Shown here: one piece after another, positions 1 through 64,000 of the stretch
Layout of the letters: the number at the start of each line of letters is the position of its first letter
How positions within the stretch are numbered: the stretch's first letter is position 1
From: Patescibacteria group bacterium
Lineage (GTDB): Bacteria > Patescibacteriota > Gracilibacteria > UBA4473
DNA length: 64,000 bases
Assembly (NCBI GenBank): GCA_965660445.1
Contig: CBFIAK010000001.1
Span: forward strand, 416,001 to 480,000
Direction of reading: 5' to 3'
Position numbers and translations under genes: made by a program
Notes under the pieces: generated by a model
Told to the model about the DNA's origin: nothing
Seen by the model: the letters and a program-made list of their open reading frames with translations, nothing else
Databases searched by the model: none

Positions 1-2
1 TT

Positions 3-1115
3 CCCTTTGGGTTTCTCTCTATTGTTGATTGGCCAGTTACCTTGTTTAGTAATTTCTTTTCGAGTTACGGGCTACTCTATTTTATATTATTTTTTGTATG
101 GGCAATATCGCTCTATACAACAAAAGAAAAGATAGAGAATGGGCAATTTTCACCATTTCTGTTTGCTCTTAATGGATTTGGGTTTTTGGTTGTTCTATAT
201 TGTTTTTTTCGGATTATTCCCTATTTAACTCCCCATGTGAACGAATTTTTCGTGATAGTGTTTGCTTTTTTGTTTATTGATGCCATTTTCTTTGTATACA
301 AAGAATGGGCGTATGTGACCCATGAGCAGAGTTGGAATCTTTTTATTCAAAAACCTGAAATATGGCAGAAAATGGTATATGCGAAATATTCCCATTATGC
401 AGTGTTGTTTGGTATTTTGATTTTTTTATTTATAGTTTTTACTATTTTTGTATTTAAAGATGTTATGTGGGTATCCTCCTTAGATGATATTAGTTATACA
501 GGAACTCTTTTAAGATTTATCAGTATATTTTTTTTAATTTTTTTATATTCCTACTCTTTGGAGTTATTTATATCTGAAAAATATCAGAAACGTTTGCATT
601 TATCAGCCTCTATTACTCAAAAATTGTTTGGAGGCTTTGTTCTGATTATAGCTTTTATAACAATAGATGCATTTTTGTTTACGAGCTTGATGATACTTTT
701 TGGATTATTTGTTAATTTTTTAAAGTATGATTATAATGCTTCATCAAGAATTTTAAAGAATGAATGTTTTTTTCTTTTGAGATATAAAATATTTCTCGAT
801 CAAGAAAAAGCAATATATCTCTATGAAGGAGAAAAATGGAGACATAGAGAATTCTTTTTTGAAGAGATTAAATCTCTTACTCAATTATTCACGAATGAAC
901 TTCGTATAAGAAATTATACGTTTGAAGACTCTATTCCTCAGGATGAGCTCCGTGAGATGGTTTATAATATTTACATAAAATGTAGGTTCTATAGAGATTC
1001 GCACGATTATTATCTCCCAATAGTGAATGATTTGATTGATGCTTTATGGCATCACTACGAATCACTCCATATAGAAGAATTAGCTATCGATACTGAAATA
1101 AAAAATCATATCTAA
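3..1115 (+). CDS. hypothetical polytopic membrane protein (probably 5'-partial)
   Basis: Several hydrophobic segments in the N-terminal ~230 aa, soluble C-terminus; frame is open back to the window edge upstream of TTG at 42. Confidence 0.7.
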   Translation, partial: PFGFLSIVDWPVTLFSNFFSSYGLLYFILFFVWAISLYTTKEKIENGQFSPFLFALNGFGFLVVLYCFFRIIPYLTPHVNEFFVIVFAFLFIDAIFFVYKEWAYVTHEQSWNLFIQKPEIWQKMVYAKYSHYAVLFGILIFLFIVFTIFVFKDVMWVSSLDDISYTGTLLRFISIFFLIFLYSYSLELFISEKYQKRLHLSASITQKLFGGFVLIIAFITIDAFLFTSLMILFGLFVNFLKYDYNASSRILKNECFFLLRYKIFLDQEKAIYLYEGEKWRHREFFFEEIKSLTQLFTNELRIRNYTFEDSIPQDELREMVYNIYIKCRFYRDSHDYYLPIVNDLIDALWHHYESLHIEELAIDTEIKNHI

Positions 1116-1123
1116 TTCTTTAC

Positions 1124-1160
1124 AAAAACCTTTCTGCACTTTGTGCGGAAAGGTTTTTTT
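1124..1160 (+). terminator. intrinsic terminator
   Basis: aaaaacctttctgcac-ttt-gtgcggaaaggttttttt hairpin plus T-run. Confidence 0.8.
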
Positions 1161-1233
1161 ATAGATATTTTATTTTTTTCTTTTATACTCGCTATTGTTC
1201 TTTCATATTATAAAACAAAAAGGGGGGCATGAA

Positions 1234-2004
1234 ATGCTATTTCTTCTCATATTTTGCCTTACAGGTATATCACTTTTTTCTTCTGAAAATGAGTTTCATT
1301 CGTTTTCGATAAAACCAATTTCTGATGTAGGAGACCAAGAAATCAGTCCATTTCTTGATCAAGAACATCAAAACTTATTCTTTCTTGGAGGGTGGAATGC
1401 TCAATATGAGTTTTCTAACTCTCCAGCAAAACGAATGATAGAAGCACGTGTGTATTCGCCGAGACTACAATTACAGTCTTTTGATAATGCCTATGTGCGA
1501 GAAACATACGCATTCAGTATTGGAACGGTCTTTGATTCTCTCTATACAATACCTCTCTTTGGAGGTATTGATTTTCAGCTTTCTTCGGAGTATCAACACA
1601 TTGATGACTATGATTTCCAATTTGGTGTTTTGAATACCGAAATATACTTCTATTCGGCTTTGGCGTTTGGAGTAACCAATATTTGGACATTTCCGAACGT
1701 AGAACAACTTTCATACCACTATATTGCCTTTGTTCTCCCTTTTAACGACGATTATGATGTTTCTCATTTTTTTCGTGTCTGGAGACTTCAATATCGGTTC
1801 GAGGCATTACGCACTCGAAAAGAAGACGGTATGCGACTTATGGGGTATCGACAAGAATTGTCTTCCCATTATCGATTTTCTGACTATTTCCAAATATATG
1901 GAATGGCTCAGTTTATTATTTCTTTTGGGGATAATCCATTATCGTTTGCTCAATACGAAGTAAACCGATACCAGTATCAATTTGGTATTCAATATGCCTT
2001 ATAA
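1234..2004 (+). CDS. hypothetical secreted protein, beta-strand-rich
   Basis: ATG at 1234 after AGGGGG; signal-like N-terminus; alternating aromatic residues; C-terminus YQYQFGIQYAL. Confidence 0.7.
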   Translation: MLFLLIFCLTGISLFSSENEFHSFSIKPISDVGDQEISPFLDQEHQNLFFLGGWNAQYEFSNSPAKRMIEARVYSPRLQLQSFDNAYVRETYAFSIGTVFDSLYTIPLFGGIDFQLSSEYQHIDDYDFQFGVLNTEIYFYSALAFGVTNIWTFPNVEQLSYHYIAFVLPFNDDYDVSHFFRVWRLQYRFEALRTRKEDGMRLMGYRQELSSHYRFSDYFQIYGMAQFIISFGDNPLSFAQYEVNRYQYQFGIQYAL

Positions 2005-2071
2005 ATCTGAAAGACCTATTATGAATGCTTCTTATAAATTTTTTATAAGAAGCATTTTTTTTTGAGTCATT

Positions 2072-3241
2072 TTATTTTTTGGGTGTCCACCGAACTTCAA
2101 ACTCGAACGATACTTCTCCGTTTGTTTTTTGAAATGTGAGTTGTGGCGCAATGGTAAGATTTTCAATTGTATATCCAGCACCTCCTCGGATACGAGAAAG
2201 TCCGGTTTCAAAATTTCCATCAAGTCCTCCTTGGAGCTTGAATGGACCTCCAAACGATGGTGTTTGCATACGCACTTTCCAATGCCAATCATCTAGTTTT
2301 GTGACTGATCCCATAAGAGCAAATCCTTCGTTGCGACCATAAAAATCATACAGATCTCCATATTGAGCTATGAATTCTGTAATAACTTGATTTGTTCCGA
2401 GAAGGATATCGTTATTCATTTCTACACGATACGAGTAATCTTTATCGTGAAGAGTAAGAGAAAGAGGTATAGAAGTACTCACCATGTTTTGTTCTCCATT
2501 TTGGCTTGGTAAAGCAGCGTAGAGGAGTGTTGTTGTATTTGGGTCTGAATCCCGAGAAAGAAATGTTTTGTCTAAGCTGAGATAGGTTGCTCTCATTCCA
2601 GCACTTCGAGTCATAAATAAATCTTTATAAAGTTTCATATCAGCACCGAGTGTCATTTGTACCGAAAGCATGTTTCGGTTATGGATATGGAGTTTGTCAT
2701 ATACATCTTCGCCAACTTGTATATTTGTATCAGAGCTAAGATTTCGATGTGTTTCACCTCCACCCCAAGCAAAAGCAACACCTACTTCTGCAAACGGATT
2801 ATCCACACGCATCTTATCAGTTATATCAAACCCTTTTCCAAGATTAAACCGTCCGAGCATAACTCCATTAAGATTCGCCGAATAGGATGTTTGTGGCGAA
2901 AGTGGAACCGATACAGGACTATTTTGCAGTGATTGTTGAGTGTTCCATGAAGTCATAATATTTGTCACGAGTGAATTTTTTGCGTCTCGCTTTAAGAAAT
3001 CATATCCAACACGAAACGCTTGGTGTCCTACTTGGTCTGCGAGTCCTGTTATTTTATCTTTCAGAACTTCGTTTTCAAGAATAAGTACATCCTCTTGTGC
3101 TTTTAAGATAGTTTTTGATTCATCCAGCAAAGGATCAGATTCATTCGATAATTCTACTCCAACGAGTGTTCTGGAGCTGTTTTTGTTTTGGAATAAATAT
3201 TTTCCACAAACTTCTGGTTGAAAACGATGATCAATAATCAT
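2072..3241 (-). CDS. hypothetical protein, beta-strand-rich C-terminal half
   Basis: Long ORF; start moved to MIIDHRF at 3241 so it does not overlap fmt; C-terminus VSFEFEVRWTPKK. Confidence 0.65.
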   Translation of the reverse strand: MIIDHRFQPEVCGKYLFQNKNSSRTLVGVELSNESDPLLDESKTILKAQEDVLILENEVLKDKITGLADQVGHQAFRVGYDFLKRDAKNSLVTNIMTSWNTQQSLQNSPVSVPLSPQTSYSANLNGVMLGRFNLGKGFDITDKMRVDNPFAEVGVAFAWGGGETHRNLSSDTNIQVGEDVYDKLHIHNRNMLSVQMTLGADMKLYKDLFMTRSAGMRATYLSLDKTFLSRDSDPNTTTLLYAALPSQNGEQNMVSTSIPLSLTLHDKDYSYRVEMNNDILLGTNQVITEFIAQYGDLYDFYGRNEGFALMGSVTKLDDWHWKVRMQTPSFGGPFKLQGGLDGNFETGLSRIRGGAGYTIENLTIAPQLTFQKTNGEVSFEFEVRWTPKK

Positions 3242-3336
3242 AAGAGAATATATAAAAATCTTTCTATTATACCTGAAAAACAGGAAAAAAACAAGAAGCC
3301 TTATTTTTTTAAAAATTGTGCTATACTTTCTATTGT

Positions 3337-4221
3337 ATGAAAACACGAGTTTTATTTTTTGGTACTCCTGATATCGCAGTCCCTTCTCTTGAGGCTTTGC
3401 ACGCTGATAACGATCTAGAAATTGTTGGTATTGGGGTGTTTCCTGATAAAAAAATAGGTCGTAAACAGGTTCTGATGCCTTGTCCAGTAAAAGAAGCGGC
3501 TCTCTCTTTTGGACTTCCGTTGTATGAGCTGGCATCAAAGAAAGATCTTGAATCATTATTTCATACCGTTGAGTGTGACGTTGCGATTGTTATTGCTTTT
3601 GGGATGATTTTTCCAGAATCAGTGTTATCAATTCCTCCATTGGGAGTGATGAATGTTCATTTTTCATTATTGCCTTTATATCGTGGGGCTTCTCCTGTGC
3701 AATCAGCTCTATTACACGGTGATAAGATATCAGGAATTACATTTCAAAAAATGGTAAAGGCTCTTGATGAAGGCGATATTCTTTATCAAGAATCATTTCT
3801 TATTGAAGGGTTAGCGACAAGTGAAGTTTTTGATCTTTCAGCGACAAAAACAGCGCATGTATTACCAAATTTTATAACACAAAAATTGCAGGATGTTGTG
3901 CCTTTGTCGCAGGATTCAACCAAAGCAACGTATTGTACAAAAATTCAAAAAAAAGACGGATTCGTTTCTCCTCAAGCAGAAACAGCACAATCTATCTATC
4001 GAAAATATCGAGCATATGACTTGTTTCCCGGAATATATATGCAGACAAAGAAAGGGATTTTAAAACTTAAGAAAGTATCAGATGTATATGTTGAGGGGGC
4101 GTATAAAATGGAATGTAAAGAAAACACTTTTTTATGGATTTTACGTGCACAATTAGAAGGAAAAAAAGAAATGCCTATTGTTGATATTTTACGAGGGGCT
4201 CCGGATGTTTTTGAGGGGTAA
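3337..4221 (+). CDS. fmt: methionyl-tRNA formyltransferase
   Basis: FFGTPDIA, NVHFSLLPLYRGASPVQ, LDEGDI motifs. Confidence 0.95.
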   Translation: MKTRVLFFGTPDIAVPSLEALHADNDLEIVGIGVFPDKKIGRKQVLMPCPVKEAALSFGLPLYELASKKDLESLFHTVECDVAIVIAFGMIFPESVLSIPPLGVMNVHFSLLPLYRGASPVQSALLHGDKISGITFQKMVKALDEGDILYQESFLIEGLATSEVFDLSATKTAHVLPNFITQKLQDVVPLSQDSTKATYCTKIQKKDGFVSPQAETAQSIYRKYRAYDLFPGIYMQTKKGILKLKKVSDVYVEGAYKMECKENTFLWILRAQLEGKKEMPIVDILRGAPDVFEG

Positions 4222-4227
4222 AACAAT

Positions 4228-4255
4228 TGACAAATACGTAAAAATTCCCATAATG
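4228..4255 (+). promoter_or_regulatory. sigma70-type promoter
   Basis: TTGACA-16 nt-CATAAT upstream of the 4307 ORF. Confidence 0.55.
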
Positions 4256-4306
4256 TCACCCGCTTCAAGCGTTTTTTAACATCCACAAATTCAGTATAGG
4301 GGGACT

Positions 4307-4699
4307 ATGCAGAAAGAAATAAAAAGGCAAAAGTACACACTGCCTTTTCGCTACTCATATCTTTTTCGGTATTCGCTGTTTCAGCTTGCAATTATTGCAG
4401 AATATGCACCCGATGAGAAAGATCGATTTTGGGCTTTATATTGTATGCGGCAACAAATAAATCCTCTTAATGATTTTGATCATATTTATTATTTGCTTGT
4501 GTCTTCTACAGATGAACGCATTGAAATTTTTCGGAAAGAATATCCGAAAATAAAAAAACGAGAGCAACAGTATAATGCTATTGCATATCGAGTTTTAAAA
4601 TTTCAGCGATGGATAGGTATAAAGCCACAAAAACAGATAAATATACGGCAGAAGCTCTATGAAAAACGAAGGGAGCGACGTAGAGTACATAGAATGTAA
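4307..4699 (+). CDS. hypothetical basic protein
   Basis: 130-aa ORF with AGGGGGA SD, its own promoter and terminator. Confidence 0.6.
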   Translation: MQKEIKRQKYTLPFRYSYLFRYSLFQLAIIAEYAPDEKDRFWALYCMRQQINPLNDFDHIYYLLVSSTDERIEIFRKEYPKIKKREQQYNAIAYRVLKFQRWIGIKPQKQINIRQKLYEKRRERRRVHRM

Positions 4700-4724
4700 A
4701 TATTCATATGAACTCTCAATATAT

Positions 4725-4763
4725 AAAAAGGCGAATACAAATTTTTTTTGTATTCGCCTTTTT
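4725..4763 (+). terminator. intrinsic terminator (bidirectional-type)
   Basis: aaaaaggcgaatacaaa / tttgtattcgccttttt inverted repeat. Confidence 0.8.
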
Positions 4764-4835
4764 CTGAGTGCTGAAACAGGTTTTACATTTCTTCTGAAAT
4801 TCGTACTATATTTGTGAATTTATGAGCGGTTTCCT

Positions 4836-7814
4836 ATGAATCATTATAACCATAAAGACGTTGAATTACGTTGGCAGAACTATTGGAATCGGGAGAAACC
4901 GTTTCGTGCAAACGATTTTTCAAAAAAACCAAAATTTTATTGTTTAGATATGTTTCCGTATCCGTCTGGAGCGGGGCTTCATGTGGGACATCCTTTGGGG
5001 TATACCGCAACTGATATTGTGTGTCGAAAAAAAAGACATGAAGGGTATGAAGTATTACATCCTATCGGTTGGGATGCGTTTGGATTACCGGCTGAAAATT
5101 ATGCGATTAAAACAGGAACAAATCCTCGAATAACAACACAAAAAAATATTGAAACGTTTAAGAGACAAATTCAGTCTTTGGGGTTTAGTTATGACTGGGA
5201 TCGTGAAATAAATACGACAGATCCTGAGTATTATCGCTGGACACAATGGTTGTTTTTGCAAATGCATAAAAAAGGACTTTTGTATGAAAAGGAAATGGCA
5301 ATGGCTTGGTGTGATACCTGTAAAATAGTAGCTGCCAATGAAGAGGTTGAGCAGGGAACCCATGAGCGATGTGGCAACCCCGTTACTCGAAAAAAACTCA
5401 AACAATGGATGTTTCGTATTACCGATTACGCAGAGCGATTATTGCGTGATTTAGATTCTCCCACTGTGTTTTTGCTCCATGGCTGGGGAGGTGATGGTGA
5501 AAACCATTGGTTTGGAGAAATGAAATCATTTTTTGAGTCTCGAGGGTCGCAAGTAATTGCTCCTGATTTTCCAGATACACAAACACCAGATTACCAGACA
5601 TGGAAATCGTTTTTTAAAGAGCATTATGGATCACTCATTCATGAAAATACAGTCTTCATTACTCATTCTTTAGGAGGGGTGTTTGCGAGTCGTTATATCG
5701 CAGAAGAAAAGGTTTGTATTGATAAGTTGGTGCTTACCGCACCTCCGTTACATGATTGCGGAGTGCAAGAGATATCAAACTTTTTTCAAGAACAAACTTG
5801 GTCTCAATCAGTTATTCATTATACGAAAAGACGCGTTCTATTTGGGAGTTCAAATGATCATTTTATTGAAGAATCAGAATTTCATACACTTGCCAAAAAG
5901 CTCGATGCAGAGCTTGTTATTGTGCCACATGCAGGGCATTTTAATACGATATTAGAACCAGAATTAAAATCGTATAGAGAATATATTGATGCATCGCGGT
6001 TACGATGGCCTGAAAAAATTCGGTCTATGCAAAAACACTGGATTGGTAAATCGGAAGGTGCTGAAATTCAGTTTGATATCGAAGGGGAATCAATAACGGT
6101 GTTTACAACTCGCCCCGATACGATTTATGGAGTAACTTATATGGTGTTGGCTCCAGAACACCCTTTGGTGTCTCGTATTACAACCAAACAACAAAAAGAA
6201 GAAGTTGAATCCTATCAGGTATTGTGTGCATCAAAATCAGACTTAGAGAGAACAGAATTAAATAAAAACAAAACAGGTGTTTTTACGGGAGCATATGCAA
6301 TCCATCCATTAACGGATGAAAAAATTCCTGTGTGGATCGCTGATTATGTGCTTTTATCGTATGGCACAGGAGCGGTTATGGCAGTTCCCGCTCATGATGA
6401 GCGAGACTACGAATTTGCAAAAACGTATGATTTGGGAATAAAACAGGTTGTTCAGTCAGAAGAAAATAATGAATTGCCTTTTTGTGAGAATGGGATTGCG
6501 TGTAATTCTGAATTCTTAGATGGATTAGAAACAACAAAAGCAAAAACCGTTCTGGTTGATTATCTTCAAACCCACAATAAAGGAAAACGAAGAGTGAATT
6601 ATCGTTTACGAGACTGGATTTTTACACGTCAACGATATTGGGGAGAACCGATTCCGTTTGTGAGAGACGAAAAAGGAAATCTCTATCCATTAGATGAAAA
6701 AGAGTTGCCAGTGAAACTTCCTGATGTGCAGGCCTATGAACCAAGTAGTGATGGCACATCACCACTCGCTTCACAGAAAGACTGGGTCGAAATACAAGGA
6801 TGGATAACACCAGAAAATACAGTTTCTACAACTGAAGTTATTGGAAGCAAACCACAAAAATTCTTTCGAGAAACCTCCACTATGCCAAATTGGGCTGGAA
6901 GTTCTTGGTATTGGATCCGATATATGGATTCACGGAATGAGCAAGAATTTTGTTCAAAAGAAAAAGAATCTTATTGGGGGCCTGTTGATTTATATGTAGG
7001 GGGAACGGAGCATGCGGTATTACATTTACTCTATGCTCGGTTTTGGCAGAAGGTTTTGTATGATATGGAGTTGGTACATCACAAAGAACCGTTTCAAAAA
7101 CTGATTAATCAAGGACTTATTTTAGGAGAAGACGGAAACAAGATGTCGAAGTCGCTGGGGAATGTTGTGAATCCTGATGATATCGTGTCTCAATATGGAG
7201 CGGATACATTAAGAATGTATGAAATGTTTATGGGACCGTTTGATCAATCAAAACCGTGGAACACAGAAAGTGTTTCCGGGATGAGAAAATTTATAGATCG
7301 TATTTGGCGATTGGCGCATAAGCCCATAAGTGAAAAAAACGAACCAGACTCTTTAATTGCTTTGCGACATAAAACAATCGCTCTTGTAGGGGAACATATT
7401 GATGATTTTCGGTTTAATACCGCGTTGTCACAATTAATGATTTATGTGAATGAATATACCAAACAAGACTCAATAAGTCGTGAAGCATTAGAAGTATTTT
7501 GTGTTTTATTATCGCCTTTTGCTCCTCATATAGCTGAGGAATTATGGCAGACTGTGTTAGGGCATAGTAATAGCATTGCTTATGCCTCGTGGCCTTCATA
7601 TACAGAATCCTATTTAGTTGATGATTCAGTAATATATGCTGTTCAGGTAAACGGAAAAGTGCGAGATACGATTGAAGTAGGGCGTGATACTCCGCGTGAA
7701 ACAGTGATAGATATGGCAAAATCAAGTGAAAAAATTCGTAAATATATTGAAGGGAAGACTCTAAAAAAAGAAGTATTTGTTCCTGAAAAAATAGTTGGAT
7801 TTGTTGTAGCATAA
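4836..7814 (+). CDS. leuS: leucine--tRNA ligase with inserted alpha/beta-hydrolase domain
   Basis: MFPYPSGAGLHVGH (HIGH), FTTRPDT and GTGAVMAVPAHDERD editing motifs, KMSKS; ~180-aa insert at nt ~5457-5999. Confidence 0.97.
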   Translation: MNHYNHKDVELRWQNYWNREKPFRANDFSKKPKFYCLDMFPYPSGAGLHVGHPLGYTATDIVCRKKRHEGYEVLHPIGWDAFGLPAENYAIKTGTNPRITTQKNIETFKRQIQSLGFSYDWDREINTTDPEYYRWTQWLFLQMHKKGLLYEKEMAMAWCDTCKIVAANEEVEQGTHERCGNPVTRKKLKQWMFRITDYAERLLRDLDSPTVFLLHGWGGDGENHWFGEMKSFFESRGSQVIAPDFPDTQTPDYQTWKSFFKEHYGSLIHENTVFITHSLGGVFASRYIAEEKVCIDKLVLTAPPLHDCGVQEISNFFQEQTWSQSVIHYTKRRVLFGSSNDHFIEESEFHTLAKKLDAELVIVPHAGHFNTILEPELKSYREYIDASRLRWPEKIRSMQKHWIGKSEGAEIQFDIEGESITVFTTRPDTIYGVTYMVLAPEHPLVSRITTKQQKEEVESYQVLCASKSDLERTELNKNKTGVFTGAYAIHPLTDEKIPVWIADYVLLSYGTGAVMAVPAHDERDYEFAKTYDLGIKQVVQSEENNELPFCENGIACNSEFLDGLETTKAKTVLVDYLQTHNKGKRRVNYRLRDWIFTRQRYWGEPIPFVRDEKGNLYPLDEKELPVKLPDVQAYEPSSDGTSPLASQKDWVEIQGWITPENTVSTTEVIGSKPQKFFRETSTMPNWAGSSWYWIRYMDSRNEQEFCSKEKESYWGPVDLYVGGTEHAVLHLLYARFWQKVLYDMELVHHKEPFQKLINQGLILGEDGNKMSKSLGNVVNPDDIVSQYGADTLRMYEMFMGPFDQSKPWNTESVSGMRKFIDRIWRLAHKPISEKNEPDSLIALRHKTIALVGEHIDDFRFNTALSQLMIYVNEYTKQDSISREALEVFCVLLSPFAPHIAEELWQTVLGHSNSIAYASWPSYTESYLVDDSVIYAVQVNGKVRDTIEVGRDTPRETVIDMAKSSEKIRKYIEGKTLKKEVFVPEKIVGFVVA

Positions 7815-7816
7815 AA

Positions 7817-7845
7817 AGACCTGAATACAATTTGTATTCAGGTCT
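7817..7845. terminator. hairpin between convergent genes
   Basis: agacctgaatacaa-t-ttgtattcaggtct perfect inverted repeat. Confidence 0.7.
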
Positions 7846-7863
7846 AGAAAGAAACGCAATATT

Positions 7864-8292
7864 TTAAGAATTCCACCAGTCTCGGATTTTATCCCAGACT
7901 CCTTTCTTCTTTTCTTTTCGTAAATCGGCTTTAGTACGCCAATAAGCCGATGCATATTTTTCTTTTTGCTTGGCAATACTATCAGTTGTACTGACGCATA
8001 TACCAAGCTCATTTTCAAGATTTTGAATTTTATATTCCAGCTTATCATTTGTGTTTGATAACTGACTTATATCATTCTTGTAATCTCTTAATATTTCATC
8101 TTGAGCTATTAATTTCCCTTTCAGAAATATCACTGAGTCTTGTAGCTCTTTATTTTGATCTGCAAATTTGTTATTGATGGGATACATCAATTGCCAAACT
8201 GCAAAAATAAAGAGAATAAGCGTTGAGATTTTCCAAAAGTTTTCTTTTACGAAACCTTTGAATGTCATCTTTTCGCTGTTCATTCCGATCAT
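7864..8292 (-). CDS. hypothetical membrane-anchored coiled-coil protein
   Basis: One N-terminal TM then heptad-like region; AAGGAGAG SD. Confidence 0.7.
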   Translation of the reverse strand: MIGMNSEKMTFKGFVKENFWKISTLILFIFAVWQLMYPINNKFADQNKELQDSVIFLKGKLIAQDEILRDYKNDISQLSNTNDKLEYKIQNLENELGICVSTTDSIAKQKEKYASAYWRTKADLRKEKKKGVWDKIRDWWNS

Positions 8293-8423
8293 AAACTCTC
8301 CTTTTTTTTGATTTAAAATAGTTTTTTTATTGCGTTTTCAAAGATCTTGTTTTGACAGACTTATTTTCCAAGGAAAAAGAGTCTGTACGAAATAAAATTA
8401 CAATATTTATTATTTAAGTCAAA

Positions 8424-9188
8424 TTATTCTGTAGGGATTGGCGGAAAAAGAAGATTGTCAACAGGGTATATAAGTGCATTTTTACTTTCTATTGTCGGAA
8501 GAAGTACATTTGTGTGATCATTGAGTATTAAGGACTCTCCCGTAAAAGAGGTCAACATTGGAAGGTTTGAAAATGGGGTTATCGCATCGATTTCGACTAA
8601 TTCTTCTGGTAAAAGAACACCATCAATAAAATGTGAAAGAAGTACAAATGTAAGGAGTTCTTCTTGCCCTTTAAATGGATCTTGTTCTATGAAATGAAGA
8701 ATAGATTCATCAAGTGGAGCAAAAAGGGTTATACCTTCTTCTTGTAATGCAGGAAGGAGTTGAGCTTCTGTAAGTAAACTTAAAAATATATAAAATCGAC
8801 CATCATTCTCAAGTGTTGTTATGGCATCAGGTATATCTGATGTGTTTAATTCTTGTGATTGTTCGTTTTGAGGTTCTTCAATCTCATTTATTTGTGGTTG
8901 ATCAGAAGCAGGATTTTCTTCAATTTTTGGTTCTTGTGGAGGTATAACAGGAGATATATCTTCAGTTTTTTCTTCTTCTGTATGGGGTGCTTGAGGAGGG
9001 GTTTCAGTTTCTATTTTTGTTTCTAAATCATCTTTTTGGTCGTTTCCTTCAAAAGGTTCATATAAATCAAGTGATGGGGTTTGTGCTGTTTCTGTGTTTT
9101 TCTCTGTGTTTTGAGGAATGGGTGGTTGTGGTATGGTTGTGCATCCACTCAAAAACAAAAGGAACACAGGAAGAATCAAAAATTTCAT
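8424..9188 (-). CDS. fasciclin (FAS1) domain lipoprotein
   Basis: Lipobox LSGC, P/E/Q-rich linker, ITLFAPLDES, VLLSHFI, NALIYPVDNLL. Confidence 0.85.
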   Translation of the reverse strand: MKFLILPVFLLFLSGCTTIPQPPIPQNTEKNTETAQTPSLDLYEPFEGNDQKDDLETKIETETPPQAPHTEEEKTEDISPVIPPQEPKIEENPASDQPQINEIEEPQNEQSQELNTSDIPDAITTLENDGRFYIFLSLLTEAQLLPALQEEGITLFAPLDESILHFIEQDPFKGQEELLTFVLLSHFIDGVLLPEELVEIDAITPFSNLPMLTSFTGESLILNDHTNVLLPTIESKNALIYPVDNLLFPPIPTE

Positions 9189-9308
9189 AAAAATATATAA
9201 ATAATGTAGGACTACAGCTATCATTTTTTGAATGAAAGGGCAAATTATTTTTTGGGTTGTTTTTTCGGAATGAGACTTTTATGATAGAGATACTTTTTGA
9301 AAATTATT

Positions 9309-9650
9309 ATGGTGTTTTTGTCTGAAAATGTATTCGAAAAAATTATAAAGAAAGAAATTCCTGCCGATATTGTGTATGAAACTGAGACTGTTCTGTGTTT
9401 TTGGGATATTAAACCACAAGCAAAAGTGCATATCCTTATTATTCCGAAACAATACATCAAAACCGCAAAAGAGGTAACCGTTGAAAATAAAGAGGTATTT
9501 GCAGATTTATTTTTAGCGGCAAAAGAAGTAGCATCACAATTCCGTCTTGAAGGGTATAAGCTTATTATGAATGTTGATGAAGCGGGGGGGCAAGTTGTGC
9601 CACATGTTCATTTTCATTTATTAAGCCCCGACTATACGCATAACTTGTAA
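9309..9650 (+). CDS. HIT family (Hint/HinT-like) nucleotide-binding protein
   Basis: FEKIIKKEIPA, DIKPQAKVHILIIPK, GQVVPHVHFHLL histidine triad. Confidence 0.93.
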   Translation: MVFLSENVFEKIIKKEIPADIVYETETVLCFWDIKPQAKVHILIIPKQYIKTAKEVTVENKEVFADLFLAAKEVASQFRLEGYKLIMNVDEAGGQVVPHVHFHLLSPDYTHNL

Positions 9651-9651
9651 C

Positions 9652-11064
9652 TTAACGAAGCCAATCAGGGAGTGTTGGATTCGATGTGTCTGAAGGTTTA
9701 TTTGTTTTGAGTGATTGCACTATTGGTTCAGTTTTTTCTCGTTGAGTATCAGTAGAGGATTCTTTTTGTGCGGGTAGTACTTCAAAAGGAATAGATACGG
9801 GAGCTTTTGGAGTGGTTGGTTGAGGTATTTCAGGTGTTTTATTCTTTGGCATTGTGGGTACCTTCTTTTCTTCTACAACGGCAGGAGTGAGTGGAATAGC
9901 TTTATCAATATTATGTCTTTGTTTTTGGTATTCTGTGATAAGACGAAGAAATTGGTCATGGATATCGTTTATTTTTTTGTTCTCAATGATAAACATGAGT
10001 CCATTTTTTTGAGATATACCTTTTCCACCTAAAAACATATTGAGTTTTTGTGTATCAAGAGATGGGCTTTGTGATTGGAGTGATATATGAGTTGTATTTT
10101 TAGTCTCTAAAAAAAGAATTGATATCTCGATATCACGGATATAAGGAAGAAGTATTTGGTTTATCTCGTCAATACTTTCTCTGTTTCCGTTATAGTTTTG
10201 AATAGTATTGTGTGATAGTGTGCTCCATGCGATTTTATGAATGGGGTCCGTATTGAGTGTTTCAAGTATATCTCCCCAAGACCGAAGTGTAGAGAATTTC
10301 TTTGTTTTAAAGAGTCGATTGATAACATCAGTGTGATCAGCTCCTTTGTTATAGAGTTTACTCGCAATATGAAACGTGTGAGATTTTGTTTTTGAATCTA
10401 AAAAACTTTCGGTTTGTTCGATGATTCCCGTGAGGAGAAATGTTGCTATTTCAGGGGTTATAAGATTCTCAGTTTCTTTATGTGATAAAAGTATATCGCA
10501 GATCATTTCTCCAAGTGATGATTTCTGAATATCAACATAATTCAGTGTTCCAAAAAACTCATTTTCAGATGACGTGCTGATATTCAGCACGGGCGTTGTT
10601 TGAAAAAGTTGAGTATTTTCTTCAAAGAAAACTCCCAGATCTTCTTTTGTGTGAGCACCAAGAGTGATAATTAAATCAATATCAAATAACCCTTTTCGAA
10701 AAGAAATATCAGTTTCATTTAGAGAACCGGACTCAGGAACAATAAGAATTTCAACACAGTCATCAAGTGTTCTATATTGTAATTTCTTAACTCGATTTTG
10801 AGTCGTATTGAGTGAAATAATAAGATTATTTTTATCCGGTACTGAATGCAGAATAGAATCCGTATTTAGGTATGAAAACTGAAATGGTTTGGTTTCGGGG
10901 CCAAATGAAAAAACTTCTTTTTTCATTGATTGTATTACTGATTGAAGCGCAAGCATTGATGTTAAGATATCTCCATTCCAATGGGTTGGAGCGATGATTG
11001 CTATTTTTTGAGATTCCTCAATGAGGCGAACGCATTCAGAAACAGGAGTCTTCTTTTGGGGCAT
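9652..11064 (-). CDS. degenerate DHH/NrnA-like phosphoesterase with P/T/K-rich tail
   Basis: DHH-fold layout (IAIIAP..GD, FGTLNYVD..SS.GE, ATFLLTGI..T..F) but the DHH motif reads STS. Confidence 0.75.
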   Translation of the reverse strand: MPQKKTPVSECVRLIEESQKIAIIAPTHWNGDILTSMLALQSVIQSMKKEVFSFGPETKPFQFSYLNTDSILHSVPDKNNLIISLNTTQNRVKKLQYRTLDDCVEILIVPESGSLNETDISFRKGLFDIDLIITLGAHTKEDLGVFFEENTQLFQTTPVLNISTSSENEFFGTLNYVDIQKSSLGEMICDILLSHKETENLITPEIATFLLTGIIEQTESFLDSKTKSHTFHIASKLYNKGADHTDVINRLFKTKKFSTLRSWGDILETLNTDPIHKIAWSTLSHNTIQNYNGNRESIDEINQILLPYIRDIEISILFLETKNTTHISLQSQSPSLDTQKLNMFLGGKGISQKNGLMFIIENKKINDIHDQFLRLITEYQKQRHNIDKAIPLTPAVVEEKKVPTMPKNKTPEIPQPTTPKAPVSIPFEVLPAQKESSTDTQREKTEPIVQSLKTNKPSDTSNPTLPDWLR

Positions 11065-11203
11065 AAAAATAAATGATTAAATCTTATTTTAAAATATTTT
11101 ACTAAATATGTCAATAAAAACACAAGGATTAAAATGATTTACTTTTATTTTATAAAATAAATTTGCATAAAGGTCAAATATATTATAATAAGTATTATGA
11201 AGA

Positions 11204-14200
11204 ATGAAAAAGTTTTCCTTAATTCGTTTATTTGCACTTTGGGTGTTGAGTGTTGGAATATTTGTTTCTGCACAAGCGAGTGGTATTCGAGTACAAGAAT
11301 TTCTTGCTAATCCTCAAGCGGTTTCAGATGCATCTGGTGAGTGGATTGAGTTGGTAAATACGACCAATCAATCTATTGATTTGCAAGGTTGGACAATTGA
11401 TGATGGAGGCGTGGAGCATTCCGTCTCATCATCAGTTCTCATTCCGCCATTGGGAGAGATTGTTGTGTGTAGAAATGCAGATAAAATGACGAATGGAGGC
11501 GTTCGATGTGCCTATGAATGGTCGAGTATGAGTCTTACTAATACAGGAGATGTTATTACTATTCGAAATACCGAAGATATAATTTCTCATACAGTTACTT
11601 TTGATGGATCTGATGTGGAGAGTGGAAGGTCGACTATTGTTGATGCGCAAAATAATCGAACAATTTCTGAAAACAATCCTGCTTCTGCACGATTCGGATT
11701 TGATGCTCAGGGGGATTATGCAACGCCAGCACAAAATCCGCGAAATGGAAACTCGTATTATCCAACGATTCAGAACGCAATTGATAATGCTCAGGCATCA
11801 CAAACGGTATCCGTTCCATTTGATGTATTTGAAGAACAAATCATTATTCAAAAACCAATTATTATAGAAGGTGATATTGCGGGTGAAAATCAGGTTGGAG
11901 TTGGTGATAATGCTCCCATATTAGATGGAAGTTTCCTTATGGGATCAGTTCAAAATGTAGCAGCTATAACGATTGCAGATTCTATTGATCAGGTTGAGAT
12001 AAAAGGGTTTCGCATACGCGACTATAATTCGGTATCTCTTGCGAGTGAGGGACGCGGAATTTCCACAAAAGGAAATACTCAGAATACAGATATTATTATT
12101 GCTCATAATGTGTTTGAAAACATAAAAACAGACGCTGTTTTGATAGAAAGTACACTGAGTGATTCACAAGCTATAATTGAATATAATGAGTTTCAAGACG
12201 TAAATAGAGCTCTTCATTTGGTATCGGTTTATGCCACTGATATTGCCCATAATGTTTTTTCTGATTTAAAAACTGATAGTGATGGAATTGCTCTTGCTCT
12301 TATTTGTGAAAATGATGGAATTCCAGAGAGAGAATGTAATGGAAACTATGTTTTCGAAAACACGTTTGAAGGGGATATGCATATTGGATTTCTTATTGTT
12401 GCTGAAGGAAACATCCATTCAGCGTCTTTTATCGATACACTTGTTATTGAAGACAATACGTTTCAAGGTGATTTCGTTGGTATTTCTGTTGAGTCTGTAC
12501 AAAGCGAGGACAAAATTGATATTTTAAATATAAAAGGAAATGTTTTTGATATACATGATCACTATGCAATTGAGTTTCACGAATCACAAGGTCAATTATC
12601 GAATGTGTTGATACAAGAAAACAAATTTATAGGGAACCAAAATCAAGGCATTTTATCCTCTGCAAATACTTCTCTTGATGCCCGTTTTAATTGGTGGGGC
12701 ACGAGTAATGGACCTTCATTATTTTCTGATGGAATAGAGTATGCACCATGGTTTTTTAATGAAACAATGACGACCGTTACGGGTATGATAAAAAATATTA
12801 CTTCTTCAACAGCAAATGGACTTTATAGCCAAGGCGATAGTATTTCGGTTGATATTGAGTTTGTTCATGCGGTGAGCATAAGCGGATCAGGAATTTCAGG
12901 AACTCTTAATAGTGGAAATACGGTTTCTATTGATTCAGTGAGTAACAAAAACACAATATCGTCTTCATTTATTGTTTCAGTAAATCAAAGTACAGATGAT
13001 CTTCAGTTAACCGATATATCACTGAATACAGGATCTTCAATAACAGAAGATGAAAACGGGTATCCTGTTGAGTTTCGTATTCCCAATGGCGCTAATATAG
13101 CTGATAATAAAGATATACAAATCGATTCAGTGAATCCTCGTTTTGATTCTCTATCATTAACTTCAAACAATATTGCGAGTCCAAGTTATGCGGGATCAAA
13201 TAGTGTTTTGACGTTTTCTCTTGTTCTTGAGACTCCAGATTCTTTTTCTCAAGGGAATATTTTATTTACTATTGGCGAAGGGGAAGAACAATCTCTCTCT
13301 TTTCAAGAACCTGCATCACAGCAGAAAAAAACAACGTATACGGCGGTGCTTGATATGAGCAATTATAATGGGACTTCTGATGGAGATACTTTGCTTATCA
13401 CTGGGATTGAGTTTCAAGATAGTGCGAGAAACCTTATTCAGTCTCTTCCTGTGCTCCCATCAGAGCCTTCACCAACAGTTCTTATTGATAATACAAAACC
13501 AGTTTTACATCAGGTGTCCTATTCGACCACAAATTCAAACCCAAACTGGGCAAAAGAAGGCGACACAATTGTGTATACACTCAGTTTTTCAGAAGATGTA
13601 ATTCTTGAAAATCTTTCTCATCCAACGGTATCACACAATGCTTCTGTGCGTCTCAAAGATATAACAATTCCATCGTATGCAATACAAGACACTCTTGAGT
13701 TTTCTGTAAGCAATATGGACAACGGAGACATAGATTTTTCAGATATTGAATTTACGATTACCGATAGAGCCGGTAATGTCTCAGATGTACTCACTGAAGT
13801 TGATGTGAATACCGCACTTTCTCTTTGGATACAAGAAGGTGGGAACCGTATTCAAGCAGACACAATTATGCCAACAATAACAGATATGACGATCTATTCG
13901 AATAATGCGCTTAATACGAATCTTGCCAAAACAAATGACACCATAACGATTGATATGACAACCAACGATAACCGAAGTCCTACAGTTTCTCTCGTTTCAG
14001 AACAATCACACATACTCAATCGTTCAATTACTTCACAAAACCTAGGGTCTATAGGCAGTAACCGTACGGTTCATCGTATGACTGACGGTACAGAAGATTC
14101 ACAAGTGATTGTCCCTTTTGCAGTTCAGATTCAAGATGAAGCAGGAAATCAATCATTGGTTCAAACAACAACAAATGACGGTTCAATGGTTCAGTTTGAT

Positions 14201-16225
14201 AGAACCGATCCTGTTTTTAGAAATGTATCAATTTCTTCAGTGAGTCATGACGATTCAGCGTATATGGGTGATGTTCCTGTATATTATGCAAAAAGGGGAG
14301 ATACTATAACACTTTCCTTTGAAGCTCGTGATTACGTAGGTGTTTTTCATCCTCCCATAGGGACTATTCTCGGCATAAACGCTGTTTTTACTCAAGAATC
14401 GGATTTAGGCGATGGGTGGTATGAATGGAAAGGTGTGGTCTCATCAATTGACGGTGATGAAGGTCTTGTTGATATTGATGTTTCTGTTCCTGATAACGCA
14501 GGAAATGAAGTTTTTATAACGGGTACTTCTGATGAAAGTGCTGTTATTTATGATCGTACGCGTCCAATGCTTCCAACACAGGTATTCGATGAAGAAGGTG
14601 TTCAAACTCAATCATTAAAAGAGAGATCAAAAGCGCTACTTCATTGGAATGGTGATATAGATCCACAAGAAAATGGGGTCGATAGCATTTCCGATATATG
14701 GAAATATTTACTATTATGGACGAATCCATATCCAGTTTCCATTCCTCTTTCGAATAATCTTCCAATTGATATGGATAACGAAATTCATCAAGGATCTGAG
14801 AATGAACCGGTGGAAGTAATACGAGAGAATGGTCGTACTTTTGATGGACGGAGAACGCAACTTTCGCCATGGTCGGAATCGAATGAGCTCATTCCACCAC
14901 GAGAAAATAGTTATCAAAATAATCGATATCATCCGTATAGAATGCGTATGGTTGTTGTTGATAAAGCTGGAAATTACTCATGTGATGAGACTCATACTTA
15001 TTGTAGTGAAAAAGGAAACCTTGATTGGCGTGGTGAAACTCTTTATGAACAACCCTATAGTATTGGTATTTCAGGAACAGTTGTCGATGAAAAAAATGAA
15101 CCATTATCGGGTGCCATTGTTCAAATTATTGCTCGTTATGGAGAATATTGTGACGGTGAGCGTGAGATATGCACAGGGATAACAGACGAAAATGGGGAAT
15201 ATCAGGTTTTGGTGAACAAAGACCAAGATTATACACTTATCGTTTATCGTGATGGATATTATAGTGGAAAAAAAGATGTTCGTATTCAAAATACAAATGG
15301 TGTCTATGCAGAAGGACTTGGAAACATGACACTTCAGATGATAAAAAACTTAAAAGAACGCCAGACACAAGATCGCAGTGTTATTGTGTGGTTAAGTTCA
15401 GTGTTTGAAGAACCAACATCTCAACAAAAAATACAAACATATGTTCAGGTATGGAGTTTGTCAGGAGATATTGAAACACAAAATATTCAAGGAGGTATTC
15501 GAATCACAAGTCAGTCTCGAATAACAGGGGTTGCGAGTAATAATCCTGATGTTTTGATTCAGGAGAACAATGATAATACGTTTGATATTTTCGGAGGTGG
15601 AAATGTGAAAAATATAAAAAGTGGAACAGGTGACGGCAGTAAAAAAACGTTTTCATCAGGAGAGAGTCGATTGGGGGTTGAGATAGTACCGGCTTCTGGA
15701 AAAGCTGGAAATAGAATATCGGGACAGACACGAAAATCAAATAATCCAAACGAGGAATGGACTATGGAAGATTCTTATAAAGAAATAGAAGAACATAACA
15801 AAGGAGTGAAAGGACAAACTCTTTCGTATATCAACAGAAATGGGTATCGGATTTTTGGAGGGTATCGATCAGGACGTATTCCAGCGGATGGGTATAAAAC
15901 AAAAGAAGATTTGCAAAAAACAAAGGAGAAAATACAAACACAGAGAACAGATGGACGAAAACCTATTGGATTTCGGCGTGCTCAACCAGAGAGTGCTTAT
16001 AAAACAGTTCTTACTCGAAAAACATATGAAGCATCACAAAAAGAAAGAGAAGATGTTTTTGCACGACGGGCCGAAGAACGAACGATTGCTCAGTCGAGAC
16101 TGAAGAAAAATAATGATGAGGTTATGATTAGAGGAACAAATGGGAAGAAGGTTTCTATGGATGTTTTTACTGATCCTTATATGCATCGTGACCGTCCGAA
16201 GCCTTCTCATATTGTTTCGAGATAA
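11204..16225 (+). CDS. large secreted surface protein: lamin-tail domain, beta-helix, Ig-like repeats, carboxypeptidase-regulatory-like domain
   Basis: Signal peptide; EFLANP..GEWIELVN..DLQGWTI; TIQNAIDNA and NxF repeats; repeated DxTxP/AKxGDTI/DxAGN; ISGTVVDEKNEPLSGAIV. Confidence 0.85.
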   Translation: MKKFSLIRLFALWVLSVGIFVSAQASGIRVQEFLANPQAVSDASGEWIELVNTTNQSIDLQGWTIDDGGVEHSVSSSVLIPPLGEIVVCRNADKMTNGGVRCAYEWSSMSLTNTGDVITIRNTEDIISHTVTFDGSDVESGRSTIVDAQNNRTISENNPASARFGFDAQGDYATPAQNPRNGNSYYPTIQNAIDNAQASQTVSVPFDVFEEQIIIQKPIIIEGDIAGENQVGVGDNAPILDGSFLMGSVQNVAAITIADSIDQVEIKGFRIRDYNSVSLASEGRGISTKGNTQNTDIIIAHNVFENIKTDAVLIESTLSDSQAIIEYNEFQDVNRALHLVSVYATDIAHNVFSDLKTDSDGIALALICENDGIPERECNGNYVFENTFEGDMHIGFLIVAEGNIHSASFIDTLVIEDNTFQGDFVGISVESVQSEDKIDILNIKGNVFDIHDHYAIEFHESQGQLSNVLIQENKFIGNQNQGILSSANTSLDARFNWWGTSNGPSLFSDGIEYAPWFFNETMTTVTGMIKNITSSTANGLYSQGDSISVDIEFVHAVSISGSGISGTLNSGNTVSIDSVSNKNTISSSFIVSVNQSTDDLQLTDISLNTGSSITEDENGYPVEFRIPNGANIADNKDIQIDSVNPRFDSLSLTSNNIASPSYAGSNSVLTFSLVLETPDSFSQGNILFTIGEGEEQSLSFQEPASQQKKTTYTAVLDMSNYNGTSDGDTLLITGIEFQDSARNLIQSLPVLPSEPSPTVLIDNTKPVLHQVSYSTTNSNPNWAKEGDTIVYTLSFSEDVILENLSHPTVSHNASVRLKDITIPSYAIQDTLEFSVSNMDNGDIDFSDIEFTITDRAGNVSDVLTEVDVNTALSLWIQEGGNRIQADTIMPTITDMTIYSNNALNTNLAKTNDTITIDMTTNDNRSPTVSLVSEQSHILNRSITSQNLGSIGSNRTVHRMTDGTEDSQVIVPFAVQIQDEAGNQSLVQTTTNDGSMVQFDRTDPVFRNVSISSVSHDDSAYMGDVPVYYAKRGDTITLSFEARDYVGVFHPPIGTILGINAVFTQESDLGDGWYEWKGVVSSIDGDEGLVDIDVSVPDNAGNEVFITGTSDESAVIYDRTRPMLPTQVFDEEGVQTQSLKERSKALLHWNGDIDPQENGVDSISDIWKYLLLWTNPYPVSIPLSNNLPIDMDNEIHQGSENEPVEVIRENGRTFDGRRTQLSPWSESNELIPPRENSYQNNRYHPYRMRMVVVDKAGNYSCDETHTYCSEKGNLDWRGETLYEQPYSIGISGTVVDEKNEPLSGAIVQIIARYGEYCDGEREICTGITDENGEYQVLVNKDQDYTLIVYRDGYYSGKKDVRIQNTNGVYAEGLGNMTLQMIKNLKERQTQDRSVIVWLSSVFEEPTSQQKIQTYVQVWSLSGDIETQNIQGGIRITSQSRITGVASNNPDVLIQENNDNTFDIFGGGNVKNIKSGTGDGSKKTFSSGESRLGVEIVPASGKAGNRISGQTRKSNNPNEEWTMEDSYKEIEEHNKGVKGQTLSYINRNGYRIFGGYRSGRIPADGYKTKEDLQKTKEKIQTQRTDGRKPIGFRRAQPESAYKTVLTRKTYEASQKEREDVFARRAEERTIAQSRLKKNNDEVMIRGTNGKKVSMDVFTDPYMHRDRPKPSHIVSR

Positions 16226-16323
16226 AGAGTGTATACCTTGTAGAAGAATGGGTTTTTCACTCCGTAAATAAGAATTCTTCTTTTGGGATAGTGAGTAGTT
16301 GTTAACTACTTAAGATTGAGATT

Positions 16324-16358
16324 GAGAAGAAGCCGAAGGACGTCTTTGGCTTCTTTTC
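16324..16358 (+). terminator. intrinsic terminator
   Basis: gagaagaagccgaag / ctttggcttcttttc hairpin. Confidence 0.65.
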
Positions 16359-16418
16359 ATCATTTGACATATCTGCTTTTTTTTCTTTACAATGAGCGCC
16401 TCTTGTATTTATGAATAT

Positions 16419-16958
16419 ATGAAACCTTTTGAGATTTTATCACGTAAAATAGTGCTTGATTCCTTGTATATGCCGATAGAACAACAAAGAGTTCGACTTC
16501 CCAATGGAGAAGAAGCAGATTGGTTTGTAAGTTTGGCTTCTGATGCGGTAGTGGTTTTACCAATTACAAAGGATGGGTCTTTTCTGCTACAAAGAGCCTA
16601 TAAACATGGATGCGAATCAGTGGTCGTTGAGTTTTGTATTGGGATGGTTGAGAAAGGAGAGTTGGTTGATCTTACGGCTATGAGAGAACTTCAAGAAGAA
16701 ACAGGGTATAAGGCATCGAGAGTGGAAAAGATAGGAGAATTGTTTGTAAATCCAACAGGGTCACAACAGCGATACCACTTTTTTATAGCGTATGATTGCG
16801 AAGAAGCAGGAGACCAAAAGCTGGATAATGCAGAACAGATTGAGGTTATTCGATGCAAAAACTTGCAAGAAGTTGAATCTCTTTTATTTGCTTCGGATAC
16901 AAAAACATCTTGCGTCAATATGGCGGGGCTTGTATATTTGAAACAGAAGCATTCTTAG
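16419..16958 (+). CDS. NUDIX hydrolase (ADP-ribose pyrophosphatase-like)
   Basis: Nudix box GMVEKGE..AMRELQEETGY; LDNAEQIEV. Confidence 0.9.
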   Translation: MKPFEILSRKIVLDSLYMPIEQQRVRLPNGEEADWFVSLASDAVVVLPITKDGSFLLQRAYKHGCESVVVEFCIGMVEKGELVDLTAMRELQEETGYKASRVEKIGELFVNPTGSQQRYHFFIAYDCEEAGDQKLDNAEQIEVIRCKNLQEVESLLFASDTKTSCVNMAGLVYLKQKHS

Positions 16959-16982
16959 TCATTTTTTTTAACTAGTTTTATC

Positions 16983-17708
16983 ATGTCAGGACACTCGAAA
17001 TGGCATTCTATACGGCATAAGAAAGGAGCAAATGATGCAAAACGTGGGAAAATACTCACAAAACATTCGAAGCTATTAACCATTGCAGGGCGTTCAGACC
17101 CAAACCCTGAAACAAACCCAACATTGCGAGTGGCTATTGCGAATGCGAAAGCCGATAATGTACCAAATGATAATGTACAGCGAGTACTCAAAAAACTAGC
17201 AGGTGACGATAAAAATGCGTCGCAGTTTGAACAAATGGTCTATGAAGGGTTTGGACCTGATGGAGTACCTTTTGTAGTGACAGCCCTTACTGATAATGGA
17301 AATCGAACAACCCCAGCGGTTAAGAGTGCGTTTGGAAAAAATGGAGGGACTATGGGGAGTTCTGGTACGGTTATGTATATGTTTGATCATGTTGGTGTTA
17401 TTGAGATACACAATGGAAATCATGCAGAGGATGTTTTATTTGAGATAGCTATTGAGGCAGGAGCACAAGATTTTCATTACGATGAGAATACTTCGGAAGT
17501 GGTAACAGCATTTGCGGATTTAGCGCGAGTAAGTAATGTATTAGAATCGAAAGGGATTGTTATTCAGAAATCAGAACCACAATATCGAGCCAAGGAACCT
17601 AAAATAGTTTCGGAATCAGAAATAGATCGACTCGAGAAGTTTATGAGTGCACTCGAAGAAATTGATGACGTCGATGATGTGTTTGGAGGATTTGATGTTG
17701 AAGAATAA
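16983..17708 (+). CDS. yebC: YebC/PmpR family protein
   Basis: MSGHSKWHSIRHKKGANDAKRG, YEGFGPDG, LTDNGNRT. Confidence 0.96.
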   Translation: MSGHSKWHSIRHKKGANDAKRGKILTKHSKLLTIAGRSDPNPETNPTLRVAIANAKADNVPNDNVQRVLKKLAGDDKNASQFEQMVYEGFGPDGVPFVVTALTDNGNRTTPAVKSAFGKNGGTMGSSGTVMYMFDHVGVIEIHNGNHAEDVLFEIAIEAGAQDFHYDENTSEVVTAFADLARVSNVLESKGIVIQKSEPQYRAKEPKIVSESEIDRLEKFMSALEEIDDVDDVFGGFDVEE

Positions 17709-17824
17709 AAAGATTGTGGTGATGTTATAAAATCGGAAAATGTGAAAACTGTGAAAAAGTATTGACTTTCTTGCTGTTTTTATGAAAATGCACGAGAAAT
17801 TAATTAATTCTATTTTTATTACCT

Positions 17825-19591
17825 ATGAACGCAAAATCTCCTGTTATTGTCAAAGTATCCGGACCATTAGTGGTTGCGGAGAATATGCATACAGCCAAAA
17901 TGTACGAGGTAGTCCATGTAGGGGAAGAAAACCTTGTTGGTGAAGTTATTCGATTAGAAAACGGAATGGGATCCATTCAAGTATACGAAGAAACAGCTGG
18001 TATTGGACCAGGTGAACCAGTGAAACTTACGGGAGAAACAATGGTAGTTGAGCTTGGACCTGGACTTTTAGAGACTATTTATGATGGAGTGCAACGACCG
18101 TTGCAAATACTTGAAGAAAAAACAGGAGCATTCTTAGATCGAGGAGTGAGAGCTGATGGGCTTGATCGTGCTCGAAAATGGGATTTTGTGCCGGTTGTAA
18201 AGGTAGGGCAAACTGTAAGTGAGGGTGATGTGTTGGGAACGGTGCAAGAAACCACACTGATCAATCATAAAGTTATGGTGCCACTCGGTATAGAAAAAGC
18301 AAAAGTACTTCGTATTGAGTCTGGAAAATATAATGTAACGGAAACGATTGCTGTATTAGATGTACAAGGAGAACAACGAAATATAGAAATGAGACAGTTT
18401 TGTTCGATTCGACGTCCACGAAAAATTAAACAAAAACGACAACCAGACGAACTTTTAATGACAGGAGGGCGTTCTATTGATACGTTTTTCCCATTGGTGA
18501 AAGGAGGGGCGGGGTGTATTCCTGGACCTTTTGGAGCTGGAAAAACAGTGACACAACAAACTTTGGCAAAATATTGTGATGCACAGGTGATTGTGTATAT
18601 CGGATGTGGAGAACGAGGAAACGAAATGACAGAGGTTTTGAATGAGTTTCCACATTTGTTGGATCCAAACACAGGTGAGCCATTGATGAAACGAACCGTT
18701 ATGATTGCCAATACTTCAAATATGCCGGTTGCAGCGCGAGAAGCGTCGGTGTATACGGGAATTACTATTGCTGAATACTATCGAGATATGGGGTACGATG
18801 TAGCACTTATGGCAGATTCTACGTCTCGATGGGCAGAAGCTATGCGAGAAATGTCAGGACGGTTAGAAGAAATGCCGGGTGAGGAAGGGTATCCAGCATA
18901 TCTTGGGTCTCGAACAGCAGAATTTTATGAGCGAGCAGGGGCGGTAGATTGTTTAGGGGCTGATGATCGAAAAGGGTCATTAACCGTTATTGGAGCAGTT
19001 TCTCCTCCGGGAGGGGATTTGTCTGAACCAGTGACACAAAACACGCTTCGGGTCACAAAAACGTTTTGGGGGTTGGATTCAAAATTGGCATATCAACGGC
19101 ATTTTCCATCGATTAACTGGTTGAAAAGTTATTCTTTGTATTTGCCAAACTTAGAAAAATTCATGAAGGATAATGTAGCCGCTGATTACTGGGATGTGCG
19201 AACAATGGGATTATCATTATTGAATGAAGAAGCAAAGCTTGAAGAAATTGTGCGTCTTGTTGGTCCAGAGGCTTTATCCACAAAAGAAAAATTAGTGCTT
19301 TTAACAGCGAAATCGATTCGAGAAGATTTCTTATATCAAGACTCATTTGATAAAAATGATGCTTATACGCCAACAAAAAAACAGTATCAAATGTTAAAAA
19401 CAATTGTAGCTTTATACACAGAAGGATTAAAACTTGAAAATCGTGAAGATTTTGATTTCTCAAAACTAGAATCCCTTCCTTGCGTGCAGAAAGTAGCACG
19501 AGTAAAAGATTTAAGTGTTGGAGAAAATGATGATGTTTCTGCTTTTGAGGCTGTTCGTGCTGAGATTGCAAAAGAAATTGCCGGGTTATAA
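17825..19591 (+). CDS. ntpA: V/A-type ATP synthase catalytic subunit A
   Basis: IQVYEETAG, GPFGAGKT Walker A, YIGCGERGNEM, ANTSNMPVAAREAS, DSTSRWAEA, EMPGEEGYPAYL. Confidence 0.96.
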   Translation: MNAKSPVIVKVSGPLVVAENMHTAKMYEVVHVGEENLVGEVIRLENGMGSIQVYEETAGIGPGEPVKLTGETMVVELGPGLLETIYDGVQRPLQILEEKTGAFLDRGVRADGLDRARKWDFVPVVKVGQTVSEGDVLGTVQETTLINHKVMVPLGIEKAKVLRIESGKYNVTETIAVLDVQGEQRNIEMRQFCSIRRPRKIKQKRQPDELLMTGGRSIDTFFPLVKGGAGCIPGPFGAGKTVTQQTLAKYCDAQVIVYIGCGERGNEMTEVLNEFPHLLDPNTGEPLMKRTVMIANTSNMPVAAREASVYTGITIAEYYRDMGYDVALMADSTSRWAEAMREMSGRLEEMPGEEGYPAYLGSRTAEFYERAGAVDCLGADDRKGSLTVIGAVSPPGGDLSEPVTQNTLRVTKTFWGLDSKLAYQRHFPSINWLKSYSLYLPNLEKFMKDNVAADYWDVRTMGLSLLNEEAKLEEIVRLVGPEALSTKEKLVLLTAKSIREDFLYQDSFDKNDAYTPTKKQYQMLKTIVALYTEGLKLENREDFDFSKLESLPCVQKVARVKDLSVGENDDVSAFEAVRAEIAKEIAGL

Positions 19592-19608
19592 GATATGAAT
19601 CAAAACAC

Positions 19609-19643
19609 AAAAAAGCTCTTGCTTATTACAAGAGCTTTTTTTT
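19609..19643 (+). terminator. intrinsic terminator after ATPase A
   Basis: aaaaaagctcttg...caagagcttttttt. Confidence 0.85.
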
Positions 19644-19739
19644 ATTTAAAAATATTTATCTGTTTTAAGCAATAAAAAAAGAAAACTTGTTTGAGCGAAG
19701 AATGGTATACTTTTTTTGATTTTTTAAGATTTATTTTTC

Positions 19740-20753
19740 ATGGAACATGTATATGACTGGGACAATGATGGGGTTTGTGCTCGACCAAAAGGAGAGCCTC
19801 CTTACCCTGAAGTGTTTGATACGATTATTATGGGTGCTGGGCCTGCGGGTATGACGGCAGCCATTTATGCGGCACGTCGAAAAATGAAAATATTACTTGT
19901 TACTGGAAAAATAGGAGGACAAATGATGTCTTCTTCTGATATTGAGAACTGGACAGGTGTTGCACAAGCGACAGGTCCAGAGTTAACAAATCAGTTTTTT
20001 AAGCATGTAAAGAAAGTTGATGATGATAATGCTCATTTTGATTTATGGGTCAGAGAAGGTGAGACAATTCAGTCAGTGGGGGGAAATTTTCAAGAAAAAT
20101 TTTGGGTGAAGACGAGTACAGGAAAAATGTTTCGATCAAAAACACTTATTGCAACAACAGGGAAAGTGCCATTAACATTAAATGTACCAGGGGAATCGGT
20201 AGCGATGAAAGGGAATGGGTTATCATTTTGTGCAACATGTGATGCACCATTATACAAAGACAAAAAAATGATTGTTATCGGAGGAGGAAATTCTGCTATG
20301 GATGTTGCTTTGCAACTTGAGAAGTTTACGAATGATATTACTATTTGTGTCTATGGAGGGGAGTTGAAAGGTGAAATCTGTATGCGTGAGAAAATTGAGA
20401 GATCATCCTCTATTCGTGTTGAATGCGGAGTCGATACAAAAGAGATATTACTTCATGAGAATAACGCTGTTCGAGGAATTCGAGTGTTACAAAATGGAAC
20501 AGAGAGAGTCTTTGATTGTGAAGGTATTTTTGAAGAAATTGGACAAGCGCCTGCAACTGAGTTTTTATCAGGTTTCGTAACACTGAATGATCGTCGAGAA
20601 ATACCAACCGATAGACGATGTTGTACAAAAGTACAAGGGTTTTTTGCAGGAGGGGATTGTTCTGATCAAGCACATAAACAGGTAGTAGTGGCAGCGAGTG
20701 AAGGAGCTATTTGTGCCCTTGAAGCTCATGAGTTGTTGCTCCGTACTGAGTAA
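19740..20753 (+). CDS. trxB: thioredoxin reductase / AhpF-like FAD disulfide oxidoreductase
   Basis: GAGPAGMTAAIYAAR, redox CATC, IGGGNSA, FAGGD. Confidence 0.88.
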   Translation: MEHVYDWDNDGVCARPKGEPPYPEVFDTIIMGAGPAGMTAAIYAARRKMKILLVTGKIGGQMMSSSDIENWTGVAQATGPELTNQFFKHVKKVDDDNAHFDLWVREGETIQSVGGNFQEKFWVKTSTGKMFRSKTLIATTGKVPLTLNVPGESVAMKGNGLSFCATCDAPLYKDKKMIVIGGGNSAMDVALQLEKFTNDITICVYGGELKGEICMREKIERSSSIRVECGVDTKEILLHENNAVRGIRVLQNGTERVFDCEGIFEEIGQAPATEFLSGFVTLNDRREIPTDRRCCTKVQGFFAGGDCSDQAHKQVVVAASEGAICALEAHELLLRTE

Positions 20754-20754
20754 A

Positions 20755-21786
20755 TTATGACATTTCTTGTATAAGCGCGAGTAAGACTTCGCAGAAATAA
20801 TCGATATCACTTTCTTGAATACCACTATGAAGTCCAATACGGATAGGGTATTGGTAAGCTGAGTCAGACTCGAATTTCCCAATAACAGGGTTGACTGATA
20901 AAAGATCGGAACTACACGCCGATCCGGTGGATACGCATATATGTTCTTCATCTGATAAGCGTGCCATAAGGTGAGACCCTCGAATATGTGGAAACGAGAC
21001 GCTTACGATTCCAGCTCCTTTTTCTTTTTCAGAATGAAGAATACGAGCTTGTGGAAAATTTTGAACAATAAAGTTGCTCAATTTTTGAGTGAGTTGTGTG
21101 AGTGTTTCTTGATGGGTTTTATCAATAAGGGTAAATGCCTGTGCCATACCAGCGATGAGTTGTGGGTTTTTGGTATGGGTATCACGCATAATGTCAGGGT
21201 AGAGTTCGGGTGAACGTGCATAGAGGATACCCACTGTTTTTGGTCCGTATATTTTATGGGCAGAGAATGATGCGAAATCAATTCCTGCGAGGTTCAGGTT
21301 TGTTTTTCCAAACGCTTGAACCCAGTCACTCAAGACAATACTGTGAGGATGGGTATTTTTTATTGTATCTGCTTCAAACAAAGCTCCTGTTTCGTTGTTC
21401 ATACGCATAAGGCTTATCATTCGTGCCGTTGGAGGAATTGATGATATATCAAATGGGTTAAACTGTTGTATTTCTGGAAAAAAATCTCGTATAGAGCTAT
21501 GTTCAGCCCATGAACAATAGAGTTCATTTGAGGAAAACCGTTTGTGAAACGCCCACAAAACTTTTCTATTGGCATCGGTTCCCCCATAAGTAGGGATAAG
21601 TTGTTGTGGAGCCACATTTAAAACATCGGCAATGGTTTGCAGTGATTGTTGAATAATTTCTTGGGCTTTATATCCAGCGACATGTTTTGAGTTGCTATTC
21701 CCAAACACACCATTGAGTTCGTCCATTCGTGCTTGCACATCAGGATGAATAGGGGTTGTTGATGCCGAATCAAGGTAGAGACTCAT
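20755..21786 (-). CDS. iscS: cysteine desulfurase (IscS/NifS class V PLP enzyme), compact
   Basis: YLDSASTTP, SAHKIYGPK (PLP Lys), STGSACSS catalytic Cys. Confidence 0.88.
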   Translation of the reverse strand: MSLYLDSASTTPIHPDVQARMDELNGVFGNSNSKHVAGYKAQEIIQQSLQTIADVLNVAPQQLIPTYGGTDANRKVLWAFHKRFSSNELYCSWAEHSSIRDFFPEIQQFNPFDISSIPPTARMISLMRMNNETGALFEADTIKNTHPHSIVLSDWVQAFGKTNLNLAGIDFASFSAHKIYGPKTVGILYARSPELYPDIMRDTHTKNPQLIAGMAQAFTLIDKTHQETLTQLTQKLSNFIVQNFPQARILHSEKEKGAGIVSVSFPHIRGSHLMARLSDEEHICVSTGSACSSDLLSVNPVIGKFESDSAYQYPIRIGLHSGIQESDIDYFCEVLLALIQEMS

Positions 21787-21827
21787 GCGATGTTGAGCAT
21801 ACCAATTTTTGCATGAGAATCAAATGA

Positions 21828-22454
21828 TCAGTGTTTTTGTTTTTGAGCTAGTACAACAAAATTTTTGTTGTTTACGCAGTGGGACTCAAGACATTGAAAC
21901 CCATTTTTTTGGGTCAGATTTCGTAGTTCTCTATCACTTACTCGTCTATATGTTCGAGGATATTTTTGAGTACCAAATGGGACGTTCCAGTTTTTAAAGC
22001 GACCTCGAAGGATATTGGGCCAGAAATGTTTTTTTGGTATTTTCCAAGTGGTAAGAAAAAGGATTCCATTCGGTTTGAGCACTCGAAAACATTCGGAGAG
22101 AAACTGGTTTTGTTCATGGCGTGACAAAAGATGATGGAATGAAGCAATACCAATAATCATATCAAATGTATCGGACCCAAAAACGAGAGGTTCTTTCATA
22201 TCCTGAAGAAAAAAGTGATCATGCGGGTATTGAGACCTTGCTATATCTAGAAACTCTTGTGAGTTATCGAACCCAAAATAACACCCTTCTTGGTGACGAT
22301 GTTCAGACAAAAATGATCGCAATCGTCCATTTCCGCATCCCGCATCGAGAATCCGAGCATGAGGGGATATAAATGGGGCGCACATTTCAAACTCTTCCCA
22401 ATGAAAATGGCGAGTACGAGAAAAATCGTGAGCAAAAGAGTCGTATTGTGCCAT
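21828..22454 (-). CDS. class I SAM-dependent methyltransferase (Trm9/ALKBH8-MT-like)
   Basis: YDSFAHDFSRTR..W, LDAGCGNGR, IASFHHL, RVLKPNG. Confidence 0.85.
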   Translation of the reverse strand: MAQYDSFAHDFSRTRHFHWEEFEMCAPFISPHARILDAGCGNGRLRSFLSEHRHQEGCYFGFDNSQEFLDIARSQYPHDHFFLQDMKEPLVFGSDTFDMIIGIASFHHLLSRHEQNQFLSECFRVLKPNGILFLTTWKIPKKHFWPNILRGRFKNWNVPFGTQKYPRTYRRVSDRELRNLTQKNGFQCLESHCVNNKNFVVLAQKQKH

Positions 22455-22539
22455 GCCTTATAAAAGGGATACAAAGGGATGATACTCGTATTTGTAAGGA
22501 GTGCAAATGAAGGATATTTAGGGGAAAACTATTTTTTAT

Positions 22540-22568
22540 TTGCAAAAAATTTTTTTCTGTGGTACAAT
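22540..22568 (+). promoter_or_regulatory. sigma70 promoter with extended -10, facing a non-coding region
   Basis: TTGCAA-17 nt-TACAAT preceded by TGn; AT-rich upstream; no credible + strand CDS follows. Confidence 0.7.
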
Positions 22569-22867
22569 ATCTAGATTTGTTCATTGAAAGTTCGAAAAAA
22601 ACGGAGAGTGTGGAGAAGAGGAGTCCTCTCTTCCCATAAACTATATAATTTTTATTTTCCTATTTTATTATATTGGGCATAAGAGTCGGTATTGCTCTTT
22701 TCCACTCTCTCCGCTTTGCGATGTCGTTCTAGCGCCTATAGACTACGCTTAGAATGCACCACAAAACGCGAGAGGCACGATTTTCAAAAAGACGACTTGT
22801 TCTTCGAAAGAAAAGAAGCCGCCTTCTCGAAAACCGTTTTGAGGTATTTTACCAAAATACAGTCTGT

Positions 22868-22896
22868 ACAATACTTATTTTATAATAACTTGTCAA
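22868..22896 (-). promoter_or_regulatory. sigma70 promoter
   Basis: Minus strand TTGACA-17 nt-TATTGT. Confidence 0.6.
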
Positions 22897-23005
22897 ATAA
22901 GATTCTACACCCAAAGACTCTGATCGGTAACGCAGGAATCCCGATTTATCGGGAAGAGAAGATTACCCAAGCAAGGCAAGAGAACAGATTCCTAGTCAGA
23001 ATCAT

Positions 23006-23076
23006 AAAAGACCGATACTTTATTTTACTCGATAATTATGAGTTTTCAAAATAAAGGACATTATCGGTCTTTTTTT
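23006..23076. terminator. long hairpin/terminator downstream of the AI-2E gene
   Basis: aaaagaccgata...tatcggtcttttttt with inner ctttatttt/aaaataaag stem. Confidence 0.7.
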
Positions 23077-24166
23077 ATTTCCCGAGAATATGTTGGTAAT
23101 CAGTTTTGTAGATATGGAGGAATGCGATAGTAAGGGTGAGAATAATCGGTCCAAGGATAATTCCTTTGAGTCCAAACATTAAAGCTCCTCCTAAAATCAT
23201 AATCATAACAGCGAGTGGATGCAGTGTTGCTTTTGATCCAATAATGTATGGTTTGAGTACATTATCAATATTGGCAACGAGGAGCACAGCCCAAAGGATA
23301 AGAAACACTGCTGATACAATTTCTCCGGATATGAGGAAGTAGACACTTAAAGGAATCCATATAATGGCAGATCCTACATAAGGAATGGGGGAAAGGAGTG
23401 CTCCGAGAGCAGCCCAAAAGATACTGTTTTGGATACCTAAAATACCAAATCCAATTCCAAGGACTATTCCTTGTGCTAGAGCACCGCCGAACATACCAAA
23501 GACAATAGAGTTCATTGCATTTTCTATTCGTACAAATAATGCATTTTTATGGGACATATCAAGAGGGATGAGGGTTTTGATATATTTGATGAAGTTCTGT
23601 CCATCACGAATAAAATAAAAAAGAGCGACGAGGAATATAATCAAATGGATAATAACGATGGATATTTGTTTGATGATATTGGCGGTATGTTCGATTAAAA
23701 ATGCGCTTATAGAACGAACGATATCGGTAGCAGTGTTGGCTATATTTTCAACGGAGAACGGGTTATTTTTTAAGAAACTTTCTGCCCATGCGTGAAGATA
23801 GGGGAATCGGTCAAAGACACTGATATCAAATGATGGTTCGGCATCGAGGTTTTGCAAGGCAATACGCATATGATCGTAGGCGCTATAGGCTTGACCAATA
23901 ATTGAGAGAATAAAAAACGTAAGAGGAATAAGGAAGAGTATTATGATGAGCATAAATGTCACGAACGACGCCACTGAATTAGAAAACTTGATCCATTGCT
24001 GAATAATTTTGTGGAGTGGATATATAGACACCGCTGTCATTCCAGCAGCAAAAAGCGTTGCGAGAAATGGCAAAGCGAAAAAGAATGAGAGAACGACAAA
24101 AAAAAGTGCTGCTCCGAGGAGGAAATTTTCTTGAAACCGATAATTCTGGAATTTTATAGGTGGCAT
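23075..24166 (-). CDS. AI-2E family transporter
   Basis: YPLH, FYFIRDG, SPIPYVGSAIIWIP, IDNVLKPYIIG, FGLKGIILGP. Confidence 0.93.
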   Translation of the reverse strand: MPPIKFQNYRFQENFLLGAALFFVVLSFFFALPFLATLFAAGMTAVSIYPLHKIIQQWIKFSNSVASFVTFMLIIILFLIPLTFFILSIIGQAYSAYDHMRIALQNLDAEPSFDISVFDRFPYLHAWAESFLKNNPFSVENIANTATDIVRSISAFLIEHTANIIKQISIVIIHLIIFLVALFYFIRDGQNFIKYIKTLIPLDMSHKNALFVRIENAMNSIVFGMFGGALAQGIVLGIGFGILGIQNSIFWAALGALLSPIPYVGSAIIWIPLSVYFLISGEIVSAVFLILWAVLLVANIDNVLKPYIIGSKATLHPLAVMIMILGGALMFGLKGIILGPIILTLTIAFLHIYKTDYQHILGK

Positions 24167-24368
24167 TTCGGTTATTACGATGTGTAGTATGAGAAAAGAT
24201 TTTTATTTTTCAAGGTTGGGCATGGTTTTTCAGTGGAATCGTTCTTAAAAGTGTTTTAAAAAAATATTTGAAAAACAATACAAGTTATTTTTTCCCGAAA
24301 ATTTGATTTGTGAAGATGAAGCTCTTATTATGCTTGTGTTTACACATACACATAACACACATATACAT

Positions 24369-24884
24369 ATGAAAAAAACACATGCTGGTTTTTCGCTCAT
24401 TGAGCTCTTAGTTGTGATTGTTATCATGGGGATCTTAGCAACGATTTCTTTGGGAACCTTCCAAGGATTTTTTGCCAAATCTCGTGACTCTGATCGACAA
24501 GCTATTTTCGCAACTCTAAAAACAGCTATTGTAGCTGATAGAACAGGAAGCTCGGAGGGATATGATATTACTCAAGATTCTGATTATAGCGATGTGGAGA
24601 CATATATTGCCACTTTAATGGATGATAATGAGTTAGATCTTTCGTATGATGATGGATGTTATTATGCTGGGTTTGGTACGGATACAGCGAATACAAAGCG
24701 AAATTTCTTCTTGGCTTTCTTAAAAGAAGATACTGGTGAGATGGAATATTTTGGTACAAAAGATGGTATAGCAGCTGCAGCCGCTGTTTATGATTCAAAT
24801 GTTGTGAATGTCTTTGAGGATGGAGGAAACTGTGCGGCAGCAAGTGTTTCTGATTATACAGTAGAGCAGTTGTTTGATTCGTGA
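24369..24884 (+). CDS. type IV pilin / prepilin-type N-terminal cleavage protein
   Basis: MKKTHAG|FSLIELLVVIVIMGILA class III signal, KSRDSDR, C-terminal Cys pair. Confidence 0.93.
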   Translation: MKKTHAGFSLIELLVVIVIMGILATISLGTFQGFFAKSRDSDRQAIFATLKTAIVADRTGSSEGYDITQDSDYSDVETYIATLMDDNELDLSYDDGCYYAGFGTDTANTKRNFFLAFLKEDTGEMEYFGTKDGIAAAAAVYDSNVVNVFEDGGNCAAASVSDYTVEQLFDS

Positions 24885-24916
24885 TTTATTCTTATCTTTT
24901 TTAAAAATAAAAATAC

Positions 24917-24943
24917 AAAAATCGCCTTTCGGGGCGATTTTTT
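24917..24943 (+). terminator. intrinsic terminator after pilin
   Basis: aaaaatcgcc-tttcgg-ggcgattttt. Confidence 0.85.
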
Positions 24944-24950
24944 AAATGCA

Positions 24951-25477
24951 GAAGTATGAATCTAAATTGGAATCTTGAATCTGGAATCTTGAATGAATCA
25001 CAGGAAACACAGGAATGACAAAATCAAAAAACATAAAAATTTAAGTTGGCTGCCTTGGCTGGTGCTGAGGTATTCGAATCTTGAATCCTGAATTTGGAAT
25101 CTTGAATAAATCACAGGAAACACAGAAGCGCAGTGAATCTTTGATTTCAGAATCATGAATTATGAATTAGGAATTATGGAAAAAATCACAAGGTTTTGCA
25201 CAACCTTGTGATTTTTGTGATGGGAACAAGATTCCAGATTCTAGAATAAATCGCAGAAAATACATAAAAATAGTAAATCTTGTTTTGTGTTATTTTGTGA
25301 TTCTTTATAATTTACACTTCTAAATTCACTTTGGCTGCCTTGGCTGGTGCTGAGATATTTGAATCTTGAATCCTGAATCTGGAATCTTGAATGAATCACA
25401 GGAAACACAGGAATGACAAAATCAAAAAACATAAAAATTTAAGTTGGCTGCCTTGGCTGGTGCTAAAGTGAATTTAG
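24951..25477. repeat. modular intergenic repeat cluster (7-mer and 9-mer arrays, direct and inverted repeats)
   Basis: TTGGCTGCCTTGGCTGGTGCT at 25046, 25331, 25444; 90-bp identical copies at 24977-25066 and 25375-25464; GAATCTT/GAATCTG/GAATTAT heptamers. Confidence 0.92.
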
Positions 25478-25541
25478 TCTATATAAAAGGAAAAGATGGG
25501 TACTGGGAAGAAAAACCATTTGGTTTGTCTTCTCAGAAAGT

Positions 25542-27470
<1,929 letters not shown>

Positions 27471-27533
27471 CTAGGGAAAAAGACTGAAAGCGCAAATATT
27501 TACACAAGAAAAAGAGAAGGTCTTTCCGTTGCA

Positions 27534-27989
27534 TTACCGATTACATTCCAATGGGCATGTTTGCAATTCAATACGTTGTTTTTGCTGGCAAATCTCGCAT
27601 GCAAGATCAAGTGCAGATTCAAGTTCTTGGTGGATTTCAGAAAGAGTCTCGTAGCTTGTATGGAGTTGGTTTTGATAAGTGTCATAAAAATATCCTGATT
27701 GTGGGAATATACCAGCTTTTCCTCGAATCATAGGGATGCGTGGAGGAGAATGAATATGGAGCTGAAACTCTTTTTGCCATGCATTATGAAGAATTTCAAG
27801 TTCTGTTATGGTTCGTGAAGTTGATTCGAAATCACTAAATCGAGTACTTTGTGTGGCGTCGGGTATATATGTGTTAATAAGAGAATGGAGTCGTATACTT
27901 GAAGCAAATAATGATGGCATTTTTTGCCAAGAAATCCCAATTACAATGAGCAAAAGAAGAATTAGAAGCCATGAGAATGGATGTTTCAT
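27534..27989 (-). CDS. hypothetical secreted/anchored protein with Cys-rich C-terminus
   Basis: N-terminal hydrophobic helix; CEIC..CPLEC; ATGA overlap with the upstream gene. Confidence 0.75.
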   Translation of the reverse strand: MKHPFSWLLILLLLIVIGISWQKMPSLFASSIRLHSLINTYIPDATQSTRFSDFESTSRTITELEILHNAWQKEFQLHIHSPPRIPMIRGKAGIFPQSGYFYDTYQNQLHTSYETLSEIHQELESALDLACEICQQKQRIELQTCPLECNR

Positions 27990-29218
27990 TTTTGTGGTTT
28001 ACTCATAAGAAGATTTTTAAATATCGCATGAATACCTCTGGCTCCACTGTATGGTGGAGTTTGAGAACCTAAGAAGCTTTCGAGATCTTTATTCCATTGT
28101 TGAAACGCTGAGTGGTTACGGCTTGTACCATTTTCTCCAAAATGTTGACTCTGAATATCCCATTCGCTCATTTCATGGGTGGTGCGTAATTCTTGAAAAA
28201 ACTGAAGTCGTCGATTTTGTTCAGACTCTCTGAGTATTTCTTGTGTTTTTCCAGCACTTCTATTTTGAGTTGGCATATGTATTTCAGGCGCTTTGTTTTC
28301 TTGAAGAAACCGATCAATAATACCATCAAATATATGTAACACTCGGAACGATCGAACACTTTCAGATTCAGGAATACTTTTATCGGGTGGGGTTGTTTCG
28401 ATGACCATCGGGTCGGCACCAATGGCTTTTCCAGTACTTCCTTTGTAGAGTGGTGATTCAAAGACTTGATTTGTTGCGACGCCTGTCATAAGTGATTGTT
28501 GTGAAAGAAGATTCAGTGCGGGCATAATTCCTGCTATATTTCCAGTGATAGAGTCTTCAAATCGAGCATATTCTTTTTGTTGGAGCACGTTTCCTAGTTC
28601 GTCTTCTATACCCTTTTGTGTTTGATACTGCCAGAATTCAGGATTGGTTATTGCCGTTGTAAAAAACTGGTATATTGCAAAAGATGGACGTGGTGGTTTT
28701 TGTTCGTCAAACTTTTCACCGTAAAAGATGGTATCAATCGTATGAAGGTCTTGGATGATATCAAACGGAGAATCATGGAGTGATTCGTTTGCAAAAAGAG
28801 TTCGAAACGTATTTTTGCGAATCAGGTTTTGTTCGAGAATAAGGAGTTCCTGTTCGTAGGCACATAAGTTTTGTATTTGTTCAGATATACGAATAAATTC
28901 ATTGAGAGGTACACGAGGAAATAAAACTCTATCGGGCGGATTTCCATTACAAAAACTATCAATTTGTGACTCAAGTTGTTTTGTGGTATCTGCTGTCTGT
29001 GGATCAAGTGCGTTTTCGATAAGGGTGAGGTGTTGGTAGACTCGTTGAGAAAGTTCTTCTCTCGATTCATTATGAGTGTCATGATAAATCTTTGTGTAGA
29101 CATCTTTAAATCCTTGAAAATCAAGTGACGAAAAATCGGCAATACGTTGCGGATATGACTCTGCGTGAGCCATTCCAAGAAACCAAAAAAGGAGTGTTCC
29201 AAAAAAGAAGTATCGCAT
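27986..29218 (-). CDS. hypothetical secreted protein
   Basis: Signal peptide ending AHA; 410-aa ORF in an operon. Confidence 0.8.
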   Translation of the reverse strand: MRYFFFGTLLFWFLGMAHAESYPQRIADFSSLDFQGFKDVYTKIYHDTHNESREELSQRVYQHLTLIENALDPQTADTTKQLESQIDSFCNGNPPDRVLFPRVPLNEFIRISEQIQNLCAYEQELLILEQNLIRKNTFRTLFANESLHDSPFDIIQDLHTIDTIFYGEKFDEQKPPRPSFAIYQFFTTAITNPEFWQYQTQKGIEDELGNVLQQKEYARFEDSITGNIAGIMPALNLLSQQSLMTGVATNQVFESPLYKGSTGKAIGADPMVIETTPPDKSIPESESVRSFRVLHIFDGIIDRFLQENKAPEIHMPTQNRSAGKTQEILRESEQNRRLQFFQELRTTHEMSEWDIQSQHFGENGTSRNHSAFQQWNKDLESFLGSQTPPYSGARGIHAIFKNLLMSKPQK

Positions 29219-29221
29219 AAT

Positions 29222-30142
29222 CTAAGGGGAGGGGATAGTGGCGTTAATGAATTTTAAAGGATAGGTATCTATTGTCTCTCGAAGAACAGAGAGCGTTTCT
29301 CGAATGAGTTTTAGTTTCTCGATAATCATATTATACCACGCATGAATTCTGTAGTTTTGTTCAAATTTTTGATACAGGAAAAGAGTATCGAGTATCGTTC
29401 TTTTTGCTCGTTTCATTTCTTGAAAGTATGTATTTTGAGTTTCTGTTTTTACTTGGTTCCAGCGTTGAGGTGTGTGGTTATTTTTATTAGGAAATTGTTT
29501 TTCAAGTTCTTTTTGAAATGTGTCATCGTCTTTCATTTTTCCCCAGAGATAGGTTTGGTATCCGCAGTATTCTATAAGCGCTACTTCTGCTACTCGGCAT
29601 ACTGAATAGGGCGTCATAACGCTTGGATATGTTCCATTTTCGCTACACTGTGTTCGAAACTCTTTTCGTTCGATATGTCCTTGATAATTTTCGACTGTAA
29701 TGGGTGTTTGTGTGAAGTTCCCTTTTTCGTCTCGAAAAAAGCATTGGTCTTTATGAAACGAGTCTGGGGGAGTTAACACAGCAAATGGGTCTTCTTTTAT
29801 AAGATCTTGTACTTGTGTAAGTGTTGCTGTTGGGCTTTGAGAAAAAGCATCATTAAAGAGACAATTCATATGAGTATGAAACTCACTGTGTACATCTTTA
29901 AAATCTCGATCGAGGCTATAGTTAATAACCGATTGGCAGAGTTCTTGAACAGCTCCTTCAAACGATACGTCAAGGCTATTTGGAAGTTCGGAAAATCGTA
30001 TTCCTTGCTTTTGGAGTTCTTCAAAACTTGTTAAATCGTCATCAAAAAGAGTATAGGCAAAGCTTGTTTGTCCCCAGAAAAGAAAAGGAAAAATGAAAAA
30101 AAGAAGTATATATTTCACAATTCTATTGTAGAGTTTCTGCAT
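29222..30142 (-). CDS. hypothetical secreted Cys-containing helical protein
   Basis: Signal peptide ending SFA; six Cys; overlaps the GT4 stop. Confidence 0.8.
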   Translation of the reverse strand: MQKLYNRIVKYILLFFIFPFLFWGQTSFAYTLFDDDLTSFEELQKQGIRFSELPNSLDVSFEGAVQELCQSVINYSLDRDFKDVHSEFHTHMNCLFNDAFSQSPTATLTQVQDLIKEDPFAVLTPPDSFHKDQCFFRDEKGNFTQTPITVENYQGHIERKEFRTQCSENGTYPSVMTPYSVCRVAEVALIEYCGYQTYLWGKMKDDDTFQKELEKQFPNKNNHTPQRWNQVKTETQNTYFQEMKRAKRTILDTLFLYQKFEQNYRIHAWYNMIIEKLKLIRETLSVLRETIDTYPLKFINATIPSP

Positions 30143-31277
30143 AAATCTTCAATATTTCCTGTGTAGTTTTATCCCATGAAAAACTATGCAATCGTTTGAT
30201 TCCTTTTTCTATAAGGCTTTTTCGCAGTTCTTCTTGGGTAAGAACTTGAAGAATAACTCGGGCCATATCTTTTTCATCATGTGGGTCGAAGTAAGCCACC
30301 GCATCACCGCATATTTCAGGGATACAAGAGATGCGAGACGCACATACTGGAGTGTGAGATTGCATGGCCTCAAGAGGAGGAATGCCAAACCCTTCATATA
30401 AACTCGGAAACACAAAAACATCTGCTGCAGAATACAAATATTGTAAATCTTCAGCTGGTACGAGCCCTGGTGTGATAACACGATTTTGAAGCTTGAGCCG
30501 GTGTATTGTTTGAGGAATCTCTTGGTAATAGAAATCAGGTTTCCCCGTGAGTACAAGTTTTATGTTTTTTAAATACCTTGGACCTGTGGGAGCTTCAATA
30601 ATATCAACCAGACGTCGAAACGCGTGTAAAAGTTTTACAAGGTTTTTGTGTTCTCTCCATACGCCTGCATAAAACAGGAATGTATCGGGGATCCCATATT
30701 TTTGTTTTACTGCTTCATGGAGCAGTGGAGATGCTGGTTTGAAATCATGACTAATGCCGTTATAAATGGTTTGGATACGCTGAGAAGGAATATGAAAAAG
30801 ATTCTCCACATCGTTCTGGGTATTGCGTGAAACCGTGATGACTTTCTTTGCGTTTGTAACAGAAGATTGAATAACTTTTTTATACGCTAATTTATGAAAC
30901 CATTTATTCATTTTTTTCCCCGGATAGAAGGAAATCGTAGTATCATGAATAGTGACGATAAAGGGTTTTCTATACAGTAATGGTCTATTAAAGTGTGTAA
31001 AATGAAGCAGATCGCATTTTGCTTTATACAGATGAAAGAGAAATGAAGTTTGTTCTGATATCGAGTAATGTTTTGCGTTTACACATACCGCTCGTACATG
31101 TGGTGGGAAAGTGTCTTTAAAACGTGAATATTCAGGGTCATTCATAAAAATAACCCATTTATAGGGGAGATCTGTTTGTTGAAAAAATCTTTGTGTTATT
31201 TCAAAATTACAACGTCCAATACCAGTAAAGGTGTCAGAAAACATTCGTGCATCGATACCGATAGTAAATGAACGCAT
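30123..31277 (-). CDS. glycosyltransferase family 4 (GT-B)
   Basis: IGIDAR..TGIGR, VTIHD, HKNL, FVFPSLYEGFGIPPLEAM; start MRSF at 31277, downstream of the tRNA. Confidence 0.93.
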   Translation of the reverse strand: MRSFTIGIDARMFSDTFTGIGRCNFEITQRFFQQTDLPYKWVIFMNDPEYSRFKDTFPPHVRAVCVNAKHYSISEQTSFLFHLYKAKCDLLHFTHFNRPLLYRKPFIVTIHDTTISFYPGKKMNKWFHKLAYKKVIQSSVTNAKKVITVSRNTQNDVENLFHIPSQRIQTIYNGISHDFKPASPLLHEAVKQKYGIPDTFLFYAGVWREHKNLVKLLHAFRRLVDIIEAPTGPRYLKNIKLVLTGKPDFYYQEIPQTIHRLKLQNRVITPGLVPAEDLQYLYSAADVFVFPSLYEGFGIPPLEAMQSHTPVCASRISCIPEICGDAVAYFDPHDEKDMARVILQVLTQEELRKSLIEKGIKRLHSFSWDKTTQEILKIYAETLQ

Positions 31278-31351
31278 AAAAAACAGTTTTATTATGCAGG
31301 AATCATTCGCAATACACAATAAAAATAAAAGACTTTTGGTATGTATAAATA

Positions 31352-31427
31352 TGGGGCGGACGATGGGGATTGAACCCACGACCAACGGAACCACAACCCG
31401 TTGCTCTACCACTGAGCTACGTCCGCC
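31352..31427 (-). tRNA. tRNA-His(GTG)
   Basis: Cloverleaf GGCGGACG...CGTCCGCCCCA, anticodon loop TT-GTG-GT, G-1:C73, encoded CCA. Confidence 0.97.
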
Positions 31428-31455
31428 GTAAGGACGTGTAGAATGTATTTATTTT

Positions 31456-32415
31456 TCAATGTTTTGCAAGTTTTTTTTGTTGAAAGGATTCGTATTCTGC
31501 TATAGGGACAATGTTATGCATATCACAAAAAGATTGAACTTTGTGCGAGTAAGGAGATCGGAGTGTAAAAACATTTTGAGGTCCACAGAGATTTCTTCCG
31601 AGTAAAACACAATGAAATCGTTCAGCAATAATAATATCGGCATCGAGAAATATATTCAGTGCTTCTTCTTGTGTGCGTGGGAGCTTAACCCATGAATAGA
31701 GATGTTTTTCTTTTTCTGCATGCAAGAAATCACTGGTATGGAATGCAAGAAAATGAAGCTTATAATCGATATCAGGAAAGAGTGTTTTTAAGTGTTCGTC
31801 GAGTCGTGTTATAGAAAACGGAGCTCGAGCATTGATGAGGATATGCCGTACTGATTCTTTGGAGTGAGGAACCGTATTGTATTTCTGAAACTGAACTCGA
31901 TCGCCAACGTTTTGAACCACTTGATCTGTGCATAAAAGTATTGTTTCTTTTGAATATCGGTCTCTTACACTAAATGAATCACTGTGTTGTACTACGTATC
32001 GAACAAAAAATTTGCTCAAAAAATGAGTGGGTTCATCTACACCTTGGTGTTCAAAGTGAATAGGAACGTTGGGAAAGAGTTTTTTCATCCAGAGAAAGAC
32101 AATGAACCATAAGAGATAGGCTCGAAACTTAATAGCAAAAAGCCCGCCTCCGGGAAAGATGATAGTATCAATATGTTCTTGTACATCTTTTATTTGTTGG
32201 CGATAGATTGGGTTTCTGAGGAATGCATAAAAACTTCGAATACCTGTTGGAACAAAAGGAATGCTTTCTATTTTTTGTTGGCAAAAGGTTTCAGAATTCT
32301 TGTGGTTGTGCGTCATAACGACACTATTGGGATGTTTTAAAAGCGCATGAGCGAGAATAAGCTCATCTCCTACATTCATATCTCCAAAGTTTCCCACTAA
32401 AAGTGTTTTCTTCAT
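31456..32415 (-). CDS. polysaccharide pyruvyl transferase (CsaB-like)
   Basis: GNFGDMNVGDELIL, PGGGLF, QGV, SVRDRYS, ERFH. Confidence 0.85.
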   Translation of the reverse strand: MKKTLLVGNFGDMNVGDELILAHALLKHPNSVVMTHNHKNSETFCQQKIESIPFVPTGIRSFYAFLRNPIYRQQIKDVQEHIDTIIFPGGGLFAIKFRAYLLWFIVFLWMKKLFPNVPIHFEHQGVDEPTHFLSKFFVRYVVQHSDSFSVRDRYSKETILLCTDQVVQNVGDRVQFQKYNTVPHSKESVRHILINARAPFSITRLDEHLKTLFPDIDYKLHFLAFHTSDFLHAEKEKHLYSWVKLPRTQEEALNIFLDADIIIAERFHCVLLGRNLCGPQNVFTLRSPYSHKVQSFCDMHNIVPIAEYESFQQKKLAKH

Positions 32416-32465
32416 AGATATATCATACTTATATTTATGAATCAGAAAAGAGTGACCGGCTTATT

Positions 32466-33104
32466 TTAAGACTGAAATTCTTTATTTTTTGGTTCTGGAT
32501 GAAATCGGAGTTCTGTTTCAGAAAGGATTATTTTTGAGTTTGATTTATAGTAATCAGGATTAATATGAATTTTTATTTTCTGAATTGTTTTGAGTATCCA
32601 TTCTAAAAAAAGTATGAGTTTTTGTCTGTTCTGTGAGTATTGTATTGGTTTTGGTTTTTTTTGTAATACCGTTTTTGGAAAACTTTGTCCAAAACATTGT
32701 ATCCATTGTTGGTTGGTCTGTGCAAATTGAGGGAAAATATTATCGGGGTCATACAGAGGAATATTGTGTGAAAACAGGTGTGCGGCATACGCATCTTTTT
32801 CTTGTATTTCAAGGTTGTCTTCGGATATAAAATGATTAGGACATATTTTTTCAGCGTGATGAGTAGGGGTCGCTATTTCTTTTTTCCATTTTAAATACAG
32901 AAATACAAAAAATCGAGCCGTCCAGATTTGGTTTTTTTGGGCAATGAAAAAAAAGTCGATATCCGACTTTTTAGTAGCTCTTCCTTGAGCAATTGATCCA
33001 GAAAGAAATATTGCCTTCACACCCATAAAACGACCGAGTTTTTCTGCCATTCTTTCAGCTTTTTGATTCAGTTTCTTTAGATGACGAGGGTGTTTTTTTA
33101 TCAT
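32466..33104 (-). CDS. Pol-beta-family nucleotidyltransferase domain protein
   Basis: LSGSIAQG..KSDIDFF; IWTARF; KICPNHF. Confidence 0.82.
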   Translation of the reverse strand: MIKKHPRHLKKLNQKAERMAEKLGRFMGVKAIFLSGSIAQGRATKKSDIDFFFIAQKNQIWTARFFVFLYLKWKKEIATPTHHAEKICPNHFISEDNLEIQEKDAYAAHLFSHNIPLYDPDNIFPQFAQTNQQWIQCFGQSFPKTVLQKKPKPIQYSQNRQKLILFLEWILKTIQKIKIHINPDYYKSNSKIILSETELRFHPEPKNKEFQS

Positions 33105-33148
33105 CTATTTGTATCATAACAAAAAAAGTAAAAAAAAGTATATTCTTT

Positions 33149-33955
33149 TTAAAGGAGTGGGAGGAGCGTTGTATCCCAAGGGAATGCCTGTATTTCTGGT
33201 TCAGGTTTGTGTGTTTGAAACTCTTCACTATCGAATACTATATTTTTCATGTAGGCATATTTTTGTTGCAGGATAAAAGAATGTTTCATCTGACTTCTGA
33301 ATTTTTCACCATGGAATCGATAGAAAAGATATGTTTCAGCAAAATCTTCAAAAGGGTTTGTTTGGGCGTATCCAGAAACAAAATGAGTCGTATCATTATT
33401 TTTCTTTTCAGTGCTTGATTTCCATGAAATTCTATAAAATCCAAGACTTGGATCATCTTGAGCAATGAATGATGTTCGTGTTGAGAACTCAGAATCTTTA
33501 TTTGATGTGCCTTTTAGGAGTCCAAGGTCAACAATATGTCCCATTTCATGAGTTATAACTGAAATAAGCTCATGGTTGTCATCAATAGATTGCGTATGGA
33601 GAATCATTTTTTTATCATTGGCAAGTCCTCGTGATTGATGTTTGAAATTTCGAACCTCTATTTCTTCTAATGCATTTATATGAGATTGTGGAAGTGTCTC
33701 AAGAAGCCATCGAATATGTCTTTTTATATGGAGTATTTCTGTTCGGTCTTCTTGGGTATTTTTAAATTTAGAAGCAGAAAAATGTCCATTCCAAATTGGT
33801 TTTTGTTGTAAAGAAGGGATGAAATTTGTTTTATCTGTATTTATTGGTTGTGGCTTTGTGTTGTGAATAATACGTGCTGACGATGCAGAAGAATGCATCA
33901 CATCACTGTGTGATGGGAAAAAAGAAAATACAAATAAAAGAAAAAATACAAACAT
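33149..33955 (-). CDS. secreted zincin metallopeptidase (paralogue 1)
   Basis: Signal peptide, HEMGH, FVSGYAQTNPFEDFAETY. Confidence 0.85.
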   Translation of the reverse strand: MFVFFLLFVFSFFPSHSDVMHSSASSARIIHNTKPQPINTDKTNFIPSLQQKPIWNGHFSASKFKNTQEDRTEILHIKRHIRWLLETLPQSHINALEEIEVRNFKHQSRGLANDKKMILHTQSIDDNHELISVITHEMGHIVDLGLLKGTSNKDSEFSTRTSFIAQDDPSLGFYRISWKSSTEKKNNDTTHFVSGYAQTNPFEDFAETYLFYRFHGEKFRSQMKHSFILQQKYAYMKNIVFDSEEFQTHKPEPEIQAFPWDTTLLPLL

Positions 33956-34134
33956 GAATAAACCTATAAAAAAAGGAATTGGTTTGGTGTTTGTGTTTTT
34001 TTGTCTTTATTTTAATAAAATATTAAGAATAAAAAGTCAAGCACTCTTTGCGTGTTTTTGAGTCTTTCTTTTGATTGAAAAAATATTTTTTTTGTGCTAT
34101 AATGCACTGAATTACTTTTTTAATTTTTCCTTCC

Positions 34135-34851
34135 ATGTCAACAATTCAAGACCATATGCCCAAATCTGAGAAAGCCCGTATTTTGCATGAAAATCAGATG
34201 CAAAACGTCAGTTCGCATAGAGAATTTCAAAAAGATCGTTTTCGAGTTGCTATTTTTGGTTCTGCTCGTATTCGTCCGAATGATGCGATTTTTGAAGAGG
34301 TTATGCATTTAGCAAGAGATATTGCAAAAAAAGATATTGATGTTGTTACTGGTGGAGGTCCTGGAATTATGGAAGCGGCAAATATTGGTCATCAGATGGG
34401 AAGTAATGGAAAATCAGAATCAATAGGATTAACCATTCAGTTACCATGGGAAAACGAGGGAAATCATCATCTTGATAAGCAACAGCATTTTCAAAAATTT
34501 TCAAACAGACTCGAGACATTTATGGATTTATCAAATGTTATTGTGGTTATGCCCGGAGGAATTGGAACGTGTTTGGAATTATTTTATGCATGGCAATTGA
34601 TGCAAGTGCGTCATATTTGTTCGGTTCCTATTATTGTATACGGAAAAATGTGGCATGAGCTTGTAGAATGGGTAAAAAAGTATCCTTTGAAGGATAAATT
34701 GATAAGTCCAGAAGATATGTACAATATTTTCTGTGTTGAGAGTGAAGAAGAAATTATGAAAATTGTAAACTATCAATTTGATACGTATCAAAACAATGGA
34801 CCAGAATATTGTTTAGATAATAAGGCCTATAAAGATATTCATATTCTCTAA
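34135..34851 (+). CDS. LOG family protein (nucleotide phosphoribohydrolase-like)
   Basis: FGSAR, TGGGPGIMEAAN, PGGIGTCLEL. Confidence 0.92.
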   Translation: MSTIQDHMPKSEKARILHENQMQNVSSHREFQKDRFRVAIFGSARIRPNDAIFEEVMHLARDIAKKDIDVVTGGGPGIMEAANIGHQMGSNGKSESIGLTIQLPWENEGNHHLDKQQHFQKFSNRLETFMDLSNVIVVMPGGIGTCLELFYAWQLMQVRHICSVPIIVYGKMWHELVEWVKKYPLKDKLISPEDMYNIFCVESEEEIMKIVNYQFDTYQNNGPEYCLDNKAYKDIHIL

Positions 34852-35501
34852 TGCTTCTGCATCGCATTTCTGTTTTTCAAAATCAAAGAGATTCTCGGTT
34901 TTTGTACCGAGAATCTTTTGATAATCATGAACAATTTCCATCTGAACCAGAAAAAGACGAAAAGAAAGAACAAAAAGAATATAATGCTGAGGATATTCAC
35001 GAACATATCGATCGTATTCGTACACAAGAAGAACAAGAGAAACAAAAAGAATCCACTCTAAACGAAGACGATGTATTTGATGGATTGTATAAAAAAATTG
35101 AACAAAAAGAATCACATCAATTGTTTGAATATATCTCACAAGGAAGGATAGAAGATTTGTCACAGCATTTAGAAGCTATTTTTCAAACGAGAGAGACAAC
35201 ACTTGATATTCATCAATACGATGCATTGTGTCAATCTCTGCAACAGCGATATGCACTTGATTTTCAAAAGGTGCGAGATGTTGTACCTATGGGGAAAGAA
35301 AAGGCCATTCGTTTAGTGCTTGAGGTATCAGATGAATCGATTGAAAAAGGATACCGCGAAGAGTCTCTTGTGGTCTATGAGGGCTCTGAAAAAGCCATAC
35401 GAGAGATATTAGAGAGTAATGCAAAAACGTATCGTGAAGGAAGTGAAAGAGGCGAAGATATGTTATATGAAGGAGAAGACGATCGATATTTTATTGTTTA
35501 A
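34851..35501 (+). CDS. hypothetical acidic protein
   Basis: 216-aa ORF translationally coupled (TAATG) to the LOG gene. Confidence 0.7.
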   Translation: MLLHRISVFQNQRDSRFLYRESFDNHEQFPSEPEKDEKKEQKEYNAEDIHEHIDRIRTQEEQEKQKESTLNEDDVFDGLYKKIEQKESHQLFEYISQGRIEDLSQHLEAIFQTRETTLDIHQYDALCQSLQQRYALDFQKVRDVVPMGKEKAIRLVLEVSDESIEKGYREESLVVYEGSEKAIREILESNAKTYREGSERGEDMLYEGEDDRYFIV

Positions 35502-36403
35502 CTATTGTTTTTAAATCTTGAGAGCAGAAGGTCTCGCAGTGAAAGCCCGGTTCGTCGTACTCGAGTTCTTCCAAAAACTCTACGTCGATCATCTTTATCC
35601 TCTGCATATATAACGAGTTTATTGAGGTCAAATGGAAGAAGTGTTGTATCAGATATGATTTTGGGGTAGTTGAATGCTGAATAAAAATCAAAGATCATGT
35701 CTTGAAATAATCGTGATTTTATAAAATTATATTTTGCCATGAGTACAGGGTTTTCTGTAGCGTATTCAAAAAATCGATTTCCATGGAGCACGAAGAAGTT
35801 ATACGTTTCTGCAAAGTCTTCAAATGGGTTTGATTGAGCGTATTCAGAAACAAAATGAATATGAGGAAATGATTTACTGTTATTGCTGTTATGCCAAGAG
35901 AGATTATAAAACTCAATACTTGGATCATGCGATTCAATCATTGATCGGTTTGGGTAGTAAAATTCGGTTGTTTTATTTTGCGGTAGGTGCGGGGAATGGG
36001 TGAGATACCCAAGATCTGTGACATGCCCAATTTCATGAATAAATACCGAAACAAATTCTTCATCGGAATCTATATTGTCGGTATTTATAATAAGATGATC
36101 TTGTTTTGCCATACCTCGAGGAAGGGTCGTTGAGTAAGGATTATAATCTATTTTGAGTAAGTTTTGGTAGTGCTCTCTTGGGATTATATCGAGCACTTGT
36201 GCCATGAGTTTTATTCGTGGGTTTTCATGATCTTCTTTAAATATATCTTGGAGTTGCAATCGAAGCATTTTTTGTCGATGTGTTGCGGCTAATGTATCAA
36301 GGTGAGGAAAAAAACACTGGGCAAGAAAAAACAAAATTAACCACAGACTACAGAGTCGGTAAAGTGTGTGAAGAAATCCTGTTTTCCACGAAAAAATATA
36401 CAT
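35498..36403 (-). CDS. membrane-anchored zincin metallopeptidase (paralogue 2)
   Basis: N-terminal TM, HEIGH, FVSEYAQSNPFEDFAETY. Confidence 0.85.
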   Translation of the reverse strand: MYIFSWKTGFLHTLYRLCSLWLILFFLAQCFFPHLDTLAATHRQKMLRLQLQDIFKEDHENPRIKLMAQVLDIIPREHYQNLLKIDYNPYSTTLPRGMAKQDHLIINTDNIDSDEEFVSVFIHEIGHVTDLGYLTHSPHLPQNKTTEFYYPNRSMIESHDPSIEFYNLSWHNSNNSKSFPHIHFVSEYAQSNPFEDFAETYNFFVLHGNRFFEYATENPVLMAKYNFIKSRLFQDMIFDFYSAFNYPKIISDTTLLPFDLNKLVIYAEDKDDRRRVFGRTRVRRTGLSLRDLLLSRFKNNS

Positions 36404-36427
36404 CGTGTTATTATACCATAAATATAT

Positions 36428-36460
36428 AAAAAAACCAAGGTTGAGTCCTTGGTTTTTTTT
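36428..36460 (-). terminator. groESL terminator
   Basis: aaaaaaaccaagg-ttgagt-ccttggttttttt. Confidence 0.85.
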
Positions 36461-36488
36461 GTTTGTATAACGTGTGTGATATGTATTT

Positions 36489-38141
36489 TTACATCATACC
36501 TCCCATACCGCCCATTCCACCCATACCAGGGTGTGCATGAGCAGAATCTGCTTCTTCTTTTTTTGGAATTTCTGAAATAGCAGCTTCTGTGGTCAGGAAT
36601 ACTCCTGCGATTGAAGCAGCGTTTTCAAGAGCTGATCGAGTTACTTTCTTCGGATCAATGATACCCGCTTTGAGCATGTCCATATATTCTCCAGTAGCGG
36701 CATTGAATCCAAAATGAATATCTTTTTGAGCAAGAATTGTATTCACTACAACAGATCCCTCATAGCCTGCATTTTCTGCGATTTGTCGTACGGGTGATTC
36801 AAGTGCTTTTTGGACAATACGCACCCCAACCATTTCTTCTTCGTTTTTAAGCGTAATAGCTTTGAGTTTTTCGGCGAGTCGTAAAAGAGCAACTCCACCA
36901 CCAGATACTATCCCTTCAAGTGATGCAGCTTTTGTTGCCAAAACAGCATCTTCTATACGGTGTTTTTTCTCGTGAAGTTCTACTTCTGTAGCAGCTCCTA
37001 CTTTAATAACAGCGACTCCGCCACCAAGTTTGGCTCTGCGTTCAGCAAGTTTTTCTCGATCATAGTCAGATTTTGAGTTATCGATTTCTCGTTCAATTTC
37101 GACAATTCGTCGTTTAATGTCTTCAGAGGATCCACCTCCATCAACGACCGTTGTTGAATCTTTCGTAGAAATAACTTTTTTTGCTTTTCCTAAATCATCA
37201 AGTGTTGCATTTTCAAGTTTGAGTCCGATATCTTCACTAATAACAGTTCCACCAGTAAGGATAGCAATATCTTGAAGCATTGCTTTTCGACGTTCTCCAA
37301 ACCCAGGGGCTTTTACTCCTAATACATTGAAAGTTCCTCGAAGTTTATTCACAATAAGGGTTGCAAGTGCTTCAGATTCAATATCTTCAGCAATAATAAC
37401 CAGGTTTTTTTGTCCTGATTGAGCCACTTGTTCAAGGAGTGGGAGAATGTTTTGGATAGACGATATTTTTTTATCAGTGATAAGAATCTTTGCATCCTCA
37501 ACAATTGATGACATGTTTTCAGGGTTACTAACCATGTAAGGCGAAAGATACCCATTATCAAACTGCATTCCTTCAACAATATCTTTTTCGAGTCCGAGGG
37601 TTTGACCTTCTTCAACGGTGACGACTCCGTCGGCACCTACCTGTGCGAATACTTCCGCAATAATTTTCCCAACTTCTTCACTTTGTGCGGAAATAGTAGC
37701 GACTTGTTCCATTTTTTCATTTGAATCAATTGGTTCAGCAATATTTGCAAGTTCATTGGTAATAAACTCAGTTGCTATTCGGATTCCTTTTTGTATTGCG
37801 ATAGGATTCGCTCCTGCAGCTACGTTTTTAAGTCCTTCTTGGATAATAGCATCAGCAAGGACTGTTGCTGTTGTGGTTCCGTCTCCCGCGAGATCGTTTG
37901 TTTTTGTAGCCACTTCTTTTGCGAGTTGTGCTCCCATATTTTCATATCGGTCTTCAAACTCTATTTCTTTTGCAATAGTAACTCCATCGTTGACAACCGT
38001 TGGAGCTCCATAGCTTTTTTCGAGAATTACATTGCGTCCTTTTGGCCCCATAGTAACGCGTACAGCCTGTGCGAGCTTGTGGACTCCGTCAGCAATGCGT
38101 GATCGGGCTTCGTTTCCGTAAATTATGTTTTTTGCAGTCAT
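36489..38141 (-). CDS. groL: chaperonin GroEL
   Basis: [30 protein letters not shown] tail. Confidence 0.99.
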
Positions 38142-38178
38142 GTTAAATATAAGAGGTTAAAAAATACGAACAAAAAAA

Positions 38179-38475
38179 TTATTCAATAATGGCGAGTACA
38201 CTATCAGATCCCATAACATACATATCTTCTCCATCAATTTTAATTTCTGTTGGAGCATATCGAGAAAAAATCACCGTATCCCCAACGTTCATATCCATTG
38301 GAGATCTTTTTCCGTCTTTATCGATTTTACCGGGGCCAATCGCCACGACTTCTCCTTTCATAGGTTTTTCTTTAGAAGCGGTATCAGGGATTATGATACC
38401 CGATTGTGTTTTTTGTTCTTCTTCAAGTGGACGAACGATAACATTATCTTGAAGTGGTTTGAGCTTTTGTTTCAT
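38179..38475 (-). CDS. groS: co-chaperonin GroES
   Basis: LKPLQDNVIV, TQSGIIIPDTASKEKP, GEVVAIGPG. Confidence 0.98.
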   Translation of the reverse strand: MKQKLKPLQDNVIVRPLEEEQKTQSGIIIPDTASKEKPMKGEVVAIGPGKIDKDGKRSPMDMNVGDTVIFSRYAPTEIKIDGEDMYVMGSDSVLAIIE

Positions 38476-38513
38476 GATATTTTTGAGAATTAAGAAATAA
38501 ATCGTCCCCGATA

Positions 38514-38540
38514 TTAGCACTCAAGCGGTCAGAGTGTCAA
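38514..38540. promoter_or_regulatory. CIRCE element (HrcA operator) overlapping the groES promoter
   Basis: TTAGCACTC-N9-GAGTGTCAA; the variant arm reads TTGACA on the minus strand. Confidence 0.9.
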
Positions 38541-38619
38541 GTCTTTTTAAAGAAACACTGGTTGTATTTTTTATGTTTTGTTGTATACAATCCTTGAAAA
38601 ATTTTTCGATATATTTTTT

Positions 38620-38892
38620 ATGAGACGATTTGAACAAAAAGAAAAACAGGAATTACTCAAGACCGCAGTGGTGAGTTTTTTATATGAGATAAAAGAAAAG
38701 AGTCCTTATCTAGCTACTCGGGCTTTATTGAATATTCGTGAAGAAAACGAAAAAGGAGAACAATTAATACAAGACCATGTTCAAAAAACAAAAGATAGGG
38801 TTCGGCGTCTTGTTGGGGAGTGTGATGTTGACGAATGGTTAACTCCTCAAGCGTATAAAGTGTTTATAAAGAATAATAAACGATTCTTTTAG
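38620..38892 (+). CDS. hypothetical protein
   Basis: 90-aa ORF downstream of a TG-TATACAAT-like -10 region. Confidence 0.55.
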   Translation: MRRFEQKEKQELLKTAVVSFLYEIKEKSPYLATRALLNIREENEKGEQLIQDHVQKTKDRVRRLVGECDVDEWLTPQAYKVFIKNNKRFF

Positions 38893-40313
38893 TGAAGAAT
38901 CCTCCAGCGATCGAGTTTGTTTTTGATTGATTGGTTGATGCGTTTTCCAAAACCAAGGCAGTGATCTTGTGTTCGAATAAGAACCTGTTCAGGATGTGTT
39001 ATGTTGTTTTGTGAATGAGCTTCGACTGTGTATCCATAGAGAAATCGGGTTCCTTCTTCGGGAGAAACGATGATTGTGTTTTTCTGGCTTTGTTTTCCAA
39101 AATGAATGGCAAAGTGATTGGTTATGATCCCTTTTTCGAGAAGAGGAAGGCCGACAAATTCTGCTTTTATACGTTTTAGAAGCCATGAAATATCTGGTGC
39201 AGCAAGAATAAACGTTTCGTTGTATTCCAATATGCTCTGTGAGCCAAAAAGTGTTCGATCAATTCCAAATGTTTTTGAGAGAAAAGATATAATTTCTGCT
39301 CGTTGATTTTTTTTGAGTTTTTGGTATGGAGAAGAAGGGATATCGGGTGGTGTAAATGAACGTTGTGTTAGTTCTTTTTTGCGAATTCGAGCAATAAAAA
39401 AGAATTCAGAATCCCATTCTGTATTGCGTAAATGGGGATAGAATCTATACGTGAGAGATGCTGTTTTATTTGTACAAATTTCTTGTTCTTCAAAGGTGTG
39501 TATCCCATTCGTATGTGGTATATTGGCAAGTGTTATAGGAATGAGTTCAGCTTCTGGGTAGGTATCGAGAAGAAATTGTACAATCATTTCGTTTTCTTCG
39601 GGGGCTCCTGTGCAGGTTGAGTAGATCATTTCTCCTCCAAGGTTGAGCATTTCAAAGGCACTTGTGATAAGTTTTTTTTGTAGTTGTGCACAGAATGTGA
39701 TGTTTTTTTCTTTCCAGAGGGTGCGATAGAAATTTTTATCTTTCCGTCCAAATCCATCTCCACTACACGGCGCATCAAGAAGGATTCGGTCAAATTCTTC
39801 ACCAAAAAAATCTGGAAGTTGTGTCGCATCATATTGTGTAATAATGGTATTGTGCACCCCCATTCGTAGAATGTTTTGTTGAAGTGCGGGAATACGAGCT
39901 CTTTTTATTTCATTTGCAATGAGAACTCCAGTATTTTCCATTTTATCAGCAATAAAAGTGGTCTTTGATCCTGGTGAAGCGCACATATCAAGAATTTTTT
40001 CATTGGGTTTTGGGTCAAGGCACTCAACCGCCAAAAGAGAGCTCAAGCTTGAAGAATACCATTCGCCACAAAAATGAGGAATGGTTTTTCCGATGGGAGT
40101 GGGGCTATTGTAGAAGAATGCGTTTTGAATACTGGTTTTTTTGAGTTCAAAATTATTGTTCTTGGTTATATTTATTATTCTTATTGTTTTTGGGAGGGGG
40201 TCGGTGCAGTGTTCTAAAAAGGTATCCCATTCGGTATGAGGGATTATAGATTTCATTCGTTCAATCCATCGAGGGGGGAATTTTTCTGTTGATTTTTTAT
40301 AAGAATTCTTCAT
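38889..40313 (-). CDS. RsmF/NOL1/NOP2-family RNA m5C methyltransferase
   Basis: LDMCASPGSKT, ANE, ILLDAPCSG, YSTCT..PEENE; C-terminal PUA-like region. Confidence 0.92.
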   Translation of the reverse strand: MKNSYKKSTEKFPPRWIERMKSIIPHTEWDTFLEHCTDPLPKTIRIINITKNNNFELKKTSIQNAFFYNSPTPIGKTIPHFCGEWYSSSLSSLLAVECLDPKPNEKILDMCASPGSKTTFIADKMENTGVLIANEIKRARIPALQQNILRMGVHNTIITQYDATQLPDFFGEEFDRILLDAPCSGDGFGRKDKNFYRTLWKEKNITFCAQLQKKLITSAFEMLNLGGEMIYSTCTGAPEENEMIVQFLLDTYPEAELIPITLANIPHTNGIHTFEEQEICTNKTASLTYRFYPHLRNTEWDSEFFFIARIRKKELTQRSFTPPDIPSSPYQKLKKNQRAEIISFLSKTFGIDRTLFGSQSILEYNETFILAAPDISWLLKRIKAEFVGLPLLEKGIITNHFAIHFGKQSQKNTIIVSPEEGTRFLYGYTVEAHSQNNITHPEQVLIRTQDHCLGFGKRINQSIKNKLDRWRILH

Positions 40314-40362
40314 TGTGTTGTGGTTAAAATAAGTGTTTCTTTCTTTTTTGCAATAGGTACTC

Positions 40363-41808
40363 ATGTCATCTGATACACATTCACGCAGTTCATCGATTGT
40401 TTCCATTGAAAAAATGGTTTTTGAGGGGAAGGGGTTGGCTCATAATGATCAAGGGCAGGTTGTTTTTACGCCAAAAGTTTTACCAGGGGAGAAAGTACAG
40501 TATCAAGAGTTGTCTCGTAAAAGAGGGGTTATACAGGGATGGCCTTTGGAAATTTCTGATAAAAGTGAAAAACGAATTGAACCGATATGCCCTTATTTTT
40601 CGGTGTGTGGTGGGTGTGTGTTTCAGCATACGAGTTATGAAAATCAGATACATTACAAAATGGAGAGTGTTCGAGAATCGTTTCATAGGATTGCAAAGTT
40701 GTCTTATGAAGAGATAGTAAAAAAAGAAAAACCAGTTTATCAAGCACAAAAAAAAGAACATTATCGAAACAAAACAGAGTTTTCTTTTTCTCAAGATGAA
40801 GAAGGGGTGCATGTTGGGTTTCATGATCCGGTGTGTCGATCGAAAGTATTAGACCATGAAAGTTGTTTGCTTCATTCTCCAAATGCTCAAAAGGCGTTTG
40901 AATGTGTTCAAACGCTTGTGAAAGATACAGTGCTTGATGTATATGATTTATACAGAAATCGAAATGGGTTTTTGTTTTCTATTACGTTTCGAACAAATAT
41001 CGATGATCATGTTTTAGTAGTTGTGAATACGAATAATGAAGATTTTCATGAAAAAGAAAAAGAACGGTGGGTTGCATCGTTTCAATCTGCACTAGGTGAG
41101 GCTCTTCATGGAATAGTTCAGGTCAAGAAAGATCGTCAATATACAGCCTCTGAATCGGTTGTGGTTGTGCTTTTTGGGGAATCATTCTTAATTGATAGGG
41201 TTTGTGATTTATCGTTTGAAATTGGGGCTTTGAGTTTTTTTCAAGTGAATCGAGATATGGCGACTGTTTTAGCGCGAGAAGTCCAATTACTGGCTTCTTC
41301 ATTAGGATGGAAAAAGACTGTGTTGGATTTGTGTTGTGGAAATGGGTTTCTAGGTATGGTGTTTGCTCATCAAGTAGAAAATGTTATCGGTATTGAGATA
41401 AATCCTCATTCTGTGGAAGAAGGGGCTCGAAATGCTATTCGAAACGGAATATCAAACTATACGTTTTATGCTGGTGATGCTCGGAAAGTATTATTTGATT
41501 TAAAAGAAGAAGGGGTTGCGTTTCAAGGACTCGTTATTGATCCTCCCAGAGGCGGGTTAGGGCGAAAAACGGCAAAAATGGTAGCGAAAGTGCAAGCGGA
41601 TTCTTTTGTATATGTATCATGTAACCCAACAACATTGGCTCGTGATATTGAGTATTTTTCAATTTGTGGATACCGATTGAAAAGTTTTCAGTGTTTTGAC
41701 TTGTTTCCTCATACCTACCATATTGAAACAATTGCTGTTTTCGAGCGAGAATATGAGTATGAAGATGCAAAAGCACGATGGATTGCATCTGGAAATGAGT
41801 GGAAATAA
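40363..41808 (+). CDS. rlmD: 23S rRNA (uracil-5)-methyltransferase RlmD/RumA family
   Basis: TRAM domain, C..F.VCGGC Fe-S motif, YRNK, SFFQVN, DPPRGG, YVSCNPTTLARD, FPHTYHIE. Confidence 0.92.
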   Translation: MSSDTHSRSSSIVSIEKMVFEGKGLAHNDQGQVVFTPKVLPGEKVQYQELSRKRGVIQGWPLEISDKSEKRIEPICPYFSVCGGCVFQHTSYENQIHYKMESVRESFHRIAKLSYEEIVKKEKPVYQAQKKEHYRNKTEFSFSQDEEGVHVGFHDPVCRSKVLDHESCLLHSPNAQKAFECVQTLVKDTVLDVYDLYRNRNGFLFSITFRTNIDDHVLVVVNTNNEDFHEKEKERWVASFQSALGEALHGIVQVKKDRQYTASESVVVVLFGESFLIDRVCDLSFEIGALSFFQVNRDMATVLAREVQLLASSLGWKKTVLDLCCGNGFLGMVFAHQVENVIGIEINPHSVEEGARNAIRNGISNYTFYAGDARKVLFDLKEEGVAFQGLVIDPPRGGLGRKTAKMVAKVQADSFVYVSCNPTTLARDIEYFSICGYRLKSFQCFDLFPHTYHIETIAVFEREYEYEDAKARWIASGNEWK

Positions 41809-41812
41809 GTGA

Positions 41813-42169
41813 TTATTTTTCGCTCAGTACATTGTGTACTTTTCTGTTTATAGTTTCACATATTTCCGATAGACGATGGATCATATGGGGGTACCCAGCT
41901 TCTAAGTTTTTGAGCACGTTATTGAGTTTGTCAAAATGAATAACTGGTGTGTGAGGATTAAACGTAATATCATTGCTATGAATGATATACAAGAGGTGTT
42001 CAATATCACAAAATTCATTTGTACTAACATTGATATGGTTGTTGCGATGAAACCAGTTCATTTTTTTTAAAAAATCTTCCATGTGAGAAGTAATTTCAGG
42101 ATCTTTTAAATAAGTGTTCTGAAAATCAGCGTCTGAAAAGGTAAAGAATTCGTTCTGCGGGGTGTTCAT
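41813..42169 (-). CDS. hypothetical protein
   Basis: 118-aa ORF co-oriented just downstream of the deaminase. Confidence 0.6.
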   Translation of the reverse strand: MNTPQNEFFTFSDADFQNTYLKDPEITSHMEDFLKKMNWFHRNNHINVSTNEFCDIEHLLYIIHSNDITFNPHTPVIHFDKLNNVLKNLEAGYPHMIHRLSEICETINRKVHNVLSEK

Positions 42170-42180
42170 AAAAAGAGTAT

Positions 42181-42918
42181 TTAAGAATCAAGAAGTGTTC
42201 CATCAGTATTAAACCGAGGGAGTGTATTGTTTGGGTGTGTGTTGTTATAGAGAATAGATGCGTCTTCTTTGAGGTATATGCGGCGAACTCCAAGAGAGAG
42301 TAAAGCACTTAAACATGATTGACAGATCCACCAGTGCCCATCAAGAAGAAGGTTGAATCCTTCTTCTTCTGGGTCAAGAACAGACTGCACGTGTTGAAGT
42401 ATTTGGTTTCTTTTTTTATAGAGTTCTGGTAGTTCTTCGTTTGATTGTGTGATATGTTTGTTAATGGTTTCGATAACCTCAAGAAATAATGGGGCACTGG
42501 ATGGGGCGTGTTTTTCAAGGGTGTCGTATATTGCCATTATTTCGGCATGTTCTATCTGGTTGCATCCGTTTTTATCACGGCAGTAATGGTAGCCTTCACC
42601 AGTGCGACAATTGTTTTTGACACGTGGGCAGTGATCGAGTTTTTTTCCGGCATTCGATCCAACGCCTAAAATAATATCGTTTTTGAGAAGTAGACTTCTT
42701 GTTTCTTGTTTGAGGCATCCAACATTGCGAGTGAGTGAATGAAGTATTTCAAATGCGCTATGGTCTTTTGGGAGATAAAAGAGATTTATTTCTTCGTCTA
42801 AGAACGGTTCTTGGGTGTGTCCTTCTCGGTCGAGAAAATTTTCATAGGGCATATCAAGAATCTCTTCTCGTTCGGCGGGTCGAGACTCAAAGGTCCATTG
42901 TAAATCAAGTGTCTTCAT
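42181..42918 (-). CDS. zinc-dependent cytidine/deoxycytidylate deaminase family protein
   Basis: GCLKQET..GVGSNAG..CPR..TGEGY..C; HAE; GHWWICQSC. Confidence 0.8.
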   Translation of the reverse strand: MKTLDLQWTFESRPAEREEILDMPYENFLDREGHTQEPFLDEEINLFYLPKDHSAFEILHSLTRNVGCLKQETRSLLLKNDIILGVGSNAGKKLDHCPRVKNNCRTGEGYHYCRDKNGCNQIEHAEIMAIYDTLEKHAPSSAPLFLEVIETINKHITQSNEELPELYKKRNQILQHVQSVLDPEEEGFNLLLDGHWWICQSCLSALLSLGVRRIYLKEDASILYNNTHPNNTLPRFNTDGTLLDS

Positions 42919-43224
42919 CTATTTGTGTATCGCAAAAGTTTCAAGAAATGTCAATAGAAAAAAGAAAGACGATTCGGTAAAGAGAATCGTCTTTTATTGA
43001 AAAGAAAAAGGTTTCATAAGAAAAATATTATCGTAGAGACTGAAAATTTCTTCTTATAGATTGTTCGAGTGGGATACCCCAACGAAACATGATTATGAGT
43101 AATAAATACATAAGAGATACTCCTTTAAAAATTGTGCAATAAACGAGAATTATAAGTTGATTGTAGAGAAAAAACTTGATATTTCAATATATATAATATA
43201 ATAAAAGTGTATTTGTTTCAAAAA

Positions 43225-45630
43225 ATGAAGTTCAAAAATGCGTTTGCGGTTGGTTTGTTAAGTTTTGGAAGCTTGAGTGGTTCAGAGAAATCTCTCAACC
43301 AAGACCAGTCTTCTGCAGTGGTTAAAAACCGTATACAGATCACAAAAAACAATGTAGATAATACATTGAAAGAAAAAACACTTGAAGATTTTATTGAGCA
43401 ATTAGAAGATCAAAAAAATAATGAATCGTATTTGCAGTCATTGTTTCAAAAATTTGAAGAAAATGATAAAATACAAAAACAAAAAGAGTTTTATGTTTTG
43501 TTTTATATGGCTCGACTATCTCGTGGAAAAAATGATTTTTCAGGGTCTCGTACATATCTAAAACGAGCTCTTTCTATTGTTGATGAATATCATTTAGATC
43601 CTGAATATAAGGTGAAGGCTTTGGTGTCGCTTGGAATGACTGAATATCATGATCAAAAATATCAGACGGCGTATGATATATATCAATCTGTGCTTGATAC
43701 ATATGAAGAGACCTCTATTGCGAATAAAAAACACAAAGCAGATGCGTTAAATAATATTGGAGGTTTATTTTTGGATATTCAAGCTATTATTGATCGAGAT
43801 GATGCGATTACTTCATTTCAAGAAGCTATTGCTATTGGAGAAAAAGCACAACAAGAAAATCCTGATGATACAGGAATAGTAGAGTCGTTATTACTTTTCA
43901 AGACAAATCTCGGGAGAGTGTATCTTGATTATTACTCAGAGGAAGAAAAAGATAAATCATTACAAAAGGCGTCTGATATATTTTCTTCAATACTCGCATT
44001 ATCGAAGAATTATGCAGGGAATGAGTTTCGTCGAATAGAAGGAGATGTGTATAACAATTTGGGAGTAGTTTCGTTTCGACAAGGAAAATTCAAGGAATCG
44101 GAGTTGTCTTTGCAAGAATCTTTTCGGTTATGGGATTTATTAGGAAACCAAGAGGGAAAAGCTTTAGTGTATGTAAACCAATCTGAGTTATACGCCACTA
44201 TGGCACAACAAAGTGATCGTTTGCACGGAGAAGGAAATAAAGAATCGGATAGTTTGTACCAAAAATCTCGAGAACAATTAGAATTAGTTGTCTCTTTAGA
44301 GGAAGTGCCTTCTTATATTCTCTCGTATGCGTTGCAATCATTAGAACGAAAGTATTTTGCAATGGGTGAGTTCTCAAAAGCGTATGAGTATGTGAAAAAA
44401 CGAGAGTCGATAGAAAACACTATTGGTCGTGATGAAATCCAAAAAATGTATATTCAACAAAAAGAAAAAGAGCGTCGATTAACACTTGAAAAAGATAAAG
44501 AAATTGCAGAACAAAGATCACAATATCTTTTGGCTTTAGGGGGGCTATTATTAGTGATTTTGATTGTTGGTGGATACTCGTATCGGAAAACAAAAAAACA
44601 GTCTCGTATTATTCAAGAGAAAGATAAAGACTTAGAACAGAAAAACGATTTACTGAATAATGCAAACATGAACCTAGAAGTATTAAATACGCAATTAAGT
44701 GCTGCAAATGCTGATTTAGAGGTCATGAATAAGGAGATCATCGAGAAGAACAAAACTTTAGAGGACTATATGGAAGATTTAGAATCGTTCTTTAAGATTG
44801 TAGGACATGATTTGCGAAACCAAATAACGGGAATGTCGATGAGTTTTGAAGTAATGAAGGCTTTTGTTGATCAAATACTCCACTTAAGAACAAAGAACGA
44901 TCTTGATGTAATTGCCTCTCAATTAAAAGATGTTCGACAGCGGTATAGAGAAGGAAAAGAATTAACATTCGCAGATAAGGAAGTTCTTTTTTCTAGTATT
45001 CAACTATTGTCTACTTGTTTAGAAGATATTATGGGAAAATCTCAGAAAATCTCTTCTTCAAACGAAAAAAAAATACAACAAGTAAATCATACGATTCAAT
45101 ACCTCTTAGAGCTTCAAAAACGATCACAAGATAAAGATAGAAAATTGTATTTTGAAAAAATGAACCTGAGTGAGTTTTTAGGAAGATCTGTAAATAGAAT
45201 GTATTGGAATGATACTGCCGCATCAAAAGATATTACACTTTTGGTAACCAAAGAAGCAGGTGCCGATGATGCATTGTCTATGGATGCACATATACTCAAA
45301 ACAATAGTTGATAATCTTATTGGAAATGCAGTAAAGTTTACGCATAAGGGAGGACATATTGATATTTTTGTGGAGGATAGGAGTGATTTTGTTCAGTTAA
45401 GAATAAAAGATAATGGGGTTGGAATGACTGAAGACCAGAAACAAAAAGTCTTTAGTATAAAAGAACGCACCAGTACTCTTGGGACACAAGGAGAAGTTGG
45501 AACGGGGTTTGGATTGCCTCAGGTATACCAGTATATACAGAAACTTGGAGGGACGATTCATATTAAAAGTGAGGGGAAAGATACAGGGACTGAATTTGTG
45601 ATTAATTTCCCAAAAGAGAGGAGGGTTTAG
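43225..45630 (+). CDS. TPR-containing membrane sensor histidine kinase
   Basis: TPR motifs (ALNNIG, TNLGRVY, VYNNLGVV), one TM, coiled coil, H-box GHDLRN, NLIGNAVKF, DNGVG, GTGFGL. Confidence 0.93.
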   Translation: MKFKNAFAVGLLSFGSLSGSEKSLNQDQSSAVVKNRIQITKNNVDNTLKEKTLEDFIEQLEDQKNNESYLQSLFQKFEENDKIQKQKEFYVLFYMARLSRGKNDFSGSRTYLKRALSIVDEYHLDPEYKVKALVSLGMTEYHDQKYQTAYDIYQSVLDTYEETSIANKKHKADALNNIGGLFLDIQAIIDRDDAITSFQEAIAIGEKAQQENPDDTGIVESLLLFKTNLGRVYLDYYSEEEKDKSLQKASDIFSSILALSKNYAGNEFRRIEGDVYNNLGVVSFRQGKFKESELSLQESFRLWDLLGNQEGKALVYVNQSELYATMAQQSDRLHGEGNKESDSLYQKSREQLELVVSLEEVPSYILSYALQSLERKYFAMGEFSKAYEYVKKRESIENTIGRDEIQKMYIQQKEKERRLTLEKDKEIAEQRSQYLLALGGLLLVILIVGGYSYRKTKKQSRIIQEKDKDLEQKNDLLNNANMNLEVLNTQLSAANADLEVMNKEIIEKNKTLEDYMEDLESFFKIVGHDLRNQITGMSMSFEVMKAFVDQILHLRTKNDLDVIASQLKDVRQRYREGKELTFADKEVLFSSIQLLSTCLEDIMGKSQKISSSNEKKIQQVNHTIQYLLELQKRSQDKDRKLYFEKMNLSEFLGRSVNRMYWNDTAASKDITLLVTKEAGADDALSMDAHILKTIVDNLIGNAVKFTHKGGHIDIFVEDRSDFVQLRIKDNGVGMTEDQKQKVFSIKERTSTLGTQGEVGTGFGLPQVYQYIQKLGGTIHIKSEGKDTGTEFVINFPKERRV

Positions 45631-45702
45631 AAATTGTATTGATTTAATATGCGTCTTGGCGGTACAATAAAGACATATTCTATTTTTTAACTTTTTTTTC
45701 TC

Positions 45703-46125
45703 ATGATAAAATCCATGAACAATTTGTTGTTGTGGTGTGTGAGTATTTTGGCGTTGCTCATTGGTGGTATCGCTTTGTACACAACACAAAATATGGCGGG
45801 GAGTATGCAGGCGAGTTTATTAGATGTACCGAGTCAGGGTATGTCCACGATGATGATCAGTAAAGGTGGTCAAAGTGGAGGTGGGGGAGGAGGTCCTTAT
45901 GGAGGATCAATGATGCGTGGAAGTGGTGGAACGTTCGATTATGTAGATATTAACGACGGAAGCCCTGTTTTTAGTGGAAAAATCTTTTCTGCAGATCCTG
46001 TAACAGGAGATTACAATGCTATTTTGCATCATGTAAGTCATGATCCTTTGATTTTGGATTTACCCGTTATTGTAAAAGATAATAGTGGTAATTTATGGGC
46101 ACCAATGCAAACACCAACACAATAG
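45703..46125 (+). CDS. hypothetical membrane-anchored protein with Gly/Met-rich linker
   Basis: N-terminal TM, MQASLL, GGQSGGGGGG. Confidence 0.7.
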   Translation: MIKSMNNLLLWCVSILALLIGGIALYTTQNMAGSMQASLLDVPSQGMSTMMISKGGQSGGGGGGPYGGSMMRGSGGTFDYVDINDGSPVFSGKIFSADPVTGDYNAILHHVSHDPLILDLPVIVKDNSGNLWAPMQTPTQ

Positions 46126-46144
46126 TTTTGGATTTGTTTTGTTT

Positions 46145-46180
46145 AAAAACCACTTTTTCGAGAGAGAAAGTGGTTTTTTT
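46145..46180 (+). terminator. intrinsic terminator
   Basis: aaaaaccacttt...aaagtggttttttt. Confidence 0.8.
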
Positions 46181-46229
46181 TGACAATCAAGAAGTTTGTT
46201 CCGATACTACAAGAGGTTAAAAAAACGAT

Positions 46230-46763
46230 ATGAAAGATATATGGCAGAATTTTGTTGTGCGAGGTCAATTAGTGCCGAGTTCTCGGTATTTAGTTCAGAA
46301 AATGATTCGCAATATTGATTTTTCAAGAGACATGACGGTGCTTCAGCTTGGGTTTGGAAACGGGGTCTTTACGAAAGCCCTACTCGAACGAATGACTGAA
46401 AAAAGTCGTCTTATTGTTTTTGAGATTCGACCAGAATGCCAAGAACACTCTCAAGATATAAACGATAAGAGACTCCGTTATATTTGTGATTCAGCAGAAT
46501 ATATACATAAATATTTTTTGAATAAAAATTTTGATCATATTATCTCAACACTTCCGTTGGCAAATATGAAAGAATCGGTTCGGTTATGTATTTGTCAGGA
46601 AATCAGAAACCATTTAAAAGAAGGGGGGGTGTTTTTGCAGTACCAGTATTCATTGCATTCTCGGTCTGATATTTGCAGAGTGTTCAAACGATCACCACGT
46701 ATTGGGTTTGAGGTACGTAATTTTCCACCAGCGTTTATTTATGAGATCAGCAATGATGTATAA
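46230..46763 (+). CDS. phospholipid N-methyltransferase (PmtA-like) SAM methyltransferase
   Basis: VPSSRYL, QLGFGNGVFT, IISTLP, FLQYQYS, NFPPAFIY. Confidence 0.82.
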   Translation: MKDIWQNFVVRGQLVPSSRYLVQKMIRNIDFSRDMTVLQLGFGNGVFTKALLERMTEKSRLIVFEIRPECQEHSQDINDKRLRYICDSAEYIHKYFLNKNFDHIISTLPLANMKESVRLCICQEIRNHLKEGGVFLQYQYSLHSRSDICRVFKRSPRIGFEVRNFPPAFIYEISNDV

Positions 46764-47298
46764 GAAAATATTGTTCTTTATTTGGTTATTAGGTTTATTG
46801 TGTTTTGGGGTGTTTTATTGGTTTCATCAAGATTTATTTACTCCTGAGAGTATGCAACACCTTTTCTCTCAGAATTTGTATTGGGGGCTTGGTTTGTATT
46901 TTTTATTAGGGACGATACGTGGGTTTACATTGTTTCCATCAACGCCTATGGTGCTTGCGGGGGCGCTCGTTTTTCCACCACTACCGCTGTATATAGTGAA
47001 TTTATTCTGTGTGATAACATCATCTACGATCGTGTATTTTTGGGGGCAATTTCTCGGTTTCGATACGTATTTTGAACGCAAGTATCCTCATCAAGTACAT
47101 GCTTTGCAAAAAGCACTTGAGAAACGAGAGCTTCCTATTTTGGTGGGGTGGAGTTTTTTTCCGCTTGTGCCAACGGATATGATTTGCTATGCAGGAGAAA
47201 TTATGCGTATAAAACTTTGGAAATGTCTTGTTGGTGTTTTGATTGGTGAAGGTATTATCTGTGCTCTTTATATCTGGGGGGTTGATGCGGTATGGTAG
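46753..47298 (+). CDS. DedA superfamily TVP38/TMEM64 (VTT) membrane protein
   Basis: RGFTLFPST, FFPLVPTDMICYAG; overlaps the methyltransferase stop. Confidence 0.88.
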   Translation: MMYKKILFFIWLLGLLCFGVFYWFHQDLFTPESMQHLFSQNLYWGLGLYFLLGTIRGFTLFPSTPMVLAGALVFPPLPLYIVNLFCVITSSTIVYFWGQFLGFDTYFERKYPHQVHALQKALEKRELPILVGWSFFPLVPTDMICYAGEIMRIKLWKCLVGVLIGEGIICALYIWGVDAVW

Positions 47299-47352
47299 GG
47301 AGGATGTAGTGCGGTACTTGACTTTTTTGTTTATTTATTTTAAAATATAAAT

Positions 47353-47847
47353 ATGTTTACAAAAGAGAATTTTAAATGCATTTCTGGAATTAAGGATATT
47401 CGTAATCTTCCTTGGCATGATTTTGAGTGGTTTTGTAAGTTTTTTCTTGAATATTTAGGGTTTGAGCGTATTCGTGTGACGAAGCCTAAATATGACGGCG
47501 GAGTTGATTTAATAGTATGGAAAAATAATCAAAAATATTTAGTTCAAGCAAAAAATTGGAGAGAGGATTGGTTTCCTGTCAGTGTAGTAAGAGAGCTAGG
47601 TGGAGTTATGAAAAGATGGGAAATGACACGAAAAGAGTCTGTAAAAGGTATAATAATTACTACTGCTCCAAGTTTTCAGACTGCAGAAAAAGAAGCAAAG
47701 GATTTAGGAATTATTATTTTAAATAAGGAAAAAATAGATCGATATATGTCCAATATATTTCAAAAAGAAAACATTGTATATTTCAAGAAGAAATCAATAC
47801 GCAGCAGTGGTGTTTTTCAAAAAAAGACAATTTCGAAAGCGTTTTAA
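47353..47847 (+). CDS. Mrr_cat-type restriction endonuclease domain protein
   Basis: FEWFC..LGF, YDGGVDL, LVQAK, VVRELGG, GIIITT..F. Confidence 0.88.
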   Translation: MFTKENFKCISGIKDIRNLPWHDFEWFCKFFLEYLGFERIRVTKPKYDGGVDLIVWKNNQKYLVQAKNWREDWFPVSVVRELGGVMKRWEMTRKESVKGIIITTAPSFQTAEKEAKDLGIIILNKEKIDRYMSNIFQKENIVYFKKKSIRSSGVFQKKTISKAF

Positions 47848-47878
47848 CATTCTTGTTCTGCTCTAAGGTGAGGCAAGA

Positions 47879-48835
47879 TTATTGTCTCATTACAGAAAAT
47901 ACTATATAGCCTATATAGATCAGAATAAATACAATTCCTTGCCATCGTTCGACGGTGTGTTTTTTTCCTATAAACATGATACAAAAAAGGATAAAACTCG
48001 CACTAATGGTCATGAGTATATCAGAGCTTGAGGTTTGATTAAATGGAAGCGGGTTGATTATCGAGCTGATTCCGAGTATCCAGAAGATATTAAAAATGTT
48101 TGATCCAATAACATTTCCAATCGCAATATCGGTTTGTTTTTTGGATGCCGCAATAGCAGAGGTTGCGAGTTCAGGTAATGAAGTTCCTATTGCAACAATT
48201 GTAAGACCAATTAAAGACTGGCTCAAATGAAAAGATTCAGCGATGTGTACAGCTCCATCTACAATCCATTTTCCTCCTACTGATAATCCCACTAACCCGA
48301 GAACAATGTACAAAAATGATTGTGGATAACTAAAAAGTTTTATATCTGTGTCGGTAATATCCCCTGTAGCTTGAGAGATACCAAATGTGTAGTACAGAAA
48401 AATAATAAAAAATGATATGAGGATCATACCGTCGGTTCTGGTTAATCCCGAAAAGTTGCTTCCGTCTATAAGTGTGTCATGCGCCATAATTCCTAATATT
48501 AAAGCAGCTAATAAACTCAAAGGGATTTCTTTCCAAACAGTATTTTTTTTCGTTACAAGTGGGCAAATAATAGATGAAACTCCAAGGATAAGGAATATAT
48601 TCGCAATATTACTTCCGAGTATGTTTCCAATCGCAATATCGGTGTTTCCACTGAGACTCGAAAATATATTCACGATGAGTTCTGGTGCAGAGGTACCAAA
48701 AGAAACAATGGTGAGTCCAATAACAATGGCTGAAATATTAAGTTTTTTGGCAATTGATGCTGACCCATCAACCAGTAAATCAGCTCCTTTAATTAAAAGG
48801 ATAAACCCAAGTATGAATAAAATGTACGTAAGCAT
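47879..48835 (-). CDS. calcium/sodium antiporter (YrbG family)
   Basis: Two GLTIV.GTS.PEL and GN..GSNI.NI repeats. Confidence 0.95.
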   Translation of the reverse strand: MLTYILFILGFILLIKGADLLVDGSASIAKKLNISAIVIGLTIVSFGTSAPELIVNIFSSLSGNTDIAIGNILGSNIANIFLILGVSSIICPLVTKKNTVWKEIPLSLLAALILGIMAHDTLIDGSNFSGLTRTDGMILISFFIIFLYYTFGISQATGDITDTDIKLFSYPQSFLYIVLGLVGLSVGGKWIVDGAVHIAESFHLSQSLIGLTIVAIGTSLPELATSAIAASKKQTDIAIGNVIGSNIFNIFWILGISSIINPLPFNQTSSSDILMTISASFILFCIMFIGKKHTVERWQGIVFILIYIGYIVFSVMRQ

Positions 48836-48911
48836 GGTTTTTTAGTTTATATCGAAAAAAAGTGTAGGATATTTGAGATAAAAAGGGAAGAAGGGGAGAG
48901 GGCTTATTCTT

Positions 48912-49301
48912 TTAATTATTTTTTCGGTAGGTTTTCTTCACTTTCTCATAGGCTTCGTGTCCTCCATGCTTTATATCATTGGCGGGATACTTTTTTGAGT
49001 TATACTCGATTTTTGATTGAGTCGCTTCAAGCAAATCAATATCGTTTTCTTGGCAAAACTCAAGTATATAGATGAAAATATCCGCTACTTCTGCAGAAAT
49101 TTCCGGTTTATCCTTCTTTTTAGTACTCCCATGTCTTTTGATATCAGTATCATCCCATTGATAATGCTCCAAGAGTTCAGCTGCCTCCAAGACGATTGAT
49201 TTTACTAAATCCACTGGAGCAAGACCCAGCCAACCACGTTCTTCTCTAAAAACATGCAGTTGTTGAACTATTTCTTCGAAAGTAACGTTTTTGTGAGTCA
49301 T
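48912..49301 (-). CDS. MazG-like nucleotide pyrophosphohydrolase (dCTP pyrophosphatase-like)
   Basis: FREERGW, SIVLEAAELLEHYQW, EVADIFIY, KIEYNSKKYP. Confidence 0.9.
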   Translation of the reverse strand: MTHKNVTFEEIVQQLHVFREERGWLGLAPVDLVKSIVLEAAELLEHYQWDDTDIKRHGSTKKKDKPEISAEVADIFIYILEFCQENDIDLLEATQSKIEYNSKKYPANDIKHGGHEAYEKVKKTYRKNN

Positions 49302-49563
49302 AGATAAATAAATTATATTTTGTTTCCAATAACTCCACGATACCCCCCAATAATAGAACTGTCAAAGAGGATGTGTCTTGTGTGGGACTATTACTCAGTT
49401 TTGATAAATAAGTATCGATGAGTGGAAGTAATCAAAAATTTTAGTAATCACTCTAAAAAATCCTACACACAGCAAACACCCGAGGGGGTCCCGATATATC
49501 GGGACACAGTATCTCTCCTTTTCATTGCCTCGTTTCACTCGTTATTCAAAGCACATTCAACTG

Positions 49564-49653
49564 TGGCGGAGAGAGAGGGATTCGAACCCTCGGTGCGGTT
49601 ACCCGCACAACACCTTAGCAGGGTGCCGCTTTCGACCACTCAGCCATCTCTCC
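49564..49653 (-). tRNA. tRNA-Ser(GCT)
   Basis: GGAGAGA...TCTCTCCGCCA, anticodon loop CT-GCT-AA, long variable arm. Confidence 0.97.
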
Positions 49654-51096
49654 TTATGATATAATATTGGTCTTTGGGAAAAAACGATGTCGGAAAAACC
49701 AAAACAAAATTAAGTAACTCAAAGATCCAATTGCAGCAGCGAGTGTAAAGTTTTCTTGTAATGGGGTCAAATAAATTTGAATAAAAATAATCAAGTTTCC
49801 AAACGCAATAATACCCATGTTTTTCCAGCATTGTATACCGTCAAAATATTTGCCAATCGTCTTCGATAAACTGACAAAAACAACAATCTCACAAATAAGT
49901 GTGGAAATGGCCGCTGCTATAACACCGTAAGGAAGTAAAAAATAGAAATTTAAAACCGCATTTAATGCCAAAGCCCCCGCATTAATCCATAGTAAATAAA
50001 ATTGTCGATTTTTTGCCACTAACGCAAACGAAAATAATTGGTTTAAGTATGCGAAAAATATAGTGAAAATAAGCACCGTCAATAATGTGTCCGATCCAGT
50101 AATACCATCATGAGTTAAAAACTCAGGAGAACTGATTATCAATATAATCTCCGATGAAAACCGTGTTGCATATAAAATAATAGGAAACGCAAAAAATGAA
50201 AGTATCTCAATGCCCCATTGTACTGTTTGAGTAAATTTTGTGTTCGTGCTTTCTCCTTCTTCTGTAGAAAGTTTTGGTAAAATAGCTTGTCCGAAAAATA
50301 CACCGAGTATTAAAAAACTTTCTAAAATTCGTGTAGAAGCCCCATAAATCCCAACCGCACTTGAACCCAAAAGAAGCGAAATAATAAGAATGTCTATCCG
50401 TAAATAAAGTGTTTGTAATACCAATGCGAGTCCATAAGGAAGAGAAATGCGAAGCGTGTGTTTCCACCATTCAAAATCAAACCCAAGTCGTATACGTACC
50501 TCTTTCGATACAAAAAACAGAACTAAACTACAAAACACAAGGTTTGAAACAACCCCAGCCCATAAAAGGGCATAAAACTTATGAGGAAAAAGGTTTGTCT
50601 CTTGGGCAATGAAAAAAATAAGTCCCGCCAAAAGAAGTTTCCCTAACACCAAAGATCCAGAAAAATACTGAATCTTCATACGTGATTGAAGTACCGAACT
50701 GAGTGTTCCAGCAATAATAGTAAGCCCCATAGAAAGCCCCGTAATCCAGATTCCGTGTTTAACCAGCGGAGAATAAGTAGGCACCAATTGTGCAGAAATT
50801 CCAGCAATAAGAATCACTCCTAATATCAAAATGAGCCGCATTGAAAGAATATTGCTCAAGAAAAATTCAGTTTTCTCTTTTGCTCGAGACATCTCTCGTA
50901 CTGCAATATTAAATAACCCAGCATCCGCCATGATCCCAAAAAATGCCAAAAATTCATACGCTGTCACATAGTCACCGTAAAAATCACGACCAAAACTGGT
51001 AATGATTTTTACAATCACCAAACTCGAGAAAATTGATAAAAATTTCCCAATCGTTTGGGCAGTCATATTGAGTAAGACTTTTTGCTGAGTGGCCAT
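49654..51096 (-). CDS. Wzx-like polysaccharide flippase (MOP superfamily)
   Basis: Polytopic TM protein, YGDY..ADAGL..REMS, YLRIDILII..AVGIYG. Confidence 0.9.
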   Translation of the reverse strand: MATQQKVLLNMTAQTIGKFLSIFSSLVIVKIITSFGRDFYGDYVTAYEFLAFFGIMADAGLFNIAVREMSRAKEKTEFFLSNILSMRLILILGVILIAGISAQLVPTYSPLVKHGIWITGLSMGLTIIAGTLSSVLQSRMKIQYFSGSLVLGKLLLAGLIFFIAQETNLFPHKFYALLWAGVVSNLVFCSLVLFFVSKEVRIRLGFDFEWWKHTLRISLPYGLALVLQTLYLRIDILIISLLLGSSAVGIYGASTRILESFLILGVFFGQAILPKLSTEEGESTNTKFTQTVQWGIEILSFFAFPIILYATRFSSEIILIISSPEFLTHDGITGSDTLLTVLIFTIFFAYLNQLFSFALVAKNRQFYLLWINAGALALNAVLNFYFLLPYGVIAAAISTLICEIVVFVSLSKTIGKYFDGIQCWKNMGIIAFGNLIIFIQIYLTPLQENFTLAAAIGSLSYLILFWFFRHRFFPKTNIIS

Positions 51097-51182
51097 CGAG
51101 TCGTATTATTCCAAAAATGATGAAATACGCAATAAAAAAACAGTCTTGTTTTTTGTATGAGCCTTCCATACAATAGAAATGT

Positions 51183-52400
51183 ATGCGAAAAATCTGCTTT
51201 ATCGTTCTTGTGTCGGCGACAAATGTTGTGTTAGCACTCGGTACACAAATATTTTCTGATGTAGCGAAAAGCCAATATAAAGAAGCTATATATCATCTTC
51301 AAGAAAAAGGTATATTGCAAGGGTATGCAGATGGCACCTTTCAGCCTCAAAAAAATATAAACCGTGCAGAGTTTCTTAAAATTGTTATCGAAACGTTTTA
51401 TCCTAACACCGTCTACGACGATTATCGTCAGAAATGTTTTGATGATGTCAACGATACCTCATTGTGGTATGTGCCTTATGCCTGTAAAGCAAAAGAACTC
51501 TATCTTATTGATGGATACGATAATCGGTATTTAAAACCAGAAAATACAATCTCTTTCGTAGAGAGTGCGAAAATAATCGCCAATATGTCAGGAACCCAGT
51601 TTTCAGAAACAGAAAATCCATGGTACGAACCGTACGTTCGATTTATGCTTCAAAAAAAATTAGTATCACCTTCTATTGATGCATTTAATCATGAAATGAC
51701 CAGAGCAGATATATCAGAAATGATAAGTCGATATATTCGATTACAAGAACAAAGACTCGATTCATACCTTTCGTTCCGAAACGAAAACTATGGAGAAACC
51801 GAAACCCCTCAATGGGAAGACCTTTCAACCGTTGCATACGGACAAACATCTCCAGAAGCACTAATGCAGGCTTATAATATCGAACGAACACATCGGGCTG
51901 TAATCGATACGCCTCACCCCGGTGAATTTGTGGAAGGATCATATCTTTCAACCTATAACCAATGGACAAAAACTTCTTATGAACCATCAGTAGAGAATCA
52001 TTCATTATCTCTTGAAAAAGAAGCTCTCTTTCGAGAATCGTTATTTAAGCTCCTGAACGAAAAACGGTATTATGCCAATAGAAATACGTTTGTGATTGAT
52101 CCTGTTTTAAATACCGTTGCTCAAAACTTCGCAGAACATATCGTTATTAACGGGTTTTATAGCCATATGGATAAATGGGGAAAAAAACCACAACAAAGAG
52201 TGAAAGATGCTGGATATGAAGGAACTATTTCTGAAAGTATGGTCTGGCGAAAACGAGATGTTTCACAAGTAGTAAACTGGTGGGAAGAATCAGATCTGCA
52301 TTGGAACAATATCATGACCCCAGAATATAAAAATGTAGGTATCGGTGTCAGCGAAGAACCCGGAGGAGGGTATTTGGTTATTCTTATTACAGGATCATAA
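51183..52400 (+). CDS. SLH-domain protein with C-terminal CAP (SCP) domain
   Basis: FSDV..GILQGYADGTFQPQKNINRAEF, MTRAD; LNEKR, FYSH, WEESDLHWNNIM..VGIGV. Confidence 0.9.
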   Translation: MRKICFIVLVSATNVVLALGTQIFSDVAKSQYKEAIYHLQEKGILQGYADGTFQPQKNINRAEFLKIVIETFYPNTVYDDYRQKCFDDVNDTSLWYVPYACKAKELYLIDGYDNRYLKPENTISFVESAKIIANMSGTQFSETENPWYEPYVRFMLQKKLVSPSIDAFNHEMTRADISEMISRYIRLQEQRLDSYLSFRNENYGETETPQWEDLSTVAYGQTSPEALMQAYNIERTHRAVIDTPHPGEFVEGSYLSTYNQWTKTSYEPSVENHSLSLEKEALFRESLFKLLNEKRYYANRNTFVIDPVLNTVAQNFAEHIVINGFYSHMDKWGKKPQQRVKDAGYEGTISESMVWRKRDVSQVVNWWEESDLHWNNIMTPEYKNVGIGVSEEPGGGYLVILITGS

Positions 52401-53131
52401 TGGAATATATTTTTATATCGTTTATCGCTGGAATACTAACTATACTTGCTCCTTGCGTGTTGCCAGTGCTTCCCATTATTATCGGTGGTTCGTTACAAAG
52501 CAAGAGTGCGATGCGTCCTCTTGTAATAACACTCAGTCTTGGTGTTTCTATTGTTGTTTTTACACTGCTCTTGAGGGTGTTCTTTGTAAATGCAATACCA
52601 CGTCAAATGATCCAATTTGTTTCAGGAGGAATCATCCTTTTTTTTGGAATTGTGCTTCTTTTTCCACAACTGTGGGTTCGAATAGGAAACGTTCTGAAAA
52701 TAGAAAATGTTTCTTCTCAATGGCTTCAGAACTCTGGAAAAAAAGATGGTATCTGGGGTATGATTCTTATAGGAGCAGCCCTCGGCCCTGTGTTTGCGAG
52801 TTGCTCACCAACCTATTTTGTAATACTGGGAACCGTTTTGCCTCAAAGTTTTTGGGAAGGAGTTGTAAACCTTTTTGTCTATGGACTTGGACTTTCAAGT
52901 ATACTTTTTGTTATTGCTGTTCTTGGGCAAAAATCTCTTCGGTACCTGCGAGGGCTTGCCGATCCAAAAGGATGGTTTAAACGAGGTTTGGGAATTCTTT
53001 TCGTCTTTGTGGGGATATCTATTATCTTTGGATGGGATAAAAAAATAGAAGCCTATGTACTGAGTAATTCAGAGTTTGTTTTTTCTGTGCTTGAGTTTGA
53101 AGAACGTCTCATCGATTCAGTGCAAGAATAA
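52400..53131 (+). CDS. cytochrome c biogenesis CcdA / DsbD-TM family protein
   Basis: AGILTILAPCVLPVLP, GPVFASCSP. Confidence 0.9.
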   Translation: MEYIFISFIAGILTILAPCVLPVLPIIIGGSLQSKSAMRPLVITLSLGVSIVVFTLLLRVFFVNAIPRQMIQFVSGGIILFFGIVLLFPQLWVRIGNVLKIENVSSQWLQNSGKKDGIWGMILIGAALGPVFASCSPTYFVILGTVLPQSFWEGVVNLFVYGLGLSSILFVIAVLGQKSLRYLRGLADPKGWFKRGLGILFVFVGISIIFGWDKKIEAYVLSNSEFVFSVLEFEERLIDSVQE

Positions 53132-53230
53132 ATAAAATGATAAAAAACTTTGAAGATGCCTCTGTGTAAGAAAGAATTGACCAATTCTGCTTTTTGTTTA
53201 CAATTTTTCGGTGCTGTTTTCCAATAGGAA

Positions 53231-53306
<76 letters not shown>

Positions 53307-53311
53307 TAATA

Positions 53312-53386
53312 GCCACCATAGCTCAGGGGTAGAGCACATCCATGGTAAGGATGGGGTCTCGAGTTCAAATCTCGATGGTGGCTCCA
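53312..53386 (+). tRNA. tRNA-Thr(GGT)
   Basis: GCCACCA...TGGTGGCTCCA, anticodon loop AT-GGT-AA. Confidence 0.97.
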
Positions 53387-53400
53387 TGTCGTCAGATATG

Positions 53401-54149
53401 ACTCCAATATTTCATAATCCGTATACACGGATTATTTCATATGTTTCGTCATATCTTCCTCTCGAATGAAGAGAGGTCTTTGTTTTCATAACGGTGGTTT
53501 TTTGCTACACGCAAAACCACCTACTCAAACAAAGCTACCCTCATCATTCGGTAAATCGCAATAATCGCAGGGGTAACTCCAATATTCCATAATCTGTATG
53601 CACAGATTATTTCATATATTTCAGAATCACTCCTCTCCGACTCAATTCTTCATGAGGAATGGGAAGTATGAAGTAGAAAATGAAGTTATTGAGTATGTTT
53701 CGTTTGGTGTACTTTTGTCGTAAAGTATTCCTCATTTCTGGAATATCGTCGGGTGAAATCGCAAGAATCGCAGGGGTGACTCCACTATTCCAGAATCCGT
53801 ATACACAGATTATTTCATATATTCCGTCATATCTTCCTCTCCCTCAAAAAGCCGTTCATATACATTCACTTATTTTTCGGGGTGAATCACAAAAGAATCA
53901 CAAAAATCACTCAAGTATTTCAAAATCACTCCTCTCCGACTCAATTCTTCATGAGGAATGGGAAGTATGAAGTAAAAAATGAAGTTATTGAGTATGTTTC
54001 GTTTGGTGTACTTTTGTCGTAAAGTATTCCTCATTTCTGGAATATCGTCGGGTGAAATCGCAATAGTCGCAGGGGTAACTCCACTATTCCAGAATCCGTA
54101 TACACGGATTATTTCATATATTCCGTCATATCTTCCTCTCGAATGAAGA
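53401..54149. repeat. tRNA-linked repeat cluster
   Basis: Hairpin module ACTCCA..AATCYGT-ATRC-ACRGATT at 53401, 53576, 53779, 54078; 225-bp direct repeat 53617-53841 / 53916-54140. Confidence 0.92.
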
Positions 54150-54193
54150 AGGGATTTTCTTTTCATAAAAAAAAGAGGCATAGAAGGCCTCTT

Positions 54194-54778
54194 TTATTGG
54201 TGTCTTTCTTGGATTAGATTTTCTCGTAATCCATAAACTATATTTTTTGCGTTTTCAAACCCATAAGGATCTTTAAAGAGATTTGCATCCGTTTCTATAT
54301 ACGCATCAAGGTATCTTTTATCATGATATACATACACCATAGTTTTGGTTATGATTATATCAATGGAAGCATTCTGATCGTATATTCGATATGCATCGGA
54401 TCCGAAAATTTGTATCTTTACCTCTATTTCTTGAGTCTCCCAATGGTCTTCAAAACTATCAATGTCAATAGTTTTCTTGGGAAAATTGATTTTTGAAATA
54501 GGGCTTTTGTACACATTTTCTGATATTGCAGCAAATGATTTTTCCCATTTTATAGATTCTTCCGTTGGAATAGAAAATGCCCAATAAGGAAAACTATTTA
54601 TAAAAACAAGAGAATCTTCATTATAGAAGAATTTCTCTACGTGATTTGGATACACGTAGTGTGGTCGTTTTTTTATTTGAGAAAAAGAAACATCGGAAAG
54701 AAATGTATTCCTTTTTTCTGCAAGATACACAACCGACGAGAGAGCAATAATCCAAAACAATAAAAATGCAATTTTCAT
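54194..54778 (-). CDS. hypothetical membrane-anchored protein
   Basis: N-terminal TM, AAGGAG SD, downstream aaaagaggc/gcctctttt hairpin. Confidence 0.7.
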   Translation of the reverse strand: MKIAFLLFWIIALSSVVYLAEKRNTFLSDVSFSQIKKRPHYVYPNHVEKFFYNEDSLVFINSFPYWAFSIPTEESIKWEKSFAAISENVYKSPISKINFPKKTIDIDSFEDHWETQEIEVKIQIFGSDAYRIYDQNASIDIIITKTMVYVYHDKRYLDAYIETDANLFKDPYGFENAKNIVYGLRENLIQERHQ

Positions 54779-54883
54779 GCAAAACTCCTTTGTATTTTTA
54801 AAACATGTATTGAGAAAGAACGTCGTAGTTTGTATTCTCTCTTACCGAAGAAGTCAAATTTTTATCTCTTTTTTTATATTCAA

Positions 54884-55438
54884 TTATTGAGTTCGTTTGT
54901 TTTCCAGTGTGCCTAAAAAATATCCCTGAAACGCTGCCCAAAAAAGAATTTGTTCCGCTTGAGCAAATATTTTATACGGGAAATCAAGAAACTCAGGATA
55001 GAGAGTCAGTAATCGATTACTGTAATCATCTCTCATTTGTGATAAAAAACTCATCAGTACAGGAGATATTTTTGTCTTTTCTATGAGGGATTCAGTATCA
55101 CTATCGGTGTAAGCAATCCATTCTTGTGCCAGATTTGTAGTAGATTTTCTTGTTTTAAGTGTTCCTTCGTATGGATTTATCTCCTTTTCAATAAGATATA
55201 AGAAGTATCCTGCGTATACGAAAAGAGAAAGTGTAAAATGAATATCCGTTTTTAAATCTTCTGATTGATCTTTAAAAATGTCATATTTATCACTGATATC
55301 ATCAAGAGCGACTTGTGTTATGAGATCAAATCCGTTTTGTGTTTCTTCGTGTAAACACGCAAGAACCTCGGATCTCTCTTCTGCAGATCGGCTTAAAAAC
55401 GTGACCCATTTTTCGTATATGTCATTGTAGTCAATCAT
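54884..55438 (-). CDS. hypothetical helical protein
   Basis: 184-aa ORF; two similar helical ends (YAGYFLYLIEK, FQGYFLGTLEN). Confidence 0.7.
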   Translation of the reverse strand: MIDYNDIYEKWVTFLSRSAEERSEVLACLHEETQNGFDLITQVALDDISDKYDIFKDQSEDLKTDIHFTLSLFVYAGYFLYLIEKEINPYEGTLKTRKSTTNLAQEWIAYTDSDTESLIEKTKISPVLMSFLSQMRDDYSNRLLTLYPEFLDFPYKIFAQAEQILFWAAFQGYFLGTLENKRTQ

Positions 55439-55450
55439 GTGTATAAATAG

Positions 55451-56257
55451 TTATAAATTTTTCTGACGGTCTTCTTCAAACGTGGTGTGTTTGTGTGACT
55501 TAAAAAACCAATTCTTGTCTTTTCCTTTTAATCGAGAAGTAATATGTCCAACAGCAATACCAATAGGCCCTCCAATATAACTTCCAAATGCAGGTTCGAG
55601 CACCTTTGATGCTTTTTGGCGTTCTTCGGGAGTGCTGAGTGCTTTCATTGCATAATGACTCGCTCTCCATTCTTTTGGAAGAACAAAAAGCCCTGATAAT
55701 TCATCGAGCATCGTATACGCTCCAGAATACCGACGATCAAAATCAAGAGCATGTCCAGTTTCATGGAGTGCAACCGCTTTATTTGGATGAAAGACCGTCG
55801 CCGTTTTTGTAAACGGGTTATAAAGATCACTTCTCATTATTTTTCCCATAAGCCATGCTCCAAAAACAGAAGGAATACCAAAAAGAGTCCGTAATACAAT
55901 ATTAGGACGCCCTTTTATGTGTGGATCATATAAACGCTTCAGTTCTCCGAAAAGTGAAGAATGTCCAAGACGTACAGCAATTTCGTTTTTGAATGGAGCG
56001 TCTTTGAACCCTTCTGTAATAGCTTCTTTTATTTCTTCTTTTGGAGTGTTTTGAAATACATTTCGAAATGTTCCTAAAAAAAGATGTGTGGGAATAGCCC
56101 CTATGTGCCCTAGTGTGTCTGCAAACCAGTCTTTTTTTGTGATAAATCGAATTTTTCCACGAACTTCTTCAGTTATATCTTGGGCTTTTTGCGCCCCTTT
56201 AGATATGTTTTTTTGTTCCTGAGAACGAGGAGTATTATTGCTTTCGGGTTTTCGCAT
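55451..56257 (-). CDS. putative membrane zinc metallopeptidase
   Basis: YNPFTKT..VALHETGHALDF, downstream KEWRAS..A, hydrophobic segments. Confidence 0.75.
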   Translation of the reverse strand: MRKPESNNTPRSQEQKNISKGAQKAQDITEEVRGKIRFITKKDWFADTLGHIGAIPTHLFLGTFRNVFQNTPKEEIKEAITEGFKDAPFKNEIAVRLGHSSLFGELKRLYDPHIKGRPNIVLRTLFGIPSVFGAWLMGKIMRSDLYNPFTKTATVFHPNKAVALHETGHALDFDRRYSGAYTMLDELSGLFVLPKEWRASHYAMKALSTPEERQKASKVLEPAFGSYIGGPIGIAVGHITSRLKGKDKNWFFKSHKHTTFEEDRQKNL

Positions 56258-56299
56258 CCTTTTATTATAACAGAAAAATAAGAGGAGCGCAATGAAGTG

Positions 56300-56510
56300 G
56301 AAGTAGGAATCTAAATTAGAATCCAGAATCTTGAATCTGGAATCTTGTTCCCATCACAGAAGCACAATAAAGCGAAAAAGGTTTTTCACTTCAGAATTAT
56401 GAATTATGAATTATGGAAAAATCACAAGGTTGTGCACAGCCTTGTGATTTTTTTTGTTATTCCTGTGATTCCTTCTAGATTCAAGATTCCGGATTCTAGA
56501 TTCTTATTTC
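56300..56510. repeat. palindromic heptamer-array element related to the 25-kb cluster
   Basis: GAATCNN arrays at the left end, their complements at the right end; central AAAAATCACAAGG..CCTTGTGATTTTT hairpin shared with 25180-25216. Confidence 0.85.
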
Positions 56511-56538
56511 AGGTCTTTTTGGTATCGCCAGGGGGAAT
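56505..56538 (-). repeat. duplicate of tRNA-Glu 3' end plus flank (att-like)
   Basis: 32/34 identity with 56780-56813. Confidence 0.88.
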
Positions 56539-56671
56539 ACCTACCTTTCATCCCAATAAATCGGGATTCAGTCGGTGAAACGAATCAAAATCTTTTATTC
56601 GTTATCACTCATAAGATTTTGTTCTTATTTTCGAACCCTTTGGTTTGATCCCTTCACAGGGACAACCCCGT

Positions 56672-56794
56672 AAAAGTCCTCAAATAGAGGTTATTCTGAG
56701 GAACCTAGGTTTGAGACGCAGTGAATGTACCTTAATGGTACATGAGCAAGCGAAAAGCGTAGTGACAAAAAAATAACCCTATTTCAGGGCTTTT
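56672..56794. repeat. ~120-bp palindromic element abutting the tRNA-Glu 3' end
   Basis: Imperfect terminal IRs 56672-56695 / 56772-56794; central ATGTACC-ttaat-GGTACAT hairpin. Confidence 0.7.
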
Positions 56795-56869
56795 TGGCAT
56801 CGCCAGGGGGAATCGAACCCCCGTTACCAGAATGAGAATCTGGCGTCCTAACCACTAGACGATGGCGAC
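56795..56869 (-). tRNA. tRNA-Glu(CTC)
   Basis: GTCGCCA...TGGCGATGCCA, anticodon loop TT-CTC-AT. Confidence 0.97.
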
Positions 56870-56921
56870 GTAGCGAGATTATAGAGAAAATAAAAAAGAG
56901 GTCAAAAAATCAAAATGCTTA

Positions 56922-56953
56922 AAAAAACTCACGATGCAAATCGTGAGTTTTTT
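56922..56953 (-). terminator. intrinsic terminator
   Basis: aaaaaactcacgat-gcaa-atcgtgagtttttt. Confidence 0.85.
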
Positions 56954-56982
56954 TGAAAATAAAAGAGAGTATACAAGAAACT

Positions 56983-57786
56983 CTATTGAGTTGTATCTTC
57001 TGTGTCTTCCGTTACTTCGTTTGTATCTTCCATTGTCGTTTCTTCCGTATTCATATCGTCTTCAGTTGTTGCTTCTGTCGTTACTTCATCTTCATTCATT
57101 TCTGTTTCTGTTGTATCTTCTGTGTTTTCCATTACTTCTTCTGTAGTTGTTTCTGTCGTTTCTTCGGTATTCATGTCGTCTTCTGTAGTTGTTTCTGTCG
57201 TTTCAGCTTCACCGTCTTCTGGTGTTTGAAGGAAGTCTCGAGGAATAAGAACACTGTTGATAAGGTATGCGATACCATTTGAACCAATAAGCGGTTCTCC
57301 AATAACAAGTGCTCCATTATTAATAGTCAGTACGCCTTCTTCATCTTTATTAATCAAGATACCGTTATCGGGAAGGAGTGATTGAATGATAATACCATCC
57401 GTAAAATCTTCTGCTTCACCTCGACCTTTTACTAAATGGTAGGCAATAAGCATATCTAAGTTTCGTTTTTGTTCTGGTTGAAAGAGTTGTGTTCGAATGT
57501 TTTCAGGAATTTGATTGAATGCTTCATCCGTTGGAATAAAAACAGTCACTTGATGATTGTTTTCTAAAATAGCTTGTGCTTCAAGTGTTTCAATAGCTTG
57601 CATAAACATTCCGACATTTGTTTGTTCTGCAACAATATCTTTTAAAAGAGGGAATTCTGCATATTCGGAATTCGTTTGTGCATCAGCAGAAATACGCACA
57701 TTATCAGCTGTTTCAGATTCAGTTTCTGTTGAGCCGCACCCAACAACAAGAAGGGCAAATAAAGAGAGGATAAATATTTTTTTCAT
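56983..57786 (-). CDS. fasciclin (FAS1) lipoprotein with acidic T/E/D repeat tail
   Basis: Lipobox VVGC, VTVFIPTDEAF, LIAYHLV, SNGIAYLINSVL; TTEDDMNTEETT occurs twice. Confidence 0.9.
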   Translation of the reverse strand: MKKIFILSLFALLVVGCGSTETESETADNVRISADAQTNSEYAEFPLLKDIVAEQTNVGMFMQAIETLEAQAILENNHQVTVFIPTDEAFNQIPENIRTQLFQPEQKRNLDMLIAYHLVKGRGEAEDFTDGIIIQSLLPDNGILINKDEEGVLTINNGALVIGEPLIGSNGIAYLINSVLIPRDFLQTPEDGEAETTETTTEDDMNTEETTETTTEEVMENTEDTTETEMNEDEVTTEATTEDDMNTEETTMEDTNEVTEDTEDTTQ

Positions 57787-57934
57787 TGATAAAGAGGATT
57801 AAAACTACCCGCATCATACAAGCATCTTTGTTTTTTTCAAATTTTTTTATGGTCTTTTCGAAAAGGAGCTTGTTTTTTTCAGAACAAAAGTCTACCATAA
57901 AGCTGTTATTGGGTCTTTTTTTATTCAGAAAACA

Positions 57935-59608
57935 ATGAAAAAAATATATACAACAGGCTTCCTATTCCTCTTTGTTCTCTTTGGATACGCGATGAATATT
58001 TCGGCTCAAGAATTGCAGCCGACTCTTCGAGTGAGTCTCAGTGGATCAAATCCTCCAACGCAAAGAGTGTATGTTGGATCAGAAGGAGTTGAAGTCTTCC
58101 GTGTTTGGCTTACTCCACACCATCATGAACAAGGAAGTATCACGTTGAAGACATTTCGAATAGAGCATGAGGGAGATAAAAGTCATTTCCTACGCTATAA
58201 CCTTGTGCAGGATAACCGAGTGCTTTCAACTGTTTCTTTGCCAAGTGGTAATTTTATAGAATTTCGAAATCTCAATATTGTTCTTTCTGACGATATGACA
58301 ACAGAACTTCGTGTTTTTGCTGATGTATCTCAGCGTACTATAGAAGGTGATCACGTGTTTTTTATCGGTCATCCAAACGATGTTCCGTTGGAAAAAAATG
58401 ATATTCGAGACCTCGAAACAAAAGTTATCGGAAATTTTCCTGTAGAATCAAATAGAATTGTTATAGGGGAATCATTTGAAACGCCTTCTGCGGAATGCAA
58501 TATGCGAGAAGAGCCAGTGTGTGGAGTTGATGGAAAAACCTATTATAATATGTGTATTCCGTTTCAAAAAAATATTGCGCTTGATTATATGGGAGTATGT
58601 TATGAATCTGATAATCGAAAACAAACTCAGTGCGGAAGTCTTGTTGAACCAATATGTGGAAGCGACGGACGTACATATGCCAATACGTGTTTTTTAGAAC
58701 AGAAAGAAGGTATTTTTAAAAGATATGATGGAGAGTGTTTTCCTCAGGATTTTGAGTTTCCTCGTCTTTTTTCTCAAGCGGTAGAGTTGTTGAGTCGAAA
58801 ATCAAAAGAACTTCAGCAAGTAAGACCACGTTTATCAGATACCGCTCAAAATCGGTTGCAAGATGTGGTTTCCGTACTTCAGTCTTATAACTTTACATCT
58901 GAAAACACAGAAGATTTACTTCAGCGTATTGGTGAGTTTTTAGAGTTCTCAACAATCTCATCAAAGGGATTGATGCTCGAACAAGAAATTGAAAAACTTA
59001 ATGCTGCTGTTATACAAGCACGAGCAAGATCAGCACAAAAAAAATATGAATCAGGAATTATTCCTTTTCGAGACGTTGATGAAAACGCTTGGTTTCTATC
59101 ATCAGTAAATTTCATGAAGAACAATAATTTTATACAAGATTTAGTTTCTATTGATGACATGATCTATGGAACGTTTCGACCCGAGGAATTTGTGACAAAA
59201 GCAGAAGCAACCCATTTACTTCTTTTAGTACAAGGAAAAGATATGTTTGAGGTTTTACCTCCACGTAATAGATTAGGAAGATCTCATCGATTTCATAACG
59301 CAATTTCTGTTGCTGAAACCATGAATGCGTCTTTATGGGCTCGTGATGCGAATCCAGATCAAAAAATAAATCGGTTTGAAATGATTCAGCTTATCACAGA
59401 GCTTTATGATTTAGAGGTGCCTGATTATCCAAGAACTGTTTTTCGAGATGTAGAAAATCAAGAATTTGTATCTGTGCTGGAATTCGCTCGTGATAAAGGG
59501 CTTATTGCTGGTTATGCTGATGGGAGTGTTCGCCCAAAACGACTCCTCACTCGAGCAGAAGCAGTACATTTAATTTGGAAAGCACATTCTCTCTTTGGTG
59601 ACCTTTAA
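57935..59608 (+). CDS. SLH-domain surface protein with two Kazal-type domains
   Basis: Signal peptide; PVCGVDGKTYYNMC and PICGSDGRTYANTC; FRDV, VTKAEA, GYADGSVRP..LTRAEA. Confidence 0.9.
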   Translation: MKKIYTTGFLFLFVLFGYAMNISAQELQPTLRVSLSGSNPPTQRVYVGSEGVEVFRVWLTPHHHEQGSITLKTFRIEHEGDKSHFLRYNLVQDNRVLSTVSLPSGNFIEFRNLNIVLSDDMTTELRVFADVSQRTIEGDHVFFIGHPNDVPLEKNDIRDLETKVIGNFPVESNRIVIGESFETPSAECNMREEPVCGVDGKTYYNMCIPFQKNIALDYMGVCYESDNRKQTQCGSLVEPICGSDGRTYANTCFLEQKEGIFKRYDGECFPQDFEFPRLFSQAVELLSRKSKELQQVRPRLSDTAQNRLQDVVSVLQSYNFTSENTEDLLQRIGEFLEFSTISSKGLMLEQEIEKLNAAVIQARARSAQKKYESGIIPFRDVDENAWFLSSVNFMKNNNFIQDLVSIDDMIYGTFRPEEFVTKAEATHLLLLVQGKDMFEVLPPRNRLGRSHRFHNAISVAETMNASLWARDANPDQKINRFEMIQLITELYDLEVPDYPRTVFRDVENQEFVSVLEFARDKGLIAGYADGSVRPKRLLTRAEAVHLIWKAHSLFGDL

Positions 59609-59615
59609 TGGTGTT

Positions 59616-60986
59616 ATGAAATCAAAAATAACGTATTTATGTACTGAGTGTGGTGATACTTTCTCAAAATGGATGGGGAAATGTGCTACCTGTGGATCAT
59701 GGAATACAATTCAGGAGTATAAAGAAAGTATCGCAGGGTCTCAGAAAACAAAATCAAAAACAGGGAACGATCTTCAGGTACAGAAAAAGACAGATAAACC
59801 ATTGTCTCCATTATTTGCTGATCGATTATCTACGGGTATTCAAGAATTAGACAGAGTTTTGGGTGGTGGATTTTTTCCTGGTTCACTCACTTTGTTTGGA
59901 GGTGCTCCAGGGGTAGGGAAGTCAACGTTATCACTACAAATATTTTTGTCTTTTAAAGAGAAATCCTCGAAAAAAGCGTTTTATTTTTCAGGAGAAGAGA
60001 GTGTCGAACAAGTGTGTCATAGAGCTGACCGTATTTGTGGAGAAGGTATTGATTATTCATTTCGAGATAGTTTATTTTCTACGTATTCATTAGAAGACAT
60101 TGTGAAAACTATTGAAGTTCAAAAACCAGAATTTGCAGTTATCGATTCCATTCAAATGGTAGGACTCGAAAATGCTCAACTCGGAAGCATCGCACAAATG
60201 AGAGTGAATGCAGAGATTTTGTTGAAAGTGGCAAAACAAACGGGTACCGCCTTACTTGTTATTGGGCATATGACGAAATCAGATGAACTTGCGGGTCCTC
60301 GTTTGTTAGAACATATCGTGGATACTGTCTTGCAACTAGAAGGCGATCGAAACTCAGAAATTCGTATTTTGCGATCACCTAAAAATCGGTTTGGTTCAAC
60401 ACTTGATATAGGTGTTTTTGAAATGCAGTCGCAGGGACTTCGAGATCTTCTCAATCCTTCGGAATTTTTCTTGTCAGAACGAGTCGCTGGAGGGTTTGGA
60501 TCCGTTATAACCGTTATGCGGGAAGGGGCTCGTAATTTTTTAATAGAAATACAAGCGTTGACTGTTCGTACAAATTTTGGACTTCCTCGTCGAACAAGTC
60601 ATGGGGTTGATATGGCAAAACTTCATTTGCTTTTAGCGGTCATTTCAAAATTCACCCCATTTTCATGTGATGCGCATGATGCTTATGTGAATATTACTAG
60701 TGGCATGAAATTATCAGAACCATCGTGTGATTTAGCAATCATTGCGGCTTTGGTGAGTTCCCGAGCAGAAAAAGAAGTTCCCGCTGATACGATTGTATTA
60801 GGAGAGGTTGGACTTTCAGGGGAAGTAAGAAGTGTGTCTTCGTTACAATCACGTATACAGGAAGCGGAAAAACTTGGATTTAAACGAGCTATTATTCCTC
60901 ATATGAGAGGCTCCTTATCATCAGGTATGCAGTTGCATGAAGTAAAAACCGTTCAAGAAAGTCTTCGAATACTCTTTGGGGCGTAG
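59616..60986 (+). CDS. radA: DNA repair protein RadA/Sms
   Basis: CTECG..KWMGKCATCGSWN, GAPGVGKST, KNRFG, GEVGLSGEVR. Confidence 0.97.
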   Translation: MKSKITYLCTECGDTFSKWMGKCATCGSWNTIQEYKESIAGSQKTKSKTGNDLQVQKKTDKPLSPLFADRLSTGIQELDRVLGGGFFPGSLTLFGGAPGVGKSTLSLQIFLSFKEKSSKKAFYFSGEESVEQVCHRADRICGEGIDYSFRDSLFSTYSLEDIVKTIEVQKPEFAVIDSIQMVGLENAQLGSIAQMRVNAEILLKVAKQTGTALLVIGHMTKSDELAGPRLLEHIVDTVLQLEGDRNSEIRILRSPKNRFGSTLDIGVFEMQSQGLRDLLNPSEFFLSERVAGGFGSVITVMREGARNFLIEIQALTVRTNFGLPRRTSHGVDMAKLHLLLAVISKFTPFSCDAHDAYVNITSGMKLSEPSCDLAIIAALVSSRAEKEVPADTIVLGEVGLSGEVRSVSSLQSRIQEAEKLGFKRAIIPHMRGSLSSGMQLHEVKTVQESLRILFGA

Positions 60987-60988
60987 TC

Positions 60989-61765
60989 TTATTCGTCGGG
61001 ATAGAGATTTTCTTCAGGTCCTTGAGATACCGAAAGATTGTCGATGTTGGACAATTTTTGTGTTCGAGAAGAGTCAGGGTTATAGGTCTGATAGAGCAGT
61101 TCTATAATTTCTTGAGTGTTTAGCATTCTGACGCTCAATCCACAGTTTTCGATAGCTGTTCGTACTACATTTACACGTGCTTGGAGTGTTTTTTGTAGAT
61201 CAGAAAACTCTTTTCGGCGTTTAATGATATCAAGGACCGTATCATCCGTTTTGATATAGGCAATAAACTTTGCAAATAATGATTTTGGTTGTGCTCGTAA
61301 TGGGTCAACGGGAATCACAATAAAGAATCGTTTTTGCATGATATCAGCACGTTCGACAATTCGTTGAATATACTCTATATATTCATTCATTTGGTCTTGC
61401 AAAAGTTGATTTTGCAGACGTTTACTTTGATTGTGTAATTTATGAATATAACTATCAATATCGAGTTTTTTTGATTTAACACATATTTGTATAGGAAAAT
61501 CGAGTGCGTTTAAGAACTTTTGATACGAAAGAATAATAGCTTCTTGTTCTTCTGGTGATTTAAGATTGAAGTTCATAGATGTCACTTCCAACACAGCTCG
61601 AACACCTCCTTTTTTCAGAATGAGTACAGAATTATGAGCCGCTGCAAATTCTAAATAGCGTTGAGTAGAAAGAATCTTATTTTTTGGTTTCAATGGACTC
61701 TCCACAAGCGCACTTGCAGTTTGTTCAAACGTTGAAGGATCTTTTTGTGTGTTTTTATTACTCAT
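60989..61765 (-). CDS. VirB4/TraC N-terminal-like conjugation-associated protein (PrgI partner)
   Basis: STQRYL, GGVRAVLEV.SMNFNLKS.EEQEAII..Y..FLNAL.FPIQI, ELLYQTYNP. Confidence 0.78.
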   Translation of the reverse strand: MSNKNTQKDPSTFEQTASALVESPLKPKNKILSTQRYLEFAAAHNSVLILKKGGVRAVLEVTSMNFNLKSPEEQEAIILSYQKFLNALDFPIQICVKSKKLDIDSYIHKLHNQSKRLQNQLLQDQMNEYIEYIQRIVERADIMQKRFFIVIPVDPLRAQPKSLFAKFIAYIKTDDTVLDIIKRRKEFSDLQKTLQARVNVVRTAIENCGLSVRMLNTQEIIELLYQTYNPDSSRTQKLSNIDNLSVSQGPEENLYPDE

Positions 61766-62213
61766 GAGTGTGCGAATAATACGTTTTATGATCAAGGAAA
61801 TCAGCTAATTCTTTTGCTTTTTCTTTATCGTACTGTTTTGTTTCTGTCTGTTCAACCTTCTTTTGAAGTGGATCTACTTTTGTGGTTATTGAAACAAATG
61901 GTTCGCCTGCCCCAGCTATCCAATACCGTTTTGGATACCGGAAAAATCCATGTTCCATAAGCAGGAGGAATAGATGAGAGATACTCACACCTTTTATTCT
62001 TATAAAGGCAATAATAATGGCGAGTACAGCAGGAGTCCAAATAAGAACCATAAGGAGAGCAGAGACTTCAGATGAATCTTTTCCTTCTGCGAGATTTATG
62101 AAAAGAAGGTACGATATTCCACCACCCACTAAAAGAATTATCAGTTGTCTGAAGGTTATAAACCATAACACCTGATCTTCTCTTTCGACATTTTGAGGAA
62201 CTTTGAAACGCAT
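61758..62213 (-). CDS. PrgI family protein
   Basis: FKVPQNVEREDQV..ITFRQL, two TMs, PKRYW. Confidence 0.88.
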   Translation of the reverse strand: MRFKVPQNVEREDQVLWFITFRQLIILLVGGGISYLLFINLAEGKDSSEVSALLMVLIWTPAVLAIIIAFIRIKGVSISHLFLLLMEHGFFRYPKRYWIAGAGEPFVSITTKVDPLQKKVEQTETKQYDKEKAKELADFLDHKTYYSHTHE

Positions 62214-62346
62214 ATCGGTTCATTATATCACAAAAAACCCAGAAAATCAATACAGAACAAGAAATATTTTATGTTTTTAGATGAGTTTGTTTTATCTTTT
62301 TTTAAAATTTTGTATTATGCGCCTGTATTTTAAATAATTAGTATTG

Positions 62347-63846
62347 ATGCAAGAAGATCATAAGCTCATTCAGCAGCGAAAACAGAAATGGCAGTTATGG
62401 CAAGAAAAAGGCTATGATTATGCAGAAAAATTTGATCGAACTCATACGACTCAAGAAGCCCAAGAGCATGCAGGCAATATAACTCTACGATCAGCAGAAT
62501 CGGTTCTGGAAAATCCTAGTAGTAGTGTGCGTATGTGTGGGCGGATACTCAATATGCGTCATATGGGAAAGTTGTCGTTTGTGCGTATTCGCGATGGATA
62601 TGGTGATTTTCAGATTTGTCTATCAAAAAATGTATTGGATGATGCGTATACGGATTTTATAAAAATATTAGATTTAGGAGATTTTTGTGGGTTTGCAGGA
62701 GAATTTTTTATCACAAAACATGGAGAACCAACACTTCTTGCACAATCGGTTCTTCCTTTGTCAAAATCACTGCGTCCTTTGCCTGAAAAATTTCATGGTA
62801 TTCATGATAAAGAATTGTGTTATAGAAAACGATATCTTGATATTCTTATGAATCAAGAAACATTTCAACGATTTCAAGTCAGAAGCCGAGTGATACAGTT
62901 TATTCGACAATTTTTGATGGAGAAAGGGTTTTTAGAAATAGAAACACGCACACTCGTGCCGCAAGCTGGAGGGGCGATGGCAAAAGTGTTTGAAACTCAT
63001 CATGAAGCACTTGATACTGATTTTTCATTGCGCATTGCGTTAGAACTTGATTTGAAAATGGCTGTGGTTGGGGGTTATGAGCGTGTTTTTGAAATAGGAA
63101 AATGTTTTCGGAATGAAGGAATGGATCCTTCTCATTTACAAGAATTTACAATGCTTGAATGGTATGCAGCCTATAAAGATTTAGAAGAGAATATGGCATG
63201 GACTCAAGAAATGATTCTCATGGTTCTTGAAAATGTATTGGGGACAAAAAAAGTAAATATTCAAACAAAAAACAAAGATATGCTTGAGATTGATTTTTCA
63301 AAAACATGGAAACGAAAGAATTTTGCTGATTTATTATTGGAATATGCAGGACTCAATATGTTTGAAGCTTCCGATAGTGATATTCGTACAAAAGCTCGTG
63401 AAGTTGGGATAGATGCCAAAGATATTGAAAAAACAGGGCGTGCGAACTTACTCGATGATATTTATAAGAAAACAGCTCGTCCTCATTTATTAGAACCAAC
63501 ATTTGTGATGAATTATCCTTCTGAGCTCAAGCCACTTGCTCGTCCCAATGGAGATGGAACGGCTAGTTGTGCGCAATTACTGGTTGCTGGATGGGAAATT
63601 ACAAATGCTTACGGGGAATTAGTCGATCCACAGTTACAACGTTCTCTTTTAGAAGACCAAGCGAAAGCAAAATCAGCAGGTGACGAAGAAGCAATGGATG
63701 TGAATGAAGAGTTTCTACAAGCCATGGAATACGGCATGCCTCCTATGACTGGTTTTGGAATGGGAATTGATCGATTTGTAACGCTTATTACCCAGCAAGA
63801 CAATTTGCGTGACACGGTTTTATTTCCGTTAATGAAGCGAGAATAA
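62347..63846 (+). CDS. lysS: lysine--tRNA ligase (class II)
   Basis: OB-fold RHMGKLSF, LRPLPEKFHG, FRNEGMD.SHLQEFT, YGMPPMTGFGMGIDR. Confidence 0.98.
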   Translation: MQEDHKLIQQRKQKWQLWQEKGYDYAEKFDRTHTTQEAQEHAGNITLRSAESVLENPSSSVRMCGRILNMRHMGKLSFVRIRDGYGDFQICLSKNVLDDAYTDFIKILDLGDFCGFAGEFFITKHGEPTLLAQSVLPLSKSLRPLPEKFHGIHDKELCYRKRYLDILMNQETFQRFQVRSRVIQFIRQFLMEKGFLEIETRTLVPQAGGAMAKVFETHHEALDTDFSLRIALELDLKMAVVGGYERVFEIGKCFRNEGMDPSHLQEFTMLEWYAAYKDLEENMAWTQEMILMVLENVLGTKKVNIQTKNKDMLEIDFSKTWKRKNFADLLLEYAGLNMFEASDSDIRTKAREVGIDAKDIEKTGRANLLDDIYKKTARPHLLEPTFVMNYPSELKPLARPNGDGTASCAQLLVAGWEITNAYGELVDPQLQRSLLEDQAKAKSAGDEEAMDVNEEFLQAMEYGMPPMTGFGMGIDRFVTLITQQDNLRDTVLFPLMKRE

Positions 63847-63865
63847 TATTTTTATGAACACATAA

Positions 63866-64000
63866 ATGATACAGAAATTGTCGTTGCAAGATTTTCGGAA
63901 TTACGAGCATCGAGAGTTTGTATTTGAATCGAAAAATATTGTTTTTTGTGGACCAAATGGTATAGGAAAAACGAATATTTTAGAATCAATTGCATTACTC
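63866..64000 (+). CDS. recF: DNA replication/repair protein RecF (3'-truncated by the window edge)
   Basis: Own translation: MIQKLSLQDFRNY..GPNGIGKTNILESIALL. Confidence 0.88.
   Translation, partial: MIQKLSLQDFRNYEHREFVFESKNIVFCGPNGIGKTNILESIALL

Follow-up and report, generated by a model that had tools for sequence, protein, structure and literature searches.

What is encoded in a 620-nt spacer (22455-23074) in which two promoters face each other and no evident protein-coding gene is found? The question arises in a 64,000-nt stretch of DNA from a CPR bacterium (hereafter, the window). The first-pass annotation, which covered 22540-22896, had offered two answers: a new noncoding RNA with an antisense partner, or a divergent 6S RNA overlapped by a second RNA. 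Our analysis indicates that the spacer is home to one predicted plus-strand RNA gene of ~500 nt, which would extend from a transcription start site (TSS) near 22575 to a terminator at 23010-23076, and that the stretch flagged at first is the front half only of this gene. The elements annotated there do lie where they had been placed, but the limits were too narrow. Because the 3' half (22844-23076) had been missed, the location of the antisense promoter, inside the sense gene and between two folded domains, went unseen.

Extent and layout of the predicted plus-strand RNA gene

The features of the locus are listed in Table 1. The layout is common to all copies of the RNA and consists, from 5' to 3', of a sigma-70 promoter, a boxA-like word, a long closing stem, a 17-mer, a covarying multi-stem domain, a variable spacer, a covarying pseudoknot domain and a terminator. 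In relatives, the length of the RNA is 450-700 nt. In a 510-nt fold of the locus, the minimum free energy (MFE) was -141.9 kcal/mol, with z = -7.11.

Table 1. Coordinates of the features observed or predicted in the spacer
Feature	Position	Strand	Remarks
Sense promoter: -35 TTGCAA, 17-nt spacer, TG-extended -10 TACAAT (TGnTACAAT)	22540-22568	+	9/12 consensus
boxA-like word GTTCATTGAAA	22579-22589	+	4 nt past predicted TSS, just 5' of P1
P1 closing stem (5' strand 22602-22627, 3' strand 22685-22712)	22602-22712	+	variable A/U-rich apex
17-mer CTCTCCGCTTTGCGATG	22707-22723	+	almost invariant
Domain A, multi-stem	22722-22843	+	covariation
Domain A, hairpin H2	22722-22731/22750-22758	+	
Domain A, long-range helix Plong	22760-22768/22835-22843	+	
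Domain A, helix P2	22769-22773/22825-22829	+	
Domain A, helix P4 GACGACTT/AAGCCGCC	22791-22798/22816-22823	+	two conserved A·C oppositions
Variable inter-domain spacer	22844-22907	+	small hairpin at 22843-22860
Domain B, pseudoknot	22908-23003	+	covariation
Domain B, stem S1	22920-22922/22933-22935	+	
Domain B, stem S2 GGTAA/TTACC	22926-22930/22963-22967	+	
Domain B, variable insert hairpin	22940-22953	+	
Domain B, invariant unpaired AGCAAGGC	22970-22977	+	
Domain B, hairpin with loop CTAGTCA	22987-23003	+	
Long terminator hairpin and U7	23010-23076	+	seen in 510-nt MFE fold
Antisense promoter: -35 TTGACA (22896-22891), 17 nt, -10 TATTGT (22873-22868)	22868-22896	-	10/12 consensus
Short cis-antisense RNA, ~75 nt	22786-22861	-	predicted from sequence; TSS near 22861

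The initial view that no protein is encoded between the promoters was borne out. Two ORFs of at least 60 aa touch the region, one of 120 aa with a TTG start (22692-23054, +) and one of 65 aa (22387-22584, -), and there are no others. The 120-aa ORF has no Pfam match, and no ORF of at least 25 aa is conserved in position across 18 homologous loci.

A plus-strand promoter with at least 9/12 consensus matches precedes the RNA in 20 of 22 homologs (here and below, counts out of 22 refer to distinct homologs) and in 10/10 metagenome contigs, and the TTGAC column of the -35 element lines up across loci. At the other end, a terminator-like plus-strand hairpin followed by a U-run is present after domain B in 20/22 homologs, and in 16 of those 20 it is located 89-104 nt past AGCAAGGC. 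In the window, the terminator overlaps the stop codon of a convergent AI-2E transporter gene (23075-24166, -), and the 5' neighbor of the RNA gene is a methyltransferase gene (21828-22454, -). Neighbors vary among loci: ruvB and an S1-domain gene are found in four loci in which both sides were tested, and lgt in two (L035 and L021). The lack of a conserved ORF, the occurrence of a same-strand promoter and a same-strand terminator in 20/22 homologs each, and the diversity of neighbors argue for an independent gene. From sequence comparison, we regard it as fairly probable that 22575-23076 (+) is one large structured noncoding RNA gene of ~500 nt and that it acts by the steps proposed below, both parts of the statement being taken jointly.

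Bare consensus matches are not above chance in this DNA: 11 promoter-like sites were counted in 21500-24500, compared with 9.2 ± 2.7 in 50 shuffles. The promoter pair described at first was therefore taken as real on the basis of the comparison with relatives, and not of consensus matches alone.

Soon after the sense promoter comes the word TGTTCATTGAAA (22578-22589, +), whose resemblance to boxA had also been pointed out. It has two mismatches to GYTCTTTAANA, the consensus quoted for gamma-proteobacteria in PMC5725501, and the host belongs to the CPR. Measured against the same gamma-proteobacterial consensus, the word shows at most one mismatch in 11/22 homologs and at most two in 19/22, and its position in the RNA family is always just 5' of P1. 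The 16S leaders of the same genome and of four relatives carry a closely similar word, G(C/T)TCTTTTTCATTTCG(A/G)AC. A loose boxA-type regular expression has 90 matches in this A/T-rich genome of 0.99 Mb, so the boxA-like word alone is not significant. The genome encodes NusB (89.4 bits). The RNA-binding domain of Rho was not found in this genome, which is 100% complete, and the usual reason for a boxA, protection from Rho, may thus not apply here.

Closing stem and folded domains

The long irregular plus-strand hairpin that the first-pass annotation had envisaged was recovered: 22571-22740 folds with -54.1 kcal/mol (z = -5.08), and none of 200 shuffles was as stable. Conservation is restricted to the base of the hairpin; at the apex, both the length and the sequence are variable. 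The P1 duplex (5' strand with 3' strand) amounts to -34.7 kcal/mol in the window and to -15 kcal/mol or lower in 22/22 homologs, 20 of which beat 95% of shuffles. The inner segment of P1 differs in sequence between homologs.

The 17-mer adjacent to P1 is invariant across the 16 sequences of alignment A1. P1 is closed by the initial 6 nt; the remaining nucleotides are either unpaired or engaged in an alternative helix, H1, with the 5' strand of Plong. H1 can form in 109 of 112 cells, with all changes being transitions; as transitions keep wobble pairing anyway, we view H1 as a possibility and not as a finding. With one mismatch allowed, the 17-mer is present in 26/42 genomes of the family, besides the genome under study, compared with 10/358 in other families. 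Eight of the loci outside the family were fetched, and all of them lack block B.

The pairing scheme of domain A comprises 29 pairs. Cells found paired were 88.3% of 453, compared with 79.3 ± 0.9 in shuffles (0/500 reached the observed value), and 18 pairs had changed on both sides, compared with 8.3 ± 1.9 (0/500). When the scheme was slid along the alignment as a control, pairing was 32-50%. Domain B, with 8 pairs, behaves likewise: 95.5% of 176 cells are paired, compared with 88.9 ± 1.1 in shuffles (0/500); 5 pairs have changed on both sides, compared with 1.8 ± 0.9 (1/500); and slid controls gave 22-52%. Pairing in domains A and B is shown by covariation among the aligned homologs.

Wobble pairs identify the plus strand as the RNA strand. 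Of 16 sequences, 15 retain a G·U wobble in H2, and the number of paired cells is larger when the alignment is read as plus than when it is read as minus in H2 (125 vs 104 of 144), in H1 (109 vs 100 of 112) and in Plong (124 vs 118 of 144).

A tentative pseudoknot (P3) was also noticed in domain A: GATTTTC can pair with GAAAAC in 85/105 cells.

The predicted opposite-strand promoter and the integrity of the predicted transcript

The minus-strand promoter described at first in the window recurs in relatives. Sites with at least 9/12 consensus matches are found on the minus strand of the spacer between the domains in 19/22 homologs, compared with 2/22 on the plus strand. With at least 10/12 matches, the figures are 16/22 and 0/22, and in metagenome contigs 10/10 and 0/10. 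Despite differences among homologs in the length and sequence of the spacer, the minus-strand hexamers keep a constant register relative to domain B; in principle, they could also be a motif of the plus-strand RNA. In the window, a terminator-like minus-strand hairpin (-10.9 kcal/mol) followed by TTTTT is located 70 nt past the predicted antisense TSS, and consists of the complement of P4 and then U5. A hairpin and a U-run are found 35-90 nt after the antisense TSS in 14/22 homologs, and none is found nearby in 8/22. The recurrence of the minus-strand promoter in 19/22 homologs and of a nearby minus-strand terminator in 14/22 makes a discrete short cis-antisense RNA likely. Hence, of the two answers offered at first, that of a new noncoding RNA with a putative antisense partner is the one supported by the comparison with relatives.

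A different explanation, which we consider unlikely, assigns the minus-strand promoter to the adjacent gene on that strand, namely the methyltransferase gene in the window and ruvB in many relatives. The long 5' leader of such a gene would then run antisense through the RNA gene by chance, and no discrete antisense RNA would be made. Such an arrangement would fit the window and the four loci tested on both sides, where the gene at the 5' side of the RNA is on the opposite strand, as well as the 8 homologs in which no terminator-like site closely follows the antisense TSS. The 14 homologs endowed with such a site speak against it, however, and so do the loci whose 5' neighbor shares the strand of the RNA: lgt in the two loci mentioned above, and the gene at L011:537-1184. 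Furthermore, the methyltransferase gene has a promoter-like site of its own (22507-22479), and none of the neighboring genes is in register with the minus-strand promoter as domain B is. We thus retain a short cis-antisense RNA as the likely product.

Two small plus-strand RNAs might instead lie side by side, one made of P1 and domain A and the other of domain B and the terminator, with no 500-nt transcript. The variability of the spacer in length and sequence would agree with such a division, as would a second copy of the RNA found in the same genome: in this paralog domain B is kept, and most of domain A is lost, with a short hairpin in place of Plong, P2 and P4. The minus-strand promoter is also missing (5/12) from the paralog, an indication that these helices and the antisense promoter are dispensable in at least one copy. 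Two separate RNAs are nevertheless distinctly improbable, as plus-strand promoters are scarce in the spacer (see the counts above), the alignment shows no plus-strand hairpin and U-run after domain A, and every complete locus has both domains, always in this order. The preferred reading is still a single transcript of ~500 nt.

Distribution, relation to known RNAs and possible function

A covariance model built on the domain B block (model R1) found matches in 33/43 genomes of the same family, the genome under study included, and in 0/135 genomes sampled from the class outside that family. Of the 10 negative genomes in the family, three are 99-100% complete and three carry the 17-mer. BLAST detected the RNA in 10/24 family genomes and in 0/16 others. 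Two copies were found with R1 in 7 genomes. In the genome under study there are two copies in all, with no further BLAST matches; many dispersed copies, as a repeat element would have, were thus not found. The same layout was seen in 10/10 metagenome contigs. Across genome contigs, the 17-mer pattern matched 119 stretches, 13 of which were confirmed as homologs by BLAST, the remainder being chance matches in unrelated taxa. The titles of the confirmed homologs read Candidatus Peribacteria (7) and Candidatus Gracilibacteria (6). Three matches in viral contigs, all without the layout, were attributed to chance. Within the sampling done, the RNA does not extend beyond one family of Peribacteria-type CPR bacteria.

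The unusual length of the spacer (620 nt) and the existence of two copies in 7 genomes might bring to mind a cis-acting leader or riboswitch of a neighboring gene, or else the remnant of a repeat or mobile element. Either is very improbable. A riboswitch or cis leader was rejected because there is no downstream ORF on the same strand, and the terminator in which the RNA ends faces a convergent gene; the variation of neighbors between loci points in the same direction. A mobile or repeated element is at odds with the low copy number, with the lack of true matches in viral contigs, with the lack of transposase-like ORFs in the ORF list and with the lack of flanking repeats.

Searches against Rfam 15 (4227 models) provided no confident match that might explain the locus. 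No family reached its gathering threshold anywhere in the spacer. At E ≤ 10, 22350-23200 yielded noise only (the top match was SIB, with 23.7 bits and a cut-off of 56), and at E ≤ 1 nine homologous loci yielded only miRNA-type noise. The models for OLE, ROOL, GOLLD, HEARO and raiA had no match in the locus. In agreement with the first-pass annotation, which had seen no signature of tmRNA, RNase P or SRP RNA, none of the corresponding covariance models matched the locus at E ≤ 10.

Several candidate identities were considered and rejected:

(i). The RNA shares its size class and a pseudoknotted fold with class A RNase P RNA (RF00010). Its 17-nt hairpin at 22938-22954 is identical to a hairpin in the RNase P candidate of the same genome, and two short words of domain B are reminiscent of RNase P. 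However, RF00010 has no match in the locus and maps elsewhere in this genome and in 5/5 relatives, so the RNase P reading of domain B was dropped. tmRNA also maps elsewhere in the genome.

(ii). SRP RNA was not found in the genome under study nor in 5 relatives, and many CPR bacteria lack subunits of SRP according to PMC8080830. The M domain of Ffh is missing in 31/31 genomes sampled across 13 families. As the RNA is limited to one family, a simple SRP replacement was rejected.

(iii). A type I toxin-antitoxin system was discarded in view of the lack of a toxin ORF and of any positionally conserved ORF.

(iv). Comparison of the invariant segments with 16S rRNA gave a longest exact complement of 7 nt, which is not meaningful.

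As for the divergent 6S RNA, an RNA polymerase decoy, the likeness resides in an abundant-type sigma-70 promoter and a long imperfect hairpin (z = -5.08), and RF00013 has no match in the whole genome at E ≤ 0.001, which leaves its 6S gene unaccounted for; yet this identity is largely refuted already and retains almost no probability, as RF00013 has no match in 22350-23200 at E ≤ 10, the apex where an internal bubble had been claimed is not conserved, the RNA has a pseudoknot domain and is about three times the size (~500 nt and not ~180), and separate 6S-like candidates (35-46 bits) exist at other places in 3/5 relatives that carry the RNA, one of them with a weak BLAST match in the genome under study (C1:100765-100819).

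No paper on noncoding RNA of Peribacteria or Peregrinibacteria was found, and a broader search on CPR bacteria and structured RNA, at the level of titles and abstracts, brought up nothing on the RNA described here. A term search of the Peribacteria genome paper (PMC4736985) returned no passage on noncoding RNA, SRP or RNase P. We conclude that the ~500-nt RNA represents a new RNA family, absent from Rfam 15, and that boxA and antisense RNA are elements of known kinds.

Among large orphan RNAs, OLE, ROOL, GOLLD and the raiA motif offer the closest parallels mentioned here: stand-alone genes of several hundred nucleotides not tied to a downstream ORF, with many covarying helices, invariant unpaired stretches and a narrow taxonomic range. 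The RNA differs from them in the lack of a match to any Rfam model, in its host (a CPR family), and in the possession of a boxA-like word and a conserved internal antisense promoter, neither of which has been described, to our knowledge, for those classes. The boxA-like word recalls rRNA leaders, as a G(T/C)TCTTT-type word placed soon after the promoter of a long untranslated RNA and just 5' of a long-range helix, similar to the word in the organism's own 16S leaders and in a genome that encodes NusB. The RNA is, however, not an rRNA, and the word departs from the gamma-proteobacterial consensus as indicated above. Since Rho was not detected, any role of the boxA-like word would be in folding or processivity and not in protection from Rho. 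ColE1 RNA I/RNA II is a cis-antisense control pair. With this pair and with type I toxin-antitoxin systems the locus shares an opposite-strand promoter inside a long structured sense RNA and, by prediction, a short, perfectly complementary antisense RNA with a terminator of its own. The differences are that the predicted antisense RNA targets the spacer in the middle of the sense RNA and not its 5' end, and that the gene is chromosomal, has no toxin ORF and produces a sense RNA that ends in a terminator.

The mode of action that we propose can be summarized as follows. (i) The sigma-70 promoter, judging from its conserved consensus matches, would fire the RNA gene. (ii) Right after the start, the boxA-like word might recruit NusB/NusE, as on the organism's rRNA leader; polymerase would remain processive, and the 5' end would be held near the exit channel while P1 and the domains fold. 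(iii) Domain A would adopt its multi-stem fold with the A·C helix, and domain B its pseudoknot beside the unpaired AGCAAGGC, as the covarying pairs indicate, and transcription would stop at the intrinsic terminator. (iv) The RNA would act in trans, as the scaffold or the catalytic core of a ribonucleoprotein, and not as the leader of a neighboring gene. (v) In the most speculative step, the opposite-strand promoter of the spacer would produce a short cis-antisense RNA (~40-90 nt); perfect pairing with the spacer or head-on transcription might set the level of full-length RNA or, alternatively, the antisense RNA might guide cleavage of both strands in such a way that domains A and B come apart.

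A more specific view, conceivable though somewhat short of probable, is that the locus defines a new class: a large pseudoknotted ribonucleoprotein or ribozyme RNA of Peribacteria-type CPR bacteria, transcribed with boxA/Nus in the manner of rRNA, in which a built-in antisense RNA would uncouple the two domains or set their dosage. We know of no bacterial RNA class for which such a combination of boxA/Nus and built-in antisense RNA has been described. Two questions are raised: does boxA/Nus serve beyond rRNA, in the folding of long noncoding RNAs, in an organism where Rho was not detected? And what does a conserved antisense promoter do halfway along the gene of a structural RNA?

Few bacterial RNAs are both large and elaborately folded. 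The ones whose roles are known, among them ribosomal RNA, RNase P, tmRNA and group I/II introns, perform central tasks, and the orphan classes OLE, ROOL, GOLLD and raiA each opened a line of work of its own. CPR genomes, of ~1 Mb, have little room for dispensable sequence. Even in genomes this small, the family has maintained a 450-700-nt RNA, present once or twice and with unpaired segments that do not vary, and this speaks for an important role of the RNA in the bacteria that carry it.

A conserved two-domain RNA on the plus strand

The spacer between a methyltransferase gene and an AI-2E-family transporter gene is free of ORFs, spans 620 nt and holds the whole finding. Both promoters proposed in the first-pass annotation are present, TTGCAA-17-TACAAT with a TG on the plus strand and TTGACA-17-TATTGT on the minus strand. 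Promoter-like sites are not enriched around the locus (11 versus 9.2 ± 2.7 in shuffled sequence). The hairpin claimed downstream of the plus promoter was borne out: segment 22571-22740 is unusually stable (−54.1 kcal/mol, z = −5.08; none of 200 shuffles equals it), and the plus strand from 22571 to 23080 folds with −141.9 kcal/mol (z = −7.11). The apex of that hairpin is not the conserved part; conservation starts at 22706 and runs onward. Judging from the conserved plus promoter and a hairpin with a U-run, the RNA would start near 22575 and end near 23076, with a length of about 500 nt. Predicted ends give 450-700 nt in relatives, where most of the difference comes from longer spacers and an additional segment at the 5' end. 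This segment, of about 60-130 nt, lies between the start site and the boxA-like word in most relatives, begins with a conserved CCTGA and is missing from the window copy; it is seen at the RNA 5' ends of loci L011, L012, L013, L077, L108, L113, L119 and L126.

Features of the locus and related sites (window positions unless a contig is named; promoters and terminators are predictions; G000 is the source genome)
Feature	Position	Strand	Remark
Methyltransferase gene	21828-22454	-	flanks spacer
Spacer	22455-23074
Sense promoter	22540-22568	+
Closing stem P1	22602-22712	+
17-mer	22707-22723	+
Domain A	22722-22843	+
Linker	22844-22907
Antisense promoter	22896-22868	-
Predicted antisense RNA	22861 to about 22786	-	~75 nt, from start to first terminator-like site
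Antisense terminator-like site	70 nt downstream of inferred start	-	complement of helix P4, then U5
Domain B	22908-23003	+
Terminator	23010-23076	+
AI-2E-family transporter gene	23075-24166	-	flanks spacer, other side
Type IV pilin-like ORF	24303-24884	+	193 aa
tRNA genes	31355-31426, 49567-49653, 53231-53383, 56798-56869		five genes in all
Second copy (locus L021)	G000:C1:265387-265617	-	adjoins lgt gene
16S rRNA promoter and leader word	G000:C1:142125-142260		outside window
RNase P class A candidate	G000:C2:32783-33097 (L001:1501-1815)
6S-like candidates in relatives	G013:C1:841029-841185; G016:C1:402334-402492; G019:C4:12402-12559

Elsewhere in the 64-kb window, the gathering-score Rfam matches are the tRNA genes only, and one ORF bears a prokaryotic N-terminal methylation motif, hence its designation as pilin-like.

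Aligned in window orientation, the homologous loci have ten elements in a common order on the plus strand: a promoter; a G(T/C)TCTTT-type word; a purine-rich strand that pairs with a pyrimidine-rich strand 60-200 nt downstream, the latter ending in CTCTCC; an almost invariant 17-mer; a hairpin; a multi-stem block; a variable spacer; a second conserved block around the invariant AGCAAGGC; a small hairpin; and a long hairpin with a U-run. Removal of duplicates left 22 distinct copies. Metagenome contigs supplied a further ten; most of these closely resemble the 22, and roughly four are clearly new. No ORF of at least 25 aa has a conserved position across 18 loci.

The search for homologues and covariation proposed at first pass was rewarding, as both domains covary. 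In domain A (alignment A1, 16 sequences, 29 pairs), paired cells reach 88.3% versus 79.3 ± 0.9 in column shuffles, and two-sided changes affect 18 pairs versus 8.3 ± 1.9; neither value is attained in 500 shuffles, and sliding the partner by 1-3 columns leaves 32-50% of cells paired. Domain B (alignment A3, 22 sequences) contains two short crossing helices that make a pseudoknot, with 95.5% paired cells versus 88.9 ± 1.1 and two-sided changes in 5 of 8 pairs versus 1.8 ± 0.9. Here at most one shuffle in 500 attains the observed values, and slid controls pair at 22-52%. Because column shuffles ignore the relatedness of the sequences, it is safer to rely on the slid controls and on how many distinct pair types occur; both agree in direction with the shuffles. 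The alignments were made with MAFFT without structural refinement, so that some helices (the CTAGTCA-loop hairpin, the apex of helix P4) are under-counted. The closing stem P1 forms a duplex of −15 kcal/mol or lower in all 22 copies, 20 of which exceed 95% of shuffles, and its inner segment varies in sequence between copies.

Strand assignment was examined in three helices. Hairpin H2 of domain A has 125 of 144 cells paired in the plus reading versus 104 in the minus reading, and a G·U pair is retained in 15 of its 16 sequences. The figures are 109 versus 100 of 112 for H1, a possible alternative helix of the 17-mer, and 124 versus 118 of 144 for the domain A helix Plong. Sense promoter and terminator are conserved as sequence signals: at least 9 of 12 consensus positions match in the plus promoter of 20/22 copies, and a hairpin plus U-run lies 3' of domain B in 20/22 copies. 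Comparison of the homologues thus establishes a conserved, covarying two-domain RNA encoded on the plus strand.

Identity, distribution and gene context

The Rfam search suggested at first pass yielded nothing that explains the locus: none of the Rfam 15 families gives a match in the spacer, whether gathering scores or a limit of E ≤ 10 is applied. The source genome (0.99 Mb, G+C 36.7%, rated 100% complete) has its tmRNA at C1:176141 (105 bits) and an RNase P class A candidate at 36.5 bits versus a cut-off of 100, in whose Infernal alignment the 5' P1-P4 strand is almost unaligned. A 17-nt hairpin stretch of this candidate is identical to window 22938-22954. RNase P RNA was found in 5/5 relatives (95-169 bits), at sites unrelated to the locus homologs. 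SRP RNA (RF00169, RF01854) was found neither in the source genome nor in the five relatives, and the Ffh M domain (PF02978) was not detected in 31/31 sampled genomes of 13 families of the class; such absence is probably known already, since PMC8080830 reports many CPR bacteria to be without SRP subunits. No 6S RNA was detected in the source genome. Three of five relatives have 6S-like candidates (35-46 bits, just below the Rfam cut-off) at sites unrelated to this RNA, and one of them matches the source genome weakly by BLAST at C1:100765-100819, possibly the 6S gene that went undetected there. From these results, we reject tmRNA, RNase P, 6S and SRP RNA as identities of the locus, the initial 6S-like reading included.

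By BLAST against 41 genomes, the spacer matched 10/24 same-family genomes and 0/16 genomes from 16 other families. The 17-mer (≤1 mismatch) occurs in 26/42 other family genomes versus 10/358 genomes drawn from 39 other families; the same pattern reversed, used as a control, matched 2 genomes. Eight outside-family loci were fetched and, as all were without domain B, they are regarded as chance matches. R1, a covariance model built on domain B and giving rough E-values, matched 33/43 family genomes (source genome counted), with two copies in 7, and 0/135 genomes sampled from other families across the class. Among the ten R1-negative family genomes, 3 have the 17-mer, two of these at contig ends; three family genomes rated 99-100% complete have neither. 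Named genome records gave 13 true homologs among 119 pattern matches, every one of them with Candidatus Peribacteria or Candidatus Gracilibacteria in its title, and viral contigs gave no true copy. Across these sets, which are samples and do not prove absence elsewhere, the matches show a distribution limited to the family.

Dispersed repeats, which would have undermined the first-pass proposal, are not seen: BLAST found a single other copy in the genome, C1:265413-265555 (-). It retains P1, the 17-mer (two changes), H2, domain B and the terminator, with a short hairpin in place of the multi-stem part of domain A. The RNA is flanked by ruvB and a gene for an S1-domain protein, each encoded on the opposite strand, in the four relatives for which both sides were tested; at two other loci, this second copy among them, the neighbour on the 5' side is lgt. 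The window copy differs from both contexts. Throughout, the RNA ends in a predicted terminator and does not continue into a gene on that strand; its gene stands by itself, and the idea that it is the leader of a neighbouring gene was discarded.

The boxA-like word and the predicted antisense promoter

The word TGTTCATTGAAA, singled out as boxA-like at first pass, aligns with the G(T/C)TCTTT word common to the family, a conserved sequence signal directly 5' of P1 in all copies. Against GYTCTTTAANA, the consensus quoted for gamma-proteobacteria in PMC5725501, 2 of the 22 copies are perfect, 11 have at most one mismatch and 19 at most two; the window word has two mismatches to this gamma-proteobacterial form. 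The 16S leaders of the source genome and four relatives carry G(C/T)TCTTTTTCATTTCG(A/G)AC downstream of their promoters. In the source genome, the promoter is TTGACA-17-TACAAT and the leader word GCTCTTTTTCATTTCGAAC, which is kept in four relatives. In one relative, the RNA word and the 16S-leader word have the same A-rich prefix and following TCGGA. The genome encodes NusB (C2:116620-117003), and a search of it for the Rho RNA-binding domain (PF07497) gave no match. We lean towards the boxA reading of the word. A Nus-modified polymerase would then transcribe the RNA as it does rRNA, and the advantage here might lie not in evading Rho but in letting long-range helices fold in order.

The linker separating the domains is variable, both in its length and in its sequence. 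Its minus strand retains, at a fixed register to domain B, TTGAC(A/T), 16-17 nt and TAnnnT. The best minus-strand site matches at least 9 of 12 positions in 19/22 copies and at least 10 in 16/22, versus 2/22 and 0/22 on the plus strand of the same linkers; the metagenome contigs give 10/10 versus 0/10. The second copy in the source genome has no such promoter (best 5 of 12). A minus-strand hairpin plus U-run lies 35-90 nt past the inferred antisense start in 14/22 copies, and in several relatives this terminator is wholly within the linker, so that their antisense RNA would span the linker alone. A nearby terminator is absent in the other eight copies, and a live alternative is that the transcript from the internal promoter reads through into the next minus-strand gene. 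Hence, of the proposed non-coding RNA with an antisense partner, the plus-strand RNA gene and the conserved internal promoter signal stand, and a discrete antisense sRNA is likely on predicted features. An antisense role strikes us as reasonably probable.

Affinities and possible function

In mode, the closest RNAs are the orphan "ornate" large RNAs, likewise stand-alone, narrowly distributed and heavily structured. The RNA also has a putative leader signal of the rRNA type, and its locus would have the geometry of cis-antisense pairs; by none of the tests applied does it belong to any of these families. We found no literature on non-coding RNA of Peribacteria or Peregrinibacteria, and a term search of the Peribacteria genome paper (PMC4736985) returned no mention of such an RNA. 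The gene is very probably real, and we rate the RNA as a new family.

The invariant segments are no more complementary to 16S rRNA than expected by chance, no lead to a particular cellular partner emerged, and we place little confidence in any specific function. The promoter, boxA-like, terminator and antisense-promoter signals would be functional, and the RNA may be trans-acting, forming the core of a ribonucleoprotein or serving as a ribozyme. The predicted antisense RNA would set the amount or processing of the full-length form, either by transcriptional collision or by forming, within the linker, a duplex open to cleavage.

What the first reader, a model, noticed from the sequence alone, without database searches (positions are those of the whole stretch)
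22595..22862. Minus-strand RNA with G-U-rich helices and mutually exclusive terminator/antiterminator folds
Seen on the - strand: 5' hairpin GTATTTT-GGT-AAAATAC; a contiguous 22-bp helix with 5 G-U pairs (22777-22837; these would be A-C mismatches on +); a second long G-U-containing helix (22707-22774). The 3' arm of that helix (CGGAGAG) is also the start of a 19-nt stem (22713-22695 pairing with 22620-22602, two mismatches) that is followed by seven U. The two folds cannot coexist. Inference: riboswitch-like or antisense-controlled attenuator upstream of the methyltransferase-iscS genes, or a ~270-nt sRNA.
Basis: partly seen in the sequence, partly recalled or inferred. Interest (0 to 1): 0.75.

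Follow-up and report, generated by a model that had tools for sequence, protein, structure and literature searches.

The report
Unknown conserved structured RNA gene locus
The flagged stretch is not a switch controlling the neighbouring genes but part of a free-standing, previously undescribed structured RNA gene that is conserved across two families of tiny-genome bacteria and appears to be transcribed from both strands.

Summary
The minus strand 22590-22870 folds at -93.9 kcal/mol, z -6.2. They are not an attenuator for the methyltransferase and NifS-like genes.

- **Conservation.** A covariance model finds the element in 35 of 43 genomes of the host's family. The invariant core occurs in 28 of 42 and 47 of 64 genomes of two families.
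- **Context.** Flanking genes and their orientations differ between genomes.
- **Structure.** In a 17-sequence alignment, 24 of 50 pairs show compensatory changes.
The U7 "terminator" tail is seen in only about 3-4 of 19 homologues.
- **Wider locus.** The element lies in a unit of about 500 nt (window 22540-23078). This unit holds an upstream conserved domain, a minus-strand promoter, and a convergent plus-strand promoter followed by a boxA-like motif and a bidirectional terminator.
- **Identity.** It matches none of 4227 Rfam families. It is not SRP RNA, RNase P RNA or tmRNA, and it is not protein-coding.
- **Open points.** Function is unknown. Which strand makes the primary product is unresolved, because helix-level signals point both ways.

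The parts
23003..23073 (.). T0: long hairpin flanked by an A-run and a U-run (bidirectional terminator shape). It directly follows the AI-2E gene stop codon. It is the place where a plus-strand transcript from P2 would end.
   Evidence: Folds. It is conserved in position, with the apical motif AGAACUC..GAGU, in family-f1 homologues. In G436 and G444 the upstream gene has its own separate terminator in front of T0.
22987..23003 (-). U2: small hairpin GAUUCUGACUAGGAAUC.
   Evidence: A hairpin is present at this position in homologues with different sequences.
22905..22985 (-). U domain: CUCU..GCCUUGCU..GGUAA-(hairpin)-GCGUUACC..UCAGAG.
   Evidence: GCCUUGCU is nearly invariant. The GGUAA/UUACC helix changes on both sides in several genera by my reading. 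The domain folds better on the minus-sense strand in 18 of 19 homologues. It is complementary to the core.
22868..22896 (-). P1: sigma-70-type promoter TTGACA-17-TATTGT. The expected start is near 22861.
   Evidence: 10 of 12 matches. -35 and -10 hexamers with a variable spacer are conserved in most f1 homologues. P1 is absent from the G000 paralogue and from family f8.
22844..22860 (-). 5' leader hairpin GUAUUUUGGUAAAAUAC (genome-specific). The UUUUGGU motif is conserved in f1.
22837..22841 (-). P-a 5' strand (CAAAA). It pairs with 22762-22766 (UUUUG).
   Evidence: In 17 sequences, CG->UA occurs in 3 and AU->GC in 2. All 5 pairs show double changes in the 37-sequence model-fitted alignment.
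22778..22836 (-). H1: 22-bp helix with conserved core GGCGGCU/AGUCGUC and two fixed G-U pairs. It is specific to f1 type-1 copies.
   Evidence: It is missing in the paralogue L012 and in f8 and f19 homologues.
22719..22761 (-). H2: UGGUGC/G-CAUCG base plus a variable distal stem.
   Evidence: The distal pairs carry 4-16 double changes each. The base has G-U in 28 and A-U in 8 of 37 sequences.
22707..22723 (-). Invariant core CAUCGCAAAGCGGAGAG, spanning the H2 3' strand, the junction and the H3 5' strand.
   Evidence: Identical in 16 of 17 rows of A1 apart from one G/A position. The pattern with up to 2 mismatches occurs in f1 28 of 42 and f8 47 of 64 genomes.
22603..22712 (.). H3: long hairpin closed by GGAGAG/CUCUCC.
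   Evidence: 15 pairs, 8 with double changes. The closing G-C becomes A-U in G022 and in f8. It folds better on the plus strand in 14 of 17 f1 homologues and in RNAalifold (-17.6 against -0.5).
22595..22601 (-). U7 tract after H3. It is the likely 3' end of the minus-strand RNA in this genome.
   Evidence: It is not conserved in most homologues.
22579..22590 (+). boxA-like motif GUUCAUUGAAAG.
   Evidence: It aligns with GUUCUUUnA(A/C)A or GAUCUUUCACA in f1 and GAUCCUUCACA in f8. The genome's own 23S leader has CGUUCUUUGAUAAC.
22539..22568 (+). P2: convergent promoter TTTGCA-18-(TG)TACAAT. The expected start is near 22575.
   Evidence: The TTGACA/TTGCAA-16/17-TAnnAT arrangement is conserved in f1 and, by my reading of the printed sequences, in f8 and f19.

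Best explanation
The finding is the 3' two-thirds of a free-standing gene locus for a lineage-specific structured non-coding RNA. It is not a cis-regulatory leader.

**Minus-strand RNA (this genome).**
- Promoter P1 (22896-22868) starts a minus-strand RNA of about 266 nt near 22861.
- The RNA folds into four helices: P-a, H1, H2 and H3.
- It ends at the H3 hairpin plus U7, at about 22595.
- The fold displays an invariant purine-rich strand, CAUCGCAAAGCGGAGAG, between H2 and H3. I infer this is the working surface, a binding site for a protein or for another RNA. The conserved upstream U motif CUCU..GCCUUGC is complementary to it.

**Plus-strand RNA.**
- A convergent promoter P2 (22539-22568) is followed by a boxA-like antitermination motif.
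- I infer that it makes an RNA of about 500 nt that runs antisense through the whole gene to the T0 terminator (about 23075).
- I infer that the two transcripts form a sense/antisense pair in which the plus-strand RNA controls, or is processed together with, the minus-strand RNA.

**Shown and inferred.**
- Shown: conservation, covariation, independence from neighbouring genes, and promoter and terminator motifs.
- Inferred: that these motifs are used, the transcript ends, trans action, and the regulatory relation between the strands.
For: **Conservation**
- blastn finds homologues in 9 of 24 same-family genomes and 0 of 16 other-family genomes.
- Covariance model R1 finds it in 35 of 43 family genomes and 21 of 25 genera.

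**Independence from neighbours**
- 0 of 11 other loci share this window's neighbours.
- rpsA lies upstream and ruvB downstream in two loci, with ruvB downstream in a third. LigT or Lgt are convergent in others.
- Of 35 loci, the upstream ORF is co-oriented in 22, divergent in 10 and not called in 3. The downstream ORF is co-oriented in 18, convergent in 16 and not called in 1.

**Structure**
- 17 sequences, 50 pairs: 87.3% of cells paired against 44-55% with slid partners. 24 pairs show changes on both sides. 0 of 500 shuffles reach the observed value.
- 37 sequences, 31 pairs (alignment fitted to the model): 90.6% against 35-56%, with 23 pairs changed on both sides.

**Strand of the 5' domain**
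- Five pairs are fixed as G-U and none as A-C. There are 101 G-U cells against 42 A-C cells.
- The 5' domain is more stable on the minus-sense strand in 16 of 18 homologues, mean -11.9 kcal/mol.
- RNAalifold gives -13.3 against -6.6.

**Promoters and motifs**
- P1 and P2 were found by the scan in the window.
- Both are conserved as hexamers with variable spacers.
- The boxA-like motif resembles the genome's own 23S leader.

**U-core complementarity**
- 82.6% of cells paired against 31-56% slid in 24 f8 sequences, with one C-G->U-A change in 3 genomes.
Against: **No expression data**
- No RNA run could be listed, so no transcript start, end or strand has been observed.

**Signals that favour the other strand**
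- H3 folds better on the plus strand in 14 of 17 f1 homologues. RNAalifold gives -17.6 against -0.5.
- The 24-sequence f8 alignment gives -34.5 for the antisense against -20.4 for the sense.
- P1 and H1 exist only in f1 type-1 copies. P2, the boxA-like motif and the far-end hairpin-U-run occur in f1, f8 and f19.
- In f8 and in the G000 paralogue I found no sense promoter upstream of the contiguous U-plus-core RNA.

**Other difficulties**
- About 10 of 18 f1 homologues, by my reading, carry a hairpin plus U-run between P1 and the fold. This could stop P1 transcripts early.
- The U7 tail after H3 is not conserved.
- The U-core helix has only one compensatory pair. It also has a conserved C-A mismatch on the sense strand.
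Confidence: 0.5

Rival explanations
1. The primary, ancestral product is the plus-strand RNA of about 500 nt. It would be made from P2, protected by a boxA-type antitermination leader like an rRNA transcript, and ended at T0. The minus-strand RNA from P1, with its f1-specific helix H1, would be a later cis-antisense regulator or by-product.
For: - P2, the boxA-like motif and the far-end terminator bracket every conserved block. They are the only expression signals seen in all three families.
- In locus L091 the far-end hairpin abuts the start of a divergent gene, so it is not that gene's terminator.
- In G436 and G444 the upstream gene has its own terminator ahead of T0.
- H3 and the f8 consensus fold better on this strand.
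- The f8 hairpin ahead of the boxA-like motif matches the boxB-boxA order of rRNA leaders. That order is recalled knowledge, not tested here.
- The f1 U-core helix is fully paired (with a G-U) on this strand but has an A-C mismatch on the other, by my reading of the motifs.
Against: - Five helix positions in H1 and H2 are fixed as G-U on the minus strand. They would be A-C mismatches on this strand.
- The H2 base alternates G-U (28) and A-U (8) across 37 sequences from f1 and f8. This is the pattern expected of a minus-strand helix.
- The U3 domain and the 5' domain fold better on the minus strand in 18 of 19 and 16 of 18 homologues.
- Single-sequence folds of 5 of 6 f8 units favour the minus-sense strand.
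Confidence: 0.33
2. One reading: a riboswitch-like or antisense-controlled transcription attenuator in the 5' leader of the methyltransferase and NifS-like genes. It would switch between an antiterminator (long second helix) and a terminator (H3 plus U7).
For: - In this genome the element lies upstream of, and co-oriented with, the methyltransferase.
- H3 is followed by seven U.
- GGAGAG can pair either with CUCUC at 22774-22770 or with CUCUCC at 22608-22603. The alternative has 84.9% pairing potential across 17 f1 sequences.
Against: - There is no synteny with these genes in 0 of 11 other loci.
- The downstream gene is convergent in 16 of 34 loci with a called ORF.
- The U-run occurs in about 3-4 of 19 homologues.
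- The alternative arm has 0 compensatory changes. Its GUUUUG segment covaries with a different partner.
- The CUCUC junction motif is absent in f8.
- There is no match to any riboswitch or leader family in Rfam.
Confidence: 0.03
3. A very divergent member of a universal housekeeping RNA (6S RNA, SRP RNA or RNase P RNA) that Rfam models fail to recognise.
For: - The RNA is near-universal within the family, with 1-3 copies per genome and strong promoters.
- 6S RNA and SRP RNA are not detected anywhere in the genome.
Against: - The genome has no Ffh or FtsY: no SRP54 GTPase or M domain. An SRP RNA would therefore have no partner.
- RNase P RNA is present elsewhere with its signature motifs. tmRNA is present too.
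- The covarying fold is a branched four-helix structure, not the single rod with a central bubble that defines 6S RNA (recalled definition).
- No weak hit to these families appears at E up to 10 on the window, on 18 f1 loci or on 6 f8 loci.
Confidence: 0.04
4. A small protein gene or a type I toxin-antitoxin pair hidden in the 'intergenic' gap.
For: - A 120-aa ORF lies on the plus strand at 22692-23054, with short ORFs on both strands.
- The best Rfam near-hit is the SIB antitoxin RNA (23.7 bits).
- The locus has convergent overlapping transcription signals.
Against: - The ORF has no Pfam hit.
- It has no similarity to the equally long ORF at the same place in L003.
- ORFs are not kept in most homologues.
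- Substitutions follow base-pairing rather than codon periodicity.
- The SIB score is far below its gathering score of 56.
Confidence: 0.02

Closest known systems
Large orphan structured bacterial ncRNAs (OLE, GOLLD, ROOL, HEARO, raiA motif RNAs)
   Same: It has several covarying helices around invariant single-stranded blocks. It stands free between unrelated genes. Its distribution is lineage-restricted, and its function is unknown from sequence alone.
   Different: It matches none of these Rfam models. No exact core match was found in viral contigs, whereas GOLLD and ROOL are often prophage-linked (recalled). It carries a conserved convergent promoter with a boxA-like leader. It occurs in small-genome bacteria that look like candidate phyla radiation members (my inference).
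rRNA-operon leader (promoter, boxB hairpin, boxA, Nus-factor antitermination)
   Same: P2 is a near-consensus promoter. It is followed within about 10-100 nt by a hairpin and a GUUCUUUnA(A/C)A-type motif, as in this genome's own 23S leader.
   Different: No rRNA follows it. The transcript would be about 500 nt and would end at T0. Binding of NusB and NusE was not tested.
Cis-antisense RNA pairs at convergent promoters (for example plasmid RNA I/RNA II or CopA/CopT; recalled)
   Same: Two convergent promoters give fully complementary, highly structured transcripts.
   Different: The locus is chromosomal, has no replication or toxin gene attached, and both partners appear to carry conserved structure. 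The weak CopA and SIB hits are far below threshold.
Intrinsic-terminator attenuators and riboswitch expression platforms
   Same: In this genome a long GC-closed hairpin is followed by U7. A purine strand has two possible pyrimidine partners.
   Different: The U-run and the downstream gene are not conserved. The alternative pairing has no covariation.

Membership tests
Any Rfam 15 family (4227 models) | Score at or above the family's gathering threshold | tested here: not met
   - The window at gathering threshold gave only 5 tRNAs.
- At E up to 10 on 22300-23200 the best hit is SIB_RNA at 23.7 bits against 56.
- 18 f1 loci and 6 f8 loci at E up to 10 gave nothing recurrent over the element. 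The exception is ncr1175 at 34-37 bits against 60 on the T0 region of 2 loci.
Transcription attenuator or riboswitch leader | Fixed position upstream of, and co-oriented with, the regulated gene(s) | tested here: not met
   0 of 11 loci share the neighbours. The downstream ORF is convergent in 16 of 34 loci.
Transcription attenuator or riboswitch leader | Conserved terminator (stem plus U-tract) with a mutually exclusive, conserved antiterminator | tested here: not met
   The U-tract occurs in about 3-4 of 19 homologues, by my reading. The proposed antiterminator has 0 compensatory pairs, and 8 of 11 pairs depart only by broken cells.
SRP RNA (4.5S or large bacterial) | Match to domain IV, and presence of its protein partner Ffh | tested here: not met
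   - RF00169 and RF01854 have no match in the genome.
- RF00169 matches 0 of 43 family genomes.
- PF02978 and PF00448 have no match, and a motif scan was negative.
6S RNA | Single long irregular hairpin with a large central bubble (recalled definition), or a match to RF00013 | tested here: not met
   RF00013 has no match in the genome. The covariation-supported fold is branched, with P-a enclosing H1, then H2 and H3. Binding to RNA polymerase cannot be tested here.
RNase P RNA / tmRNA | The genome lacks another copy, and the element carries the conserved motifs | tested here: not met
   RNase P RNA lies at G000:C2:32783-33097 with its signature motifs. tmRNA lies at C1:176141-176558 at 105 bits.
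rrn-type boxA antitermination leader (plus strand) | Promoter-proximal boxA consensus conserved in position | tested here: met
   The motif aligns in f1 and f8, and it resembles the genome's own 23S leader. The consensus itself is recalled.
rrn-type boxA antitermination leader (plus strand) | Binding of NusB/NusE, and read-through of terminators | not testable with these tools
   This needs biochemistry or transcript mapping.
Conserved structured ncRNA (generic) | Base pairs maintained by compensatory substitutions beyond controls | tested here: met
   24 of 50 pairs and 23 of 31 pairs show double changes. 0 of 500 shuffles reach the observed value. Slid controls give 35-56% paired against 87-91% observed.

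The most novel reading that the evidence does not exclude
One locus encodes two convergent, fully overlapping, independently structured RNAs. The first is a plus-strand RNA of about 500 nt, transcribed like an rRNA from a strong promoter with a boxB/boxA antitermination leader. The second is a minus-strand RNA. Different helices are under selection on different strands: H1, H2 and U3 on the minus strand, H3 on the plus strand. The pair would form a new housekeeping ribonucleoprotein or RNA-RNA system, specific to a lineage of ultra-small bacteria that has lost the signal recognition particle.
Probability: 0.25. Interest if true: 0.85.

Novelty: categorically new. Interest (0 to 1): 0.68.

Why it matters
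Bacteria with tiny genomes of this kind keep very little non-coding DNA, yet this gap of about 600 nt is among the best conserved sequences in two families. It holds a 17-19-nt core that is nearly invariant across about 75 genomes, and many genomes carry 2-3 copies.

A new structured RNA class in such stripped-down cells is likely to serve a basic function. Its rRNA-like expression signals and its opposite-strand structural signals are unusual for any known bacterial RNA gene.

The locus gives a concrete and easily testable target for metatranscriptomics and for RNA-protein pull-downs in a lineage where almost nothing is known about RNA biology. For annotation, it also corrects a tempting misreading as a riboswitch or attenuator.

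Tried and rejected
**Readings rejected**
- Leader or attenuator reading: rejected on synteny, orientation, U-run and covariation.
- SRP RNA: rejected because the genome lacks Ffh and FtsY. The loss of SRP subunits in related lineages is stated in PMC8080830 (passages read). Its reference 18 and its supplements were not read.
- RNase P RNA and tmRNA: both found elsewhere in the genome.
- 6S RNA: no match, and the fold is the wrong shape.
- Protein-coding reading: rejected.
- A promoter inside T0 (23049-23022): considered as the start of a sense RNA that includes the U domain. By my reading it is not conserved in homologues.
- The single pattern hit in another phylum-level family (G349) lies inside a coding region with a GlmS-like sequence. 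It was set aside as chance.

**Searches that found nothing**
- Search of the core for targets in the genome: only the two copies and weak 3-4-mismatch hits.
- Viral contigs: no exact match to the core.
- Sequencing runs: no RNA holder was listed.
- Literature: four searches listed no paper describing this RNA. I read only listings, abstracts' openings and the passages of PMC8080830.

**Not done**
- I did not scan metagenome contigs or genome contigs with the search for related loci.
- I did not build a full-length model of the f8 unit.

**Caveats on my own tests**
- Whole-region MFE comparison of the two strands was inconclusive.
- G-U counts in MFE folds can be biased by strand composition, so I rely on fixed G-U positions in covarying helices.
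- Rows were dropped before counts. G014 and G442 (long insertions), G001 (truncated contig) and the G000 paralogue were left out of alignment A1, and G437 out of A2. The second G015 copy is identical and was used once.
Full report
**What is at the coordinates**

Window 22455-23074 is a 620-nt gap. It lies between an AI-2E-family transporter gene (23075-24166, minus) and a SAM-methyltransferase gene (21828-22454, minus). A class-V aminotransferase (NifS/IscS-like) gene follows at 20755-21786.

The minus strand 22590-22870 folds at -93.9 kcal/mol, against -63.3 +/- 4.9 for 200 dinucleotide shuffles (z -6.24). The plus strand gives -80.4 (z -4.64).

A sigma-70-type promoter, TTGACA-17-TATTGT, lies at 22896-22868 on the minus strand. 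Another, TTTGCA-18-TACAAT with an upstream TG, lies at 22539-22568 on the plus strand and points toward the element.

**It is conserved and is not tied to its neighbours**

The genome (G000) has 0.99 Mb in 5 contigs. Its phylum holds hundreds of families with 0.4-2 Mb genomes. I infer a candidate-phyla-radiation bacterium.

- blastn found the element in 9 of 24 same-family genomes and 0 of 16 genomes from other families of the class.
- A 139-position covariance model (R1, built) found it in 35 of 43 family genomes and 21 of 25 genera.
- The window's neighbours are absent from all 11 other loci tested.
- In two loci the element sits between rpsA and ruvB, and in a third ruvB lies downstream. 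In others the downstream gene is a convergent LigT or Lgt.
- Of 35 loci scanned with a crude ORF caller, the upstream ORF is co-oriented in 22, divergent in 10 and not called in 3. The downstream ORF is co-oriented in 18, convergent in 16 and not called in 1.

This pattern fits an independent gene. It does not fit a leader or a 3' UTR.

**The fold supported by evolution**

The alignment of 17 sequences (A1) was tested against my structure of 50 pairs.

- 87.3% of cells pair, against 44-55% when partners are slid.
- 24 pairs show changes on both sides.
- 0 of 500 shuffles reach the observed values.

A 37-sequence alignment fitted to the model gives 90.6% against 35-56%, and 23 of 31 pairs with double changes. 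Because the alignment was fitted to the model, it leans toward the structure.

The helices are:
- **P-a:** CAAAA at 22841-22837 with UUUUG at 22766-22762.
- **H1:** 22836-22778.
- **H2:** 22761-22719.
- **H3:** 22712-22603.

Both are confirmed.

Its outer arm GUUUUG covaries with the 5' CAAAA (CG->UA in 3 sequences, AU->GC in 2). Those same changes break the pairing with the invariant CAAAGC. However, it has 0 compensatory changes, and 8 of 11 pairs depart only by broken cells.

An alternative conformer using CUCUC (22774-22770) cannot be excluded in this family. It has no positive support, and the motif is missing in the sister family.

**The 'terminator'**

H3 plus U7 (22601-22595) looks like an intrinsic terminator in this genome. 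By my reading of the sequences printed, a U-run directly after the stem occurs in about 3-4 of 19 homologues. What is conserved after H3 is CUCUCCAC and, further on, AAAGAAC or AAAGAUC. H3 is therefore first of all a structural helix of the RNA. Its terminator function here is a local feature.

**The element is part of a larger unit**

All family-f1 homologues share the following order, read on the minus-sense strand:
1. A long hairpin with A-run and U-run flanks (T0, window 23073-23003).
2. A small hairpin (U2).
3. A conserved domain CUCU..GCCUUGCU..GGUAA-(hairpin)-GCGUUACC (U, about 22985-22905).
4. Promoter P1.
5. A leader with UUUUGGU.
6. The four-helix fold.
7. AAAGAAC.
8. On the opposite strand and pointing inward, a near-consensus promoter P2 (TTGACA-17-TAAGAT in most).

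Read on the plus strand, AAAGAAC becomes GUUCUUUnA(A/C)A, which is a boxA-like motif. The genome's own 23S leader has TTGACA-17-TAGAAT followed by CGUUCUUUGAUAAC. The window keeps P2 at 22539-22568 and GUUCAUUGAAAG at 22579-22590.

T0 is where a P2 transcript would end. In two genomes the upstream gene has its own terminator just before T0. In one sister-family locus the equivalent hairpin abuts the start of a divergent gene.

**Wider distribution**

- R1 gave weak matches in 5 of 15 genomes of family f8 and 2 of 7 of f19, and none in the other class families sampled (151 genomes).
- These weak matches are real homologues. They share GGUGCA-hairpin-CGACAUCGCAGAGCAGAGAG, the U motif, H3, the boxA-like motif and P2. 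They lack H1 and P1, so the U domain and the core are contiguous.
- The degenerate core with up to 2 mismatches occurs in f1 28 of 42 and f8 47 of 64 genomes, with scattered hits elsewhere (85 of 401 genomes in all). The reversed control pattern gave about 9 hits.
- Many genomes have 2-3 copies. G000 has a second, diverged copy at C1:265.41-265.80 kb that, like f8, lacks H1 and P1.
- The two most conserved motifs, U (CUCU..GCCUUGC) and the core (GCA(A/G)AGC(G/A)GAGAG), are complementary. In 24 f8 sequences 82.6% of cells pair, against 31-56% when slid. One C-G->U-A change occurs in 3 genomes, and a conserved C-A mismatch is present. This is a lead for a long-range helix, not proof of one.

**Which strand?**

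This is unresolved.

For the minus strand:
- Five pairs in H1 and H2 are fixed as G-U and none as A-C. There are 101 G-U cells against 42 A-C cells.
- The H2 base alternates G-U (28) and A-U (8) in 37 sequences.
- The 5' domain is more stable on this strand in 16 of 18 homologues, mean -11.9 kcal/mol. RNAalifold gives -13.3 against -6.6.
- The U3 domain favours this strand in 18 of 19 homologues.
- 5 of 6 f8 units fold better on this strand.

For the plus strand:
- H3 is more stable there in 14 of 17 f1 homologues. RNAalifold gives -17.6 against -0.5.
- For f8, H3 is split 3 against 3.
- The 24-sequence f8 consensus gives -34.5 against -20.4.
- P2, the boxA-like motif and the far-end terminator are the only expression signals common to all three families.
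- I found no sense promoter upstream of the U domain in f8 or in the paralogue.

About 10 of 18 f1 homologues, by my reading, also carry a hairpin plus U-run between P1 and the fold. Its role is unclear. No RNA data could be obtained.

**What it is not**

- No Rfam family matches.
- It is not SRP RNA. The genome has no SRP RNA, no SRP54-type GTPase and no M domain. The small SRP RNA model matches 0 of 43 family genomes. Only P-loop-sized partial hits to PF00448 occur in 8 of 41 class genomes. Loss of the two SRP subunits in related lineages is noted in PMC8080830 (passage read).
- RNase P RNA (36.5 bits, but with signature motifs) and tmRNA lie elsewhere.
- RF00013 (6S) finds nothing, and the branched fold does not fit 6S.
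- The 120-aa plus-strand ORF has no Pfam hit and no similarity to its counterpart in L003.
- No exact core match was found in viral contigs.

**Most likely mechanism**

I commit to a free-standing structured ncRNA gene.

In this genome, P1 makes a minus-strand RNA of about 266 nt. It ends at H3/U7 and presents the invariant purine strand between H2 and H3 as its working surface. The convergent P2/boxA unit makes a long antisense RNA across it.

- The general claim (a stand-alone conserved ncRNA locus, not an attenuator) I hold at about 0.9.
- The specific assignment of roles to the two strands I hold at about 0.5.
- The main rival, that the plus-strand RNA is the ancestral primary product, I hold at about 0.33.

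**Novelty**

Four literature searches and the Rfam scans found no description of this RNA. As an RNA family it is new. What kind of system it belongs to cannot yet be said.

Noticed in passing
whole genome G000 and its class (not in the window): There is no signal recognition particle. No SRP RNA (RF00169, RF01854), no SRP54-type GTPase (Ffh or FtsY) and no M domain were found in a genome rated 100% complete. RF00169 matched 0 of 43 family genomes. PF00448 gave only P-loop-sized partial hits in 8 of 41 class genomes. PMC8080830 states that the two SRP subunits are absent in Vampirococcus and many other CPR bacteria.
   Followed up: partly
G000:C1:265413-265800 (+), locus L012/L043: A second, diverged copy of the same RNA locus lies in this genome. 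Its U domain is about 80% identical to the window's and its 5' hairpin is the same. Its core is CAUUGCAAAGCGGGGAG, it keeps H3 and P2, and it lacks H1 and a recognisable P1.
   Followed up: partly
G000:C2:32783-33097 (+), locus L013: The RNase P RNA scores only 36.5 bits against a gathering score of 100. It keeps CACAGAAA, GGUGAAA and AACAGAACUCGGCUUA but lacks the usual GAGGAAAGUCC stretch.
   Followed up: partly
G000:C1 ~142.35-143.8 kb and ~270.3-273.5 kb: The 16S rRNA gene is unlinked from the 23S-5S genes. Each has its own TTGACA-17-TAnAAT promoter. The 23S leader carries CGUUCUUUGAUAAC.
   Followed up: partly
window 23003-23073: One hairpin serves as a bidirectional terminator. It directly follows the stop codon of the AI-2E transporter gene on the minus strand. 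It has a seven-U tail on the plus strand.
   Followed up: partly
window 22692-23054 (+): A 120-aa ORF spans the RNA locus on the plus strand. It has no Pfam hit and no similarity to an equally long ORF at the same place in locus L003, so it is probably spurious.
   Followed up: yes
loci L003, L004, L028-L033, L041 (family f1), between P1 and the fold: About 10 of 18 homologues, by my reading, have an extra hairpin followed by a U-run about 25-60 nt after P1. The window lacks it. It could be a terminator for a short P1 transcript, a bidirectional terminator, or just a variable hairpin.
   Followed up: no
window 17825-19591 (+): A V/A-type ATPase catalytic subunit gene is present (Pfam ATP-synt_ab, ATP-synt_VA_C). 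This is notable in a bacterium with a genome of about 1 Mb.
   Followed up: no
family f8 genomes (e.g. G400, G361, G577, G665, G673): Two or three copies of the core are present per genome, often one CAUCGCAG and one CAUUGCAG type. This suggests old paralogous subtypes of the RNA.
   Followed up: no
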